Counted from the stretch's first letter, positions 1 through 64,000 are shown. The stretch is DNA of 64,000 nt from a bacterium (GCA_016706845.1 JADJIV010000004.1:47727-111726), one strand, 5' to 3'. The notes: generated by a model not told the origin, from the sequence alone. Made by a program: numbers and translations.

Positions 1-359
1 TCGTGGCCGATGCGCACCGGCAGCAGGGTCACGTTGCTGCCGATCGAGGCGCGGTCCTCGATGGTCGTGGACTTCCACTTCTCCTTCTCGGGCTGAGGCG
101 GCATCGTGTCGTTGATGAACATGACGCCGTGGCCGACGAACACGTCGTCGCCGATGGTCACCAGCTCGCAGACGAAGGTGTGGCTCTGGACGCGCGTGCG
201 GTCGCCCACCTTGACGCCGTTCTGCAGCTCGACGAAGGTGCCGATCATGCTGTCGCGGCCCACCTCGCACTCGTACATGTTGACGAAGTTCCAGATCTTG
301 GTGCCCTCGCCGATCTTGCAGTTGCGGATGATCTGCTTGTCGTTCACGGGGTAGCTCAT
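1..359 (-). CDS. Hexapeptide-repeat acyltransferase (WbpD/FdtC-like sugar N-acetyltransferase), runs off the window start
   Basis: Hand translation: MSYPVNDKQIIRNCKIGEGTKIWNFVNMYECEVGRDSMIGTFVELQNGVKVGDRTRVQSHTFVCELVTIGDDVFVGHGVMFIND; left-handed beta-helix hexapeptides; AAGGAG RBS before ATG at 359. Absent from the ORF track because it has no stop in the window. Confidence 0.85.
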   Translation of the reverse strand, partial: MSYPVNDKQIIRNCKIGEGTKIWNFVNMYECEVGRDSMIGTFVELQNGVKVGDRTRVQSHTFVCELVTIGDDVFVGHGVMFINDTMPPQPEKEKWKSTTIEDRASIGSNVTLLPVRIGH

Positions 360-396
360 CGCCTCTCCTTGGTTGCGGACGTGGTGGTGACGTCGA

Positions 397-1521
397 CTAG
401 ACGGAAGCGTCGCCGCCCCCGGCGGGCAGACGCAGCAGTTCGCGGAAATGCGCTTCGACCTCGTCGAGCATCCGGCGGCTCGAGTACAGTTCGCCGGCCC
501 GCCGCCGGCCCGCGTCGGCCAGGCGCGCGGCCAGCGCCGCGTCGCCGAGCAGGGACGCGACGGCCCCGCGCCAGCCCTCCCCGTCGTCGGGGTCGCGCAG
601 CAGGCCCGCCTCGCCGTCCGGCACGATCTCCGGCAGGTTGCTCGCCCGCGCGACGACGACCGGCTTGCCGGCGGCCATCGCCTCGACCACGGCGTAGCCG
701 AAACCCTCGCGCCGCGCCGGGTGGCAGAAGACGTCGAGCCCCTGCAGCATGCGGGGCACGTCCTCGCGGAAGCCGAGCAGATGCAGGGCGTCCCCGGCGC
801 CGGCCTCGCGGGCGGCCGCCAGCAGGGTCGCCCGCTCCGGCCCCTCGCCGACGATCCACAGCTGCAGGTCGGGATAAGCCGCGCGCAGGGCGCCGAGCTG
901 CTGCACGACCACGAGGTGGTTCTTGCGCGCCGTCAGCTCGCCGACCATCCCGAGCACCGGCGTCCGCGGCCCGGCGCCGGCCTCGGCGCGCACCGCGGCG
1001 CGCGCGGCGGGGTCCGGGGCGTAGCGCCCGATGTCGATCCCGTTGGCGATGACGCGGACCTTGCCCGCGGGCAGCCAGGGGGCGCTCGCCAGCAGGGTGT
1101 CGCGGGTGGCCTGCGAGTTGGCGATGACGCCCGTGGCGACCCGCAGGTACGCGAACCGGTGCGAGACCTTGCCCCCGAGCGGGGACTCGCTGCCGCGCCG
1201 CGGCACGACCGCCGCGCCGGCCAGCCGCGCGGCCGGCCCCGCGACGCGCAGCACCTTGTCCATGTTCAGGCAGAGCAGGTCGATCCGCCGGCGCCGGCAC
1301 AGCCGCCAGTAGCGCCAGGAGAGCAGCGGGTCCAGGTCGCCGTGGAAGACCAGTTCGGTCACCGCGAGCCCCGCTTCCCCGCCCCGGCGCGCCAGTTCGC
1401 TGCCGCGGGCGCACGCCAGCTCGACGTGGTGGCCCCGGTCGCGCAGCCCGAGGGCGGTCGACAGCATCCAGTGCTCGCCGCCCCCCCACTCGCCCAGGCA
1501 ACTGCTGAACAGGATCCTCAC
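397..1521 (-). CDS. Glycosyltransferase family 4 (GT-B)
   Basis: N-terminal GGGE motif; C-terminal DVFCHPARREGFGYAVVEAMAAGKPVV (EX7E). Confidence 0.9.
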   Translation of the reverse strand: MRILFSSCLGEWGGGEHWMLSTALGLRDRGHHVELACARGSELARRGGEAGLAVTELVFHGDLDPLLSWRYWRLCRRRRIDLLCLNMDKVLRVAGPAARLAGAAVVPRRGSESPLGGKVSHRFAYLRVATGVIANSQATRDTLLASAPWLPAGKVRVIANGIDIGRYAPDPAARAAVRAEAGAGPRTPVLGMVGELTARKNHLVVVQQLGALRAAYPDLQLWIVGEGPERATLLAAAREAGAGDALHLLGFREDVPRMLQGLDVFCHPARREGFGYAVVEAMAAGKPVVVARASNLPEIVPDGEAGLLRDPDDGEGWRGAVASLLGDAALAARLADAGRRRAGELYSSRRMLDEVEAHFRELLRLPAGGGDASV

Positions 1522-1579
1522 GGGTCGCGCCTCGGACGTCCTGGGGCCCGCTCGTCGCGCCGGTGCGGCGCACCCACGA

Positions 1580-2467
1580 ATGAAACTTGTAATTCTTTAT
1601 TATTCAACGAGAATATTCCCTGAACGGCACTTCGGCGAGAACGGCCACCCGAGACGAGGCGCGACCCTGGACACCCTGGCGGCATTCCTGATCGTCAAGA
1701 ACGAGGAGCGGCTGCTGCCGCGCTGCCTGGCCAGCCTCGCGGGGCTGGTCGACGAGCTGGTCGTGCTGGACACCGGCAGCGACGACGGCACGCCCGGCAT
1801 CATCGCCGCCGCCGCCGCGGGCGGCGCCTTCCCCCGGGTCGTCGCCGACCGCATCGAGTTCCGCGGCTTCGGCGAGGCCTGGCAGGCGGCGCTGGACCGC
1901 GTGACCGCCGACTGGGCGCTGTGCATCGCCGCCGACGAGGAGCTGTCGCCCGCCCTGCGCGACCGGCTGCGCGGGTTGAAGGCCGCGGGCGGCCTCGGCG
2001 GGCACGACGGCTGGCAGCTGCACCGCGTCAACACCGTGCTGGGCCGGCGCATGCGCGCGCGCTGCCTGGCCCGCGACCACACCCTGCGCCTGGTCCGGCG
2101 CGGGCGGGCGCGCTTCACCCCCTCGCTGGTCCACGAGAGCCTGCAGCTCGCTCCGGGCGCCACGACGGGGCGGATCGAAGCGCCGCTGCTGCACGCGGCG
2201 ATGGACGACTGGCGCGCCTACCTGCGCAAGGTGGACCACTACACCACGCTGGACGCCCTGGGCGACAAGTACCGCTTCCGCTGGTGGCACCTGCTGACCA
2301 CGGGTCCGGCCACCTTCTGGCGCCAGTACGTGATGCGCACCGGCTTCGTGGACGGCTGGCCCGGCTTCGTCTGGTCGGCGACCTCGGCGATCGGCGCCGT
2401 CATGCGCGACTGGAAACTGCTGCGCCGGACGCGGGGCCGCGTTGACGCCGCCACCCGCGGCGGGTAG
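1580..2467 (+). CDS. Glycosyltransferase family 2 (LPS core glucosyltransferase-like); true start probably near 1660-1680
   Basis: LIVKNEERLLPRCLASL, VVLDTGSDDGT, IAADEE (DxD-like), VHE and KVDHYTTL motifs. The first ~30 codons lie in an AT-rich promoter-like stretch. Confidence 0.8.
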   Translation: MKLVILYYSTRIFPERHFGENGHPRRGATLDTLAAFLIVKNEERLLPRCLASLAGLVDELVVLDTGSDDGTPGIIAAAAAGGAFPRVVADRIEFRGFGEAWQAALDRVTADWALCIAADEELSPALRDRLRGLKAAGGLGGHDGWQLHRVNTVLGRRMRARCLARDHTLRLVRRGRARFTPSLVHESLQLAPGATTGRIEAPLLHAAMDDWRAYLRKVDHYTTLDALGDKYRFRWWHLLTTGPATFWRQYVMRTGFVDGWPGFVWSATSAIGAVMRDWKLLRRTRGRVDAATRGG

Positions 2468-2507
2468 AGTCGCACCCGACGCAACGACCCGCATCCCGGG
2501 AGGGACC

Positions 2508-3476
2508 ATGGGCAGGATCATCGTGACCGGCGGCGCCGGCTTCATCGGCGCCAACGTCGTGCGGGGGCTCAACGCCCGCGGGATCGACGACATCGTGGTC
2601 GTGGACCGGCTGCGCGACGGCGCCAAGTGGCGCAACCTGCTGGGCCTGCGCGTCGAGGACGTCGTGGACAAGGACGACTTCCGGCTGGACGTGCGCGAGG
2701 GCGCGCTCGCCGCCGACATCGACGCCGTGATCCATCTGGGCGCCTGCAGCAGCACCACCGAGACCGACGCCGACTACCTCCTGGACAACAACTACCGCTA
2801 CAGCCGCGAGCTCTGCGAGTGGTGCCTCGAGGAGGGGATCCGCTTCGTCTACGCCAGCAGCGCCGCCACCTACGGCGACGGCGCGCTCGGCTACAGCGAC
2901 CAGGACGCCGCGACGCCCGGGCTCGCGCCGCTGAACATGTACGGCTTCTCCAAGCACCTGTTCGACCTCTGGGCGCTGCGCAGCGGCCGCCTGGACCGGA
3001 TCGCCGGCCTGAAGTTCTTCAACGTCTACGGCCCGCACGAGGACCACAAGGGCGACATGCGCTCGGTCGTCCACAAGGCCCACGGCCAGATCCTCGCCAA
3101 GGGACGGGTCGAGCTGTTCCGGTCCTACCGGCCGGAATTTCCCGACGGCGGCCAGGTGCGCGACTTCGTGGACGTGCGCGACGCCGTGGCGGTCGTGCTG
3201 TGGCTGCTCGACAACCCCGCGGTCAACGGCCTGTTCAACTGCGGCACCGGCGAGGCGCGCAGCTGGAACGACCTGGCGACCGCCGTCTTCGCGGCCCTGG
3301 GCCGCGAACCCCGCCTCGACTACATCGAGATGCCCGACCACCTGCGCGGCAAGTACCAGTACCACACCCAGGCCGACCTCGCGAAGCTGCGCCGCGCCGG
3401 CTACGACCGCCCCTTCACCCGCCTCGAGGACGGCGTCCGCGACTACGTCCAGGGCCACCTGTCACCGCAGACATGA
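2508..3476 (+). CDS. hldD: ADP-L-glycero-D-manno-heptose 6-epimerase
   Basis: IIVTGGAGFIGAN, HLGACSSTTE, YASSAATYG, PLNMYGFSK (YxxxK), FFNVYGPHEDHKGDMRS, KYQYHTQAD; GGAGGG RBS before ATG 2508. Confidence 0.93.
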   Translation: MGRIIVTGGAGFIGANVVRGLNARGIDDIVVVDRLRDGAKWRNLLGLRVEDVVDKDDFRLDVREGALAADIDAVIHLGACSSTTETDADYLLDNNYRYSRELCEWCLEEGIRFVYASSAATYGDGALGYSDQDAATPGLAPLNMYGFSKHLFDLWALRSGRLDRIAGLKFFNVYGPHEDHKGDMRSVVHKAHGQILAKGRVELFRSYRPEFPDGGQVRDFVDVRDAVAVVLWLLDNPAVNGLFNCGTGEARSWNDLATAVFAALGREPRLDYIEMPDHLRGKYQYHTQADLAKLRRAGYDRPFTRLEDGVRDYVQGHLSPQT

Positions 3477-3524
3477 GCTGATCCCCTGCAAGCCGCGACC
3501 TCGCCGGTGATCCCCCCTCGAAAG

Positions 3525-3651
3525 CGCACATCCTGCCGTGACAGGGGTGTCCTGCAGGCCCTGGAGCCAGGATGGCGAAAGGGCCGGAAGGCCAAGCGCT
3601 CCGGGCACACGAGGTGCCCGGAGCGCGTCCCCTGTCACGGCAGGATGTGCG
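3525..3651. repeat. 23-bp perfect inverted repeat enclosing nested hairpins, between convergent genes
   Basis: cgcacatcctgccgtgacagggg (3525-3547) / cccctgtcacggcaggatgtgcg (3629-3651); inner 13-bp stem 3596-3608/3614-3626; ggcc-GGAA-ggcc at 3582-3593. Confidence 0.8.
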
Positions 3652-3666
3652 GACCCTGGTCGCATC

Positions 3667-4361
3667 TCACTCCCATAGAGGGATTTGACCTCGCCGAAGC
3701 TAAGGTTCTCGGTCGGGACCGTGCAGTCCACGACGCAGATGGCGCCGGCGATCGGCTCCAGCCTGTAGGTGCCGAAGCTGTACGCCAGCATCCCCGTCGC
3801 GCAGTCGTAGCAGTGGCCCAGCTGGACGCTCGTGTCGTCGTACCAGTAGTCGTCCATCCACAGGAACTGGCCGGGCGCCTCGTAGGACTCCACCTGCCAC
3901 TCGCCGTAGGCATTCGGCGCGTTCACCACGATCATGCCGTCGGTCACCATGATGAAGCAGCTCTCGTAGGCCTCGCCGTTGACGGCGAGCTCGGTCACGG
4001 TGACCGGCAGCGGGTAGATGGCGCCCATGTGCTCGCCCAGCACCGTGACGTAGCCGTTGGGGTCGGTGGAGACGTTGATCTCGGTGAAGTCGTAGTACTC
4101 CTCGTAGAGTCCGGCGACATCCACGAGATCGCCCACCGCGACGCCGGGGGCGGCGCTGGTGAAGACCCAGACGCCCGCGTAGGCGGCGTTCGGGTCCTCG
4201 GTCATGAAGAAGCCGTTGTAGCGGACGCCGGTGACCACGGCGCCGTCGACCACGATCTGGCTGCCGACGGTGAAGGCGCCCATCTGCAGGTCGATGATGG
4301 TTCCGGCGAACGCGGGCCCGGCGGCCAGCAGCAGCAGCACGGTAGCAAGCAGCTTCATCAC
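3667..4361 (-). CDS. Secreted OB-fold protein (YhcR/ExeM-like N-terminal domains) with short C-terminal tag; paralogue of 4572..5249
   Basis: Signal peptide MMKLLATVLLLLAAGPAFA; GVWVFTSAAPGVAVGDLVDVAGLYEEYYDFTEI; ends ENLSFGEVKSLYG. One extra G in the run at 3672-3674 gives LYGE-stop at 3667 and a length matching the paralogue, so the track's tail to 3462 is probably artefact. Confidence 0.75.
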
Positions 4362-4518
4362 GACAACCTTTCGTCGAAGTGGAGGCCTCCGTGGGCGCGC
4401 GAGGCGGCCCAGGATGTGGGGAAGCCGACCTGCCCGGATCCTAGCACGGATCGGGATGATTCTGCAAACGACCCGTCGAAATGGTGGCGATTTTCACGGA
4501 TGCGACGGATGGACGCAG

Positions 4519-4548
4519 AAAGGGACCGCCGTGACCGGCGGTCCCCTT
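4519..4548 (-). terminator. Intrinsic terminator after the 4572..5249 gene
   Basis: 10-bp stem gggaccgccg/cggcggtccc, 4-nt loop, followed by UUU on the minus strand. Confidence 0.65.
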
Positions 4549-4571
4549 CCCCAGCTCAGGAGCAGGCAGGC

Positions 4572-5249
4572 TTAGCGGTAGAGCGCCTTCAGCGAACCGA
4601 AGCTGAGGTCCTCGTTGGCGACCGTGCAGTCGGTGTCCGCGGTCGTGAAGACCTTGAAGATCCACATGTCGCCGAACCACTGGTACATGCCGTAGGCGTT
4701 GTTGTAGCAGTCGCCCAGGTCGACCGTGGCGTAGTCGTAGAAGTAGTCGTCGAAGATCACGCTCAGGCCGGTCTCGACCGAATCGGCGCGCCACATGCCC
4801 TCGGGCAGCAGCTCCTGGACGATCAGGCCGTCGGTGATGGTCACGACGTGGCTCTCCCAAGCCTCGGGATTGGCCTGCAGCTGGGTCGTGGTCAGCTGGA
4901 GGTTCGGCACCGGGCTGGAGCCGGTGGCCGTGGCGTGGGCGTCGCCGGGGTAGAGCAGGTTGATCTCGTCGCGGCCGTAGAAGCTGCGGGTCAGACCCTT
5001 GACCTCCACGACGTCGCCGACGGCGACCGCGGGCACGGCGCCGACGTAGACCCAGATGGCCGTGTAGGGTCCGGCGGGCAGCTCGGTCATCGTGAAGCTG
5101 CTGTTCTGGACAGCGGTCACCACGGCGCCTTCGACCAGGACCACGCTGCCGTCGGGGATCACGCCGGTGCGGATGTCGTTGATGACGCCGGCCTGCGCGA
5201 CGGCCGCGAGGCACAGGATCAGGAGGGATGCGATCACAAGCTGCTTCAT
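4572..5249 (-). CDS. Secreted OB-fold protein (YhcR/ExeM-like N-terminal domains) with short C-terminal tag
   Basis: AGGAG RBS before ATG 5249; signal peptide MKQLVIASLLILCLAAVAQA; AIWVYVGAVPAVAVGDVVEVKGLTRSFYGRDEI; ends NEDLSFGSLKALYR-stop. Confidence 0.85.
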   Translation of the reverse strand: MKQLVIASLLILCLAAVAQAGVINDIRTGVIPDGSVVLVEGAVVTAVQNSSFTMTELPAGPYTAIWVYVGAVPAVAVGDVVEVKGLTRSFYGRDEINLLYPGDAHATATGSSPVPNLQLTTTQLQANPEAWESHVVTITDGLIVQELLPEGMWRADSVETGLSVIFDDYFYDYATVDLGDCYNNAYGMYQWFGDMWIFKVFTTADTDCTVANEDLSFGSLKALYR

Positions 5250-5348
5250 AGTCTGTTCTCCTGTAGGCTGACGGCGGCGACCATCGCCGCACTTGGTGCT
5301 CCACCTCGCGTTCGCCGGATCCTGGGGAGACCCTTCGCGAACATCAAT

Positions 5349-5357
5349 ACTATAACA
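5349..5357 (-). promoter_or_regulatory. Extended -10 promoter candidate for the OB-fold genes
   Basis: TG-T-TATAGT on the minus strand within the AT-rich island 5345-5505. Confidence 0.4.
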
Positions 5358-5502
5358 CAAAAAGTAGAACTACGGCACAATATTTAATTGCATGATTCTT
5401 GGCCACCCACCATGCAGAATCCAATTATTCATTGAAATAAAATAACTTACAAGGATTCACGCAGCGCTGACATGGCTGTAAAAGGACCTAATCCGTCGCA
5501 AT

Positions 5503-5533
5503 AAAAAGCCCGGAGCCGCGTGGCTCCGGGCTT
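5503..5533 (-). terminator. Intrinsic terminator after rpsD
   Basis: aagcccggagcc / ggctccgggctt stem, 4-nt loop, U5 tract on the minus strand. Confidence 0.8.
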
Positions 5534-5554
5534 GTCGGGGGCGCAGGGCGCCGA

Positions 5555-6163
5555 TCAGCGCGAGTAGAACTCGATGACCAGCGGCACCTCGCAGAGCAGG
5601 GGCACCTCCGACCGCGGGGGGTCGTAGAGGAACTTCACGGTCATGGACTTCTTGTCGCGCTCCAGGTAGGGCGGCACCGTCTGCGACGTGTCCAGCGCGA
5701 TCTGGATGCAGTCGAGGTTGCGGCTCTTCTCGCGGATGCCGACGACCTGGTTGGGGCGCACGCGGTAGCTGGCGATGTTGACCTTGCGGCCGTCGACCAG
5801 GATGTGGCCGTGGCTCACGTACTGGCGCGCCGCGTAGATCGAGCGGGCCAGGCCGCCGCGCAGGACCACCGAATCCAGCCGCGACTCCAGCTCCTGCACC
5901 AGCGAGTTGACCATGTCGCCTTTGCGCGAGGCCTTCGCGTAGTAGTTGCGCAGCTGGCGCTCGTGGATGTTGTACTGGGCGCGCAGCTTCTGCTTCTCCA
6001 GCAGCTGGGTCTTGTACGGGGACATCTTGCGGCGCCGCATCTGCTGCAGCTTGCCGTGCTGTCCGGGCGGGTAGGGCTTGCGGTCCAGGTAGCGCTCCGC
6101 CTTCGGCGACAGGGGGATCCCCAGCGCTCGGGACTTCTTGATCTTCGATCCGGTGAACTTCAC
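5555..6163 (-). CDS. rpsD: 30S ribosomal protein S4 (zinc-motif-less form), monocistronic
   Basis: PYPPGQHG, QLLEKQKLRAQY, LESRLDSVVLR, ARQYVSHGHILVDGRKVNIASY, VIEFYSR; GTG start with GGAGG RBS. Confidence 0.95.
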   Translation of the reverse strand: MKFTGSKIKKSRALGIPLSPKAERYLDRKPYPPGQHGKLQQMRRRKMSPYKTQLLEKQKLRAQYNIHERQLRNYYAKASRKGDMVNSLVQELESRLDSVVLRGGLARSIYAARQYVSHGHILVDGRKVNIASYRVRPNQVVGIREKSRNLDCIQIALDTSQTVPPYLERDKKSMTVKFLYDPPRSEVPLLCEVPLVIEFYSR

Positions 6164-6331
6164 GTTACTGCCTCCAGGGCGTCTCGGGTTCGCGAAGGCC
6201 GTCGTGCGCGATCATGGGTCGATCGTCGATGGATTGACGGTGGCTTCACCTGCGGGCCGGCGGGCGTGGAGTCGGCCCCCGCGGGGCGCCGCTCGCACGC
6301 ATCCATCACCTAGGTCCGTATCGGCCCGGAA
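6164..6331 (-). ncRNA. Candidate structured rpsD 5' leader (possible S4 autoregulatory RNA)
   Basis: About 168 nt between the promoter and GTG; helices 6301-6307/6228-6234, 6292-6300/6264-6271 and 6239-6250. Confidence 0.35.
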
Positions 6332-6337
6332 CGGGCA

Positions 6338-6366
6338 AGAGTAGGCCTTTGACGCCGGGATGTCAA
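6338..6366 (-). promoter_or_regulatory. Sigma70-type promoter of rpsD
   Basis: TTGACA-N17-TACTCT on the minus strand. Confidence 0.65.
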
Positions 6367-6388
6367 GATGGGGGGGGCCGGCTGCGGA

Positions 6389-7132
6389 TCAGTCGAAGTC
6401 CCGGACCACACCCCTGAATTCGGGCAGGCGCGCCAGGCCGCGCAGCGCCTCGAGATCCTTCAGGATGACGCGTCGCCCCTTGACCTCGATCAGGGTCTGG
6501 TCCTGCATCTGCCGCAGGATGCGCGACAGGGAGGGCTGGTTCATGTTCAGCATGGTGGCGAGGTCGCGCTTGCGGGTCGGCAGTTCGACCTGGGCGGCGG
6601 TGACGTAGCCGGCGTAGGGGCTCTTCTCGTGGAGCCCCACCAGGTAGCGGGCCAGCCGCTGGGCGCCGTCGCAGAGGGTCAGCTCGTCGATCTTTTCGAT
6701 GAGCTGCTGCATCCAGCCCGCCATGACCTCCAGCACGTAGCCCTGCAGAGCGGGCTGCCGCGACATGCAGGCGAGGAACGGCTCGCGCGTGAAGCACAGC
6801 AGGGTGCTCGGCTTCAGGGCGATCGCCGTCACGGGGTGGCTCGCCATGAAGAGCGACGCCTCCCCGAACACGGCCTGCCGCTCGGCGAGGTGGACGATGT
6901 GCTCGCGGTAGCCGGGACCGGAACGGATCAGCTTGACCTGGCCGTCGCAGACGAAGTAGACGCCCTGCGGCCGGTCCCCCTCCTCGAACAGGGTGGCGCC
7001 GGCCGCGCACACCAGCGGCGCGGCCATCTCCAGCAGGGCCGCGCAGATCTCCGGCCCCACCTTCCGGCCGAACGGGCTGTCGGCCAGGTGTCCGGCGCAT
7101 TTGGCATCGACGGTCGAGTCCATGGGCTCCAT
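6389..7132 (-). CDS. Crp/Fnr family transcriptional regulator
   Basis: cNMP-binding domain (TLFEEGDRPQGVYFVCDGQVKL, VFGEASLF) plus HTH (LPTRKRDLATMLNMNQPSLSRILRQM). Start at 7132 or 7123. Confidence 0.9.
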   Translation of the reverse strand: MEPMDSTVDAKCAGHLADSPFGRKVGPEICAALLEMAAPLVCAAGATLFEEGDRPQGVYFVCDGQVKLIRSGPGYREHIVHLAERQAVFGEASLFMASHPVTAIALKPSTLLCFTREPFLACMSRQPALQGYVLEVMAGWMQQLIEKIDELTLCDGAQRLARYLVGLHEKSPYAGYVTAAQVELPTRKRDLATMLNMNQPSLSRILRQMQDQTLIEVKGRRVILKDLEALRGLARLPEFRGVVRDFD

Positions 7133-7278
7133 CTCCCCCCGGTCGGCGCGTGTCGGGGCTATCATCCCTCAAAAGCGGAGAGAATCAACCCCTTCGGTCG
7201 AACGGGGTCAAGGGACGGGGGCGCCGCCCGTACGGGCAACGCCCCCTGGTCGCGTTCGGCACGCTTCGCGAGCGTCGC

Positions 7279-8217
7279 TCAAACCCCCGCAGCGTGCTCC
7301 ACGCGGATGCTGACCGAACCGTCCATCTCCGAGCGCAGATCGGGCTTGGCCACGGCTTCGACCTTGATCCAGTCGTCGGAGAGCAGCATGCACCCGACCA
7401 GGAACTCGGCCACGACCTTGGCCCGGTCCTGGGCCAGCCGCTTGTTCTCGGCCTGCACCACGACCTTCAGCGGCGAGTAGGGGTGGTCCTTGCGGATCTG
7501 GTCCGCCGCGCGGGTCAGCCAGCCGCGACCGCTGTCGCGCAGGAGCGTGCCGCCCTTCTGGAAGACCTCGTCGCCGGTGAACTCGAGCCGGCGCTCGTTC
7601 TTCTCGCGGTAGTCCACGGCCGGGATGCGGAAGCTGATGCCGGCGTAGTTGTAGGTGTTGGTCCCCTTGTCGGTGACGCTGAAGACGTAGCTGTAGGGGT
7701 AGCCCACCTGCAGCATCTCGTTCAGGTCGCCGCGGCCGTCCCAGGCGACCTGGCCCGGCGGCTGGCCCTTGTCCTCGAAGTGCCGGAACGGGGCGCCCCG
7801 GAAGTCGGTCACCGTCAGGGCCCAGCGGCGGGCCTGGTGCCCCTCGGGGTCCTCCGGGAAGAACGTCACCACCGGCGGCTGCGCCGGATCGCGCAGCCAG
7901 CAGTGCGGCGCCTGGTCGCTGTGCAGGTCGCGGGGGTTGTTCAGGAAGGGCTGCAGGCCCTCGACCGGGCTGATCTCCAGGACCGCCTCGTCGAAGTCCG
8001 TGAAGAACGTGTCGATGATCGCGGCGCTGAGCGCGACCTCGAACGTGCTCTTGACGATGTCCTGCAGGACCTGGTTCTCGGCCTCCACGACCATCTCGGG
8101 CAGGCCCTGGTCGGGGACCGTCTCCTGTTCCGTCACGGCGGGGGCCGGGGCGCTGCCGAACAGGAGGCAGGCGCCCGCGGCGATGATCCGGAATCCCCTG
8201 AAGTCGTTGCGAGTCAT
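7279..8217 (-). CDS. Secreted protein: TonB-box-like segment, FlgD-like Ig domain, degenerate OmpA-like C-domain
   Basis: AAAGGA RBS before ATG 8217; signal peptide; PEMVVEA; RRWALTVTDFRG..VAWDGRG..YSYVFSVTD; C-terminal LAQDRAKVVAEFL. Confidence 0.72.
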   Translation of the reverse strand: MTRNDFRGFRIIAAGACLLFGSAPAPAVTEQETVPDQGLPEMVVEAENQVLQDIVKSTFEVALSAAIIDTFFTDFDEAVLEISPVEGLQPFLNNPRDLHSDQAPHCWLRDPAQPPVVTFFPEDPEGHQARRWALTVTDFRGAPFRHFEDKGQPPGQVAWDGRGDLNEMLQVGYPYSYVFSVTDKGTNTYNYAGISFRIPAVDYREKNERRLEFTGDEVFQKGGTLLRDSGRGWLTRAADQIRKDHPYSPLKVVVQAENKRLAQDRAKVVAEFLVGCMLLSDDWIKVEAVAKPDLRSEMDGSVSIRVEHAAGV

Positions 8218-8271
8218 GATGTGTGTCCTTTGACTCAGGTTCATCGGCTATGGAGTTGTCGGGGTTCCGCC

Positions 8272-9618
8272 CTAGTTGAGGCGGAAGACGATCGTGATCA
8301 CCCCCCACTGCTCGACACGGTCCGCTCCGGCCAGGGGCTCGAAGCGGAACTGCTTGACGGCGTCCATCGCGGCCCGGTTCAGGTCGCGGTGGGCCGAGGT
8401 CTGGTCGAAGTACATGTTGTCCTTGACGCGCCCGTCGGGCAGGACCGTGAAGTGCACGGCCACCACGCCTTCCCAGCCGGCCTTGCGGGCCGCCTCGCTG
8501 TAGACGGGCATGGCGCTGGCGGCGACCTTGCGATCGCTGATCTGGCCGCTGATGGTCATCGAGACGCCCTTGCCGCCCATGGCCTTGGCCTGCGTTTCGG
8601 CCAGCTGCGTCTGCGGCGGGGCCGTCGGCTTGCTGGTGGCCTCGGCCACCGCCGCGGCGGTCGGCGTCTCGGCCGGGGCCTGCTGGCGGCCGCGCAGGCT
8701 GGCCTGGCCGGTGGCGCCGGTCGCGCCGCCGGGACCGTAGTCCAGGATGGTGGTGCGGCCCTGCGTGGAGCGCGCGGGCGCCGCCACGTCGACGGCGGCC
8801 GCGGCCCGGCGGTCGTTGTCCTTCGCGGTCTGGACGAGCGCGGCCACCGAACCCTGGTAGGCCGTCTGGCCCTCCTCGAGCCGGCCGCCGACCAGACCGG
8901 CGTGGCCGGTCTCGCTGCCGCCGGTGGCCAGCTGCAGGGCCATGCGGCCGCCGCCGGACGACGTCCCGCCCTGCCCGACCTCGAAGTCGACCTCCGAGAG
9001 GTCCACGCTGCTCTTGCGCCCGACCAGCGCCACGTCGTTGCCCTGGAACGCGGCCTGCGCCTCCCGCGACGTCAGGCGCGGCGCGTTCGCGTCCGCGGCC
9101 AGGGCCGAGGGATCACGCAGGTTGCGCGTGTCGAGCCGCGGCGCGGCGTCGGCGAACGTGCGGGAATCCAGCTGGCGCGAGGTGGTGTCCAGGAACTGCC
9201 GCTGCTGGGCGGACGTCAGGTGCGGGGCGTCGACGTCCGCGGCCTGGCGGCTCTGCAGCAGCGGACGCGTCGCCAGCTTGTTCGGCAGGGTCTGCAGCAT
9301 AGGCCGGCTCTGCAGCGCGGGCTGCGGCGTCTCCGGCTGCGGGACCGGCGTCTCTTCGAGCTTCGACTCGGCCGGCGTCTCCTGCTTGGGCTGGACCACC
9401 GGCTGGGTCTTGACGCGGACCTGCTGGGCCACGTCCTCGCCGTAGCGGGCCTCGATGTAGGCGATCTCGGTCAGCTCGTCGAGGGCCTCGCCGGCCTTGC
9501 GGGCGCCCTCGCGCATCATCAGCGCGAGCAGCAGGAAGATGGCGGCGTGGATGATGACGCTGGTGGTGAAGCCGCCCGTCGTCGCCGCGCGGCGGCTCAT
9601 CTCGTGTCTCATCATCAC
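8272..9618 (-). CDS. TonB family energy transducer with long periplasmic linker
   Basis: N-terminal TM with SVIIHAAIF (SxxxH); Pro/Gln/Ala-rich linker; TonB_C domain PVYSEAARKAGWEGVVAVHFTVLPDGRV..LNRAAMDAVKQFRFEP. Confidence 0.88.
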   Translation of the reverse strand: MMMRHEMSRRAATTGGFTTSVIIHAAIFLLLALMMREGARKAGEALDELTEIAYIEARYGEDVAQQVRVKTQPVVQPKQETPAESKLEETPVPQPETPQPALQSRPMLQTLPNKLATRPLLQSRQAADVDAPHLTSAQQRQFLDTTSRQLDSRTFADAAPRLDTRNLRDPSALAADANAPRLTSREAQAAFQGNDVALVGRKSSVDLSEVDFEVGQGGTSSGGGRMALQLATGGSETGHAGLVGGRLEEGQTAYQGSVAALVQTAKDNDRRAAAAVDVAAPARSTQGRTTILDYGPGGATGATGQASLRGRQQAPAETPTAAAVAEATSKPTAPPQTQLAETQAKAMGGKGVSMTISGQISDRKVAASAMPVYSEAARKAGWEGVVAVHFTVLPDGRVKDNMYFDQTSAHRDLNRAAMDAVKQFRFEPLAGADRVEQWGVITIVFRLN

Positions 9619-10025
9619 GAGCCCACCTCCTCGCCACCCTTTTTACCGGTGGAAATGGCGATGCGGCCCGCCTTGGCGCCTTCGACCTCGGCGATGAGAC
9701 GCTCGACGTCCCCGTACATCAGGCCCTTGTCCGCCTTGACGACGGCCACGGCGTCGGGGTTGTTCTCGAACAGGGGCGTCAGCAGGGCGCGCAATTCGCC
9801 GAGCGCCAGCTGCTCCTCGCCCACGAAGATCTGTCCCTCGAGGGTGAAGATGATCTCGGTCTTGTCGGTGTCGTCCATCTGGCTCGCGCGCGCCTCCGGC
9901 AGGTCCACCTTGTGGGTGGTGTCGTTGAGGAACGGCGAGATGATCATCAGGGTCAGCACGACCACCAGCGACACGTTGATCATCGGCACGACGTCGGTTT
10001 TCGTTTCGTAGCGGTAGACCTTCAA
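9615..10025 (-). CDS. ExbD/TolR family protein (second copy; Asn at the usual TM Asp position)
   Basis: VVPMINVSLVVVLTLMII, VDLPEA, AVVKADKGLMYGDVERLI; TTG start with GGAGG RBS. Confidence 0.88.
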   Translation of the reverse strand: MKVYRYETKTDVVPMINVSLVVVLTLMIISPFLNDTTHKVDLPEARASQMDDTDKTEIIFTLEGQIFVGEEQLALGELRALLTPLFENNPDAVAVVKADKGLMYGDVERLIAEVEGAKAGRIAISTGKKGGEEVGS

Positions 10026-10453
10026 CGCGCCTCCTCCTTGCGGTTGAGGAGCGCGAGGCTGCTGGCGCCGCCGCCCTTGGCGGCGTCCATGACGTCGACC
10101 ACGTCCCCGAGCTTCACGAAGTCGCTCGGCACGATGACGACGGTCTTGTCGGTGCGCGCGGAGAGCGCGTCCGCCAGCCGCTGCTCGAGGTCGGCGAGCG
10201 CCACCGTCTCCCCGTTCATCTTGACGCCCTCGGGGGTCACGCTCACCAGCAGCATCTCCTCGTCCTGCTTCTCGCGCGTGGTCACCACGGTCTCGCTGGC
10301 TTCGGCGCGCGTCGCGTTGACCTGGATGCCGTTGCCCAGGATGGCCGGCATGGTCATCAGGAACACGATGATCAGCGTGGTCGTGACGTCCGCCAACGGG
10401 GTGATGTTGGGGGCGTTCTCCTCACGCATCTGCGATCGACTGGATCGTGCCAC
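10022..10453 (-). CDS. exbD: ExbD/TolR family protein
   Basis: PNITPLADVTTTLIIVFLMTMP (conserved TM Asp), VVIVPSDFVKLGDVVDVMDAAK; start GTG 10453 or ATG 10429. Confidence 0.88.
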   Translation of the reverse strand: MARSSRSQMREENAPNITPLADVTTTLIIVFLMTMPAILGNGIQVNATRAEASETVVTTREKQDEEMLLVSVTPEGVKMNGETVALADLEQRLADALSARTDKTVVIVPSDFVKLGDVVDVMDAAKGGGASSLALLNRKEEAR

Positions 10454-10467
10454 GTCGGCCTCGCTTC

Positions 10468-11193
10468 CTACCGGCCGACCGCGGCGGGTTCCTGGGCCGT
10501 GGTGACGACGGCGTCGCAAAGGGCGTTGACGTCGCGCTTGTCCGCCTTGGCGCGCGCGGCCGGGCGATCTTCCTGCCGGGCCATGCCGCGCAGCACGTTG
10601 AAGAACTCCTCGCGGACGTCCTCCAGCTCGATGATCCGGGTGCGGATGCGGCGCACGCAGAAGTTGAAGCAGATCGAGGCCGTGACGGCCACGATGATGC
10701 CGGCCGCCGTGGTCAGCAGGGCCTCGCTGACGCCCATGGCCACCACGGCGCTGCCGCCGGCGCCGGTGCGCGCGATGTCGGAGAAGGCGCGGATGATGCC
10801 GACCACCGTGCCGTAGAGCCCCAGCAGCGGGCCGATGTTGCTCATCGTGCCCAGCACGCTCAGGTTGCGCTCCATCTCCACCTGCTCCATCTCGATGGCG
10901 GTGTCGAAGCGCTGCTTGAGCTCGGAAGTGGGGATGTCGGCGTGCGGCAGGCACTGGCTGACGACGCGGGCGGCCGCGCCCTTCTGCTGGTCGCACCACT
11001 GGCCGGCGACCTTCATGTCCCCGCCCTTCATCTTCGCGGCCAGAGCCTTCATGAAGCCGCGCGAGTCGGATCGGGACCGGTAGAAGTACAGGCTGCGTTC
11101 GATGGCGTAGCCTACGGTGACCACGGAACAGATGATCAGCACGATCATCGACAGTGATCCGAAAAGAGTCTTGGTGAGCGACATCCCCATCAT
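10468..11193 (-). CDS. exbB: MotA/TolQ/ExbB proton channel family protein
   Basis: LSVLGTMSNIGPLLGLYGTVVGIIRAF and GVSEALLTTAAGIIVAV signatures. Confidence 0.92.
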   Translation of the reverse strand: MMGMSLTKTLFGSLSMIVLIICSVVTVGYAIERSLYFYRSRSDSRGFMKALAAKMKGGDMKVAGQWCDQQKGAAARVVSQCLPHADIPTSELKQRFDTAIEMEQVEMERNLSVLGTMSNIGPLLGLYGTVVGIIRAFSDIARTGAGGSAVVAMGVSEALLTTAAGIIVAVTASICFNFCVRRIRTRIIELEDVREEFFNVLRGMARQEDRPAARAKADKRDVNALCDAVVTTAQEPAAVGR

Positions 11194-11224
11194 GAGCGGG
11201 TTCCCCTCTCTCTGTGTTGTCCGG

Positions 11225-14200
11225 CTAGTTGCCGGCTGACATGGCCTGGATCTCGGCGAGCCGGCCCTCGGCCATCGCCGTCCATTCCGGCTTGCCGTTG
11301 GTCTGCACGATCCGGTTGTAGGCCTGGACGGCGGCGTTCCAGTCCCCGCGCTCCTCGCTGATCTGGCCGATCTGGGCCAGGCTGGCGATGCGGTGCGGGG
11401 CCGCGGCGTCGGCGCCGCTGGCGGACATCTCGTAGCTGGCGACGGCCTGCTCGATGCGGTCGAGCTTCTCGTAGCACTGGCCCTGCCGGTAGCCGATCTC
11501 CTCGATGCCGGCTTCGCCCTTCTCCAGCGCCTTCTGGTAGGCCGCCGCGGCGTTCTCGTAGTCGCCGAGCTCGTCCTGGTACAGCGTGGCGATCTGGAAG
11601 GAGAGGCCCTTGGCCCGCTCGTCGGCGGGGTAGTCCGCCTGGAAGCGGATCAGCGCCCCGATGGCGGACGGCCAGTCCTCGAGCTCCTGGTAGCAGAGGC
11701 CGGCGTTGAACAGGGCCAGCGGCGAGTACTCGCCGGCGGGCATGGTGTCGACCAGGTACTCGTAGGCCTCCGCCGCCTCCTCGTACTGCTCCGTCTTGTA
11801 CAGGACGGTGCCCTCGCGGAAGCGCGACAGCCCGACCAGCTCGTGGTCGGGGTTCGTCTTCAGGAAGCTGCGGTAGCCGGCGAGCGCCATCGGCATCTGC
11901 TCCAAGCGGTAGTAGCTCTCGGCCAGGTAGAAGAGGGCGCCCGGGGCGCTCTCGCTGTCGGCGTAGTCCAGAGTGACCTTTTCGAACGCCTTGGCAGCGG
12001 CCTCGTAGTTTCCTTCGGCAAAGAGGTTTTGACCTTTAGTCCAGTAATAGTCCCCGGCCAGGGGGCTGTCCGGACGGTTGCCGAGGTACTCCTCCATGTC
12101 CTTGCCGCTGCGGTAGTAGCAGCTCTGGATGCCGAGTTCCGCGTCCTCGACGCGGGGGTCCTCCGGGAAGGCCTCGACGAAGGCCTGGAAGGCCGTGATC
12201 GCCGCCTGGTCCTGCTGCTGGTTGTAGTGGCAGTTGGCCAGGCCGAAGGCGGCGTCGGCGGCGTGCGGGCCGTCGGGGGCGCGGTTCTGCAGCGTCAGGT
12301 AGCTGGCGCGCGCCTGCTCGAAGCGGGCCAGTCCGAACTGCGTGTCGGCCAGGCGGTAGAGCGCCTCTTCGGCCTCGCCCGCCCGCGGGTAGTTGGTGAC
12401 CAGCTTCTGCCAGGCCTCCACCGCGTTCTCGTAGTACTGCAGGCGGTAGAAGCAGTCGCCCTGGTTCAGCAGCGCGGCCGCCACCTGCGGTCCCTCGGGG
12501 CTGCGCTCCAGGAACTTGGTGATCTCCTCCAGCGCCTTCTGGTAGTCGTGCTGGTTGAAGTACAGCGAGCCCAGGGCCAGCGAGTTGCCGCCCTCCTCGC
12601 TGTCGGCGTTCGCCAGCTCGAAGAGGAACTTCTCCTGCTCCTCGAGGGCCAGGTCGTACTCGCCGATCTGGCTGTAGCTGGCGACGAGGCCCCTGCAAGC
12701 TGGCCGCCGCCACCTCGCTGCGCGGGTAGCCCGTCAGCACCAGCCGGTACATGCCGCCCGCCTCGCGGAAGAGACCCTCGTGGTAGTAGGCCTCGCCGAG
12801 CTGGTAGTAGGTGCGGGCGCGCCAGGGGCTGGGCGTCGGCAGCAGGCGGTTGGCGATGAAGTGGTAGTTGGTGATCAGGCGGTCGTACTGCTCCAGCTTC
12901 AGGTAGGTGTCGGTGGCCAGGAACAGCGCCCGCTCGCCGGCGTCGGTGTTGACGTGCCGGTCCATGACGTTCTGGAATTCGCGCACCGCGAGGTCGTACT
13001 CCTGCAGCTCCTTGTGGGCGTAGCCCAGCAGAACCTGGACGCGGGCGGACAGCGGGTCGCCGGGGAAGATGTCCAGGAACTCGTGCGCCATCAGGACGGC
13101 CTGGGGGTAGTTCTTCTCGGCGATGTAGGCGTAGACGACCTTGTGCATGGCGGCGCTGGCCAGCTCCGAGTCCTGGTAGCCCTTGACCACTTCGGTGAAG
13201 GCGAAGATGGCGTGGCTGGTGCGGCCGAGCGCCATCCAGGCCGAGCCCATCAGGTAGTTGGCGGGCGCGCAGATCGGCTCGCCGCCGAGGTCCTTGCAGA
13301 GGTCCTCGAGCTTGTTCACGCACTCGTTGTACTCGCCGGAGCGGTAGTCCACGCAGGCCTGCTTGTAGCGGGCCATCGGCACGAACTTGCTCTCGGGGTA
13401 GCCCTCGAGGAAGTCGCGGTAGCTGCGCGCGGCGACCTTGTTCTGGTCGCTGTTGTAGAAGGCCTCCGCCACGCTGAACGCGGCGTCGTCGGCCAGCGGG
13501 CTCTCCGGGAAGAGCCGCAGGGCCTGGCGGTAGCGCTGCACGGCCAGGATGTACTGGCCCGTGGCCTCGAGGCAGCGGCCGAGGTAATAGAGGCCCAGGT
13601 CCGTGTCCACCTTCTCGAAATGCTGCGTGGCCTCCTCGTAGTCCTGCTCGACGTAGGCGAACAGGCCCAGGACGAACTGCACCTGCGGCAGCTTCTGGTA
13701 GCCGGGCCGGTCGGCCAGCAGCTGCTTGTAGGTCCGCTCCACGCTGCGCCAGTCCTGCAGCGAGGCCTGGGTCTGGCCCATGGCGAACAGGGCCTCGCCG
13801 GCCAGGAAGCTGTCGGCGCTCTGCTGCAGCAGCTGCGTGAAGGTCTCCAGGGCCCGCTCCCGCTTGCCCAGGTTGAACTGGCACTCGCCCCGGCGCAGCA
13901 GCGCGCTGCCCGCGAGGAACGGGTCGCCGCCCTTGAACTTCCCGACGCGGTCGTACTCGCGCAGCGCCGTGTCGTAGTCGCCGTTGCAGAAGTAGCACTC
14001 GGCCACCATGTACTGGGCGCGGGCCGCGCGGTCGGTCTTCTTGTAGTGCGTCAGGTACAGCTGGTACTGCTGCAGGGCGTTGCCCTTGTCCGCGTCGCGG
14101 GCGAAGGTGTCGCCGGCGGCGCGCCAGAGCGCGTCCTCGTTGGGGACCACGGCGTCGTCGTCGCCGGCGAAGGCCGGCGCGGCGGCGAAGGCCAGCAGGG

Positions 14201-14276
14201 CCAGCAGGGCCAGCAGGGCCGACAGATCCCGCAGGGCCGGTCGGGCCGGCCGCCGGGTGGCAGCAAGTCGTTTCAT
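11225..14276 (-). CDS. Secreted multi-TPR protein (CpoB/BamD-like repeats), about 1016 aa; one extra base at 12690-12693
   Basis: Signal peptide from ATG 14276; repeats such as AQYMVAECYF, FPESPLADDAAFSVAEAFY, YPRAGEAEEALYRLA. Removing one G from a GGGG run restores SLQGLVASYSQIGEY and joins the two track ORFs. Confidence 0.85.
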
Positions 14277-15607
14277 CGGTCGTCCTCTCGCGATTTCAGG
14301 CTCTCGGAACCGTCGACGTCGATGCGGATCGGAGTGCGGGTCCGGTTGCGGAAGCCCATGATCTCGACCTGGACCACGTGGTCCCACTCCTGGCCCAGGT
14401 CGTCCAGGATGACGACGGTGGCCCGGTAGACGCCGTCGCCCACCAGCCGGCCGTTCTCGTCCTCGCCGCCCCAGACCACGGCCTCCGGCGGCGGGCCCTC
14501 CTCGAAGATGCGGCGGACCAGCTCGCCCTGGTCGTTGCGGATCTCGACGCGCCACTCGGCCACCTCGCCGCGCAGCGCCGTGTCGACGCCGAAGGAGACG
14601 CTGCGGTCGTTGCCCGACGGGCTGAAGCGCAGGCGGTCGCTGTGGATCTCGACGCCGTCGGTGATGCCGAAGCGCATCGTGGCGCTGACCACCGTCGTGG
14701 AGCCGAGGTCGTGCGCGACGTGGGCGTAGTCGAGCTGCCAGTTCTGCCAGCGCACGCCGGCCCCGAAGCTGGTCTGGTCGCGCACCGTGTCGTAGCCGCC
14801 GCGCAGCACCAGCTGCCGCAACGGCCAGGCCTCGATGCCGCCCTGGAAGTCCAGGTCCATGAGGTCGGTGCGGACCAGGTCCGTCAGCACGAGCATGCGG
14901 TTGTTGAAGAAGTGCAGGCCGGCGCCGGCGCGCAGGGTCCTGGCCAGCTTCTCCGGCGTTTCCAGCAGCGTGATCTCCGGCTGCAGGGCGTTCTGGTAGG
15001 AGACGCCCAGGCTGAGCCGCCGCTCGGGGCGCAGGTAGAGGCCCACGTCGGCGCCGTAGCCCGAGCCGGTGAAGCCGCCCACGTCCTGGGAGATCGACTT
15101 CAGGGTGGCGCCCCAGCCGAAGCGGCTGCTGCCGCGGGCGTAGGTCAGCGCGAAGATCCCCTCCTTCTCTTGGAAGGTGTCGTTCATGTCGACCCACTCG
15201 GTCGCGCGCTCGAACTCGCCGCTGTTGGTGAAGGTGCCGCTGAAGGCGAAGGTGCCGCGGCCCTCGCTCGGCAGGCCGAACGCCACGTACGAGTAGCGGG
15301 TGTCGCCGAAGAGGGTGGCCCCCATCGCCGTCACCTCCATGGTGCGCAGCTGCGAGAGGGCGGCCGGGTTCCAGTACACGGTGGCGACGTCGCCGCCGAG
15401 CGCGCCGACGGCTCCGCCGAGGGCGAGGCTGCGGGCGCTGCTGCCGAAGCGCAGGAACGCGCCGGGCGCACCGCCGTCCTGGCCGGCGAGGACCGGTCCG
15501 GCAGCCAGCAGGGCCGCCAGGAGCAGGAGCGCGGGGTATCGTCTTTCCGCCGCGCCGAAGGCGCGTCGGGGGTGCTGGCGCTGGTTGTTGTCCGCGTCGC
15601 GCTTCAT
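14273..15607 (-). CDS. PorV/UPF0164-like outer-membrane beta-barrel fused to a C-terminal FlgD-like domain
   Basis: AGGAGAGG RBS; GAFLRFGSSARSLALGGA..DVATVYWNPAAL; amphipathic beta-strands ending LDYAHVAHDLGSTTVVSATMRFG; then FSPSGNDR..WRVEIRNDQGELVRRI..VVWGGEDENGRLVGDGVY. Confidence 0.8.
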   Translation of the reverse strand: MKRDADNNQRQHPRRAFGAAERRYPALLLLAALLAAGPVLAGQDGGAPGAFLRFGSSARSLALGGAVGALGGDVATVYWNPAALSQLRTMEVTAMGATLFGDTRYSYVAFGLPSEGRGTFAFSGTFTNSGEFERATEWVDMNDTFQEKEGIFALTYARGSSRFGWGATLKSISQDVGGFTGSGYGADVGLYLRPERRLSLGVSYQNALQPEITLLETPEKLARTLRAGAGLHFFNNRMLVLTDLVRTDLMDLDFQGGIEAWPLRQLVLRGGYDTVRDQTSFGAGVRWQNWQLDYAHVAHDLGSTTVVSATMRFGITDGVEIHSDRLRFSPSGNDRSVSFGVDTALRGEVAEWRVEIRNDQGELVRRIFEEGPPPEAVVWGGEDENGRLVGDGVYRATVVILDDLGQEWDHVVQVEIMGFRNRTRTPIRIDVDGSESLKSREDDR

Positions 15608-15615
15608 GGCCTCTC

Positions 15616-18600
15616 CTACTTCACCACCGCGATCTTGCGGCGGAAATCGAAGCCCTGGCCGGTCACCCGGCAGATGTAGCCGCCGTTGGCCACCACGTCG
15701 CCCTGGCCGTTGCGGCCGTCCCAGGCGAACTCGGTGGTCTGGTCGGCGGCGGCGTTCAGTTGGCGATTCAGCACGATCGTCCCGTAGAGGTCGTAGATCG
15801 TGATGTTCACCGTGCCGGCGGCCGTCGGTTTGAACAGGATCCGCGTCAGCTCGCGCACGGGGTTGAACGGGTTGGGCCGGTTGGTGATCTCCCGCCCCTC
15901 GTCCAGCGCCTGCGTGGTGTAGAGCACGATCTGCCGCAGCGCCTCCTTCACGCCCGTGTTCTCTTCGGCAAAGAACCGCAGGACATGAACGCCGGATTCG
16001 CCGGGGGCCAGCTCCTCGAGGCTGAAGGCCTCCTGGTAGGCGGTCAGGGGCTGCGCGCCGTCGGACTGGTCGACGTCGAAGCGGATCGTGGTGGTGGCCT
16101 CCGGGATGCCCGGGACCGCCGCCAGGGTGATCTGCGTGTCGGCGCTGACGTACCAGCCGTCGAGGTACTCGCTGGCGACGCCGGTGAAGGACGGGGTGGT
16201 GACCGGCGGCCCGGCCACGGCCAGCAGGACCTCCTCGGGGTCGAGGGCGTCCACGCCGGCCCGCAGCAGGACGTCGGTGGTGCCGAAGGCGGCGACGCGC
16301 AGGGTCGTCTCGGCGGTGCCGTCGCTGCCGGTCAGCAGGTGGACGGCGCCGGCGCGGGCCGAGCCGAGCGTGGCCTCGCCGGCGCGGACCTCGAAGGCGA
16401 CGGCGGCGCGGGGCGCCGGGTTGCCGCCCTCGTCGCGGGCCGCGACGCGGACGCGGATCTGCTGGTCGGGCCGCAGGACGCGGTCGAAGGGCGAGCCGTC
16501 CGACTCGAGCAGGGTCAGGGTGAAGGTCCGCGCCGGGGCCGCCAGCACGGTGATCAGGCGGCTGAGCACGTCGCCGCCGGCGGCGTCGGTCACGCGCAGG
16601 TAGATCGACTCGGCGCGGTCGTAGGCCTGGTCGTCGAGCAGCGCGCGGCCCTCGACGGTGGCGCCGTAGGTGTAGCGCAGCACGCCGGTCGGGACGAGCG
16701 CCGGGTCCGGGCGCACCGCGCCCGACCAGGCGTTGATCGCCGAGATGCTGAAGGTCTCGTCGTAACCGGTGACCAGCCGGCCCGTGGTCACGTCGACGCG
16801 CGTGACCGACAGCGGCCACGGCTCCCCGGCGACGACCGTGTCCGGGGCCGTCACCGCGTAGGTCACGCCCACCGGGATGACCGTCACCACGGGGCTGTCG
16901 GTCGAGCGGCCGCGCTCGTCGGAGACGCGGATGATGATGCGCTCGCTGACGCCGTAGCTCTGGGTCGCGATGTCGGCCGCGCCCTGCAGGAGCGTCCATT
17001 CCGTCACGCCCAGCTGCCCGTCGGGGGCGCCGAAGTCGTAGCGCAGCGCCTCCAGGGCGATGCGGTTGCCGGCCGGCACCGTGGCGCCGGTGGCGGGGTT
17101 GACCAGGCGCACGCCCACGCCGAAGCGCGAGGGCGGCCCCACGAAGGTCGTGTCCGGGACGCTGACCTGGTAGACGGCCTCCGCCACCGGGATGGTCACG
17201 TGGCCCTGGCCGGCCTCGGGGTGCTGGTTGTCGTCGGCGCTGAGGACCAGGTTGCCGGCGCCGTCGAGCACGACCCCGACCTGCCGGCGGCCGCCGATGA
17301 AGGGGGCGTGGTAGTCCGCGGGGTTCTGCCACGCGAACAGGTCGGGCTCCGAGCAGTCGAGCTCCAGGGCGCCGCCGTCCAGCGACGTGATCGGGTTGAA
17401 GAACTGGTCGACCGCGCGCAGCTCCACGACGAAGGGTTCGCCCGCCGTCTGGACGACCGGCGCGCCGGTCTTGCCGGTGCCGACCTCGGCGCCGGGCTCC
17501 GGCGTCTCGCCGGGCGCGACGATCTGCAGCTGCTTGAAGCCGTCGGCCGCGAGGCGGCAGCTGTTGGAGAAGCCCTCGTTGCCGTCGCCGTCGACGATGC
17601 GGAAGTAGACCTCCTCGGCCAGCGTGTAGGTCTGCTGGACGTCGGTGTGGCCGCCGGTCAGCATCTGCTGGACGGTGCCCAGCACGCCGCCGCCGGCCTC
17701 GCCGGTGGCGGCGCTCAGCACCGAGATCTGGATCAGGCCGCTGTGGGCCGCGACGCGCTCGCCGGTGTTGCTGTCGATCAGGTCGACCGCCAGCGGGAAG
17801 GTGGCCGGGCCGCCCACGATCGCTGCCGCGGGGGCCGCGACGTCGTAGTAGAGCCCGCCCGTCTGCATCGTCACGACGCTGCTCGTGGTCTGCCGCCCGA
17901 AGTCGTCGGACACGCGGATCCGCAGGTCCTCCAGGGCGCTGTAGCTCTGATCGCTGATGAACGAGACGCCGTTGATCAGGTAGACCTCCGTGGTGCCGAG
18001 CACGCCGTTGCCGGGCGCGAAATTCGCCCGCAGCGGCGTCAGGTCGACCCGGTGGCCGGCGCCGGCGACGGGTTCGCCGGTGTCGGGATCGACGAGCCGC
18101 ACCGTCATCGCGAAGCCCGGCATGCCGCCGGTCTGGGCCGCGGCGGGCACGGTGATCTGGTAGACGTAGGGCCGGCGCACCGGCACCGCGACGGTCTGTC
18201 CCGGCAGCTGCGGCGCGTCGAGGTCGCCCACGGTGACGCCCACCGCGCCCTCGGCCACCAGGAAGGCGTCGACGGCGCGGCTGCCGAGGAAGAACGGCGC
18301 GTCCTGCGGGTCGGGGTTGTCCGGCCAGGAGAACGAGCCGTCGGTGGCCGAGAGGTGGACCCGGCCGCCCGACGCGTCGCCGATCGGGTTCCAGTACTGG
18401 TCCACGGCCCGCACCACCATCGGGAACGGTTCGCCCGAACGCTGGGTGTCCGGCAGGGCCGACTTGCCCGTGGCGGCGAAGGCGGCCTCGCCCGGCCGCG
18501 CCGTCTCGCCCGGGGTCAGCAGCTGCAGCCGCTGATAGCCGGCGGGCCGGACGGTGAACAGGGGGCTGTCGCCGGCCAGGCCGCTGGGATCGAAGGCGCG

Positions 18601-21600
18601 CACCGCGAACTCGCCGGCCTGCGTGTAGGTCTGCTGGAAGCTGACCTGGCCGTCGACGAGGCGGCGCGAGGTCACGCCCACGGCGCCGGCGCCGAGCGTC
18701 CCGCCGCCGTCGACGACCGCGACGCTGAAGAAGCGGTCGTCGTCCACGAGCGATCCCGTCTCGGTGTCGCGCAGCCTCACCGTCACCGGGAAGGCCGCCG
18801 GCGGCCCCGCCACGGGCGCGGGCGTCGTGCCGACGACGACGTCGTACCACAGGCCGTTGGGATCCATGCGGATGATGTCGCTGTAGCCGAGGCGGCCGGA
18901 GGAGTCGCTCACCTCGATGACGATGCGGCTGGCGACGTCGTAGGCCTGGGCGGGGATCGCCACGACGCCGGCGGTCAGCTGGGCCTGCGTCGCCAGCAGC
19001 ACGCCCGGGGCGGGCTGCAGCGTCGGCGTCAGGGCGCGCAGGGTGACCTGGTTGTAGGCGTTGGTCATGACGGTCCCGGCCTCGTCCACCAGTTCCACGC
19101 TCATGGCGAAGGAGCTGGGCGGCCCGACGAACGCCGTGTCGGGGGTCGTGATCCGGTACTGGGCCCCGGCGGCGACCTGCACGACCACGTCGTGGCCCAG
19201 GATCTCCGCGTCGGTCAGGTCGTAGGCCGTGAGCGTGGCGTAGCCGAGGCTCGACAGCGCCACGGGGAACACGATCTCGCCGGCGGCGAGCGCCTGGCCG
19301 TTGTTCAGGGGATTGCCCGGCACGACGGAGCCCTCGTCGCTGCCGAGGTGGATGTTGTGCACGCTGTTGTCGACGCGGTTCCAGAAGCGGTCGACGGCGT
19401 CGACGGTCAGCGGGAACTGCAGCGTCGCGGTCTGCACCGCGGGCGTGCCGGTCTTGCCGTCGACCTCGGGGCCGCCGGGGTTCGGCGTCTCGCCGGGCGC
19501 GACGGCCAGCAGGCGGTAGAATTCGCCGGGATTCACGCGCACGGCGCTGGAGTCGCGGCGGGCGGACACCGCCAGGTCCCGCGCGCGCAGCGTCTGGGTC
19601 GTCGCCGTGCGGAAGGACAGGGCGAAGGCCGTGGAGCCGTCGGGCTCCAGCGGCACGTCGTTGGCCGTGACCAGGTCGGCGTAGCTGCTGGTCGACACCC
19701 TGACGATCGGGCTGGCGGGCACCGGGTTCCACCACGCGTCCAGGGCGGTCACCGCGGCGGTCACGTCCGCGCCGGCGACCACCGGCAGCGGCTCGCCGAA
19801 CTTGCCGGGCGCCTCGCCCGGCGTGGCCGTCTCGCCCGGCAGCAGGACCTGCAGGCCCGCGTACGCGCCGGGGAAGACGGTGAAGGGGTTGCTCTCGCCG
19901 GTGCGCCCGTAGACGTCGTCCACGGCCGACACGGTGATGCCCTGGCCGGCGCGCGTGATGCGCATGCTGCCGCGCCACACGCCCTGGTAGATGCCGGTGC
20001 CGTAGCCGTCGGCGAGGCTGACGCGCAGCGGCGCCAGCACGTCGCCGCCCACGTTCAGGCGCAGCGAGACGCTGTCGGTGAAGGTGCGGATGTGGTTGCC
20101 GTAGGCGTCGCGCGCGATCACGGTGAGGTTCGGCAGCCAGGCGCCGGCCTGGTGGTCGGGCACCGGCTCGAGGATGTCGGTCGGGTCGGGGTTGACGCCG
20201 TCGTTGACGCCGATCTCGAAGTGGTCGATCACGCCGGCCTCGACCGGGATGAGCGCCGACGCGGTGCGCGTGCTCACCGGGTCGGTGGCGGTGACCAGCT
20301 GCTGGTTCGGATCCGCCAGAGTCTCGAGCGTGACCGGGAAGACGCCGGTCCCGGACTGCAAGCTCTGGGGCGCCGCGGGCAGGGTCGCCTGGGGATCGGT
20401 GCTGGTGAACACCAGCGGGATCGGCAGGGACGGGCTCGTCGCCTCGATGGGGTTGTAGTAGTAGTCCGTGGCGATGACCTGGATGTTGAAGGGCGCGCCC
20501 GCGTCCTGGGGGGACGGGGTGCCGACCTTGCCGGGCGCGTAGATCGTGCCGGCGTCCAGGGTTTCGCCGGGCGCGATCACCATCAGCCGCTGGTAGACGT
20601 TCGGCGAGACGCGCAGGGGGCTCGAGAAGCTGTCCGCCTGGCCGCCGACGCTGGCCTGCAGCAGCTGGTCGCCGTGCGTCGCCATCAGGGCGCTGTAGAC
20701 GCCGGTGCCGTTCAGGGTGATGACCCCGCTCTCGATCAGGGTGCCGCCGCCGTCGAGCAGCAGCAGGTGGCCCGTCGGGCAGGTGATCGCGACGGTGCGC
20801 GAGCCGGACACGAGGTTGCCGTAGCGGTCCACGGCCCTGATCTCCAGGGATTCGATCATCTGCCCGGCGATGATCGGCGTGGGCAGGCCGATGTTGCCGC
20901 CGAAGGCCGGGTCGTTCAGGCCCGGGGTCCAGGTCTGGCCCGGCAGCGTGAACAGGACCTTCTCCATGGGGCCCGCGTTCACCTGGAAGTCGCCCGACAG
21001 CGTCACCACGCCGGTGTTGCTGTCGACGATCAGCCGGGCGCTGAACGCACGCTTGGTCACCTGCACCGAGGCGTTGAGCACGCCGTTGACGAAGTTGTTG
21101 CTGGTGGTGATCAGGTAGTCCGCGCTCTCGTCGACGGCGCCGATGCGGACCCGCATCGAGACGGGCCCGTTGTACGGGAACACGTTGTTGAACGAGTCGT
21201 AGGCGCGCACCCGGATCTGGAACGGGGTCGTGGTCGCCTGCACGGCGTTGGTGTCGAGCACGGCGTAGTCGAAGGAGAAGTGGTGGAGCCCGGCCGGGTT
21301 GACCTGGACGTTGGCCGAGCTCGAGGTCGAGATCGGGCCCGAGGCGGTGACCGTCACCTGGCGCAGGCCCGAGGTCATCAGCGTGGCCGACTGGTCCTGG
21401 ACCGTGTTGCTGCTCATGGCCCCGCCGGCGGGCAGCGCCACGCCGGGGGCCGCGTCGTTGGCGCTCCAGGCCAGCGTCGGGAAGGGGCCCGACGCCACGG
21501 GGTTCCAGTACTGGTCGGTCGCGTAGACGTCGATGCCGGTGAACGGGAAGCCCGAGATCTGGGCGATGGCCGTGCCGCTGCGGCCCGGGCTGACGCCCGG

Positions 21601-22407
21601 CGTCAGGGTCTGGCCCGGCAGCAGCAGGACGACGCGGTTCAGGGCCCCGGGATAGAGCGGCGCCACGAGGCCGCTGCCGGCCGCGGCCGCGGCCTGCGTC
21701 GGGTAGACGACAGTGTTCAGGGCGTTGACCGTGTTCTGCTGCAGCGCCGGGTCGGTGCCCTGGAAGACGACGTTGGCCGCGGCGACGCCGGCGACGAACG
21801 AGCCGCCGCCGATGGTGAGCGACGGGCCGGAGGTGAAGTGCCCGATCGCCGGCGACAGCACCACGTCGTCGTCGAAGTTGCGGACGGCCACGTTCATGAG
21901 GTCGCGGGCGGTGACCGTCAGCGCGACGTTCTGGCCGACGTACTTGTCGCCGGCCGGTACGCCGATCTCGAAGTGGTGGACGAAGTTGTAGCAGTTGATT
22001 TCAACCTGGGCGAACGGCACCGAACCGTCGTCCTGGTCCGCGACGCGCAACCGCACCGGCTGCCCGTCGTCCAGGAAATCGATCCCGGTGAAGATGCGCT
22101 CGCCGTTCTGCAGGTAAGCCGAAGCCGGCAGGGTCGCAGCCACGTCCGGCGAGGACAGCGCGGCGCGGATGAAGTCCGCCGCAGTGTCGGTCGTGCCGTC
22201 GGTGTTCACCGCCCGCACGAGCACGCTGAACTGCTCGTAGATGGTGACCGCGGGCCGACCGTCGACGATCTCGGGGTTGATCACCGTGATCTCGAGGTGG
22301 TCGAAGGCCAGGGCGGCCGCCGGCGCCAGGGCCAGCAGGCCCACAGCCAGGACGGTGGCGAACTTGGCGATGGCGATCCTGTTGCGCGTGCGCTCGTTCA
22401 TGGTCAT
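15616..22407 (-). CDS. Giant secreted multi-repeat (Ig-like) surface protein with T9SS/FlgD-like CTD, about 2260 aa
   Basis: Signal peptide ending ..ALAPAAALA; 7 copies of PG[EQ]TxxPG..GK.G.P..AVD.[YW]WN; 6 copies of Y.[VI]..P....G.P..F...V.L.D...G; CTD ITNRPNPFNP..TIYDLYG..FAWDGRNGQGDVVANGGYICRV..RRKIAVVK. Confidence 0.88.
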   Translation of the reverse strand: MTMNERTRNRIAIAKFATVLAVGLLALAPAAALAFDHLEITVINPEIVDGRPAVTIYEQFSVLVRAVNTDGTTDTAADFIRAALSSPDVAATLPASAYLQNGERIFTGIDFLDDGQPVRLRVADQDDGSVPFAQVEINCYNFVHHFEIGVPAGDKYVGQNVALTVTARDLMNVAVRNFDDDVVLSPAIGHFTSGPSLTIGGGSFVAGVAAANVVFQGTDPALQQNTVNALNTVVYPTQAAAAAGSGLVAPLYPGALNRVVLLLPGQTLTPGVSPGRSGTAIAQISGFPFTGIDVYATDQYWNPVASGPFPTLAWSANDAAPGVALPAGGAMSSNTVQDQSATLMTSGLRQVTVTASGPISTSSSANVQVNPAGLHHFSFDYAVLDTNAVQATTTPFQIRVRAYDSFNNVFPYNGPVSMRVRIGAVDESADYLITTSNNFVNGVLNASVQVTKRAFSARLIVDSNTGVVTLSGDFQVNAGPMEKVLFTLPGQTWTPGLNDPAFGGNIGLPTPIIAGQMIESLEIRAVDRYGNLVSGSRTVAITCPTGHLLLLDGGGTLIESGVITLNGTGVYSALMATHGDQLLQASVGGQADSFSSPLRVSPNVYQRLMVIAPGETLDAGTIYAPGKVGTPSPQDAGAPFNIQVIATDYYYNPIEATSPSLPIPLVFTSTDPQATLPAAPQSLQSGTGVFPVTLETLADPNQQLVTATDPVSTRTASALIPVEAGVIDHFEIGVNDGVNPDPTDILEPVPDHQAGAWLPNLTVIARDAYGNHIRTFTDSVSLRLNVGGDVLAPLRVSLADGYGTGIYQGVWRGSMRITRAGQGITVSAVDDVYGRTGESNPFTVFPGAYAGLQVLLPGETATPGEAPGKFGEPLPVVAGADVTAAVTALDAWWNPVPASPIVRVSTSSYADLVTANDVPLEPDGSTAFALSFRTATTQTLRARDLAVSARRDSSAVRVNPGEFYRLLAVAPGETPNPGGPEVDGKTGTPAVQTATLQFPLTVDAVDRFWNRVDNSVHNIHLGSDEGSVVPGNPLNNGQALAAGEIVFPVALSSLGYATLTAYDLTDAEILGHDVVVQVAAGAQYRITTPDTAFVGPPSSFAMSVELVDEAGTVMTNAYNQVTLRALTPTLQPAPGVLLATQAQLTAGVVAIPAQAYDVASRIVIEVSDSSGRLGYSDIIRMDPNGLWYDVVVGTTPAPVAGPPAAFPVTVRLRDTETGSLVDDDRFFSVAVVDGGGTLGAGAVGVTSRRLVDGQVSFQQTYTQAGEFAVRAFDPSGLAGDSPLFTVRPAGYQRLQLLTPGETARPGEAAFAATGKSALPDTQRSGEPFPMVVRAVDQYWNPIGDASGGRVHLSATDGSFSWPDNPDPQDAPFFLGSRAVDAFLVAEGAVGVTVGDLDAPQLPGQTVAVPVRRPYVYQITVPAAAQTGGMPGFAMTVRLVDPDTGEPVAGAGHRVDLTPLRANFAPGNGVLGTTEVYLINGVSFISDQSYSALEDLRIRVSDDFGRQTTSSVVTMQTGGLYYDVAAPAAAIVGGPATFPLAVDLIDSNTGERVAAHSGLIQISVLSAATGEAGGGVLGTVQQMLTGGHTDVQQTYTLAEEVYFRIVDGDGNEGFSNSCRLAADGFKQLQIVAPGETPEPGAEVGTGKTGAPVVQTAGEPFVVELRAVDQFFNPITSLDGGALELDCSEPDLFAWQNPADYHAPFIGGRRQVGVVLDGAGNLVLSADDNQHPEAGQGHVTIPVAEAVYQVSVPDTTFVGPPSRFGVGVRLVNPATGATVPAGNRIALEALRYDFGAPDGQLGVTEWTLLQGAADIATQSYGVSERIIIRVSDERGRSTDSPVVTVIPVGVTYAVTAPDTVVAGEPWPLSVTRVDVTTGRLVTGYDETFSISAINAWSGAVRPDPALVPTGVLRYTYGATVEGRALLDDQAYDRAESIYLRVTDAAGGDVLSRLITVLAAPARTFTLTLLESDGSPFDRVLRPDQQIRVRVAARDEGGNPAPRAAVAFEVRAGEATLGSARAGAVHLLTGSDGTAETTLRVAAFGTTDVLLRAGVDALDPEEVLLAVAGPPVTTPSFTGVASEYLDGWYVSADTQITLAAVPGIPEATTTIRFDVDQSDGAQPLTAYQEAFSLEELAPGESGVHVLRFFAEENTGVKEALRQIVLYTTQALDEGREITNRPNPFNPVRELTRILFKPTAAGTVNITIYDLYGTIVLNRQLNAAADQTTEFAWDGRNGQGDVVANGGYICRVTGQGFDFRRKIAVVK

Positions 22408-22512
22408 CCCGCCGTGGAAGGGATCCTGGAACGTCCGGGGCGCGGACGGCCGTGCAGAATGCAAAGCCGGACAGGGAGATCCGGCGTTGCGGCACGGGCC
22501 AGCGGGTCCAGG

Positions 22513-22529
22513 TGCAAGCGATATGCCAC
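22513..22529 (-). promoter_or_regulatory. Sigma54 (-24/-12) promoter candidate for the giant-protein/PorV/TonB operon
   Basis: TGGCATATCGCTTGCA on the minus strand: GG-N10-GC spacing with a TTGCA -12 box, about 105 bp upstream of the ATG. Confidence 0.55.
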
Positions 22530-22911
22530 AGGTCGGGGCGGGCGACGTTTACGTAACGCGCTTTTGCACATGGGATTGCAGATGTCCCGCCAGGACGCGG
22601 CAAGCGGCGCGTGGATGAAGGGTTGGCGTCCGGAAGCGGCGGTTGCTGAGGGCCCGGGACCGGGCGGACGACTGCGGGAGGACGGACCCCGAACGCGATA
22701 CCGCTGTTCATTGTCGGGTGGCGGGCCGGTCCGGACAGGGCAATTCAGGTCTCCGGCGCCGGCGATCGTGCAGGATCGGTGCGCCGCGGATTCAGGGCGG
22801 GATCCGACCGATTGGTGGTTGTTCGCAGTCGCCGCGTGTGATTATGTTCCCCGGCGTCGGCGTCCCGCGCGGGGTCGCCACCGGAGGGCCGTACGATCGG
22901 GAGACAACACC

Positions 22912-23724
22912 TTGCCCAGGACAGCCAGGCGTCCGCGGCTGACCGCCGCCACCGCCGATCCCCACTGGCTCTACGAGAACGCCGTGCAGAACCCCGAGGC
23001 CGAAGTCGAGTTCATCGACCGCGCCTTCGCCGCCGTCTACGGGCGCCCCCCGCGCGACCTGCGCGAGGACTTCTGCGGCACGCTCAACCTGGGCTGCAGC
23101 TGGATCCGCCACCGCCCGGACAACACGGCGCTCGGCGTGGACCTCGACGGCCCGACCCTCGACTGGGGCCGCGAGCACAACGTGCAGCCGCTGGGCGCCG
23201 ACGCCGCGCGCGCCACGATGGTGCAGGACGACGTGCGCCGCGTCTGCGGGCCGCCCGTCGACGTCCTGGCCGCCACGAACTTCTCGTGGTGGTGCTTCCA
23301 CGAGCGCGCGGAACTGAAGGGCTACCTGGAGAACTGCCGGCGCTCGCTGCGGGACGAAGGCATGCTGATGCTGGACATCTTCGGCGGGTCCGAGGCCCAG
23401 GTGCTCCAGTTCGAGGAGCGCGACTGCGAAGGCTACACCTACGTGTGGGACCAGGACGCCTTCAACCCCATCACCCACGAGTACGTCTGCCGGATCCACT
23501 TCCGCTTCCCCGACGGCAGCGAACTGACCGACGCCTTCGTCTACCACTGGCGCCTGTGGTCGATCCCCGAGGTGCGCGACCTGCTGCTGGAGGTCGGCTT
23601 CTCGCGGGTGGAGGTCTACTGGGAGGGCGCCGACGAGGACGGCGAGCCCAGCGGCGAATTCCAGATCGACAACGGGGGCGACAATTCGCCGGCCTGGGTG
23701 GCCTACATCGTGGCTTTTCGCTGA
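22912..23724 (+). CDS. Class I SAM-dependent methyltransferase
   Basis: TTG start with GGGAG RBS; HWLYENAVQNP, LREDFCGT, ALGVDLDGPTL, LMLDIFGG, FVYHWRLWSIPE. It is only the tail of the spurious 15760..23724 track ORF. Confidence 0.85.
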   Translation: MPRTARRPRLTAATADPHWLYENAVQNPEAEVEFIDRAFAAVYGRPPRDLREDFCGTLNLGCSWIRHRPDNTALGVDLDGPTLDWGREHNVQPLGADAARATMVQDDVRRVCGPPVDVLAATNFSWWCFHERAELKGYLENCRRSLRDEGMLMLDIFGGSEAQVLQFEERDCEGYTYVWDQDAFNPITHEYVCRIHFRFPDGSELTDAFVYHWRLWSIPEVRDLLLEVGFSRVEVYWEGADEDGEPSGEFQIDNGGDNSPAWVAYIVAFR

Positions 23725-23750
23725 ATCGCAGGAAGGCCGCTGCAGAAAGC

Positions 23751-23787
23751 GAAGGCGGGGAGGGTCGCCCTCCCCGCCTTCTTTTTC
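23751..23787 (+). terminator. Intrinsic terminator
   Basis: 14-bp stem gaaggcggggaggg/ccctccccgccttc followed by T5. Confidence 0.8.
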
Positions 23788-23803
23788 AGATTCCCGGCAA
23801 TGG

Positions 23804-24151
23804 TCAGCCGCAGCTGCCGCTGCCGCAGCTGCCGCCCCCGCACTCGCCGCCGAGGCGGTCGGCCAGGTTCAGCGTGTAGCCCCTGCGGGCGCCGTCGTCG
23901 ACGTAGTCGATGACGATGCCGCCGCCCTGCTCGATCACCGAGACCACGTCCGGCGCCAGGATGAAATCCAGCGTCCGGGTCGAAACTGTCTTGTCGTCGT
24001 CCTTAGGCTCGTCCAGAGCCATGCCCACGGAGGGACCGCCTCAGCCGAAGCCCTGGAAGTAGAGTCGGATGGCCCGCAGGCCGTCCGGCGGCAGGTCGAG
24101 GGCGCCGAAGGCGTCCGCCGCCGCGTCGGAGATCCGGATCAACTCGTTCAC
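23804..24151 (-). CDS. HesB/IscA-like selenoprotein (UGA at 24041-24043 read as Sec)
   Basis: In-frame read-through gives MNELIRISDAAA..IRLYFQGFG-U-GGPSVGMALDEPKDDD..GECGGGSCGSGSCG, matching the HesB-like (C/U)xGPSxGMALDEP pattern; candidate SECIS downstream. Start GTG 24151 or ATG 24160. Confidence 0.8.
24001..24043 (-). promoter_or_regulatory. Bacterial SECIS element candidate
   Basis: Hairpin GGCUC-UGGAC-GAGCC (24020-24006); the loop starts 25 nt after the UGA and has G at loop position 2. Confidence 0.6.
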
Positions 24152-24221
24152 GTCCCACATCCTCGCTGGAGTGTCGCAATCGGTGGTTCCAGTGTAATCA
24201 ACAAAGATCGAAACTGCAAGA

Positions 24222-24250
24222 GAAAGCCCCGGCCGCGGGGCCGGGGCTTC
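24222..24250 (-). terminator. Intrinsic terminator
   Basis: aagccccggcc/ggccggggctt stem, 4-nt loop, short U tract on the minus strand. Confidence 0.7.
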
Positions 24251-24279
24251 CGTGCGTCCGGGAAGCAGTCGGGAACCGG

Positions 24280-26199
24280 CTACTTCACCAGCATGAGCTT
24301 GCGGACCTGCAGCACGTCGCCGCCGATGCGCAGACGGGCGAAGTAGGTGCCGCTGGCCACCTGCTGGCCCGCGTTGTTGGTGCCGTCCCAGGTCACGACG
24401 CGCTCGCCGCTGCCCTGGAGCCGCTCGTTGACGAGCGTGGAGACCAGCTCGCCGCGGATGTTGTAGACGTTCAGCTGGACCAGGTTGTCCCGCGTCAGGA
24501 CGAAGCGGATCTCCGTCTTGGGGTTGAACGGGTTCGGCTTGATGCTCGAGAACCCGCCCGCGGGCAGGATCTGGGGCAGGTCGCCCTCGACGGCCGTCGC
24601 GCCGACGGTGATGTCCTCGTCGCGCAGCGGGACCAGCTGGAACTCGCCGAAGGCGTAGTCCATGAAGCCCTTCACGGTGACCACGTCGCCGATGACCGGC
24701 GCGTACACCATGTTGAAGGCGGCGTTGACGACCAGCGAGTCGGCCCGCGCGCCGGTGTCGGAGACCAGGAACTCGCTGTACAGGGCCGAGCCCAGGGTGT
24801 CGACCACGGTCGAGGAGAACGTGCTCACCAGGACGCTCTCGTAGGCCTCGCCCAGGTAGCCGCCGGGCGACGTGTCGTCGGCCAGGACGGCGGTGTGCGC
24901 CTGGTTGTAGGCGGGCAGCGCGTTCTCGAAGGAGATGTACTCGATCGCCGTGCCGTTGTGCGGGTTCATCTCGGTCAGGCCGAAGTACTCCTCGATGTAG
25001 CCGCCGACCTGGACCTCGTCGCCGGGCAGCAGGAAGTTGGCGGCGGTGCCCTCGTAGCAGAGCAGGCCGCTGAAGGTGCCCGAGCCGTCCTGCATGATGA
25101 ACTTGCTGGTCGAGCCGGCGTCGCCGGTGCCGGCCGTCACGATGCCCTGCACGTTGACAACGCGGCCCGTGAACGGCGAGTTCTGCGGGGTGGTCGCGGG
25201 GTCGACGTACTGCACGTCGTGGATGGACGTGATGCCCACCGCGACCTCGTACCAGCCGGCCGGGGCGTCGCCCGGGTTCAGCGAGATGTTGCCGTTGCCG
25301 TCCAGGGCGCGGACGTAGAAGTCGACCTGACGGCCCAGGAAGCCGCCGGGGATGGTCGCCGACCACGTGCTGCCGCTGGTGTTGGTCATCGGGGTGCTCA
25401 GGAAGACGCCGGTGCTGTCGCCGGAGTCGTCGCGGTAGTAGAGGGCCGCGGAGGTCACGGCGACGTCGTCGGTGATCGTCGCGGTGACGGTGATCGGGTC
25501 GCTGGCCAGCGGGGTCCAGTCGGCGCAGTTGACGGCGTCGACGATCGGGCCCGAGCCCTCGATGAGGTCGCTCTGGCGGCGGGGCTTCAGCTCCATGATG
25601 CCGCCCGTGAAGTTGACCAGCGGGGCGATGATCCGGTAGCTGTCGCCGATCGCGACGCCGCCCGTGTTGATCCCCGTGTCGGTGTCGACGTAGACGATGA
25701 TGGTGTCGGTGCCGGAGTGCATCTTGAACTGGTTGGAGGCCACCGCCGTCGAGATCGTGCCGGAGATCGAGACGAACTTGCCGACGTTTTCGTAGTCGGA
25801 CTTCGCCTGGGCGATGGTCATCGTGACGGGCGTCGGAGCGGCCTCGGCGCCGAGGAAGGTGACCGTGGGCGCCGGGGAGAGCTGGATCTCGCCCTGGAAG
25901 ATGCCGACGGTGCCGGTGACCGAGACCCGGTCGCCGTAGGTCAGCGGGGGAGCCGCCGAGTTGAAGAAGGCGATGCCGTTGCCGGAATCGTCGATGATGT
26001 AGTGGGAGCCGGCGTTGTAGGTGCCCTTCAGAACGTAGACCCGGCCCTCGACCGTCTGGGTCGTGCCGTTGTAGGGGCTGGCCGGGGCGCCGGTCGTCGG
26101 ATTGTAGTACTGGATGTCGTCGATCGTCTGGGCGGCGGCCAAGCCGGCCACGCACACGACGACGGCGAGCGCCACGGCGCTCTGAATCGATCGCTTCAT
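24280..26199 (-). CDS. Secreted multi-OB-fold protein with FlgD/T9SS-like CTD
   Basis: ATG 26199 with AGGAG RBS; signal peptide; TIDDIQY..SPYNG and SIHDVQY..SPFTGRVVNVQGIVTA modules; CTD KPNPFNPKTEIRF..VYNIRGELV..WDGTNNAGQQVASGTYFARL..VRKLMLVK. Confidence 0.88.
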   Translation of the reverse strand: MKRSIQSAVALAVVVCVAGLAAAQTIDDIQYYNPTTGAPASPYNGTTQTVEGRVYVLKGTYNAGSHYIIDDSGNGIAFFNSAAPPLTYGDRVSVTGTVGIFQGEIQLSPAPTVTFLGAEAAPTPVTMTIAQAKSDYENVGKFVSISGTISTAVASNQFKMHSGTDTIIVYVDTDTGINTGGVAIGDSYRIIAPLVNFTGGIMELKPRRQSDLIEGSGPIVDAVNCADWTPLASDPITVTATITDDVAVTSAALYYRDDSGDSTGVFLSTPMTNTSGSTWSATIPGGFLGRQVDFYVRALDGNGNISLNPGDAPAGWYEVAVGITSIHDVQYVDPATTPQNSPFTGRVVNVQGIVTAGTGDAGSTSKFIMQDGSGTFSGLLCYEGTAANFLLPGDEVQVGGYIEEYFGLTEMNPHNGTAIEYISFENALPAYNQAHTAVLADDTSPGGYLGEAYESVLVSTFSSTVVDTLGSALYSEFLVSDTGARADSLVVNAAFNMVYAPVIGDVVTVKGFMDYAFGEFQLVPLRDEDITVGATAVEGDLPQILPAGGFSSIKPNPFNPKTEIRFVLTRDNLVQLNVYNIRGELVSTLVNERLQGSGERVVTWDGTNNAGQQVASGTYFARLRIGGDVLQVRKLMLVK

Positions 26200-26330
26200 A
26201 CTGTCTGTCTCCTCTGCTTCGGACACACGTTTCCCGCGCAGGGCACGAGTTGGGAGTCGGATCCAGGCGTCAAGTTCAGGATTATGAAGCGTGGAAAGTG
26301 GATCGCGGCCCATGACTCAGTGCACGCAAG

Positions 26331-26359
26331 ATGATACACCGGAGCCCTTGATTTGTCTA
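26331..26359 (-). promoter_or_regulatory. Sigma70-type promoter candidate
   Basis: TAGACA-N17-TATCAT on the minus strand in an AT-rich intergenic stretch. Confidence 0.5.
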
Positions 26360-26432
26360 CAACTTCGCGGTTTTTCACATCATATGACAAAGGGCCGCGG
26401 GAACGGCCCCTTTTATTGAATTGAGTTCAAAA

Positions 26433-28008
26433 TCAGGGCGCCAGGAGGGACCGGCCGGTCATGGCGGCCGGCCGGGGCAGCCCGAGAAGGTCGAGCATGG
26501 TCGGGGCGATGTCCCTCAGGCCGGCGTCGTTCCGCACCGTCAGGGCGTCGTCCCGGCCGGCGAACTCCCGGCCGACCACCACGAAGGGCACGTCGTTCAG
26601 GGTGTGGTTGGTCAGGACGCGCCCGTCCGGGGCGATCATCTCCTCGCAGTTGCCGTGGTCGGCGGTCAGCAGCAAAACGCCGTCGCGTTCCAGCACCGCG
26701 GGCACGATCCTCGCGAGCAGCCCGTCCAGCGTCCGCACCGCCGCGATCGCCGCCTCCAGCACGCCGGTGTGGCCCACCATGTCGCCGTTGGCGAAGTTCA
26801 CCACGATCACTTCGTGCCGGCCGGCCGCCAGCGCGTCCAGGACGATCGCGGCGACTTCCGGCGCGCTCATCCCGGGCTGCAGGTCGTAGGTGGCGACCTT
26901 CGGCGAGGGCACCAGGCGGCGGTCCTCGCCCGCGAAGGGCTCCTCGCGCCCGCCGTTGAAGAAGTAGGTCACGTGGGCGTACTTCTCGGTCTCGGCGGTG
27001 CGCAGGTTGGTCACCCCGTGCGCGGCGAAGACGTCGGCCAGCAGGTCGCGGGGCGCCTCGGGATCGAAGACGACCGGCAGGCCCAGGCTCTCGTCGTAGA
27101 CCGTCATGCAGAGGTAGTCCACGACGGGGCGCAACGGCCGCGGGAAACCGTCGAAGCCGTCCACGTTGAACGCCCAGGTCAGCTCGCGGGCCCGGTCGGA
27201 GCGGAAATTCCAGAAGAAGACGGCGTCGCCGTCGCGGACCGTCGCCAGCGGGGCGCCGCCGCCGTCCACGATCACGGTCGGCAGCACGAACTCGTCGGTG
27301 ACCCCCGCCTCGTAGGAACGGCGGATCGCCGACGCGGCGTCGGGCGACGTCTCCCCCTCGCCGTGGACCATGGCCCGCCAGGCCTTCTCGACGCGGTCCC
27401 AGCGCTTGTCGCGGTCCATGCCGTAGTAGCGGCCGCCGACGGTCGCGATCTTGCCGGCGCCGATGCCGGCCAGTGCGGCCTCCAGGTCCTGCACATACTG
27501 CAAGCCGCCGTGGGGATCGGTGTCGCGCCCGTCCAGGAAGGCGTGGACGTAGATCTTCGGCCACGCCCTGGCGGGCCGCGATCCGCACGATCTCCACGAG
27601 GTGGTCGACGTGGGAGTGGACGCCGCCGTCGGAGACCAGGCCCGGCAGGTGCAGCCGCCCTCCGCGCTCCTTGAGCCCCGCGACGAGGCGCCGCCAGGCG
27701 GGGTGCTCGGCGAAGGCGCCGCTCGCGAGGCTGCGCGTCACCAGATTGAGGTCCTGGTCGATGACGCGGCCCGAGCCGATCGTCAGGTGCCCCACTTCGC
27801 TGTTGCCCATCTGGCCCGCGGGCAGCCCGACCTCGAGCCCGTGGCAGTGCAGGGTCGTGTGCGGGTAGCGGGCCAGCAGGCTCTCGTAGAACACCGGCTC
27901 GGCCAGCGCGATGGCGTTGCCGTGCTCGGAGCCCGGCCCGCGGCGCCAGCCGAAGCCGTCCAGGATGCACAGGACCAGCGGGGTATGGGGGCGGCGGCGG
28001 TCGGTCAT
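26433..28008 (-). CDS. gpmI: 2,3-bisphosphoglycerate-independent phosphoglycerate mutase; one extra base near 27560
   Basis: LCILDGFG, GQMGNSEVGHLTIGSGR, SDGGVHSH, then in the shifted frame HAFLDGRDT, GRYYGMDRDKRW, AETEKYAHVTYFFNGG, TADHGNCE. Confidence 0.9.
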
Positions 28009-28265
28009 CGGTACTCCTCGACGGTGTGGTCGGTGGTCGCGTCCAGGCGCCCGAGCGCACCGGTGGGCAGCTGCCAGAGTTCGGCCTCGCCCAGGGCCAT
28101 GAGCACACAGGCGCCCAGTGCGGTCCCGTTGCGCCCGGCGGCCGTCGGCGCGTGGATCGTGAAGCAGAAGCCGGCCTGCAGGATCGCGCGGCAGACCTCC
28201 CGCCCATCCGGCAGGAACTCCGACAGGCGGATCCGCCCGTGACGGACCACGAAATCCCCCGGCAC
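28005..28265 (-). CDS. Hypothetical protein upstream of gpmI (may extend further 5')
   Basis: Stop overlaps the gpmI ATG (ATGA coupling); no recognisable motif. Confidence 0.4.
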   Translation of the reverse strand: MPGDFVVRHGRIRLSEFLPDGREVCRAILQAGFCFTIHAPTAAGRNGTALGACVLMALGEAELWQLPTGALGRLDATTDHTVEEYR

Positions 28266-28507
28266 AGCCGGGTGGTGGATCTGGTCCGGCGCCAGGCGAA
28301 GCCGGGCCGACCGCTCGCCCTCCCAGGCAGGGCCAGGGCGCCCGGGCGTCTGACGAACAGGCGCGCGCTCGCGGAGCAGTTCCAGGGGGCGCTTCGGCGT
28401 CGCGGTCGCACCTCGCGCCGTGCAGGTCGTCGTCGTTCGGCTCGGGTCGCCAGGTCAGCGGCAGGACGTTAACACGGCCCCCGCTCAGCGCCACGACCGC
28501 GCCATCC

Positions 28508-28536
28508 TTGACACGTCCCGACGCCGGGCCTATGGT
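28508..28536 (+). promoter_or_regulatory. Sigma70 promoter of the thiamine operon
   Basis: TTGACA-N17-TATGGT, immediately before the riboswitch. Confidence 0.75.
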
Positions 28537-28547
28537 GGTCGGGTCAA

Positions 28548-28622
28548 CCGTTAGGGGTGGCCTTCGAGGCCTGAGAGAGACCCTTGGAACCTGACCCGGG
28601 TCATGCCGGCGTAGGGAAACGG
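28548..28622 (+). promoter_or_regulatory. TPP (THI-box) riboswitch aptamer
   Basis: AGGGGT..CTGAGA..ACCCTTGGAACCTGA.CCGGG.CATGCCGGCGTAGGGAA; P1 ccgtt/aacgg; thiamine-related genes downstream. Confidence 0.92.
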
Positions 28623-28645
28623 GAATCTGCAACGACCGCCATGCG

Positions 28646-28678
28646 GCCGGCCCCCTCGACGGAGCCGGCGTTTGTTTG
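28646..28678 (+). terminator. Possible riboswitch attenuator hairpin
   Basis: gccggc..gccggc stem followed by gtttgttt, between aptamer and RBS. Confidence 0.4.
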
Positions 28679-28717
28679 ATAGCCGCCGGTTCCACGACCC
28701 TTCAGGGAGGAACCACC

Positions 28718-30991
28718 ATGGCACGCTTCCCCAACGCGGCCGGCCCCGGCGCCGCGGTTCTCGCCTGCCTCCTGATCGCCTCCGCGGCCCCGGCGGCCGA
28801 GCCCGGCGCCGCGCTCGCGGACACCGTCGGCCTGGGCTGGGCCCCCGAAGTGGTCGTCACGGCCTCGCGGTACGGCGGGAATGTGCGGCTCAGCCAGCAC
28901 AACATCACGGCCGCGGAACTGCAGGACCGCCTCGGCTCCGGCGACCTGCCCCTGCTGCTCGAGGACACCCCGGGCCTGCACGCCACCTCCGACGCCGGCA
29001 ACGGCGTCGGATACACCTACCTGAACATCCGCGGCTTCGACCAGAAGCGCGTGGGCGTGATGATCAACGGCATCCCGCTGAACGACCCCGAGGACCACCA
29101 GGTGTACTGGGTGGACGTGCCCGACCTGGCCTCGTCGCTGCAGGACGTCCAGGTGCAGCGCGGCATCACCAACTCGCTGGGCGCGACCACCGCCGTCGGC
29201 GGCACCGTGAACCTCGTCACCGAGCAGCTCGGCGACGAGCCCTCCGGCCGCGTCGCCCTGCAGGGCGGCAGCTTCGGCACCCGGCGCGGTTCGGTCGCCT
29301 GGCAGTCCGGACGGATCGGCGGCGGCTTCAGCAGCGCCGCCCGCTGGTCGCGGATCGTCAGCGACGGCTTCCGCGACCGCACCGGCAGCCGTCTGTGGGG
29401 CGTGTTCTGGAGCGGGCGCTGGACCGGCGGGAACCAGTCGCTGCAGGCCAACGTCTACACGGGCCACGAGGTCAGCCGGCACGGCTGGAACGCGGCCGCC
29501 GAAGCGGACCTGCTCGTCGACCGGCGCGCCAACCCCGAGACCTACCCGCACGCCGTCGACGACTTCCGGCAGCCCCACTACGAGCTGCACCACCGCTGGG
29601 TCCTGTCCGACCGCGTGACCCTGGTGCAGGCCGCCTACCTGATCCACGGCGAGGGGTTCTACGAGAACCTGAAAGAGGGGGTGCGGGCCGGCGACTACAG
29701 CCTCGACCACTCGCTGGGCATCGGCGCCGACGACGTGGTCGACCTCGTGCGCCGCAAGATCGTGGATAAGGACCAGCTCGGCTGGGTGCCCCACCTGGAG
29801 ATCCGCCACGCCGGCGGCCGCACCATCCTGGGCGGCGACCTCTACGACTTCCACAGCGACCACCACGGCGACGTGCTGTCGGTGGCCGGCGTCGCCGACG
29901 GCCTGCAGGGCGTGGACTACTACCGCTACACCGGCGACAAGCAGGCGCAGAGCGTCTTCGTCAACACGATGTTCGAGGCGGCGCCGGGCCTGACCCTGAT
30001 CGCCGACCTGCAGCTCCAGCACAAGCAGTACGCCTTCCGGCAGGCCGCGCTGGGCAACTTCACCGGCGCGGACCGCCACGCCTACGAGGTCAGCTACGAC
30101 TGGTTCAACCCCAAGGGCGGCGTGCACTGGGAGCTGCCGTCGCGGCCGTGGGGCGGGCGCGCGACGACGTACCTCCACGTCGGCGTGACGCGCCGCGAGC
30201 CGACCGACGGCGAGCTCTACGACACCTGGTACGGGCCCGACGACCTGGGCGTCGCGCCGCTGTTCCGCACCAGCCGCGGCGTGGACGAAGACGGCGACGG
30301 GGACACCGACTACCTGCAGTGGTCCGACCCCTACGTCCGCGAGGAGAAGGCCGTCGACTGGGAGCTGGGCTGGTCGTGGCGCGGCGAGCGCCTGAGCTGG
30401 ACGCTGAACGGGTACTGGATGGACTTCACGAACGAGATCGTGCCCTACGGCGCGGTCGACGACGAGGGCGCCGCGATCCGCGGCAACGCCGAGCGCACCC
30501 TGCACCGCGGGCTGGAACTGGGCCTGACCGCGCGCCTGGCCGACCGTCACGAGCTGCGGGTGGCCGCCTCGCGCAGCTGGGACGAGTTCGACGCCTACGT
30601 CGCCACCCTGGACCCCGAGACCTGGGAGAGCGGCAGCTTCGACTACGCCGGCAACCCGATCCCCCTGTTCCCGAACCACCTCGCGAGCCTGACCCTGGCG
30701 TCGGACTTCGGCGCCCTCGACACCCGCGTGCGCCTGCGCAGCGTGGGCCGCCAGCACCTCGACGCCACGGGGCGCGGCGAGCGCACGATCGACGGCTACG
30801 CGACCCTGGACCTGGGCGCGGGCTGGGACCTGTCCGCCTTCGCGCCCGACCTGCGCGGCGCCCGCCTCTCGCTGGACGTGCGCAACCTCCTGGACGAGGC
30901 GTACGAGACCAGCGGCTACTGGTACGGCGGCCGCTGGCTGATTCCGGCCGCCGGGCGCCACTTCGAGGCGGGGGTGCGCTATGACTTCTGA
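28718..30991 (+). CDS. TonB-dependent receptor, probably for thiamine or a precursor
   Basis: GGAGG RBS; TonB box PEVVVTA; plug LNIRGFDQKRVGVMINGIPLNDPED; ends GVRYDF; directly under the TPP riboswitch. Confidence 0.92.
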   Translation: MARFPNAAGPGAAVLACLLIASAAPAAEPGAALADTVGLGWAPEVVVTASRYGGNVRLSQHNITAAELQDRLGSGDLPLLLEDTPGLHATSDAGNGVGYTYLNIRGFDQKRVGVMINGIPLNDPEDHQVYWVDVPDLASSLQDVQVQRGITNSLGATTAVGGTVNLVTEQLGDEPSGRVALQGGSFGTRRGSVAWQSGRIGGGFSSAARWSRIVSDGFRDRTGSRLWGVFWSGRWTGGNQSLQANVYTGHEVSRHGWNAAAEADLLVDRRANPETYPHAVDDFRQPHYELHHRWVLSDRVTLVQAAYLIHGEGFYENLKEGVRAGDYSLDHSLGIGADDVVDLVRRKIVDKDQLGWVPHLEIRHAGGRTILGGDLYDFHSDHHGDVLSVAGVADGLQGVDYYRYTGDKQAQSVFVNTMFEAAPGLTLIADLQLQHKQYAFRQAALGNFTGADRHAYEVSYDWFNPKGGVHWELPSRPWGGRATTYLHVGVTRREPTDGELYDTWYGPDDLGVAPLFRTSRGVDEDGDGDTDYLQWSDPYVREEKAVDWELGWSWRGERLSWTLNGYWMDFTNEIVPYGAVDDEGAAIRGNAERTLHRGLELGLTARLADRHELRVAASRSWDEFDAYVATLDPETWESGSFDYAGNPIPLFPNHLASLTLASDFGALDTRVRLRSVGRQHLDATGRGERTIDGYATLDLGAGWDLSAFAPDLRGARLSLDVRNLLDEAYETSGYWYGGRWLIPAAGRHFEAGVRYDF

Positions 30992-31693
30992 CGCGGCGCC
31001 GCCCGCCCTCGACGGGATCCTGCTGCCGAAGCGCGGCCGGCGCGCGGTCGTGCTGGCCGACGGCGAGCCTCCGCCGCCGCGCCTGCTGGCCGCCCACCTG
31101 GCCCTGGCCGACCTCTTCCTCTGCACCGACGCCGCGGGCCGGCCCTACGCGGCGCTCCCGCGCCTGCCGGACGCGATCGTGGGCGACCTCGACACCCTGG
31201 GCGCGGGCGTGAGCGAGGTGCCGCCGGGCGTGACGGTGGCGCGCGACGCCCGGCAGGACACGACCGACGCGGAGAAGGCCCTGGCCTTCGCCTTGGACGA
31301 CGGCTGCCGCGAGGCCGTGCTGCTGGGCGCCGGCGGCGGCCTGCTCGACCACGCCCTGCACAACGCGCTGCTGCCGGAGCGCTGGGCCGGGCGGCTGCGC
31401 CTGCTGCTGGCGGACGCCGGGACGGCGGCGCTGCGGGTCGGCGCGGGCGAATCGTGCACCTGGGACCTGCCCCGGGGGACCACGTTCTCGCTGCTGCCGC
31501 TGCCGGGCGGCGCGCGCGGCGTCGCGTGCGACGGCGTCCGCTACCCGCTGCGGGACGCCGCGGTGGACGGGCGCGGTCCGGCCACCGTCTCCAACGAGGT
31601 CGCCGGGGGCCCGTGCGGCTGACGGTCACCGCGGGCTCATTGCTGGTGGTCGTGCGGCGCGCCGGCTTCCGCGGGGATGCCGCGTCGCCATGA
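30981..31693 (+). CDS. thiN: Thiamine diphosphokinase; one base missing near 31610
   Basis: IVGDLDT, QDTTDAEKAL, GAGGGLLDHALHN, TFSLLP, GVRYPL, TVSNEV. The shifted frame continues VRLTVTAGSLLVVV to a stop overlapping the next ATG. Confidence 0.82.
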
Positions 31694-33066
31694 TCATCGT
31701 CGGCGTCTACCTCCTGTTCCTGGCCTACGCGGTGCTGCGGCTGTTCCGGGCGCCGGCGCGCGACGAGGCCGACTACCTGGTCGCCGGCCGCCGGCTGACC
31801 CTGCCCGCCTTCGTGGCGACCACGGTCGCGACCTGGTACGGCGGCATCCTCGGCGTCGGCGAGTACGCCTGGACCTACGGCGTCTCCAACTGGCTGGTGT
31901 TCGGACTGCCCTACTACCTCTACGCGCTGGTCTTCGCGCTGGTCCTGGCACGACGCGCGCGGCGCGGCCCGGCGCTGACCATGCCCGACCTGCTGCAGGA
32001 GCGCTACGGCACGCGCACGGCGGTGCTGGGCGCGACGGTGATCTTCGTGATGACGGTGCCGGCGGCTTATGTGCTGATGCTCGGCGTGCTGTTCGAGATG
32101 GCGACGGGCTGGCCGCTGTGGCTCGGCGTCGCGCTGGGGACGGCGCTGTCGGTGGGCTACGTGATGCGCGGGGGCCTGCGCGCGGTGGTGGGCACCGACA
32201 TCGTGCAGTTCGTCCTGATGTTCCTGGGCTTCCTGGTGCTCGTGCCGGTCTGCGTCGCGAAGTTCGGGGGCTGGGACTTCCTGCGCGACGCCCTGCCGCC
32301 GCAGCATCTGACCTGGCACGGCGGCCGCGGCTTCCAGGCCGTCGCGGTCTGGTACGTGATCGCGGCCTCGACCGCTGGTCGAGCCGGCCTTCTACCAGCG
32401 CTGCAGCGCCGCGCGCGACGAGCGCACGGCCCGGCGCGGCCTGCTCGTCTCGATCCTGTTCTGGGTCCTGTTCGACTTCCTGACCACCACGGCGGGCCTC
32501 TACGCGCGCGCCGTCCTGCCCGGCCTCGCGGAGCCGGTGGCCGCGTTCCCGCGGCTGGCGGCGGTCGCCCTGCCGCCGCTGCTGCAGGGCCTGTTCCTGA
32601 CGAGCCTGCTGGCGACGATCATGTCCACGGTCGATTCCTACGCCTTCATCGCCGCGATCACCGGCGGCCGCGACGTCTGGCTGCGCCTCAAAACCGGCGG
32701 CTCGCCGGCCGACGACCCCCGCGCGATGACGGCGGTGCGCGCCGGCCTGCTCGCGACCTCGGTCCTCGCCGTCGCCTTGGCCCTGTGGTCGGGATCGGTG
32801 GTCGGCCTCTGGCACCACCTCGGCAGCGTGGGCACGCCCGTGCTGCTGCTGCCGATCACCCTCGGCCACACGCGCTGGCGACCGCGCCCGGGCCGCGCCA
32901 CCGCCTCGATGCTCGCCTCCGGCGGCGTCTCCCTGGCCTGGCTGGCCCTCGGCCGCGGCGCCCCCTGGTGCGGCGTCGAACCCATCTTCCCCGGCCTGCT
33001 CGTCTCCGCCCTGGTGATGCTGCCCGGCCTCCGGCGCCAACCTCTCCTGAACGGGGGGGGGGCTAG
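31690..33066 (+). CDS. Sodium:solute symporter family transporter; indels near 32372 and in the G10 run at 33053-33062
   Basis: DYLVAGRRL, ATWYGG, TMPDLLQERYG, GGLRAVVGTDIVQF; after the shift, VEPAFYQRCSAA and LLATIMSTVDS. Confidence 0.85.
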   Translation: MIIVGVYLLFLAYAVLRLFRAPARDEADYLVAGRRLTLPAFVATTVATWYGGILGVGEYAWTYGVSNWLVFGLPYYLYALVFALVLARRARRGPALTMPDLLQERYGTRTAVLGATVIFVMTVPAAYVLMLGVLFEMATGWPLWLGVALGTALSVGYVMRGGLRAVVGTDIVQFVLMFLGFLVLVPVCVAKFGGWDFLRDALPPQHLTWHGGRGFQAVAVWYVIAASTAGRAGLLPALQRRARRAHGPARPARLDPVLGPVRLPDHHGGPLRARRPARPRGAGGRVPAAGGGRPAAAAAGPVPDEPAGDDHVHGRFLRLHRRDHRRPRRLAAPQNRRLAGRRPPRDDGGARRPARDLGPRRRLGPVVGIGGRPLAPPRQRGHARAAAADHPRPHALATAPGPRHRLDARLRRRLPGLAGPRPRRPLVRRRTHLPRPARLRPGDAARPPAPTSPERGGG

Positions 33067-33891
33067 AACAGCTTGTAGGTCACGCCGAACCCGAAGATCT
33101 CCCGCCACCGCCCGCGGTCGGAGATCTCGCGGTCGTAGAGCCACTCCAGGAACAGCGTGGTCTGGATGTACTTGGAGACCTGCGCCGAGAACTTCGTCTC
33201 CAGGGCGGCGTCGGTGCCCTGCCAGTCGTCGCCGTACGTCTCGTCGAGGTTGCTGGTGACGGCCTGGAAGACGCGCAGCTTCGAGACAACGTTCAGCTGG
33301 GGGTTGAAGGTGTGCGTCAGGTCCGAGACCCACTCCAGACCGGCGTCCTGGACCGTCGCGACCCGGTAGGCCGTGCGCTGGCGCACGCCGAGGCCGACGC
33401 GGGTCGTCAGGTCGGTCGTCTCGTTCTTGACGAGCTGGCGGCCGAGTCCCGCGGACTCGGTCAGCAGGGCCGGCGTCAGCGGGTGCTTGTCGGCGTCGTG
33501 GAACTGGGTCTCGGCCGCGAACGCCACGTACGGCGTGATCGGGCGCTCGACGCCGAAGCGCATCAGCGATTCGAGGAAGATGCGGTCGGTCGACTTCAGG
33601 GGCGAAGCCCAGGTCTTGCCCGCGGCGGTCTCCCGCTCCTGGTGGGTCTGGCCGTAGGTGAGCTTCAGCGTGTTCTTCCAGTTCGTGGAGGTGCTGAGGT
33701 CCTTCTGCGCCGCGACGTCGCCGCTGAAGGTCCAGACCACCGTGCCCAGTTCGCTGCCGGCCCAGGATCCGCTGTACCCGCTCTGGCTGAACATCAGCCC
33801 CAGGTCCGCCGACTTCTGCCACTCCCCGGCCGACGCGCCGGAACAGACATGCGACCAGCGCCGCCACCATCAGGGCATGTCTCGACTTCAC
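33063..33891 (-). CDS. DUF3078/DUF481-like outer-membrane beta-barrel; one extra base near 33839
   Basis: Signal peptide from GTG 33891, then EWQKSADLGLMFSQSGYSGSWAG, WKNTLKLTYGQ, KSTDRI; ends FGFGVTYKLF. Confidence 0.7.
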
Positions 33892-34092
33892 ACCGAACCT
33901 CCAGATTGCAGTTCACGAAACGACCGTCTGCCGGCGCCGATTCTAACGACGACCGCCGCACTCCGCAACCACGCTCCCGCGCCACCGGCCCCCGCGATGC
34001 AATTTCCGGCCGCGCGCGCCGGGATGTGTACTATAATTTCGCGGGAGATCCATCGCTTCAGCGAGCAGAATCGTCGGAACGGGGGGTTATTC

Positions 34093-36480
34093 ATGCATCC
34101 ATTCGCAAGGATCGGCGTCGCGGTTCTGATGCTCACGATCGCCGTCGGGCCTGCCATCGCACAGGAGTTCACGCCTGACGAGCACACGCTCCTGCTTCTG
34201 CACGGCAACGGGAACCTGCTGGGCGCGGCGGGCGAGAACCCGACCACGGCCTCGGGCATCGGCTACACGGACGGCGTGTTCGGTCAGGCCATCGATCTGC
34301 CGAACGGATCGCAACTGCGCTACGCCGCGGCGAACAACCTGGTCATGGCGGCGGGAACCGTCGAGTTCTGGCTGAAGCCGCACTGGAACGGCAACGACGG
34401 CGGGACGTACCTGATGCTGACCTGGGGGACGTGGGGCGGCCTGCTGCTGGCGAAGGACGGCGCCGACAACCTGCGGATCATGATCAACCGGTGGAGCGAC
34501 CACGGCCTGCCCGAACGCGGCGCGAGCTGCAACGTGGCCGGCGAATGGGCGGCCGAACAGTGGCACCACTGCGCGTTCACCTGGGACAGCGAATTCGTTC
34601 GCGTCTACATCGACGGCGTGAAGCGAGGCGAAGAGGGCGTGGGCTTCACGCCGCCGGCGATCGCGGCCACGCAGTTCCAGATCGGCGGCGAGGGCGTCGA
34701 CGGCACGCTCCAGGGCGCGATCGACGAATGGCGCATCAGCGACGTCGTGCGCAGCGCGGCGGAAATCGAAGCGTCGTTCCTGGCGGGCGTGGCGGTCACC
34801 GACCTGGCGGCGGCGCCGCGCACCACCAAACCGTGGGTGACCTGGCCCGTCCACGTGACGCTGACGGCCACGACGCAGGTCGGCGAGATCGAGATCCCGC
34901 AGGGCGCCGCCGTCTGGTCGACCAGCGACGCGGATGTCGTGAGCGTGCAGCCGGACGGCGAACTGCGCGCCGTGGGCGAAGGAACGGCCACGCTGACGGC
35001 GACGTACCGGGGCCAGTCGGCGACGTGCGACCTGCAGGTGCGGGCGCCGGTCCTGGCGCCGACGCACGAAGCGCTGCCGAACGACCTGTCGACGCCCGCG
35101 GACGACGCCATCTGGGAGGTGCCGGTGCTGGTCATCAGGTACTTCGCCACGGCCGACGGGGTCAACCTGGACACGTCCATCTCGCCGGACTTCTGGTGGC
35201 TGAACCCGCTGACCCTGGCCCAGCTGGATGCCGACGTGCTGGCGATGAACCGCCGCACGAAGTTCGCCCTGGAGCAGGGCAGCCGCTTCCGCGCGTACAA
35301 CGACCCGCAGGCGCGGCCGTCGCTGGGTTACCGGGTGGTGGACCAGATCACCGTGTACGAACAGACGCCGCCCGGCAAGATCGTCGGCTACGACCAGGGC
35401 GACCCGTTGTGGGAAGCGGACTGGTTCGCGATCTTCGACCGCCTCGACGTGCGCCACTACGTGGAGGACCTGGGCGTCAAGGAGATCTGGGTCTGGACGG
35501 GCGGCCTGGGGCGTTGGCCCAGCTTCGATGCGGGCCTGCACGACGTGGCCGATTTCCGCGGCGGCTGGGAATCGAACATGTCGAGCCCGCTGACGGGCGA
35601 CATCTCCAACAGCAACCGCGACCCGTCCGACCTGCCGGTCTACGACAGGACCTACGTCGTCTACGGCTACAACTTCCGCCGCAGCCAGGCCGAGGCGATC
35701 CACGACCACGGGCACCAGCTGGAATCGCAGTTCGCCTGGGTGAACGAGCAGCAGGACGGCAACACCGACCTCTTCTGGAAGCAGTGGCGCGGCCAGGACC
35801 AGGACGGCAACAAGGTGACCGGCCGCTGCGGCGACACGCACAGCCCGCCCAACACGCTGGCCGATTACGACTACGAGAACCAGGCGGTGGTCCTCAGCGA
35901 CATCGCCGACTGGACCGTCGACGGCTCGGGCGCCTTCACGCCGGTGAACGCCGACACCTGGGGATCGCTGGTGTGGCCGTGGCCCGACGGCGTCATGGAC
36001 TTCAGCCAGCGCATCGAGACGCAGTGGTACATGTACTGGATGATGAGCATGCCGGGCTTCGACAACGGCCTGGCGTACGGCGACGAGGCGCTCGGCAACT
36101 GGTGGGAGTTCATCGGCAACTGGGACCAGGCGGTCGCGGCGGGGCACGGGCTGCACGGTCCCGACAGCCTGACCGGAGCGCCGCAGACGAGCGATGAGGC
36201 GGTGTTGCCGTCGATCCGCTTCCTGCTGGCCAATCCGTCGCCGGGGACCTCGTCGTTCGAGGTGACGTCCAGCGGGCGCGGCCGGCTCGAGGTGGGCGTG
36301 TACGACGTGCGCGGCCACCTGGTGCGGCTGCTCCACCGCGGCCCCGGCAGCGCGGCGCCGATGTCGTTCACCTGGGACGCACGGGACGAGGCGGGCCGCG
36401 CCGTGGCGGCCGGCGCCTACCTGCTCCGCGTGCGCGAGGGAGCGCGGCTGGCGACGCACAAGCTGGTGATCGTCAGATAG
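34093..36480 (+). CDS. Secreted LamG-like + Ig-like (Big_2) + putative metal-binding domain protein with FlgD-like CTD
   Basis: Signal peptide; LamG (GTVEFWLKP, QWHHCAFTWD, GAIDEWRISD); Big_2 (VWSTSDADVVSV..AVGEGTATLTATY); EAIHDHGHQLE; CTD ANPSPG..VYDVRGHLVRLL..WDARDEAGRAVAAGAYLLRV..HKLVIVR. Confidence 0.85.
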   Translation: MHPFARIGVAVLMLTIAVGPAIAQEFTPDEHTLLLLHGNGNLLGAAGENPTTASGIGYTDGVFGQAIDLPNGSQLRYAAANNLVMAAGTVEFWLKPHWNGNDGGTYLMLTWGTWGGLLLAKDGADNLRIMINRWSDHGLPERGASCNVAGEWAAEQWHHCAFTWDSEFVRVYIDGVKRGEEGVGFTPPAIAATQFQIGGEGVDGTLQGAIDEWRISDVVRSAAEIEASFLAGVAVTDLAAAPRTTKPWVTWPVHVTLTATTQVGEIEIPQGAAVWSTSDADVVSVQPDGELRAVGEGTATLTATYRGQSATCDLQVRAPVLAPTHEALPNDLSTPADDAIWEVPVLVIRYFATADGVNLDTSISPDFWWLNPLTLAQLDADVLAMNRRTKFALEQGSRFRAYNDPQARPSLGYRVVDQITVYEQTPPGKIVGYDQGDPLWEADWFAIFDRLDVRHYVEDLGVKEIWVWTGGLGRWPSFDAGLHDVADFRGGWESNMSSPLTGDISNSNRDPSDLPVYDRTYVVYGYNFRRSQAEAIHDHGHQLESQFAWVNEQQDGNTDLFWKQWRGQDQDGNKVTGRCGDTHSPPNTLADYDYENQAVVLSDIADWTVDGSGAFTPVNADTWGSLVWPWPDGVMDFSQRIETQWYMYWMMSMPGFDNGLAYGDEALGNWWEFIGNWDQAVAAGHGLHGPDSLTGAPQTSDEAVLPSIRFLLANPSPGTSSFEVTSSGRGRLEVGVYDVRGHLVRLLHRGPGSAAPMSFTWDARDEAGRAVAAGAYLLRVREGARLATHKLVIVR

Positions 36481-36487
36481 GGCGAGG

Positions 36488-37742
36488 TCAGGAAACCGGC
36501 GCCCGTCGCAGGGGCATCGTCATGCAGCGCGGCCCGCCGCCCCCGCGCGGGAGCTCGGAGCCCGGCAGGACGATCGCACAACGGCGGTAGCCCGCGGGAT
36601 CGACGCGCCCTTCGGCCACGTCGCGGGCCTCGACGCACGGCGAAGCCGTGGCGGTCCAGTTCCTCGACGGTGTGGACGTTGCGCGCGTAGACGATCACGC
36701 GTCCCGGCGCCAGCGCGAAGCTGTTGGTGCCGGAGTGCCACTGCTCGCGCTCCTGCAGCCAGGGGTCGGTGTGGCCGCCGCAGGCCACCGGCTCGAGGTC
36801 CAGCCCCAGCCCGCGCAGGCAGTCCAGCAGGTGCTCGTCCTCGCGGATCGAGACGACGCGCCCCCCCTCGACGCGCAGGTGCACCGTGCGCAGGCGCGAC
36901 GGTCCCGTGATCACGGGTTCGTAGACCAGGCAGGCGTCGCGGTCCAGGATGGTGAAGACCATGTCGAGGTGGATGAACGACTCCGGCGCCGCCGGCAGCT
37001 CCTGCACCACGACGTCGAAGCGCCCGCGGGTCTCGCGCAGCCGTTCCACGACGAAGTCGACCGCCTGCGGCGAGGTGCGCTGGCCGAGGCCGAAGATCAG
37101 CAGGTCCTCGCGCGCGACCAGCACGTCGCCGCCCTCGAGCTTCAGGGAGGGGCCGGCCTGCGGGTCCGGCTCGACGGTGCGCGCGCGCAGCGCCGGGTGG
37201 CAGCGCAGCACCGCTTCGAGGATGACCGCCTCGCGCTCGCGCACCGCGCTGGCCATGCGGCCCACCAGGACGCGGTCGCCGACGGCGGCCGCCGCGTCGC
37301 GCATGAAGAACAGGTTGTGCAGCGGGCGCAGGGCGTGGCGCTCGTCGCTGAGGTGCTCGGTCAGCGAGGCCGGCTCCAGGGCGATGCCCTCCACGAGGCG
37401 CCGCGCCAGCTCGGCGGCGGGCAGCGCCGCCAGGGCCCCCTCCAGCCGGTCGACGCCCTCGCGCGCGCAGATGCGGCGCAGCAGCGCGGCGCGCGCCGTC
37501 TCGTCCCCGAGCACGTCCGCCAGCAGTTCGTCCACGTGCAGGACCCGCGCGCTGCGGGCCAGCACCCCTTCCAGCACGGCGTACTCCGCCGCGGCCTCCT
37601 GCAGATTGAGGATGTCGCTGTAGAGCGCCCGCTCGGCGTTCTGCGGCGTCATGTTCTCGATCTCGGGGCCCGGACGGTGCAGCAGCACCGCCTCCAGCCC
37701 GCCGATCTCGGAGTCCACCGCCACCTGGATCCTGTCGGTCAT
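36488..37742 (-). CDS. arcA: Arginine deiminase; one extra base near 36636
   Basis: SEIGGLEAVLLHRPGPE, NLFFMRD, LEGGDV, FIHLDMVFT, EQWHSGTN; the shifted frame gives GSELPRGGGGPRCMTMPL with the catalytic Cys. Confidence 0.88.
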
Positions 37743-37859
37743 CACGGTCTCCCTTCGGGTGGTGCCAGAGTAAGCCGGAGCCGCGTCACGGCAAATCGAA
37801 ATGCGGGGCGCCGGCCCACAGCGACCGGCGCCCCGCCTTCCCTCACCTGCCGGGAAAAT

Positions 37860-38414
37860 CTATCGGTAGAGTACCTTCACGCCGCCCCAGGTGGCGTTCT
37901 CATTGCCGACGTAGGTGCCGGCCTCGATGGCGGCGGTGTCGAGCCGCGCCTCGGGCCAGGCCAAGATCTCCATGTCGTCGTCCTGGCTGGCGACCAGGGC
38001 CAGACCGACCTGGACGGGCCCGTCCAGCAGGAACGCCCAGTTCGCCACGGCGTTGCCGCCGATGGTCAAAAACGGCGTGCTGAGGTCGAAGGCGCCGGTC
38101 AGCGGCATCGCCACGGCCCACAGGAACCCACCTTGGGGGTCGGGCACGAACGCGACGAGTTCCGCAACCCAATCCACGAGATTGCCGTCGCCGTCGCGGC
38201 GCTGACCGTTGAAGGCCACGCCGGTCCAGTGGATCGACAGGTCGTCGATCGAGCCGACCTCGGGCGCGAGGGTGAAGGTGGTGGAGCGGGCGCTTTCCCC
38301 GAACCGCGCCACGTACTGGCCGTCGACCCCCGTCAGGGGGATGACCAGGGGGTCGGCCAGCGCGGGGACGGCGGCGATCAGGCAGAGCAGCAGCAGCAGG
38401 CGCAAGGTTGTCAT
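37860..38414 (-). CDS. Secreted hypothetical protein with short C-terminal tag
   Basis: GGGAG RBS; signal peptide MTTLRLLLLLCLIAAVPALA; ends VGNENATWGGVKVLYR-stop. Confidence 0.8.
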   Translation of the reverse strand: MTTLRLLLLLCLIAAVPALADPLVIPLTGVDGQYVARFGESARSTTFTLAPEVGSIDDLSIHWTGVAFNGQRRDGDGNLVDWVAELVAFVPDPQGGFLWAVAMPLTGAFDLSTPFLTIGGNAVANWAFLLDGPVQVGLALVASQDDDMEILAWPEARLDTAAIEAGTYVGNENATWGGVKVLYR

Positions 38415-38543
38415 GTCGGTCTCCCGGTTCGCGACGACTCGATGCCAACACCCTCGCCCGGCTCGCCGGCCGAATCCGGCGGCGAGGGGCGCGACCGGCT
38501 CATCCAGCCGGCCTCGATGTCAATAATTATACCATCGTCACAA

Positions 38544-40310
38544 TTATTGATCAATAGTGATTATTGCAATGAGGCTTTGGAGTTTTGCCATGCGGGGGAC
38601 GGGAGGCGGGAGGCGGTCCGCGTCGGCCAGCAAATCATGCAAGTGATTCCATGCCAATGGGATGTGAGTGCGGAAGGCCTTCTTGCCCTTGACGTTCGAG
38701 AGGAAGGCGAAGGCCCCGAGCGCCTGCATGACGCGCTGCAGGCCGGCCAGGGTGGCGTCCCGGTGCAGGTCGGTCGAACGGCTGGGGGCCGGCCCCCCGG
38801 CGACGGCGCTCGCCCGGGCGAACCGGTCCAGCAGCGCTGCGCGCAGGCCGTCGTCGAGATCGACGTAGGCGTCGCGCAGCAGGGACATCAGGTCGTAGGC
38901 CCAGGGCCCGAGCCGCATCCCCTGCACGTCGACCAGCCGGACGCGACCGTCGCGCCAGCCAGGATGTTGCGCGACTGGAAATCGCGGTGCATCAGCGCGC
39001 GCGGCTGCGCCGCCACGGCGTCGGCCAGCGCCGCGAACTCGGCGTCCAGGCCGGCGAGGTCCGCTTCGGGGACGCCGCGGTCCTCCCGCAGGAAGCGGCG
39101 GCGGAAGTAGGCGGTCTCGGCCAGCAGGTCCTCCCGCCCGAAGACGCGGTCGCAGGCCAGGGGGCAGGCGGCGCTGCGGGCGGTGCCGCGCGCCTGCAGC
39201 CCGGCCAGCAGGTCGACGACCGCGCCGTACAGGGCCGGGCGGTCGGCGCCGGGGGCGTGCGCGAGGCGGTGCAGCGAATCGTCGCCGAGATCCTCCATCA
39301 GGGCGGCGCCGTCCTCGCGGTCGGCGCCCAGGACGGCGGCGCCGCCGAGGTCCTCGGCGTGCAGGAAGGCGGCGACCGCGACCGAGCGGTCGAACTCGGG
39401 ATCGCGGGGGCGGTCCTTCATGAGCACGGCGCTCGCGCCGCCGCGGCGCAGGCGCCAGAAGCCGCGGTCGGAGCCTTCGGGCGCGAGGCGCGCGACTTCA
39501 GCGCCTTCCCAGCCGCCGGCCCGCACCACCGGCAGGGCCGCGACGGCGGCGGCGACGGCATCGGCGTCGGCGGGGTCGTCCAGTGCGAGCAGCGCTTCGA
39601 GGTAGCGTCCCGGCGTCCCGAGGTCGGACCAGCGCAGACCGGCCGGCGCAACGCCGCGCACCGCGCCGGGTTCGCACCCGATCCGGGACAGCAGCGCGTC
39701 GGCAAGCGAACCGGGACCGTCGGGCAGCCCGTCGAGGAAGCGCGCCGCGAGCACCGCGACGCCGGTGTAGGTCAGGGAGCGGTCGCCGTCGCGCGCCGGC
39801 GGCCCCGAGGCGGCCGCCGACGTCGCGCACGACGCCGTCGCCGCCCAGCCGCACGGAGTTGACCGGGGCCCAGTCGGCCAGCAGCAGGGTCGCCGCCGCG
39901 CCCGTCGCGAGGTGGTCCGCGACCAGGGCGCCGAGGTCGGTGTCGGCCTCTGCGGCGAGGTCGACGTCGCCGTTGTGCAGCAGGACGTGCGGCTCGCCGC
40001 GGAAGAACTCCCGCGCGTTCGCGATCCCGCCGGCGGTGCCCAGGATGTCCGGCTCGAGGAAGACGCGGATCTCGTCGAAGCCCGGCAGGGCGTGCGCCGC
40101 CCCCGCGACCAGCTGCGGCAGGTGGTGGGCGTTCACGGCGAGGCGCCGCGCGCCGGCGCCGTGCAGCCGCGCCGCGATCCGCGCCAGCAGCGTGCGGCCG
40201 CCGATCTGCACCAGGGGCTTGGGAGTCGTGTCGGTCAGGGGCCGCAGGCGGGTGCCGAGACCCGCGGCCAGGATCATCGCGCAGCGGACGCCGGGCGCGC
40301 GCTCAGCCAT
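38544..40310 (-). CDS. MurU-like nucleotidyltransferase fused to an AmgK-like anomeric sugar kinase; compensating indels near 39805 and 38960
   Basis: AMILAAGLGTRLRPLTDTTPKPL, ILGTAGGI, HNGD, WSDLGTP; in frame with GSDRGFWRL, LMEDLGD, LMHRDFQSRNI, DVQGMRLGPWAYDLMSLLRDAY. Confidence 0.8.
38545..38556. promoter_or_regulatory. Palindrome, possible operator
   Basis: Perfect TATTGATCAATA in the AT-rich island 38515-38590, upstream of the 38414 gene. Confidence 0.3.
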
Positions 40311-41481
40311 CGCCGCGCAGCTCCCTCAGCTCGTCCGCGAACCGCCGCAGCTCCGCGTCCCAGCCGGCGACGAGGTCGCGCGGGTCGGCGCCGGCCTCGA
40401 CGCCCTCGCGCAGGCCGGGGCCGCCGGCCAGGATGTCGATGGGCGGCTTGACCGTCTCGTACTCGTAGGGCGGCTCCTTCCAGCGGAACTCGTCCGGCCA
40501 CAGGGCGCGCGTCGCGCACAGCGCCGCCACCGCGGTCAGGACCGGCCGGAACGCGCGGCGGTCCACGACGTGCAGCTGCAGGCCCCCGCAGAGGCGGCCC
40601 CGGTGTTTCTGGAAGGTGGGCTCGAAGTGCAGCGGCCGCAGGCGCAGGCCGGGCAGGTCGTAGCCGGCGAGCCGGTCGGCGAGCCGCTCGGGCTCGATCC
40701 AGGGCGCGCCGAAGATCTCGAAGGGACGCGTCGTGCCCCTGCCCTCCGACAGCTCCGTGCCCTCGAGCAGGCACATGCCGGGGTAGACGGCCGCGGTGTC
40801 CAGCGTCGGCATGTTCGGAGACGGCAGGACCCAGGGCAGGCCGGTCTCGTCGAACCAGGCGCCGGGGTCCAGGCCGCGGCAGCCGACGACGTCGAGGTCG
40901 ACGTCCAGGCCGCGGCGGCGGCGGAAGAGCCGGGCCAGCTCGCCGACGGTCAGCCCGTGCCGCATGGGCAGCGGCTCGAGCCCGACGAAGGAGCGGTAGT
41001 CGGGGTCCAGGACGTTGCCCTCGCGGGCGTCGCCCAGCGGGTTCGGGCGGTCGAGCACCAGGACCGCCTTGCCCTGCTCGGCGCACGCCTCGAGGCACAG
41101 CAGCATGGTCCAGATGAAGGTGTAGTAGCGCGCGCCGACGTCCTGCAGGTCGATCACCAGCAGGTCGAGGTCCGCGAGCATCGCCGCGGTGGGCTTGCGG
41201 TGCTCGCCGTAGAGCGAGTAGGCCGGCAGGCCGGTGGCCGGATCGGCGAAACCGCGCCACTCGACCATGTTGTCCTGGGTCTCGCCGCGCAGCCCGTGCT
41301 GCGGGCCGAACAGGCAGCGCAGGTCCGCGCCGAGGGCCGCGCTCAGCAGGGGCGCGGCGTGGCGCAGCCGGCGGTCCACCGAGGCGGGGTGGCAGAGCAG
41401 GCCGACGCGCCGCCCGCGCAGCGGCGCGAAGTCGTGCTCGACCAGGACGTCGAGACCGGTCAGGATGGTGTTGCGGGACAT
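40303..41481 (-). CDS. namZ: Exo-beta-N-acetylmuramidase NamZ (DUF1343/YbbC)
   Basis: LFGPQHGLRG, YSLYG, DLQDVGARYYTF, VLDRPNP, RHGLTVGELA, WVLPSPNMPT, EGTELSEGRGTTRPFE. Confidence 0.9.
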   Translation of the reverse strand: MSRNTILTGLDVLVEHDFAPLRGRRVGLLCHPASVDRRLRHAAPLLSAALGADLRCLFGPQHGLRGETQDNMVEWRGFADPATGLPAYSLYGEHRKPTAAMLADLDLLVIDLQDVGARYYTFIWTMLLCLEACAEQGKAVLVLDRPNPLGDAREGNVLDPDYRSFVGLEPLPMRHGLTVGELARLFRRRRGLDVDLDVVGCRGLDPGAWFDETGLPWVLPSPNMPTLDTAAVYPGMCLLEGTELSEGRGTTRPFEIFGAPWIEPERLADRLAGYDLPGLRLRPLHFEPTFQKHRGRLCGGLQLHVVDRRAFRPVLTAVAALCATRALWPDEFRWKEPPYEYETVKPPIDILAGGPGLREGVEAGADPRDLVAGWDAELRRFADELRELRGDG

Positions 41482-41615
41482 GGCGCCGCCTCGGCTGGAG
41501 TTCGGCGCCAGTGTAGGCGGCGGCCGCGCAACTGTCGAGGCGCGGTTGCGTAACCACGCGATCGGCGCCGATGGCGCGGTCCGGCCCTTCCCTGCAGCGG
41601 CGAGAGGCGGCTCCC

Positions 41616-43750
41616 ATGCGCACCCCCCTGCTGCGGACCCTGTTCATCGTTGCGTTCTGCGGCGCCGCCGGCCTCGCCGCCGCCGCGGATCCCGTCACCG
41701 CTCCCGCGCCTCCCGTCGCCCGGGTCGAGCCCCACCTGTTCCAGGAATTCGGCGGCGAGCGCGTCGACGACTACTACTGGCTCAACCGGCGCGAGGATCC
41801 CGCGGTGATCGCCTACCTCGAGGCCGAGAACGCCTACGCCGAGGCGGTCATGGCGCCCACGGCCGCCCTGCAGGAGTCGCTCTTCGCCGAGATCACCGGA
41901 CGCATCAAGAAGGACGACGACACGGTCCCCTACCTCGACCGCGGGCACTGGTATCGCACACGCTATGCCGAGGGTCAGGAGTACCCCGTGTTCTGCCGCC
42001 GGGCGGACGCGCCGGGCGCGGTCGAGCAGGTGATGCTGGACGTGAACGTCCTGGCCGAGGGCCACGCCTTCTTCCAGGCCCGCAACACCGCGGTCAGCTC
42101 CGGCAACGGCGTGCTGGCCTGGGCCGACGACGCCGTCGGGCGCCGCCTCTACACGATCCGCTTCAAGGACCTGGCGACCGGCGCGATCCTGCCCGACGCC
42201 ATCCCCAACGCCAGCGGCAACCACGTCTGGGCCGAGGACGACCGCACCCTCTTCTACACCAAGAAGGACCCGGGCACCCTGCGCTCCTACCAGGTCTGGC
42301 GCCACACGCTGGGCGAGGACCCCGCCGGCGACGTCCTGGTCTACCAGGAGGACGACGAGACGTTCGCCGTCGGCGTCGGCAAGACGAAGTCGCGCCGGTA
42401 CGTGCTGATCGGCTGCTACCAGTCGGTGAGCACCGAGTACCGCTACGTGGCGGCCGACCGGCCGCGCGACGCCTTCCGGGTCTTCCAGCCCCGCGAGCGG
42501 GATCACGAGTACTCCATCGACCACCTGGGCGACACGTTCTTCGTGACCACCAACTGGCAGGCCCGCAATTTCCGGCTCATGACCGCCGCGCCGGGGGCCA
42601 CCGCCAAGGAGGACTGGCGCGAGCTGCTGCCGCACCGCGAGGACGCGCTGCTGCAGGGCGTCGAGCCGTTCCGCGACTGGCTGGTCGCGAGCGAGCGGCG
42701 CGACGGGCTGACCCGGCTGCGCGTGCGGGCCTGGCCCGGGGGCGACGGGGCCTGGGAGGACCTCGACTTCGGCGAGCCCGCCTACGTGGCCTACGTCGGC
42801 GTGAACCGCGAGGCCGGCACCGACCTGCTGCGCTTCGGCTACGAGTCCCCCACCACGCCCGCCTCGACCTACGACTACGACATGCGCACGCACCGCCGGA
42901 CCCTGCTGAAGCGGGACGAGGTCCTCGGCGGCTTCGACCCGGCCGACTACGCGTGCGAGCGCCTGGCGATCGGCGTCCGCGACGGCGCGCAGGTGCCCGT
43001 CACGCTGGTCTACCGGCGCGACTTCCCGCGCGACGGCACGCGCCCGCTGCTGCTCTACGGCTACGGCTCGTACGGCTCGAGCACCGACCCCGACTTCGAC
43101 CCGGCGCGGCTGAGCCTGCTGGACCGCGGCTTCTGCTACGCCATCGCGCACGTGCGCGGCGGCGACGAGCTGGGCCGCCGCTGGTACGAGGACGGCAAGC
43201 TGCTGAACAAGATGCACACCTTCGAGGACTTCATCGACTGCGGCCGCGGCCTGGTGGCGGCCGGCTACGCCGATCCGCGGCGGCTCTACGCCATGGGCGG
43301 CAGCGCCGGCGGCCTGCTCGTGGGCGCGGTGGTCAACCTGGCGCCCGACCTGTTCGCGGGCGTCGTGGCGCAGGTGCCGTTCGTCGACGTGGTCACCACC
43401 ATGCTCGACGAGTCGATCCCTTTGACCACCGCCGAGTACGACGAATGGGGCGACCCCCACGACGAGACGGCCTACCGCTGCATGCTGGCCTATTCGCCCT
43501 ACGACAACGTCGCGGCCGTGCCCCGTCCCCACCTGCTGGTCACCACGGGACTGCACGACTCCCAGGTGCAGTACTGGGAACCGGCGAAGTGGGTGGCCAA
43601 GCTGCGCCGGCTGAAGGCCGACGACCGCCGGCTGCTGCTGGTCACGAACATGGAGGCGGGCCACGGCGGCGCTTCGGGCCGCTTCCAGCGCCACCGCGAG
43701 ACGGCGCGGGAGTACGCCTTCCTGCTGGACCTGGCGGGGGAGCGCGGTAG
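41616..43750 (+). CDS. ptrB: Oligopeptidase B (S9A) with N-terminal signal peptide; stop probably at 43748-43750
   Basis: DDYYWL, YGYGSYG, HVRGG, GGSAGGLL (catalytic Ser), HDSQVQYWEPAKW, AGHGG. One more G in the run at 43736-43740 gives LAGGAR-stop just before the convergent gene. Confidence 0.92.
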
Positions 43751-43760
43751 GCGGGGCCCG

Positions 43761-45588
43761 TCAGCGGGGAACGGGGACGCGGGCCTCGGTCTCGACGCGG
43801 TTGCGGCCGCTGTTCTTGGCCCGGTAGAGGGCCCCGTCGGCGAGGCGGATCAGGTCCTCGGGCGTGTCGGCCGGACCCGGCAGCAGCGTGCCGCCGCCCA
43901 CGCTGACGGTCACCGGGACGCGGCGCCCGTCGACGACGAACACGAGGTCGCCCACGGCCCGGCGCAGGCGCTCGCCGAAGGCGGCCAGCTGGCCGGGGAT
44001 CGCGTCCGGGATGATCACCGCGAATTCTTCACCGCCGTAACGGGCCACGAAGTCGGTCGTGCGGCGGGCGGCGTGCCCGATCGTCTTCGCCACGGCCGTC
44101 AGGCAGTCGTCGCCGACCAGGTGCCCATAGGAGTCGTTGAAGTCCTTGAAGTGGTCGATGTCCACCATGAGCAGGGCGACCGGCCTGCTCTCGCGCAGCG
44201 CCCGGCCGAACTCCAGGTCCAGGCGCTCGTCGAACGCGCGGCGGTTGTAGCTGCCGGTCAAGCCGTCGATGTGGTTGCGCTGCTCCGACTCCTCGTTCGC
44301 CTGGGCCAGCATGCGCATCATGTTCTGCATCTCGGCCGTGCGCAGCTGGACCTCCTGCTTCAGGACGCGGTTGGCCTCCTGTTGCAGGCGCAGCACCTCG
44401 GCCTGCGCGGTCCGGCGCGCCGTCTTGTGCTCCTGATACCGCCCGGCCAGGGCGAGCGATAGCAGCGCCGACTCGGCCGCCAGCCCGAACAGGGGGCCGT
44501 TCTCGGTGATGAACGTGCGCGGCAGCAGGCCGAATTTGCTGGCGATCATCAGGAACATGCCGAGCAGGAACGTGAGCCAGGCCGCGATGAACCAGCGGAC
44601 GGACGGTCCCCCGTCGCGCCACTGCCGCAGCGCGCCCCAGGCGATGACGCCGGCGCCCAGCACGGCCGTCACCAGCACCGGTCGCATGACTTGCGTGTAG
44701 GGCAGCAGGCAGGCCGCGGCCAGGCAGGCCGCGCCGGCGTACATCCCTGCGCGGAAGAGCCGCGAACAGCGGCGCGAACGTTCGCGCAAGCCCAGCAGGT
44801 CGTGCGCAAAGATGAAGGCGCTGCCCGTGGCCGCGGCCACGAACACGGCCGGCGCCTTCTCCTGCAGCCACGGCCAGTACGGCCACAGGTACTGGTAGCC
44901 CAGCCCCTGCAGGCCGACCATCAGGCCGAGGAACGAACCCGTGTGCAAGACGAAGGCGAGGTGCACGCGCTCGCGCAGCACGACGAACAGGAACGCGTTG
45001 TAGAGGATGACCAGCACCATCGCGCCGTAGAAGAAACCGTAGAACGCGTAGCGGTCGGTTTCGGCCCGGAAGAACAGGTTCGCGTCCCACAGCGACAGGG
45101 GCACCTGCAGCGAGCTGCTCGAGCGCACGCGCAACAGGTAGACGGTCGGCTCGGCCGTCGACGCCGGCAGCGGGAACAGGAAATGCCGGTGCACGAGCGG
45201 GCGCCGGGCGAACGGTTCGCGATCGCCGGTCTTGCCTACAGCGACGGGCAAACCGTCCGCGACGGCGTACAGCTCGATCTCGTCGAGCAGGGGGGTAGGA
45301 GACCGCGAGCAGGGTCTCGGGCCTCTTCGCGCCTTCCGGCGCGATGCGGAAGGCCAGCCACTTCTCCTGGTCCGTGTAGCCGAAGTTCGGGATCCCGTCG
45401 GCCAGCTGCAGCCAGGCGCCGGATTCGGCGTCGTAAGCGAGCATGCCGCGGTCCATCTCGACGTGTTCGGTGCCGGTGCCGATCCGGAACGCGGCCGCGC
45501 CCCAATCGGCGGGCACGGGAGGCACGGCGGCGACGGCGGGCATCGTTAAAACCAGGATCAAACACAGCAGAGCGACACGAAACGACAT
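43761..45588 (-). CDS. Diguanylate cyclase with 7TMR-DISM extracellular and 7TM domains; one extra base in the run at 45290-45295
   Basis: PNFGYTDQEKWL and YPLLDEIELY (DISMED2); GFFYGAMVLVILYNAFLF (7TM); IDGLTGSYNRR, MVDIDHFKDFNDSYGH, RTTD-N5-GGEEF, ADGALYRAK. Confidence 0.9.
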
Positions 45589-45684
45589 TGTGGACCTGCT
45601 AACCGTTCGGGCTGACAGTCGATGCAGGCTGATTCAATGTCGTTATCGGTCCTAACGGGGCGGAGTTGAGCGGGATCCGCGTCG

Positions 45685-47898
45685 TCAATCGGGCGGCTGG
45701 TTGCGGACCAGCTCACGGAAGCTGCCGAGCGCTGCGTTCTGCGGATCGATCTGCATCGCCTCGTCCAGGGCCAGCAGGGCCGCCTCGCCGCGGCCGGCGT
45801 CCAGACAGATCAGGGCGGCACGGGACCACAGCGCGGGGTCCTCGTGGACGGGATCCCCTGGTCCGAGCTCGCCGGCCTCGAGTTGGCCGACCAGGGCCAG
45901 GGCCCGTTCCGGACGGCCCAGGGCCCGGTCCGCCTCCAACAGCATCTGCTGTTCGAGCGGTGCGAGGTCCGTGCGCCAGTGGCTCGCGAGCAGGTCGAGC
46001 AGGGCGTCGTGGCGGCCGGACTTCAGCAACGCGGCGGCCAGGTCCTGCCGCAGCTGCGGCGACGGAGTCCGGGCGTAACACGCGGCCAGGCTGTCGGCGA
46101 TCGCGTCACGGTCCGCGTCCGCGGTCGCGGCGAGGGCGATCCCCAGCGCGTCGCGCGTCACCGGCCGCGCCGGATCGCGGGCCGCGCGCAATCCGGTGGC
46201 CGTGCTGTCGGCCGCGGCGCCGAGCCGGACGGCCGCGCCGCCCTGCCCGCTGCGCAGCAGGGATGTCTGGGCGACCTGCATCATTTCCAGGACATCGGCA
46301 TTGTCCGGCTCCAGGCGGACGGCGACGCCCAGGTCGCGGCAGGCGTCCTGCCAGCGGTGCAGATCGAGGTGGTGCAGCCCGCGGTTGTACCAGCCGCTGA
46401 CCTCGAAGGGGTCGAGGTCCACGGCGCGGTCCAGGACCGAGTCCGCCTCGGCGTGGCGATCCAGCTTCGCCAGCGCGACGCCGTTCGTACGCCAGGCGCC
46501 GGCCAGGCCCGGATCCAGGGCGACGGCCTCCTGAAGGCAGGTCAGTGCTGCTTCGTCCTGGCGCCGGTTCAGCAGGATCGTGCCCAGCACGAGGCTCGTC
46601 GCGGCGTCGCCGCGGCCGTCGGCCGCCAGGGCGGCGCGCGCGGCCCGCAGGTCCGCCAGCGCCTCCTCGTCCTCTCCCAGGTAGTAGTGCATGCGCCCGC
46701 GCAGAGCCTGGGCCAGCGTCGGGCGGTCGTGCTTGCGCATGCAGATCGACAGGGCCTCGATCACCGTTCGGCCGCGGCGGGGCCGGCGCGCCTCGTCGTC
46801 GAGCGTCCAGTAGCGGGCCATGGAGTTGGCGGCGAAGGCGAACAGCGAGCCCGCGAGGTAGTGCTCGCCCCAGGCCAGGTAGACCGGGACCGTGGGCGAG
46901 GGCTCGCCGAGGATCACCGGGGGCACCGAGCAGCCGTCGTACGGGAAGAACGCCACCAGCGGGAAGTGGCCCTTCAGCGAGCGCGCGTAGGCGGCATCGG
47001 ATTCGGCGTCGCTGCCGACCGTGTCCAGGATCAGGCCCACGTCGTTCCAGTACCGCGCCGCCTGCTGCAGTGCGCGGTGGGTGTAGATCTCGCCGAGGGC
47101 CTTGCGGGCGAAGGCCGGCTCGCCGATGGCGAACCAGGCCATGGCCTCGATCCAGTTGTTGGCGTGGCTGCCCGCGATCATGCCGTACCCGTAACGGTAG
47201 TACTTCAGCGGCGGCATCTCCTGCGCGACAGCGACGGCCTCCCGGAAGCGGCCGGCCCCGGCCAGCAGCAGGCCGCGCAGCAGCTGGTCCTGGTCGGCCG
47301 GCCGCACCGCGGCCGCCCCGTCCCCGCGCTCGAGCAGGGCGAGCCCCTGCTCCCAGCGCGCCGTGTCCCGGCACAGCCAGGCGTGGGCCAGCGAGATCGA
47401 CCGCGCCGCCGGCGCGCGGTCCTCCAGGCGGGGATCGTGGGGACAGGCCTGCCAGGCGGCCGCGTAGGCGGCGTCGGCCCGCGACCAGTCGCCGCACTGG
47501 GTGAGCAGGTCCCCCATCCGGGTCCAGGCTTCGGTGCAGGCGGGATCGACCTGCACGACGCGCTGCAGGATCGGCAGCATGCGGTCGAGGTCGTCGATGG
47601 TCCGGCGGCCGTCGGCGAGCAGTCCGTTCCCGTCAAAGAAGTTGGTGTAGATGCCGTTGCGGCGCAGCAGACTGGGGACGTCCTGCTGCCACCGCTGGAA
47701 TCGCGCCAGTTCCCCGTCGGCGAGCAGGCGGCGACGCTCGCGATCCGGTTCAGGGAGCGACAGGAACGTGGTCAGGTCGACGGCGTCGATCCCCACGGCC
47801 GGCGCGGTCGGCGGCTCGATCAGGGGCGCCGCGGGCCGCGTGCTGCTGCAGCCTGCGATCAGAAGCGGGAACGCCACGATGGTGATCAGCAACCGCAC
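45685..47898 (-). CDS. TPR-containing lipoprotein
   Basis: GTG 47898 with GGGAG RBS; lipobox LIAGC; repeats such as LQEAVALDPGLAGAWRTNG and AVDLDPFEVSGWYNRG. Confidence 0.8.
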   Translation of the reverse strand: MRLLITIVAFPLLIAGCSSTRPAAPLIEPPTAPAVGIDAVDLTTFLSLPEPDRERRRLLADGELARFQRWQQDVPSLLRRNGIYTNFFDGNGLLADGRRTIDDLDRMLPILQRVVQVDPACTEAWTRMGDLLTQCGDWSRADAAYAAAWQACPHDPRLEDRAPAARSISLAHAWLCRDTARWEQGLALLERGDGAAAVRPADQDQLLRGLLLAGAGRFREAVAVAQEMPPLKYYRYGYGMIAGSHANNWIEAMAWFAIGEPAFARKALGEIYTHRALQQAARYWNDVGLILDTVGSDAESDAAYARSLKGHFPLVAFFPYDGCSVPPVILGEPSPTVPVYLAWGEHYLAGSLFAFAANSMARYWTLDDEARRPRRGRTVIEALSICMRKHDRPTLAQALRGRMHYYLGEDEEALADLRAARAALAADGRGDAATSLVLGTILLNRRQDEAALTCLQEAVALDPGLAGAWRTNGVALAKLDRHAEADSVLDRAVDLDPFEVSGWYNRGLHHLDLHRWQDACRDLGVAVRLEPDNADVLEMMQVAQTSLLRSGQGGAAVRLGAAADSTATGLRAARDPARPVTRDALGIALAATADADRDAIADSLAACYARTPSPQLRQDLAAALLKSGRHDALLDLLASHWRTDLAPLEQQMLLEADRALGRPERALALVGQLEAGELGPGDPVHEDPALWSRAALICLDAGRGEAALLALDEAMQIDPQNAALGSFRELVRNQPPD

Positions 47899-47975
47899 TC
47901 GTGCTCCCTGCTGAGAAGTTGCGATGAGCCGATGGCGATGGATTGAACGTAGGGAGAACGCCCGACCGCCGCCAC

Positions 47976-49124
47976 TCAATCCGCGCCCCCGTCCACCAGC
48001 TGCCAGAGGTACCAGGCCGCCAGCGAGCGGTACGGGGCCCAGCGCTCGCCGATCGCGGCCATCTCCCGGGCCCTGGGCGTCTCGGCGAGGCCGAGGTGCT
48101 TCTGCACGCCCTTCTGCAGGCCCAGGTCGTCGACCGGCCAGACGTCGAGCCGGCCGAGGTGAAAGATCAGCATCATCTGCGCGGTCCAGACCCCGATGCC
48201 CCTGACGGTGCAGAGCGCGGCGGTGGCCTGCGCGTCGTCGAGGCGCCGCAGGGCGCGCAGGTCGAGCCGGCCGTCGTCGAGGCGCGCGCCGAGGTCGCGC
48301 AGGTAGCCGATCTTCTGCGAGGAGAGGCCGGCGCCGCGCAGCTCCGCGTCGGTCAGCAGCAGCAATTCCTGCGGCGAGGGGAACGCGTCGCCCGGCGTGA
48401 GCGCGCGCACGCGCCGCGCGATGGTGGCGGCGGCCTTCAGGGCGAGCTGCTGGTGCACGATGCTCGTGACCAGCACGTCGTAGGGGTCGCGCTTGTCGCC
48501 GAAGGCCGGCAGGTAGGGGCCGGCGCGGCGGATCACGCGGCCCAGCGCGCGGTCGCTGCGCGCGAGGTGGTCCAGGCCGGCCTGGTGGAGCGGGCTGAGC
48601 ACGACCCCCTCGCGGTGCAGCAGGCGCACCTTCAGGTCGGTGCCGCCGGGGGACGAGAAGCCGCCCAGGGCGCCGCCGGCCGCCAGCACGCGGTGGCAGG
48701 GCACCAGCAGGGGCAGCGGGTTGCGGGCCATGACCGTGCCGACGGCGCGCGAGGCGCCGGGCGAGCCGGCGCGTTTGGCGAGCTCCGCGTAGCTCACCGT
48801 CGCGCCGGGCGGGACCCGGCACAGGGCGCGCGCGACCTTGCGGGCGAAGGGCGGCAGGCGCTCGAGATCCAGGGGTACGTCGCGGAAGTCGTCGGGCTTG
48901 CCGGCCAGGTGGGTGCGCACGCGGCGCGCGAGGTCGCGCACGGCCGCCGGGGGCCGCGCCGGGTACTCGCGGCCGGGCGCGGCGCGTTCCAGCAGCTCGC
49001 GCACGGCGGCCGGCGAACGATCGGGCAGGGCGAAGGCGTCGACGCCGCGGCGCGTCCAGGCCAGGCCCCAGGGGCCGAGCGCGGAGTCGAAGACGGCGGC
49101 GCCGGGGGCGAGGTCTCGGAACAT
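47976..49124 (-). CDS. O6-alkylguanine alkyltransferase (Ogt) fused to an AlkA-type 3-methyladenine glycosylase
   Basis: GGAGG RBS; [27 protein letters not shown]; then [16 protein letters not shown], Hh[34 protein letters not shown]. Confidence 0.9.
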
Positions 49125-49264
49125 GTCGGCCTCCGATGACGGGACGCGGCGCGGTAGCCTGGCCGCGGGCGATGGGTTAGCTTGTGAGCAGGCTCGGCCG
49201 CGCGCATCGTACCCCGGCGGGCCGCGCGGACGCAACCCGGACCCCGCAGCGTTGGAGATCGCAG

Positions 49265-51351
<2,087 letters not shown>

Positions 51352-51371
51352 TCCCGCCGCCGTACAAGGAA

Positions 51372-51399
51372 GCGGCCCCGCTCCCGGAGGCGGGGCCGC
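51372..51399 (-). terminator. Hairpin between convergent genes, probable terminator
   Basis: gcggccccgc/gcggggccgc 10-bp stem followed by TTCCTT on the minus strand. Confidence 0.5.
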
Positions 51400-51429
51400 C
51401 GACGTTCCGTCACGTCGTGGACGGGGCCG

Positions 51430-53003
51430 TCACTTCACGGTCGTGAAGCTCTTGTCCGCGTAAACGCCTTCCTGCGAGTAGCGGGGCTGGAACTGCTGCA
51501 CCGGCGTCACCGTCACGTTGGTGCCGGCGATCGTCATGTCGAAGACGTGCCACCAACCGCTCAGGTCGGCGCCCTCCATGCTGACGTCCACGGCGTTCCA
51601 GGTGCGGATCGTGCCGCCCACTTCCAGGCGCACCTGGGCGCCGGAGTCGTGGGTGTTCTGGGAGTTGTTCATCGAGTAGTTGTGCACCCAGTACTGGTAC
51701 GTGCCCTGGTAGAGGTGGGCGCTGCTGATGATCTCGGGGCCGTAGGAGCTGGTGTCGTCGGTGTCCAGCATGGTGTAGGGGTTGTCGCCCATGTTGCCCA
51801 TGCTGTAGTAGGCGACGTTGTAGTAGATGTAGTCGGGGTTCCAGGTCATCGGGATCAGCAGGTGCGAGTCCAGGTCGCCCGGGCTCGCGCCCCAGGTCAG
51901 GGTGATCGCGAACGCGGGCTCGAGCAGCATCAGCGGCGCCTCGATGGTGACCGGGCATTCATCGAGCACGCTGACGCGCACCGTACCGCTGGCGAAGCTG
52001 CCGCGCAGCGCCCAGACGTCGCTGGCCGCGTTCATCATGGCGCGCACGCTGAAATGTCCCTCGGCGTCGGTGAAGTCGTCGTCCATGATGGCGTAGTCCA
52101 CGCCACGGCTGAATACGCGGGCGCCGGCGACCGGCTGCTCGTTCGTGTTCAGGACCGTGCCGACGATCGTGCAGACTTCGTCGACCGGCAGGTCCCAGTT
52201 CCAGGTCGTGAAGTGGGAGACGTCGGCCACGAAGCTGCCTCCGACGTACTCCGCGGCGCCGTCTTCGCGCCAGACGCCGGTCGCCTCGTCGAACCACCAC
52301 ATCGGGATCTGGTCGACGACCCGCTTGGATTCGTCGACCTGCAGGCTCAGTTCGGCGGTCACGCCGTCGGCCAGGCGGACCTCGGCGGACTTGTCGGCGT
52401 TGTACATGTTGACGCCCATGAAGCCGAAGCTCACGAACTGCGTCGTGGAGCCGTCCTCGCGGATGCCCTCGAAATCGCCCGGGAAGGCGTCGTAGAAGGA
52501 GGGATCCTCGGGCACGACGGTCGAGACCTCGAGGCTCACCTCGCCGGTGTAGGGATCACCGTCGGCGTCCACGAAGGAACCCGCCTCGAAGCTGACGGTG
52601 CCGTCGCCGACCGTGGCGCTGCCGCCGCTCTCGCCGTCGATCGCGAATTCCTGCGCGAAGGGCAGGTAGATGTTGGGAATGTGCAGGTTCTCGCCCGCGA
52701 CCACGGTGACGACTCGCTGGACCGACAGGTAACCGGGCCATGCGCGATGTTGACGATGCGACTGCCCACCGGCACGTTGGCCAGCGAGAAGTAGCCCTGC
52801 TCGTTGGAGGTCGTCGTCAGGGTGCCGACGGTGATCGTGGCGCCGCTGATCGCCGACTTGACGGCGCCGCCGTCGACGATGCCGGAGAGCGAGCCGTAAG
52901 TCGTCGCGGGCGGGTTGCCGCCGCCGTCGTCATCGTCGCCACAACCCCAGAACACGAGCATGCCGGCCATGACCAGCAGAACCAACCATGAAATTCTCTT
53001 CAT
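51430..53003 (-). CDS. Lipoprotein with carboxypeptidase-regulatory-like, HF[TS]-motif and YfaP/DUF2135-like domains; one base missing near 52737
   Basis: Lipobox VFWGC; [18 protein letters not shown]; [23 protein letters not shown]; [34 protein letters not shown]. Confidence 0.8.
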
Positions 53004-53245
53004 CTCCCACCTACCTGTTAAGGATCGGACTCGACGTCCCTGTCGTCGATCACTTGGAACGCAGTTTACCAGATACGATTCAGGCGTCACCCCGAAAATC
53101 GACCCTTTTTATCCAGGGATAAATGCTCCTGAATCAGCGACCTGCTGGTGCCGGCGACCCGGGAGAGCGATATTCTGCCGGGTGACGATCGCGTCTGTTC
53201 GATTTCGCGATCCCGAAACCGCGCCGACACGCAACGAGGACAACC

Positions 53246-55051
53246 ATGGCCCTGCTGACCCTCAAGGACGTGACCCTGGCCCACGGCGGTCCGCCCGTGC
53301 TCGACGGCGTGGACCTGCGTCTGGAGAAGGGCGAGCGCGTCTGCCTGCTCGGCCGCAACGGCGAGGGCAAGACCACCCTGCTGCGCGTGCTGGCCGGCGC
53401 CGTCACGCCGACGGGGGCGAGGTGATCCGCGCCGCCGGGCTGCGGGTGGGCCTGCTGCCCCAGGAGATCCCCGCCGACCTCTGCGGCCGCGCGGCCGACG
53501 TGGTGGCCGGAGGCTTGCCGGCCGGCGTCGAGCCCTGGGAAATCTCCCACCGGGTGTCCGGGGTCCTGGACCAGGTCGGGCTGGACGCGGACGCCGAGGT
53601 CGCCGAGATGTCGACCGGCCAGCGCCGCCGCGTGCTGCTGGCGCGCGCGCTGGCCGGCGAACCCGACCTGCTGCTGCTGGACGAGCCGACCAACCACCTG
53701 GACATCCCGGCCATCCGCTGGCTCGAAGCCTTCCTGCTGCGCTGGCGGGGCACGCTGCTGTTCGTGACGCACGACCGCGCCTTCCTGCGCGCGCTGGCGG
53801 GGCGCATCCTGGAACTGGACCGCGGCCGCCTGCGCGACTGGCACTGCGACTACGACACCTTCCTGCGCCGTCGCGACGAGGACCTGGCCGCCGAGCGCCG
53901 CCAGCGGGCCGAGTTCGACCGCGTGCTGGCCCAGGAGGAGGCCTGGATCCGCCAGGGGGTCCGCGAGCGCCGGACGCGCAACGAGGGGCGCGTGCGCCGG
54001 CTGCTGGCGCTGCGCGAGGAACGGTTCGCCCGGCGCGACCTGGGCGCCGCGGCCCAGATCGCGGTGCAGGACGCCGAGCGCAGCGGCAAGCTGGTGCTGC
54101 GGGCCGAGGGCGTCGACGCCGGCTACGGCGACCGCACGGTGGTGCGCGGCCTGACCACGACGATCCTGCGCGGCGATAAGGTCGGCGTGCTGGGCCCCAA
54201 CGGCGCCGGCAAGACGACGCTGCTGCGGGTGCTGCTCGGGGAGCTCGATCCGCTCGCCGGACGGGTCCGGCGCGGCGCGAACCTGAAGATCGCCTACTCC
54301 GACCAGCAGCGCGACGCCCTGGACCCCGCGCTCTCGGTGCAGGAGAACATCGCCTCGGGCCGCGACCACGTCGTGATCGACGGGCAGCACGTGCACGTCA
54401 TCACCTACCTGCAGCGCTTCCTGTTCCCGCCCGAGCAGGCCCGCGCCCCCATCACCCGGCTCAGCGGCGGCGAGCGCAACCGCCTGCTGCTGGCCAAGCT
54501 CTTCACCCAGCCGGCGAACGTGCTGGTCCTGGACGAGCCGACCAACGACCTGGACCTCGAGACGCTGGAGCTGCTCGAGGAACTGCTGGTCGACTTCGAC
54601 GGGACGGTCCTCTTGGTCAGCCACGACCGCGAGTTCCTGGACAACGTGGCCACCTCGACCCTGGTGGTGGGCCACGACGGCAGCGTGCTGGAGTCGGTCG
54701 GGGGCTACCGGGACTGGGAACGGGTCGAGCTGGCGGCCGCGGCCGCCAAAACCGCGGCCCGGCCGGCCGCCCGCACGGAGCCGGCGCCGCGGGCCGAGAA
54801 GTCGCGGGCCGAGTCACCCCGCCGCCTGACCTGGAAGGAGGCCCGCGAGCTCGAAGCCCTGCCCCAGCTGATCGAGGCGTCGGAGCAGCGCCGGGACGAA
54901 CTGCACGCCAGGCTGGCGGACCCCGCTCTACCAACGGGCCGGCGACGAGGTCCCGGCCCTGCGGTCGCAGCTGGAATCGATCGAGGCGGAGCTGGCGACG
55001 GCCTACGCGCGCTGGGAAGAGCTGGAGTCGATTCGCGAATCCCAGACCTGA
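53246..55051 (+). CDS. uup: ABC-F family ATPase Uup; indels near 53408 and 54922
   Basis: GRNGEGKTT, MSTGQRRR, LLDEPTNHLD, GPNGAGKTT, LSGGERNR, LDEPTNDLD; C-terminal RLTWKEARELE..LATAYARWEELE. Confidence 0.9.
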
Positions 55052-55102
55052 GCGATTACTTCATATTTTTAAGCATATGCCGATCGATGCTGGATTATTT
55101 GC

Positions 55103-55131
55103 TTGACCGCCCCACCAAACCTGCCGATACT
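55103..55131 (+). promoter_or_regulatory. Sigma70-type promoter candidate of the BMC operon, overlapped by an imperfect inverted repeat
   Basis: TTGACC-N17-GATACT; overlapping TACTTTCA-N4-TGAAGCGA. Confidence 0.45.
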
Positions 55132-55148
55132 TTCATTCATGAAGCGAA

Positions 55149-55520
55149 ATGCCGATCGCCAGCCTGGGAACCGACGCGATGCCGGAGTTTGACGCAAACC
55201 TGGCCTCGCCCGCGCGCCTGGCGATCATCGCCGCCCTGATCCAGGGGCAGCCCAAGAGCTTCATGGAATTGAGAAGCGAGACGGGCCTGGCCGACGGGAA
55301 TCTCCACGTGCAGACGCGCCACCTGGCCGAAGCCCAGTTCGTGGAGATCCGCAAGACCCGGCAGGGACGCCGCACGATCACGACCTTCCGGCTCACCGAG
55401 GAAGGTCTGGCCCACTTCCGGCGCTTCGTGCGGTTGCTGCAGGCGGTCCTGGAGGCCGAGTCCGGCGAGATCCGGGCCACCCCCGGCGGCGGGCCGGGCG
55501 CCCCCGAGCGGGTCTGGTAG
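55149..55520 (+). CDS. Winged-helix (ArsR/MarR-like, HTH_34) transcriptional regulator
   Basis: SPARLAIIAAL..SFMELRSETGLADGNLHVQTRHLAEAQFVEIRK..RRTITTFRLTEEG. Confidence 0.82.
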   Translation: MPIASLGTDAMPEFDANLASPARLAIIAALIQGQPKSFMELRSETGLADGNLHVQTRHLAEAQFVEIRKTRQGRRTITTFRLTEEGLAHFRRFVRLLQAVLEAESGEIRATPGGGPGAPERVW

Positions 55521-55532
55521 GGAGGTTGACGG

Positions 55533-56882
55533 ATGAAGATCGCCCTCGGCGCCGACCACGGCGGGTTCGACCTCAAGACCAAACTGGTCGCCCACCTGAA
55601 GTCCCAGGGGCACGAGGTGCTCGATCTTGGAACTTCATCCCATGAAGCAGTCGACTATCCCGTCTACGCCCTGGCCGTCGCCCAGGCCGTGGCCGACGGC
55701 CGGGCCCAGCGCGGCGTCATGATCGACGGCGCCGGCATCGGCTCCTGCATGGTCGCCAACAAGGTCCCCGGCGTGCGCGCCGCCATGGCCTACGACCTCT
55801 CCAGCGCCCGCAACGGCCGCGAGCACAACGACGCCAACCTGCTGACCCTCGGCGCCGGCCTGATCGGCGCCGCCCTGGCCGTCCAGATCCTGGACGCCTT
55901 CCTGACGACCGACTGCAAGGAGCCCCGCCACCAACGGAGGGTGGCGATGATCGACGACGTCGAGAAGGGAAGCGCCCCGGCCGGCGGCCGCCCCGCCGCC
56001 GCTGCCGACGCGCTGTCCCCGGAGGACCTCGACCGCATCGTCGCCAGGCTGGAACGCCTGGTGGGCTCGACGACGGGGGCCGCGTGCGAAGGACCGTGCG
56101 TGGCCTCCGCCCCCGACCGCGCGCGGCGCCTGGTGGAGCTGGGCGCCACCCGCCTTGGCCACGGCCCCGGCTCGCCCGGCGAGATCCCGCGCGACCTGGC
56201 CCGCTACATCGACCACACGATCCTGAAACCCGACGCCACGCGCGAGCAGGTGCTGGCCCTGTGCGCCGAGGCGCGCAAGTTCCTGTTCCGCTCCATCTGC
56301 GTGAACGCCTGCTGGACCAAGACCGTGAGCAACGCCCTGCGGGGCACGCCGGTCTTGACCTGCACGGTCGTCGGCTTCCCGCTCGGGGCGACGCTGCCCG
56401 AGATCAAGGCGGCCGAGGCGCGCCGCGCCATCCGCGACGGGGCCCGCGAGATCGACATGGTCATCAACGTCGGCGCGCTCAAGGGCGGCGACGACGACTT
56501 CGTGCTCAACGACATCCGCGCCGTGGTCGAGGCCTGCCGCGACGGCGGCGCCGTCTGCAAGGTCATCATCGAGACCGCGCTGTTGACCGACGACGAGAAG
56601 CGCCGCGCCTGCGAGGCCTCGCGCCGCGCCCGCGCGCACTTCGTGAAGACCTCGACCGGCTTCGCCAAGGGCGGGGCCACGGCCGAGGACGTCGCCCTGA
56701 TGGCCGCGGTGGTCCAGGGCGCCGGCATGGAAGTCAAAGCGTCCGGCGGCATCCGCAGCTACGCGGACGCGCGCCGGATGATCGAGGCGGGCGCCACGCG
56801 CCTCGGCGCCAGCGCCAGCGTGGCCATCATGGAGGAAGCCGGCGTCGGCGCCGGCGGTTCGTCGGAACGGGCAAGGAGCTGA
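55533..56882 (+). CDS. RpiB-like isomerase fused to deoxyribose-phosphate aldolase, BMC-targeted
   Basis: MKIALGADHGG..DYP..IDGAGIGS..ANKVPGVRAA..REHNDAN; linker helix LSPEDLDRIVARLERLV; DeoC IDHTILKP, VGFPLGA, EIDMVIN, FVKTSTGF, VKASGGIR. Confidence 0.92.
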   Translation: MKIALGADHGGFDLKTKLVAHLKSQGHEVLDLGTSSHEAVDYPVYALAVAQAVADGRAQRGVMIDGAGIGSCMVANKVPGVRAAMAYDLSSARNGREHNDANLLTLGAGLIGAALAVQILDAFLTTDCKEPRHQRRVAMIDDVEKGSAPAGGRPAAAADALSPEDLDRIVARLERLVGSTTGAACEGPCVASAPDRARRLVELGATRLGHGPGSPGEIPRDLARYIDHTILKPDATREQVLALCAEARKFLFRSICVNACWTKTVSNALRGTPVLTCTVVGFPLGATLPEIKAAEARRAIRDGAREIDMVINVGALKGGDDDFVLNDIRAVVEACRDGGAVCKVIIETALLTDDEKRRACEASRRARAHFVKTSTGFAKGGATAEDVALMAAVVQGAGMEVKASGGIRSYADARRMIEAGATRLGASASVAIMEEAGVGAGGSSERARS

Positions 56883-56884
56883 CC

Positions 56885-57508
56885 ATGGTCGACCTGAGGG
56901 CCTTCGTCGTCATCGACAGCCTGCAGCCGCAGTTCGCCGCCTTCCTGGCGACGGTGGCGCAGGGCTTCCTGCCCCGCACCGGCCAGGCGAGCCTGTTCGT
57001 CGAGATCGCGCCGGGCATGGAGATCAACCGCGTCACCGACATCGCGCTCAAGAGCACGCGCGTGACGCCCGGCATGCAGATCGTCGAGCGCCACTTCGGC
57101 ATGCTCGAGGTGCACGCCGACAGCCAGGCCGACGTGCGCCAGGCCGGGGCCGCCATCCTGTCGGCCCTGGAGCTCAAGGAGGAGCAGCGGCTGCGGCCGC
57201 GCGTGGTCAGCGACCAGGTGGTGCGCCACCTCGACGACCACCAGTGCATGCTGATCAACCGCATGCGGCACGGCAACATGATCATGGCCGGCCAGACCCT
57301 CTTCATCCTCGAATGCGAGCCGGCGGCCTACGTGACGCTCGCGGCCAACGAGGCGGAGAAGGCGGCCGACATCAGCATCCTCGAGGTGCGGGCCTTCGGC
57401 AGCTTCGGCCGGGTCTACATCGGCGGGGAGGAGAAGGACGTGGAAGCGGCGCGGCCCGCGGCGGTCCAGGCCCTGGCGGCCCTGACCGGACGCGAGCACG
57501 CCTCGTAG
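56885..57508 (+). CDS. BMC-T tandem shell protein (CcmP/CsoS1D-like)
   Basis: [47 protein letters not shown]. Confidence 0.9.
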
Positions 57509-57539
57509 GAGGCAGGACCCCAGCCCCCGAGGGAGGCTC

Positions 57540-57839
57540 GTGATGTCGGATGCTCTGGGTATGATCGAGTGCCGCAGCTTCGCGGCGATGGTCGAGGCGG
57601 CCGACGCGATGGTCAAGGCGGCCCGCGTCGAGCTGGTGAGCTACGAGAAGACCGGCGGCGGCTACACGACCGTCGTGGTGCGCGGCGACGTGGCCGCGGT
57701 CAAGGCGGCCTGCGACGCCGGGCAGACGGCCGCCGCCCGCGTGGGCGAGGTCGTCGCGGTGCACGTGATCGCGCGCCCGCACGCCAACGTGGACCTGATC
57801 ATCCCCCTGGGCCGCCAGGTGGAGACGGGCAAGAAGTGA
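57540..57839 (+). CDS. BMC-H hexameric shell protein
   Basis: [46 protein letters not shown]. Confidence 0.95.
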
Positions 57840-57867
57840 CCCCGCACCGCGGGTCCGGGAGGCGGCC

Positions 57868-58167
57868 ATGAATCTCGCGAAGGTGATGGGCACCGTGGTG
57901 GCCAGCCAGAAGGACGAGAAGCTCGACGGCCTGCGCTTCCTGCTGCTGGCCACGGCGGGCCCCGACGGGCAGCTGTCCGGCGGCTCGGTGGTGGCGGTCG
58001 ACGCGGTCGGGGCGGGACCCGGCGAGTACGTGCTGTACGCCTCGGGCTCCTCGGCGCGCCAGACGCGGGTCACCGACGGGCGCCCCGTCGACGCCGTGGT
58101 GATGGCCATCGTCGACAGCTGGGAGGTCGAGGGTGAGGAGCGGTACCACAAGGGCCGCGACGATTAG
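57868..58167 (+). CDS. BMC-P pentamer (EutN/CcmL family)
   Basis: [43 protein letters not shown]. Confidence 0.93.
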
Positions 58168-58185
58168 CCCAGCCGGGAGGCGGTC

Positions 58186-59634
58186 ATGAGCGGATTGAGC
58201 GACCGGCAGGTCGACGAGATCGCCCAACGCCTGGCGGCGCGGCTGCGCGGCGGCGGGGCGGCGATGGCCGCGACGGCGCACGAGCCGGCGGCAGCCAGGG
58301 AGTCGCTGGGCGACGGCGTGTTCCCCGACGTGGACCACGCCGTGGAAGCGGCGACGACGGCCTTCCGCCGCCTCGGCGAGGCGTCGCTGTCGCTGCGCGA
58401 GTCGCTGGTCGCGGCGATCCGCGCCGCCATGCTGCGCGAGGGCGAGGCCCTCGCCCGCCACGCCTGGGAGGAGACCGGCCTCGGCCGCTTCGAGGACAAG
58501 GTCGTCAAGAACCGGCTCGTGACGCTCAAGACGCCCGGGCCGGAGGCGCTGCAGCCCCGCACCTGGACCGGCGACCGCGGCCTGACGCTGACCGAGTGGG
58601 CGCCCTTCGGCGTCATCGGCGCCATCACCCCGACTACCAACCCCACCTCGACGATCATCTGCAACACCATCGGCATGGTGGCCGCCGGCAACAGCGTCGT
58701 GTTCAACGTGCACCCGAGCGCGCGCTCCTGCTCGATGCGGGCGATCCGCCTGATCAACCGCGCCGTGGTCGGCGCCGGCGGACCGCCCGACCTGGTGACC
58801 GCGGTGGCCGTGCCCACGGTGGCCTCGGCCCAGGAGCTGATGCAGCACCCCGGGGTGCGCCTGCTGGTGGTGACCGGCGGCACGGCGGTCGTCAAGGCCG
58901 CCATGCGCAGCGGCAAGCGCGCCATCTGCGCCGGGCCGGGCAACCCGCCGGTGGTCGTGGACCGCACCGCCGACATCGCCAAGGCCGGCGGCGACATCGT
59001 GCGCGGCGCCTCCTTCGACAACAACGTGATCTGCGTGGACGAGAAGGAAGTCTTCGTCGAGGCCGCGGTGGCCGACGCCCTGGTCGCCTCCATGGTGCGC
59101 CACGGCGCGCACCGCGCCAGCGCCTCGGACCTCGCCCGCCTCGAGCGCACGGTCTTCAGCGAGACCCGCGGCCCCGGCAAGCCGGGCGTGATGGAGAAGA
59201 CGCTGATCGGCAAGAACGCCGGCGAGATCCTCGCCCGCGCCGGCATCGCCTGCTCCGGCGACCCGCGGCTGGTCGTCTGCGAGGTGCCCGAGGACCACCC
59301 GCTGGTCTGGACCGAGCAGATGATGCCGGTGCTGCCGGTGGTGCGCGTCGCCGACGTCGAGCACGGCATCGAGCTGGCGCGCCGCGCCGAGCACGGCTTC
59401 GGCCACTCGGCGGCGATGCACAGCCGCGACATCGACGCGCTGAGCCGCATGGCCCGCGTCATCAACACCAGCATCTTCGTCAAGAACGCGCCGATCTACG
59501 CCGGCCTGGGCGAGGGCGGCGAGGGCTTCACGAGCTTCACCATCGCCAGCCCGACCGGCGAGGGCCTGACCGGGCCGCTCACCTTCAGCCGCCAGCGGCG
59601 CTGCTCGCTGGTGGACCACTTCAGGATCGTCTGA
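58186..59634 (+). CDS. CoA-acylating aldehyde dehydrogenase (EutE/PduP-like) with N-terminal encapsulation peptide
   Basis: LSDRQVDEIAQRLAARL; PFGVIGAITPTTNP, VTGG, AGPGNPP, FDNNVICVDEKE, EQMMP, TIASPTGEG. Confidence 0.93.
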   Translation: MSGLSDRQVDEIAQRLAARLRGGGAAMAATAHEPAAARESLGDGVFPDVDHAVEAATTAFRRLGEASLSLRESLVAAIRAAMLREGEALARHAWEETGLGRFEDKVVKNRLVTLKTPGPEALQPRTWTGDRGLTLTEWAPFGVIGAITPTTNPTSTIICNTIGMVAAGNSVVFNVHPSARSCSMRAIRLINRAVVGAGGPPDLVTAVAVPTVASAQELMQHPGVRLLVVTGGTAVVKAAMRSGKRAICAGPGNPPVVVDRTADIAKAGGDIVRGASFDNNVICVDEKEVFVEAAVADALVASMVRHGAHRASASDLARLERTVFSETRGPGKPGVMEKTLIGKNAGEILARAGIACSGDPRLVVCEVPEDHPLVWTEQMMPVLPVVRVADVEHGIELARRAEHGFGHSAAMHSRDIDALSRMARVINTSIFVKNAPIYAGLGEGGEGFTSFTIASPTGEGLTGPLTFSRQRRCSLVDHFRIV

Positions 59635-60242
59635 TGCACACCGACGCCCTCGCCCTGCTCGAATACGACAGCCTGGCGCTGGGCATCGCCGCGGTGGACC
59701 GCATGCTCAAGGCCTCCCCCATCGCGCTGCTGAAGTGCGGCTCGGTGCATCCGGGGCGTTGGCTGGCGCTGATCGGGGGCACGGTGGCGAGCGTCGAGGC
59801 GGCGTATGCCGCGGGCGTCGAGGAGACCGACGATGCGGTGCTGCTGCGCGACCCCCATCCCGAGCTGCGGGCGGCGCTGGCGGGGCGGCCTGCCGGGCTG
59901 CGGCCGGACTTTGCGCTGGGCGTGCTGGAGACTGGGTCCGCGGCGACGCTGCTGAAGGCGGTCGACGCGGCGCTGAAGGCGGCGCCGGTCGGGTTGGCGG
60001 AGCTGCGACTGTGCGACGATCTGGGGGGGCGCGGGCTGGCGTTGCTGCATGGGGAGTTGGCCGACGTGCAGGCGGCGCTGGCGGCGGGGTGCGAGATGGC
60101 CGCGCCGGCGGGGCGGTTGAGCGGGCGCACGCTCACGCCGCGATTGGATGCCCACTTCTGCGGGGTGCTGAACGCCGGGACCTCGTTCCGCGATTGCGTT
60201 GTCGCCGAGCCGGCCGGGGCGGAAATTCCGGAGGGGCGCTGA
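59634..60242 (+). CDS. BMC-T tandem shell protein (PduT-like)
   Basis: ALALLEYDSLALGIAAVDRMLKAS..GSVHPGRWLALIGG and LGVLETGSAATLLKAVDAALKAA..DLGGRG; ATG overlaps the AldDH stop. Confidence 0.88.
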   Translation: MHTDALALLEYDSLALGIAAVDRMLKASPIALLKCGSVHPGRWLALIGGTVASVEAAYAAGVEETDDAVLLRDPHPELRAALAGRPAGLRPDFALGVLETGSAATLLKAVDAALKAAPVGLAELRLCDDLGGRGLALLHGELADVQAALAAGCEMAAPAGRLSGRTLTPRLDAHFCGVLNAGTSFRDCVVAEPAGAEIPEGR

Positions 60243-60538
60243 TGTTCCTGGGCAGGGTGATCGGCACGCTGGTGGCCACCACGGCTTGCGAGGGGATGGC
60301 GGGGGTGCCGCTGCTGTGGGTGCAGCCGCTGGGGTCGGACGGGGAGCCGAAGGGCCAGCCCTTCGTGTGTGCGGACGGGACGCGTATGGCGGGGCCCGGG
60401 GAGACGATCTACTGGGAGGCGAGCCGGGAGGCGGCGCTGACGCTGGAGCCGAGTTTCGTGCCGGTGGATCATGCGGTGGTGGGGATCGTGGATGATCGGC
60501 AGATCGATGCGGTGCCGACTCGCACTGGAGGCCGGTGA
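60242..60538 (+). CDS. BMC-P pentamer (EutN/CcmL family)
   Basis: MFLGRVIGTLVAT, AGPGE, PVDHAVVGIVD. Confidence 0.88.
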   Translation: MFLGRVIGTLVATTACEGMAGVPLLWVQPLGSDGEPKGQPFVCADGTRMAGPGETIYWEASREAALTLEPSFVPVDHAVVGIVDDRQIDAVPTRTGGR

Positions 60539-60804
60539 TGATCCTGGGGCGCGTGGCAGGGCGCATCGTCTCGACGATCCATCACCCTTCGATGGCTGGG
60601 CGCAGTTTATTGATCGTCGACAAGGTTGGGGCTGATGGGGAGTTGGTCGGCGGCTACGTCATCGCGGTGGACGCGATCGGGGCGGGGTGGGGGGAGACGG
60701 TGTTGGTATTGGATGAGGGGAATGGGGCGCGGCAGATCCTGGAGGCGCCGGGGGTGCCGGTGCGGTCGGTGGTGGTGGGGATCGTCGACAATCCCGTCAC
60801 CTGA
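60535..60804 (+). CDS. BMC-P pentamer (EutN/CcmL family)
   Basis: ILGRVAGRIVST, IAVDAIGAGWGETVLV, GNGAR, PVRSVVVGIVD. Confidence 0.9.
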   Translation: MMILGRVAGRIVSTIHHPSMAGRSLLIVDKVGADGELVGGYVIAVDAIGAGWGETVLVLDEGNGARQILEAPGVPVRSVVVGIVDNPVT

Positions 60805-60898
60805 ACCGCATGTTGGCCCAAGAGGCCGCCTCTGAATCGATTGCGCGCCGGTTCGGCGATGCGTTATGATGAGCTCCGGCTCGACACGAAGGGCGCAC

Positions 60899-61189
60899 AT
60901 GACCACGCTGGATTTCCTGCAAGCGAAGCGCGGGGATCTCCTGGAAGTCGCCAGACGGCACGGGGTGACTTCCGTGCGCATCTTCGGCTCGGTCGCGCGT
61001 GGCGAGGATTCGCCGGAAAGCGACGTCGACTTCCTGATCACCACAGGACCCGAAGTCAGTTCTTGGTTCCCCGCCGGGCTCATCCTGGACCTCGAGCAAC
61101 TCCTGGGGCGGCACATCGATGTCGTCACGGAATCGGGTCTGAGTCCCCTGCTCCGCGACCAAGTCATGGCCGAGGCCATTGCGCTATGA
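60899..61189 (+). CDS. Minimal nucleotidyltransferase (MntA-type) antitoxin
   Basis: VRIFGSVARGEDSPESDVDFL (GS-X10-DXD), LEQLLGRHIDVV. Confidence 0.9.
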   Translation: MTTLDFLQAKRGDLLEVARRHGVTSVRIFGSVARGEDSPESDVDFLITTGPEVSSWFPAGLILDLEQLLGRHIDVVTESGLSPLLRDQVMAEAIAL

Positions 61190-61521
61190 AGAGCGACCGT
61201 GTCTATCTGCACCATATCCTCGACATGGTCAAGCGGGTCGAAAGTGCGGCCCGGGAAGGCAAGAGCGTTTTTCTGGCATCCCAGCTTCATCAAGACGCAG
61301 TCCTCCGCAACCTCCATACGATGACCGAAACCACCCAGCGCCTTTCCGATGATCTCAAGTCCGAACATCCGGAAGTCGACTGGGCGAAGCTCGCGGCATT
61401 TCGCAATGTACTCGTCCACGACTATTTGGGTATCGATCTGGAATTGGTATGGACTGTGGTGATGCGTGATGTCCCGGCGTTCAAGGCCGAGGTGACCCGA
61501 ATCATTGGCTCGATCGAATAG
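61186..61521 (+). CDS. HEPN/DUF86 ribonuclease toxin (HepT-type)
   Basis: QDAVLRNL, PEVDW, FRNVLVHDYLGID (R-X4-H followed by Tyr); ATGA overlap with the MNT gene. Confidence 0.9.
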   Translation: MKSDRVYLHHILDMVKRVESAAREGKSVFLASQLHQDAVLRNLHTMTETTQRLSDDLKSEHPEVDWAKLAAFRNVLVHDYLGIDLELVWTVVMRDVPAFKAEVTRIIGSIE

Positions 61522-61564
61522 AGTCCGGGGCCTCAGCGGCATCCCATCCCGGTCGACAAAGTGA

Positions 61565-62845
61565 TCAAGCCTGCGCCCTCTCCAACAACCGATCCAAATA
61601 CCGAGACTTCAACTGCTCCCCCGCCAACGCCCTCTTCACCGGCGGCAACTTCAAAATCGCCCCGAACACCGCCGCCATCGCCCGGTGACTCCACATCGCC
61701 CTCTCATCCCAGATCAGATCCTGCAGCTTCCCCCGCTCCACAGCCATCGCCACATACCGGTGCGCCGAAGTGACCGGCGTGATCACCCGCGCCCCCCGCT
61801 GCTTCAGCCTGATCCCGTCCCTCGAGCAGTTGCGCACGCACACCCCGCAACCGAGACAACGCTCCGCATCGAGCACCGCCTTCGACCGCCGAGGCGCCGC
61901 CTCGTCGCCCGCCGACGCCAGGTTCAACGCCTCGACGGGGCAGGCCGCCACGCACTTGCCGCAGCCGTTGCAGTTGGCGTCGTCGATCTCGGGCAGCCAG
62001 TTGGTGGTGTGCACGGGGTGCAGGAAGGCGAAGCGCCGGGCGGCGATCATGGCCTCGCAGCAGCAACCGCAGCAGTTGCAGATGAACGCGACCTGGCGCT
62101 GCACGTTCTCCCCGAACTGCACCAGGTTCGCCTCGTGGGCCTGGTCCAGCAGTTCCAGGCCCTCGACGCGGTCGACGCGGCGGGCGTGCCCGTGGCGGAT
62201 CAGCGAGTCGGCGGTCGGGCCGAAGGTCATGCAGATGTCCAGCGGGGCGTCGCAGGCGCGGCCCAGGTGCTGCATCTTGTGGCGGCAGTAGCAGAGGCCC
62301 ACGCCCATGTGCTTGGCGCCGCGGACCACCTCGCTGGCCCGCTCGTGGTCCAGGACGTGCAGCGCGTCCTCGGAGGTGAGCACCGGCTCGTGCACGAAGA
62401 CCCGGCCGAGTTGCGTCTCCCCTTGCGTGAAGAGGGCCTTGATGAAGTCCTCCTCCACGTTCAGGTACTGGTAGTACAGCTCGCTGAGCAGCTTCTGGTC
62501 GAGGTCGTCGCGCACGCGCATCAGGGAGAACTCGAAGAAGCCGGCCATCGGCGGCGGCAGGGCGTAGCGCACGCCGCGCTTGCCGGGCATGTCCACGAGC
62601 ATGGCCCGCGACGCCAGCTCGTCCAGGACGGCGCGCGCCTCGGCGGGATCCATCCGCCAGATGCGGGCCGCCTTCTCCGCCGTGAAGGGCTTGATCGGCA
62701 GGCCGGCGATCAGCTCCGCCTCGCGCTCGGAGACCAGTTCGTGCAGGATGCGCTCCAGCAGCACGGACGGCGGCGCGCCCTGGGGGAAGCGGTTGAGGCG
62801 CTCGACCATGCGGTCGTAGCCGGACTTCAGGGTGTGGTGGGCCAA
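61565..62845 (-). CDS. 4Fe-4S dicluster protein with extra Cys clusters
   Basis: TTG start with GGAGG RBS; CYCRH, ICNCCGCCC, CNGCGKCVAACP, CLGCGVCVRNC. Confidence 0.88.
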   Translation of the reverse strand: MAHHTLKSGYDRMVERLNRFPQGAPPSVLLERILHELVSEREAELIAGLPIKPFTAEKAARIWRMDPAEARAVLDELASRAMLVDMPGKRGVRYALPPPMAGFFEFSLMRVRDDLDQKLLSELYYQYLNVEEDFIKALFTQGETQLGRVFVHEPVLTSEDALHVLDHERASEVVRGAKHMGVGLCYCRHKMQHLGRACDAPLDICMTFGPTADSLIRHGHARRVDRVEGLELLDQAHEANLVQFGENVQRQVAFICNCCGCCCEAMIAARRFAFLHPVHTTNWLPEIDDANCNGCGKCVAACPVEALNLASAGDEAAPRRSKAVLDAERCLGCGVCVRNCSRDGIRLKQRGARVITPVTSAHRYVAMAVERGKLQDLIWDERAMWSHRAMAAVFGAILKLPPVKRALAGEQLKSRYLDRLLERAQA

Positions 62846-62875
62846 CGGGCCTCCATCTGTTCGTCGCCGGCGTCG

Positions 62876-63288
62876 TCAACCGAGCGAAATGTCGGGCGGG
62901 AACACGGTCAGGATGAACAGGATGCCGCACAAACTGCACCAGTGAACACCGTGAAGACGGTCTTGCTGAACGAGTAGTCGAGCGCTTCCACACTCGCGAT
63001 CCGCCCGTACGGGAGCGCGACCTCGGTCCCTACGCGGTCCGCGCCCTTCCGCACGACGATGCGCAGCGAGTCGGCTTCGGCGGCCCGCACGGTCCCGTGC
63101 AGCTGCCCGCCGTCGATCAGCGCCAGCTTCACCCGCTGGCCCGCCGGCAGCTCCTCGCGGATCCGCTCGCCCCAGGTGCGGGCGTCGTGCACGAGCAAGT
63201 ACCCCTTGGACGTGCTGCACCCGTTCACGACGAGCAGGAGGCACAGCGCGGCGAGGATCCGCTTGCCGTGGTCGACGAAGCCGCCCAT
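62876..63288 (-). CDS. Small lipoprotein; probable missing base near 62930
   Basis: GGAGG RBS before ATG 63288; lipobox VVNGC; the shifted frame gives a hydrophobic tail GILFILTVFPPDISLG-stop. Confidence 0.55.
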
Positions 63289-63407
63289 GCACACCTCCCG
63301 TCACCCCATCGCACGGTCGCACCGTCACCGCATTGTACGGCGGCCCGACGGCCGCCGATACCTCGGCTTGGGCCGCCCGGACCCGACCGGAACCGAATAG
63401 GGATTTC

Positions 63408-63436
63408 TTTACTCCGATATGGCCGCGTGGTAGAAT
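63408..63436 (+). promoter_or_regulatory. Sigma70-type promoter candidate
   Basis: TTTACT-N17-TAGAAT with a TG-n extended -10. Confidence 0.6.
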
Positions 63437-63491
63437 CATCGGCGATGCCGCACTGGCCCAGGTCGTTCGCCCTCAGCCCGGAGGCCCCGCC

Positions 63492-63923
63492 GTGACCACG
63501 AGCCCGAAGCGCAATACGTTGCCGCACAAGCTGTTGATCCTGATCTGCCTGTTGCTGGCGTCCACCGTCGCGTGGGCGGCGGACGCGGACCTCGACGGCG
63601 TCGACGATGCCGTCGACAACTGCCCCGGCGTCTACAACCCGACCCAGGCAGATGACGACATGGACCAGATCGGCGACCTGTGCGACCCGGACGCCGACCC
63701 GGATGCCGATGGCCTGCCCAACTACATGGACAACTGCCCGAACCTGTCCAACCCCAGCCAGGCCGATGACGACGCCGACGGCGCCGGCAACACCTGCGAC
63801 AACTGCCCGAACATTCCGAACGTGGACCAGGCCGACCTCGACCACAACGGCGTCGGCGACGCGTGCGAGACCGTGTCCGGAGACGACTCGGGCTGGGGCA
63901 TGCTCAAGAGCTGGTACCGGTAG
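63492..63923 (+). CDS. Secreted thrombospondin type-3 repeat protein with short C-terminal tag
   Basis: Signal peptide ..LLILICLLLASTVAWA; three DNCP..N..QADxD.D..GxxC repeats; ends VSGDDSGWGMLKSWYR-stop. Confidence 0.85.
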   Translation: MTTSPKRNTLPHKLLILICLLLASTVAWAADADLDGVDDAVDNCPGVYNPTQADDDMDQIGDLCDPDADPDADGLPNYMDNCPNLSNPSQADDDADGAGNTCDNCPNIPNVDQADLDHNGVGDACETVSGDDSGWGMLKSWYR

Positions 63924-64000
63924 GCCGACACGGGCCTGCGGCCGGCGGCGGCGCGGCTCGCCTGAGCTGCGCCCCCCCCCCCAGCTACCTGAGCAGGACG

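Follow-up and report, generated by a model that had tools for sequence, protein, structure and literature searches.

HesB-like proteins have been listed as a selenoprotein family since 2004-2006 (the Kryukov and Gladyshev family). They are among the commoner bacterial selenoprotein families in surveys (PMC1794560) and are listed in a 2026 review with the motif UxGP (TIGR01911; PMC13188914). For the HesB-like protein of Methanococcus maripaludis, the function of which is given as unknown, selenocysteine (Sec) insertion has been confirmed by 75Se labelling (PMC11097638). The present study concerns a gene of this type in a metagenome-assembled genome (MAG) of an uncultured member of Candidatus Krumholzibacteriota, situated in a stretch of 64,000 nucleotides (GCA_016706845.1, JADJIV010000004.1:47727-111726), hereafter the window, to which all unprefixed positions refer.

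A single frame runs on the minus strand from ATG 24160 to a TGA stop at 23806-23804 and contains one internal in-frame TGA, at 24043-24041 (codon 40). The first-pass annotation had proposed that a HesB-like selenoprotein gene is split here by the annotation, that reading TGA 24041-24043 as Sec yields a continuous protein of about 115 residues, and that a stem-loop with a G-containing loop lies 25 nt downstream. These three points were borne out. Standard ORF finding calls only the 74-codon ORF at 23804-24028, JGI gene calls split the orthologous Sec copy into pieces of 40 and 70 aa, and the public protein databases hold the family as "hypothetical protein" fragments of 66-77 residues, including 74-aa ones. 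With TGA translated as U, the frame reads ...IRLYFQGFG-U-GGPSVGMALDEP... and closes with the tail CGGGSCGSGSCG. The 118-aa product from ATG 24160 is MWDVNELIRISDAAADAFGALDLPPDGLRAIRLYFQGFG-U-GGPSVGMALDEPKDDDKTV...GGECGGGSCGSGSCG, in full MWDVNELIRISDAAADAFGALDLPPDGLRAIRLYFQGFG-U-GGPSVGMALDEPKDDDKTVSTRTLDFILAPDVVSVIEQGGGIVIDYVDDGARRGYTLNLADRLGGECGGGSCGSGSCG. The start is probably the in-frame GTG at 24151, which gives a product of 115 rather than 118 aa, because ATG 24160 is not kept across the genus (ACG or AAG in three of seven genomes), whereas the GTG is genus-conserved, lies 8 nt 3' of a GAGGA and coincides with the ATG start of remoter orthologues. The features of the locus are as follows.

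23804..24160, minus strand: HesB/IscA-like selenoprotein gene in a single frame, with orthologues in 35 of 36 same-family genomes and at 79 public loci
24041..24043, minus strand: in-frame UGA, residue 40 counted from the ATG, in the motif G-F-G-U-G-G-P; same column in all orthologues, Cys in homologues, aligned to the Cys of GGGCSG in 2apn
24006..24020, minus strand: putative SECIS hairpin with a 5-bp stem and a pentaloop containing GG; invariant in 73 unique TGA genes and destroyed in TGC paralogues
24160..24164, minus strand: Shine-Dalgarno-like GAGGA, 8 nt upstream of GTG 24151, read from the sequence and genus-conserved
23807..23842, minus strand: Gly/Cys-rich C-terminal tail C-GGGS-C-GSGS-C-G (Cys107, Cys112, Cys117), from alignments of orthologues; aligned to TCGCGS of 2apn
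23751..23781, no strand assigned: bidirectional intrinsic terminator with a 14-bp stem, between the selenoprotein gene and a convergent methyltransferase-like gene
24225..24242, minus strand: terminator of the upstream gene with a T9SS tail, marking the 5' limit of the selenoprotein transcription unit

As in the HesB-like selenoproteins of TIGR01911, the predicted product is small, resembles HesB and IscA and has one Sec, placed in U-x-G-P, here G-F-G-U-G-G-P, with Cys homologues at that position and, as in the bacterial members, a SECIS just downstream. It differs in that the model is 92 positions long and the match stops before the Cys-rich tail. The best NCBIfam model is NF038090 (IscA_HesB_Se) at 56.8 bits, followed by TIGR01911 (HesB_rel_seleno) at 35.6 bits, so that the family assignment of the first-pass annotation stands on motif and best model, although the scores lie below the cut-offs of both selenoprotein models (85 and 66.35, respectively). 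TIGR00049 (25.8 against a cut-off of 58.8) and Pfam PF01521 (13.7 against 26.3, a marginal match) were likewise below threshold. Other Krumholzibacteriota members reach 60-61 bits on NF038090 (57-61 across the clade), under the cut-off of 85, which distant Syntrophales-type relatives sharing both core and hairpin passed at 107-116 bits. The NF038090 members above the cut-off, from Syntrophales, Syntrophorhabdaceae and a Pseudomonadota-labelled MAG, have in common with the Krumholzibacteriota clade the core G-U-[GS]-G-P-S-x-G-M-A-L-D-E-P, a C-terminal Cys cluster and the hairpin bases AUGGCUCUGGAUGAGCC, which are identical. Protein identity to the Krumholzibacteriota clade is, however, only ~30-38%, and that clade is set apart by FQGFG where the others have EGG ahead of the Sec, by an R-[RK]-G-Y motif and by a Gly/Cys tail that is longer and closes with C-G. 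Motif, Sec/Cys exchange and SECIS features are thus those of the known HesB-like selenoprotein family and the model scores are not, and the gene represents a divergent clade of that family.

The only significant sequence match in the PDB was the IscA-type protein HI1723 (2apn). In the alignment U40 falls on the first ligand Cys of this protein, within GGGCSG, and the tail falls on TCGCGS. An AlphaFold2 model built with 47 orthologues had a pLDDT of 71, with values below 50 in the Cys-rich tail, and Foldseek placed it with SufA (2d2a) and IscA (1r94, 1x0g, 1s98) at a probability of 1.00 and TM scores of 0.56-0.75. The modelled fold is therefore that of the IscA/HesB type (A-type iron-sulfur carriers). 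Within the tail, C107 is present in at least 90% of aligned sequences and C117 is invariant, and by alignment the tail is the predicted counterpart of the C-terminal CxC ligands of IscA. The protein thus resembles IscA, SufA and ErpA (1r94, 1x0g, 2d2a, 2apn) in its modelled fold, in having Sec where they have their first ligand Cys, and in tail cysteines aligned with C-G-C-G-S. It departs from them in 18-24% identity, in scores below the TIGR00049 and PF01521 cut-offs and in its ligand pattern: the three-Cys arrangement C...C-x-C of A-type carriers is not found, since the first ligand is Sec rather than Cys and the tail is C-x4-C-x4-C, with CxC in only some orthologues.

We consider it about 90% probable that this is one gene in which Sec is inserted SelB-dependently at UGA40 by way of a hairpin within the ORF, giving a protein like the A-type carriers with a selenolate as first ligand. 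On this reading, UGA 24043-24041 would be decoded as Sec by SelB-GTP-Sec-tRNA(Sec), with SelB recruited by the 15-nt in-ORF hairpin GGCUC-UGGAC-GAGCC 20 nt downstream of the UGA. Of the three cysteine ligands that A-type carriers have, the selenocysteine would stand in for the first, and the Gly/Cys-rich tail would supply the remaining ligands. Judged from fold and ligand positions only, the protein may bind or transfer Fe-S clusters or iron with a selenolate ligand. We infer Sec insertion itself from the conserved frame, the UGA/Cys pair, the constraint on the hairpin, the IscA/SufA fold and the Sec machinery of the lineage.

Within the same taxonomic family (Candidatus Krumholzibacteriota), an orthologue was found in 35 of 36 genomes, being missing from G008 only, and every full-length copy has one in-frame TGA in one alignment column at identities down to 39%. 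The copy in the window is 97% identical to its orthologue in G006. A scan using one genome per GTDB species gave at least 502 relatives; 79 loci were retained, all of which (79/79) carry TGA at the shared column, at identities as low as 30%. Most belong to Candidatus Krumholzibacteriota, with remoter copies in Syntrophales, Syntrophorhabdaceae, Ignavibacteriales, Zixibacteria and one Pseudomonadota-labelled MAG. In the translated orthologue loci the TGA sits within a near-invariant block, [FY]xQGFG-U-[GS]GP[SA]xGMALDEP, and U-[GS]-G-P is present in all orthologues. The codons just 5' of the TGA vary synonymously (TTC/TTT, GGC/GGT/GGG) with the amino acids fixed, which argues for selection on the protein, within the shared frame, in the part before the TGA that annotation takes to be non-coding or a peptide of its own. 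A profile search of 1.84 billion representatives returned one protein at E <= 1e-30, together with several fragments of 66-74 residues that start just past the Sec position. The databases show only fragments because the clade scores under the HMM cut-off that triggers selenoprotein annotation, and a phylum-wide gene is consequently recorded as hypothetical fragments only, which gives the corrected frame its value for annotation. A second copy of the gene, on the 6-kb contig C37 (G000:C37:802-6055), was rejected as a paralogue; the contig is collinear with C4:70522-75738 over 5.3 kb at 85.8% identity and is a co-binned fragment of a related population.

The expectation that the UGA would align with Cys in homologues was confirmed in three places, namely the homologue P0010 (116 aa, GFG-C-SGP, with Cys at the Sec position), tandem TGC paralogues and the first ligand Cys of HI1723. 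The TGC (Cys) paralogues, found in some Krumholzibacteriota (L150:2784-3690, and also L151, L152, L105 and L114), each stand beside a TGA (Sec) copy about 200 bp away, and the two could be a Sec/Cys isoform pair.

In the bSECISearch consensus, a bacterial SECIS has a small apical loop with a G, 16-37 nt from the UGA. In the present gene the hairpin GGCUC-UGGAC-GAGCC (5' arm 24020-24016, loop UGGAC 24015-24011, 3' arm 24010-24006; -8.1 kcal/mol) has its stem beginning 20 nt and its loop 25 nt past the UGA, and it lies inside the coding sequence, where it also encodes M-A-L-D-E-P. Taken singly the hairpin proves nothing, because single-sequence folding of the region was no more stable than shuffles (z = 0.24) and a loose SECIS rule was satisfied after 26% of random TGA triplets in this genome of 71% GC, but the comparative data place it, on the evidence of the aligned genes, beyond chance. 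All 15 hairpin bases are invariant in the 73 unique TGA genes, save for G-U wobbles, and third positions are fixed at Ala48 (GCT, T in 73/73), Leu49 (CTG, G in 73/73) and Glu51 (GAG, G in 73/73), whereas in the equally invariant Gly42, Pro43, Gly46 and Pro52 codons they take three to four bases. The constrained synonymous bases are exactly those of the stem and the loop G. Only 1.4% of the Ala codons of the genome are GCT, yet this codon is required for the U-A pair of the stem, and the sole changes in the stem are three G-U wobbles (G-C to G-U, via Pro to Ser and Pro to Leu). In the TGC paralogues G-M-A-L-D-E is kept but spelled with GCG or GCC and CTC, by which the stem is broken and the loop G is gone. 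This codon usage indicates that the hairpin is under selection at synonymous sites only where the codon is UGA. The same amino acids with or without the hairpin, according to whether the codon is TGA or TGC, amount to a natural experiment for SECIS recognition.

RNAalifold recovered the same 5-bp helix from 67 sequences, but neither a conserved lower stem nor any compensatory double change. Another small helix, surrounding the UGA, was discounted, as it is built of fixed Gly and Pro codons. The locus has two features of a bacterial SECIS, a stem-loop shortly past the UGA with a G in a small apical loop and a structure selected beyond the needs of the protein. Like the SECIS of the E. coli fdhF type, and with features as described in PMC1088965, the putative element is an in-ORF hairpin with GG in a 5-nt apical loop starting 25 nt after the UGA. 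Unlike that type, it conserves a helix of just 5 bp, has neither a lower stem nor a bulged U that is conserved, and is invariant over several phyla rather than co-varying. Two further UGA genes of this genome carry the same loop type, SelD with (C)GGA(G) and a cytochrome with UGGAG.

The first-pass annotation had further inferred that the organism has the Sec-decoding trait and that other selenoproteins in it are likely mis-annotated. The latter proved correct, for SelD, an UshA-like PCGU protein, an Omp28-related protein and a decahaem cytochrome with a conserved UGA all fall in this class. SelD (TIGR00476, 343 bits) is itself UGA-containing, in SAG-U-AAKL, and at L001:1501-2424 (G000:C32:36065-36988, minus strand) a hairpin GGCC-CGGAG-GGCC follows 12 nt after the UGA. 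The other three were recovered by a GC3- and hairpin-based scan of the genome for UGA genes, a stricter GC3-based version of which missed both known cases; most other hits (nuoI/nuoJ, tatA and others) were discarded as adjacent genes sharing a frame by chance. Selenocysteine thus appears to be in use in Krumholzibacteriota, and this MAG has at least five genes that contain a UGA. The UshA-like metallophosphatase (G000:C20:77749-79017, plus strand) has its TGA in EPCG-U-HGNP with a 7-bp hairpin, and a partial query scored 155 bits on NF041198 (UshA_like_PCGU). The secreted thioredoxin-like/Omp28-related protein (G000:C15:93956-95047, minus strand) carries its TGA within SAG-U-PYC and has a hairpin whose loop is GGUC; the best match is a weak one of 39 bits to NF045500 (Omp28-related selenoprotein).

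The third of these genes encodes a lipoprotein cytochrome c with ten CxxCH motifs (L134:1501-2616; G000:C27:9205-10320, plus strand), with the in-frame TGA in KDDG-U-GGSVPALEAWEKV and the motif KDDG-U-GGSVPxLEAWEKV. The TGA is kept in 15 of the 15 orthologues found among 37 relatives, down to 51% identity, and in some orthologues the hairpin that follows, CCCGCGC-UGGAG-GCGUGGG, has a compensatory change from C-G to A-U. Full-length homologues without the UGA have no Cys at the Sec position. The cytochrome had no hit among NCBIfam models. The recently described MccSep/ExtKL proteins have a Sec position unlike that of this cytochrome (PMC13510729), and assignment to them was rejected on the lack of an NCBIfam hit and on a Sec near the N-terminus rather than in the C-terminal domain. 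It may represent an undescribed selenoprotein family.

As to the decoding trait itself, three of its components were found. A tRNA-Sec with anticodon UCA (G000:C15:9100-9198) was detected by ARAGORN and by Rfam RF01852 (67.8 bits against a threshold of 47), and selD and selB are present. The selB gene (L013, about 6543-8420; G000:C1:54581-56417) scores 310 bits on TIGR00475 and has the SelB winged-helix domains, but carries a 1-bp insertion relative to G006 and G003 at about C1:55480, where it reads GAGAGCCGG and two genomes of the genus read GAGTCCGG and GAGACCGG. The extra base throws the frame off near residue 400 and, if real, would leave the strain unable to decode the UGA. The selA gene was not found in this 83.8%-complete MAG.

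Both observations favour a reading in which the gene is a selenoprotein gene of the lineage whose full protein this organism cannot make, selB being truly frameshifted and selA perhaps lost in a very recent loss of the trait. The insertion is, however, probably an assembly error, because a canonical iscA-like gene (PF01521; G000:C1:150569-150872, minus strand) on the same contig is likewise split by a 1-bp insertion, again relative to G006 and G003; a HI0933-like gene on C48 also looks frameshifted, and the assembly seems to contain indel errors. The selA gene, carried by every one of the six genomes of the genus and by 35 of 37 relatives, appears to fall in an assembly gap, because the sequences on either side of it in G006 match the ends of two contigs of this MAG, C24 (40097-42450) and C14 (106046-111446); the intervening stretch is about 6.3 kb in G006 (L153:2357-8657) and contains selA. 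Moreover, the selenoprotein gene, its hairpin and the three further UGA genes are intact, the first at the 97% identity to G006 given above. Loss of the trait hangs on one base in selB, and we regard it as unlikely. The canonical PF01521 gene, present in the genus and as the frameshifted copy in this assembly, also led us to reject the idea that the selenoprotein is the only A-type carrier of the organism.

Less probable still is that the annotation is right and the TGA a true stop, separating a 39-codon upstream ORF from a 74-codon gene that opens with GTG 24028. The split form is indeed what gene callers and public databases record, and a GTG stands five codons past the TGA. Yet in more than 100 genomes the two halves share a frame and the TGA stands in a single column, the Cys homologues are continuous proteins, only the joined product gives the complete IscA fold with a ligand position at the UGA, and the hairpin-forming synonymous constraint is present only with the TGA codon. 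Every bit as improbable is that the UGA is read as an ordinary residue (Trp, Cys or Gly), whether through a changed code, a suppressor or near-cognate decoding. Decoding of that kind exists in some bacteria and has nothing specific in its favour here; against it stand the facts that TGA is the ordinary stop of this very gene, with a terminator after it, that the genome encodes tRNA-Sec (anticodon UCA), selD and selB, that homologues have Cys and not Trp or Gly at the UGA, and that a conserved hairpin would be needless.

Selenocysteine insertion into a divergent HesB-like protein being the preferred reading, a more far-reaching one is possible, though we hold it to be doubtful: the Krumholzibacteriota proteins may form a distinct, uncatalogued HesB-like subfamily with a selenolate-ligated Fe-S cluster or a part in selenium/sulfur trafficking, and with a frozen, dual-coding SECIS that possibly spread with the gene. 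The points behind it are the scores below every curated cut-off, the near-universal presence in the phylum, the glycine-rich tail with three Cys, and a 15-nt SECIS of one and the same sequence in Krumholzibacteriota, Syntrophales, Ignavibacteriales and Zixibacteria. Were it true, the tandem Cys isoform of some lineages could serve as a backup at low selenium. Knowledge of selenoproteins in general is left unchanged by this gene.

The selenoprotein gene appears to be monocistronic, because the terminator at 24242-24225 precedes its 5' region and the terminator at 23751-23781 follows its stop; no sigma-70-like promoter was found at the gene. The convergent neighbour (window 22945-23721, plus strand) is a class-I methyltransferase-like gene with a weak match to Pfam Methyltransf_12. 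It is kept at 57 of the 79 loci and is the only widely conserved neighbour, and in other genera an RND-type transporter lies upstream of the selenoprotein gene. Across the 79 loci neither the methyltransferase-like nor the RND-type neighbour shows a tie to Fe-S or selenium metabolism. The upstream neighbour in the window (24283-26313, minus strand) encodes a secreted protein of 677 aa with a C-terminal sorting domain of the FlgD_ig / CHU_C / Por_Secre_tail type.
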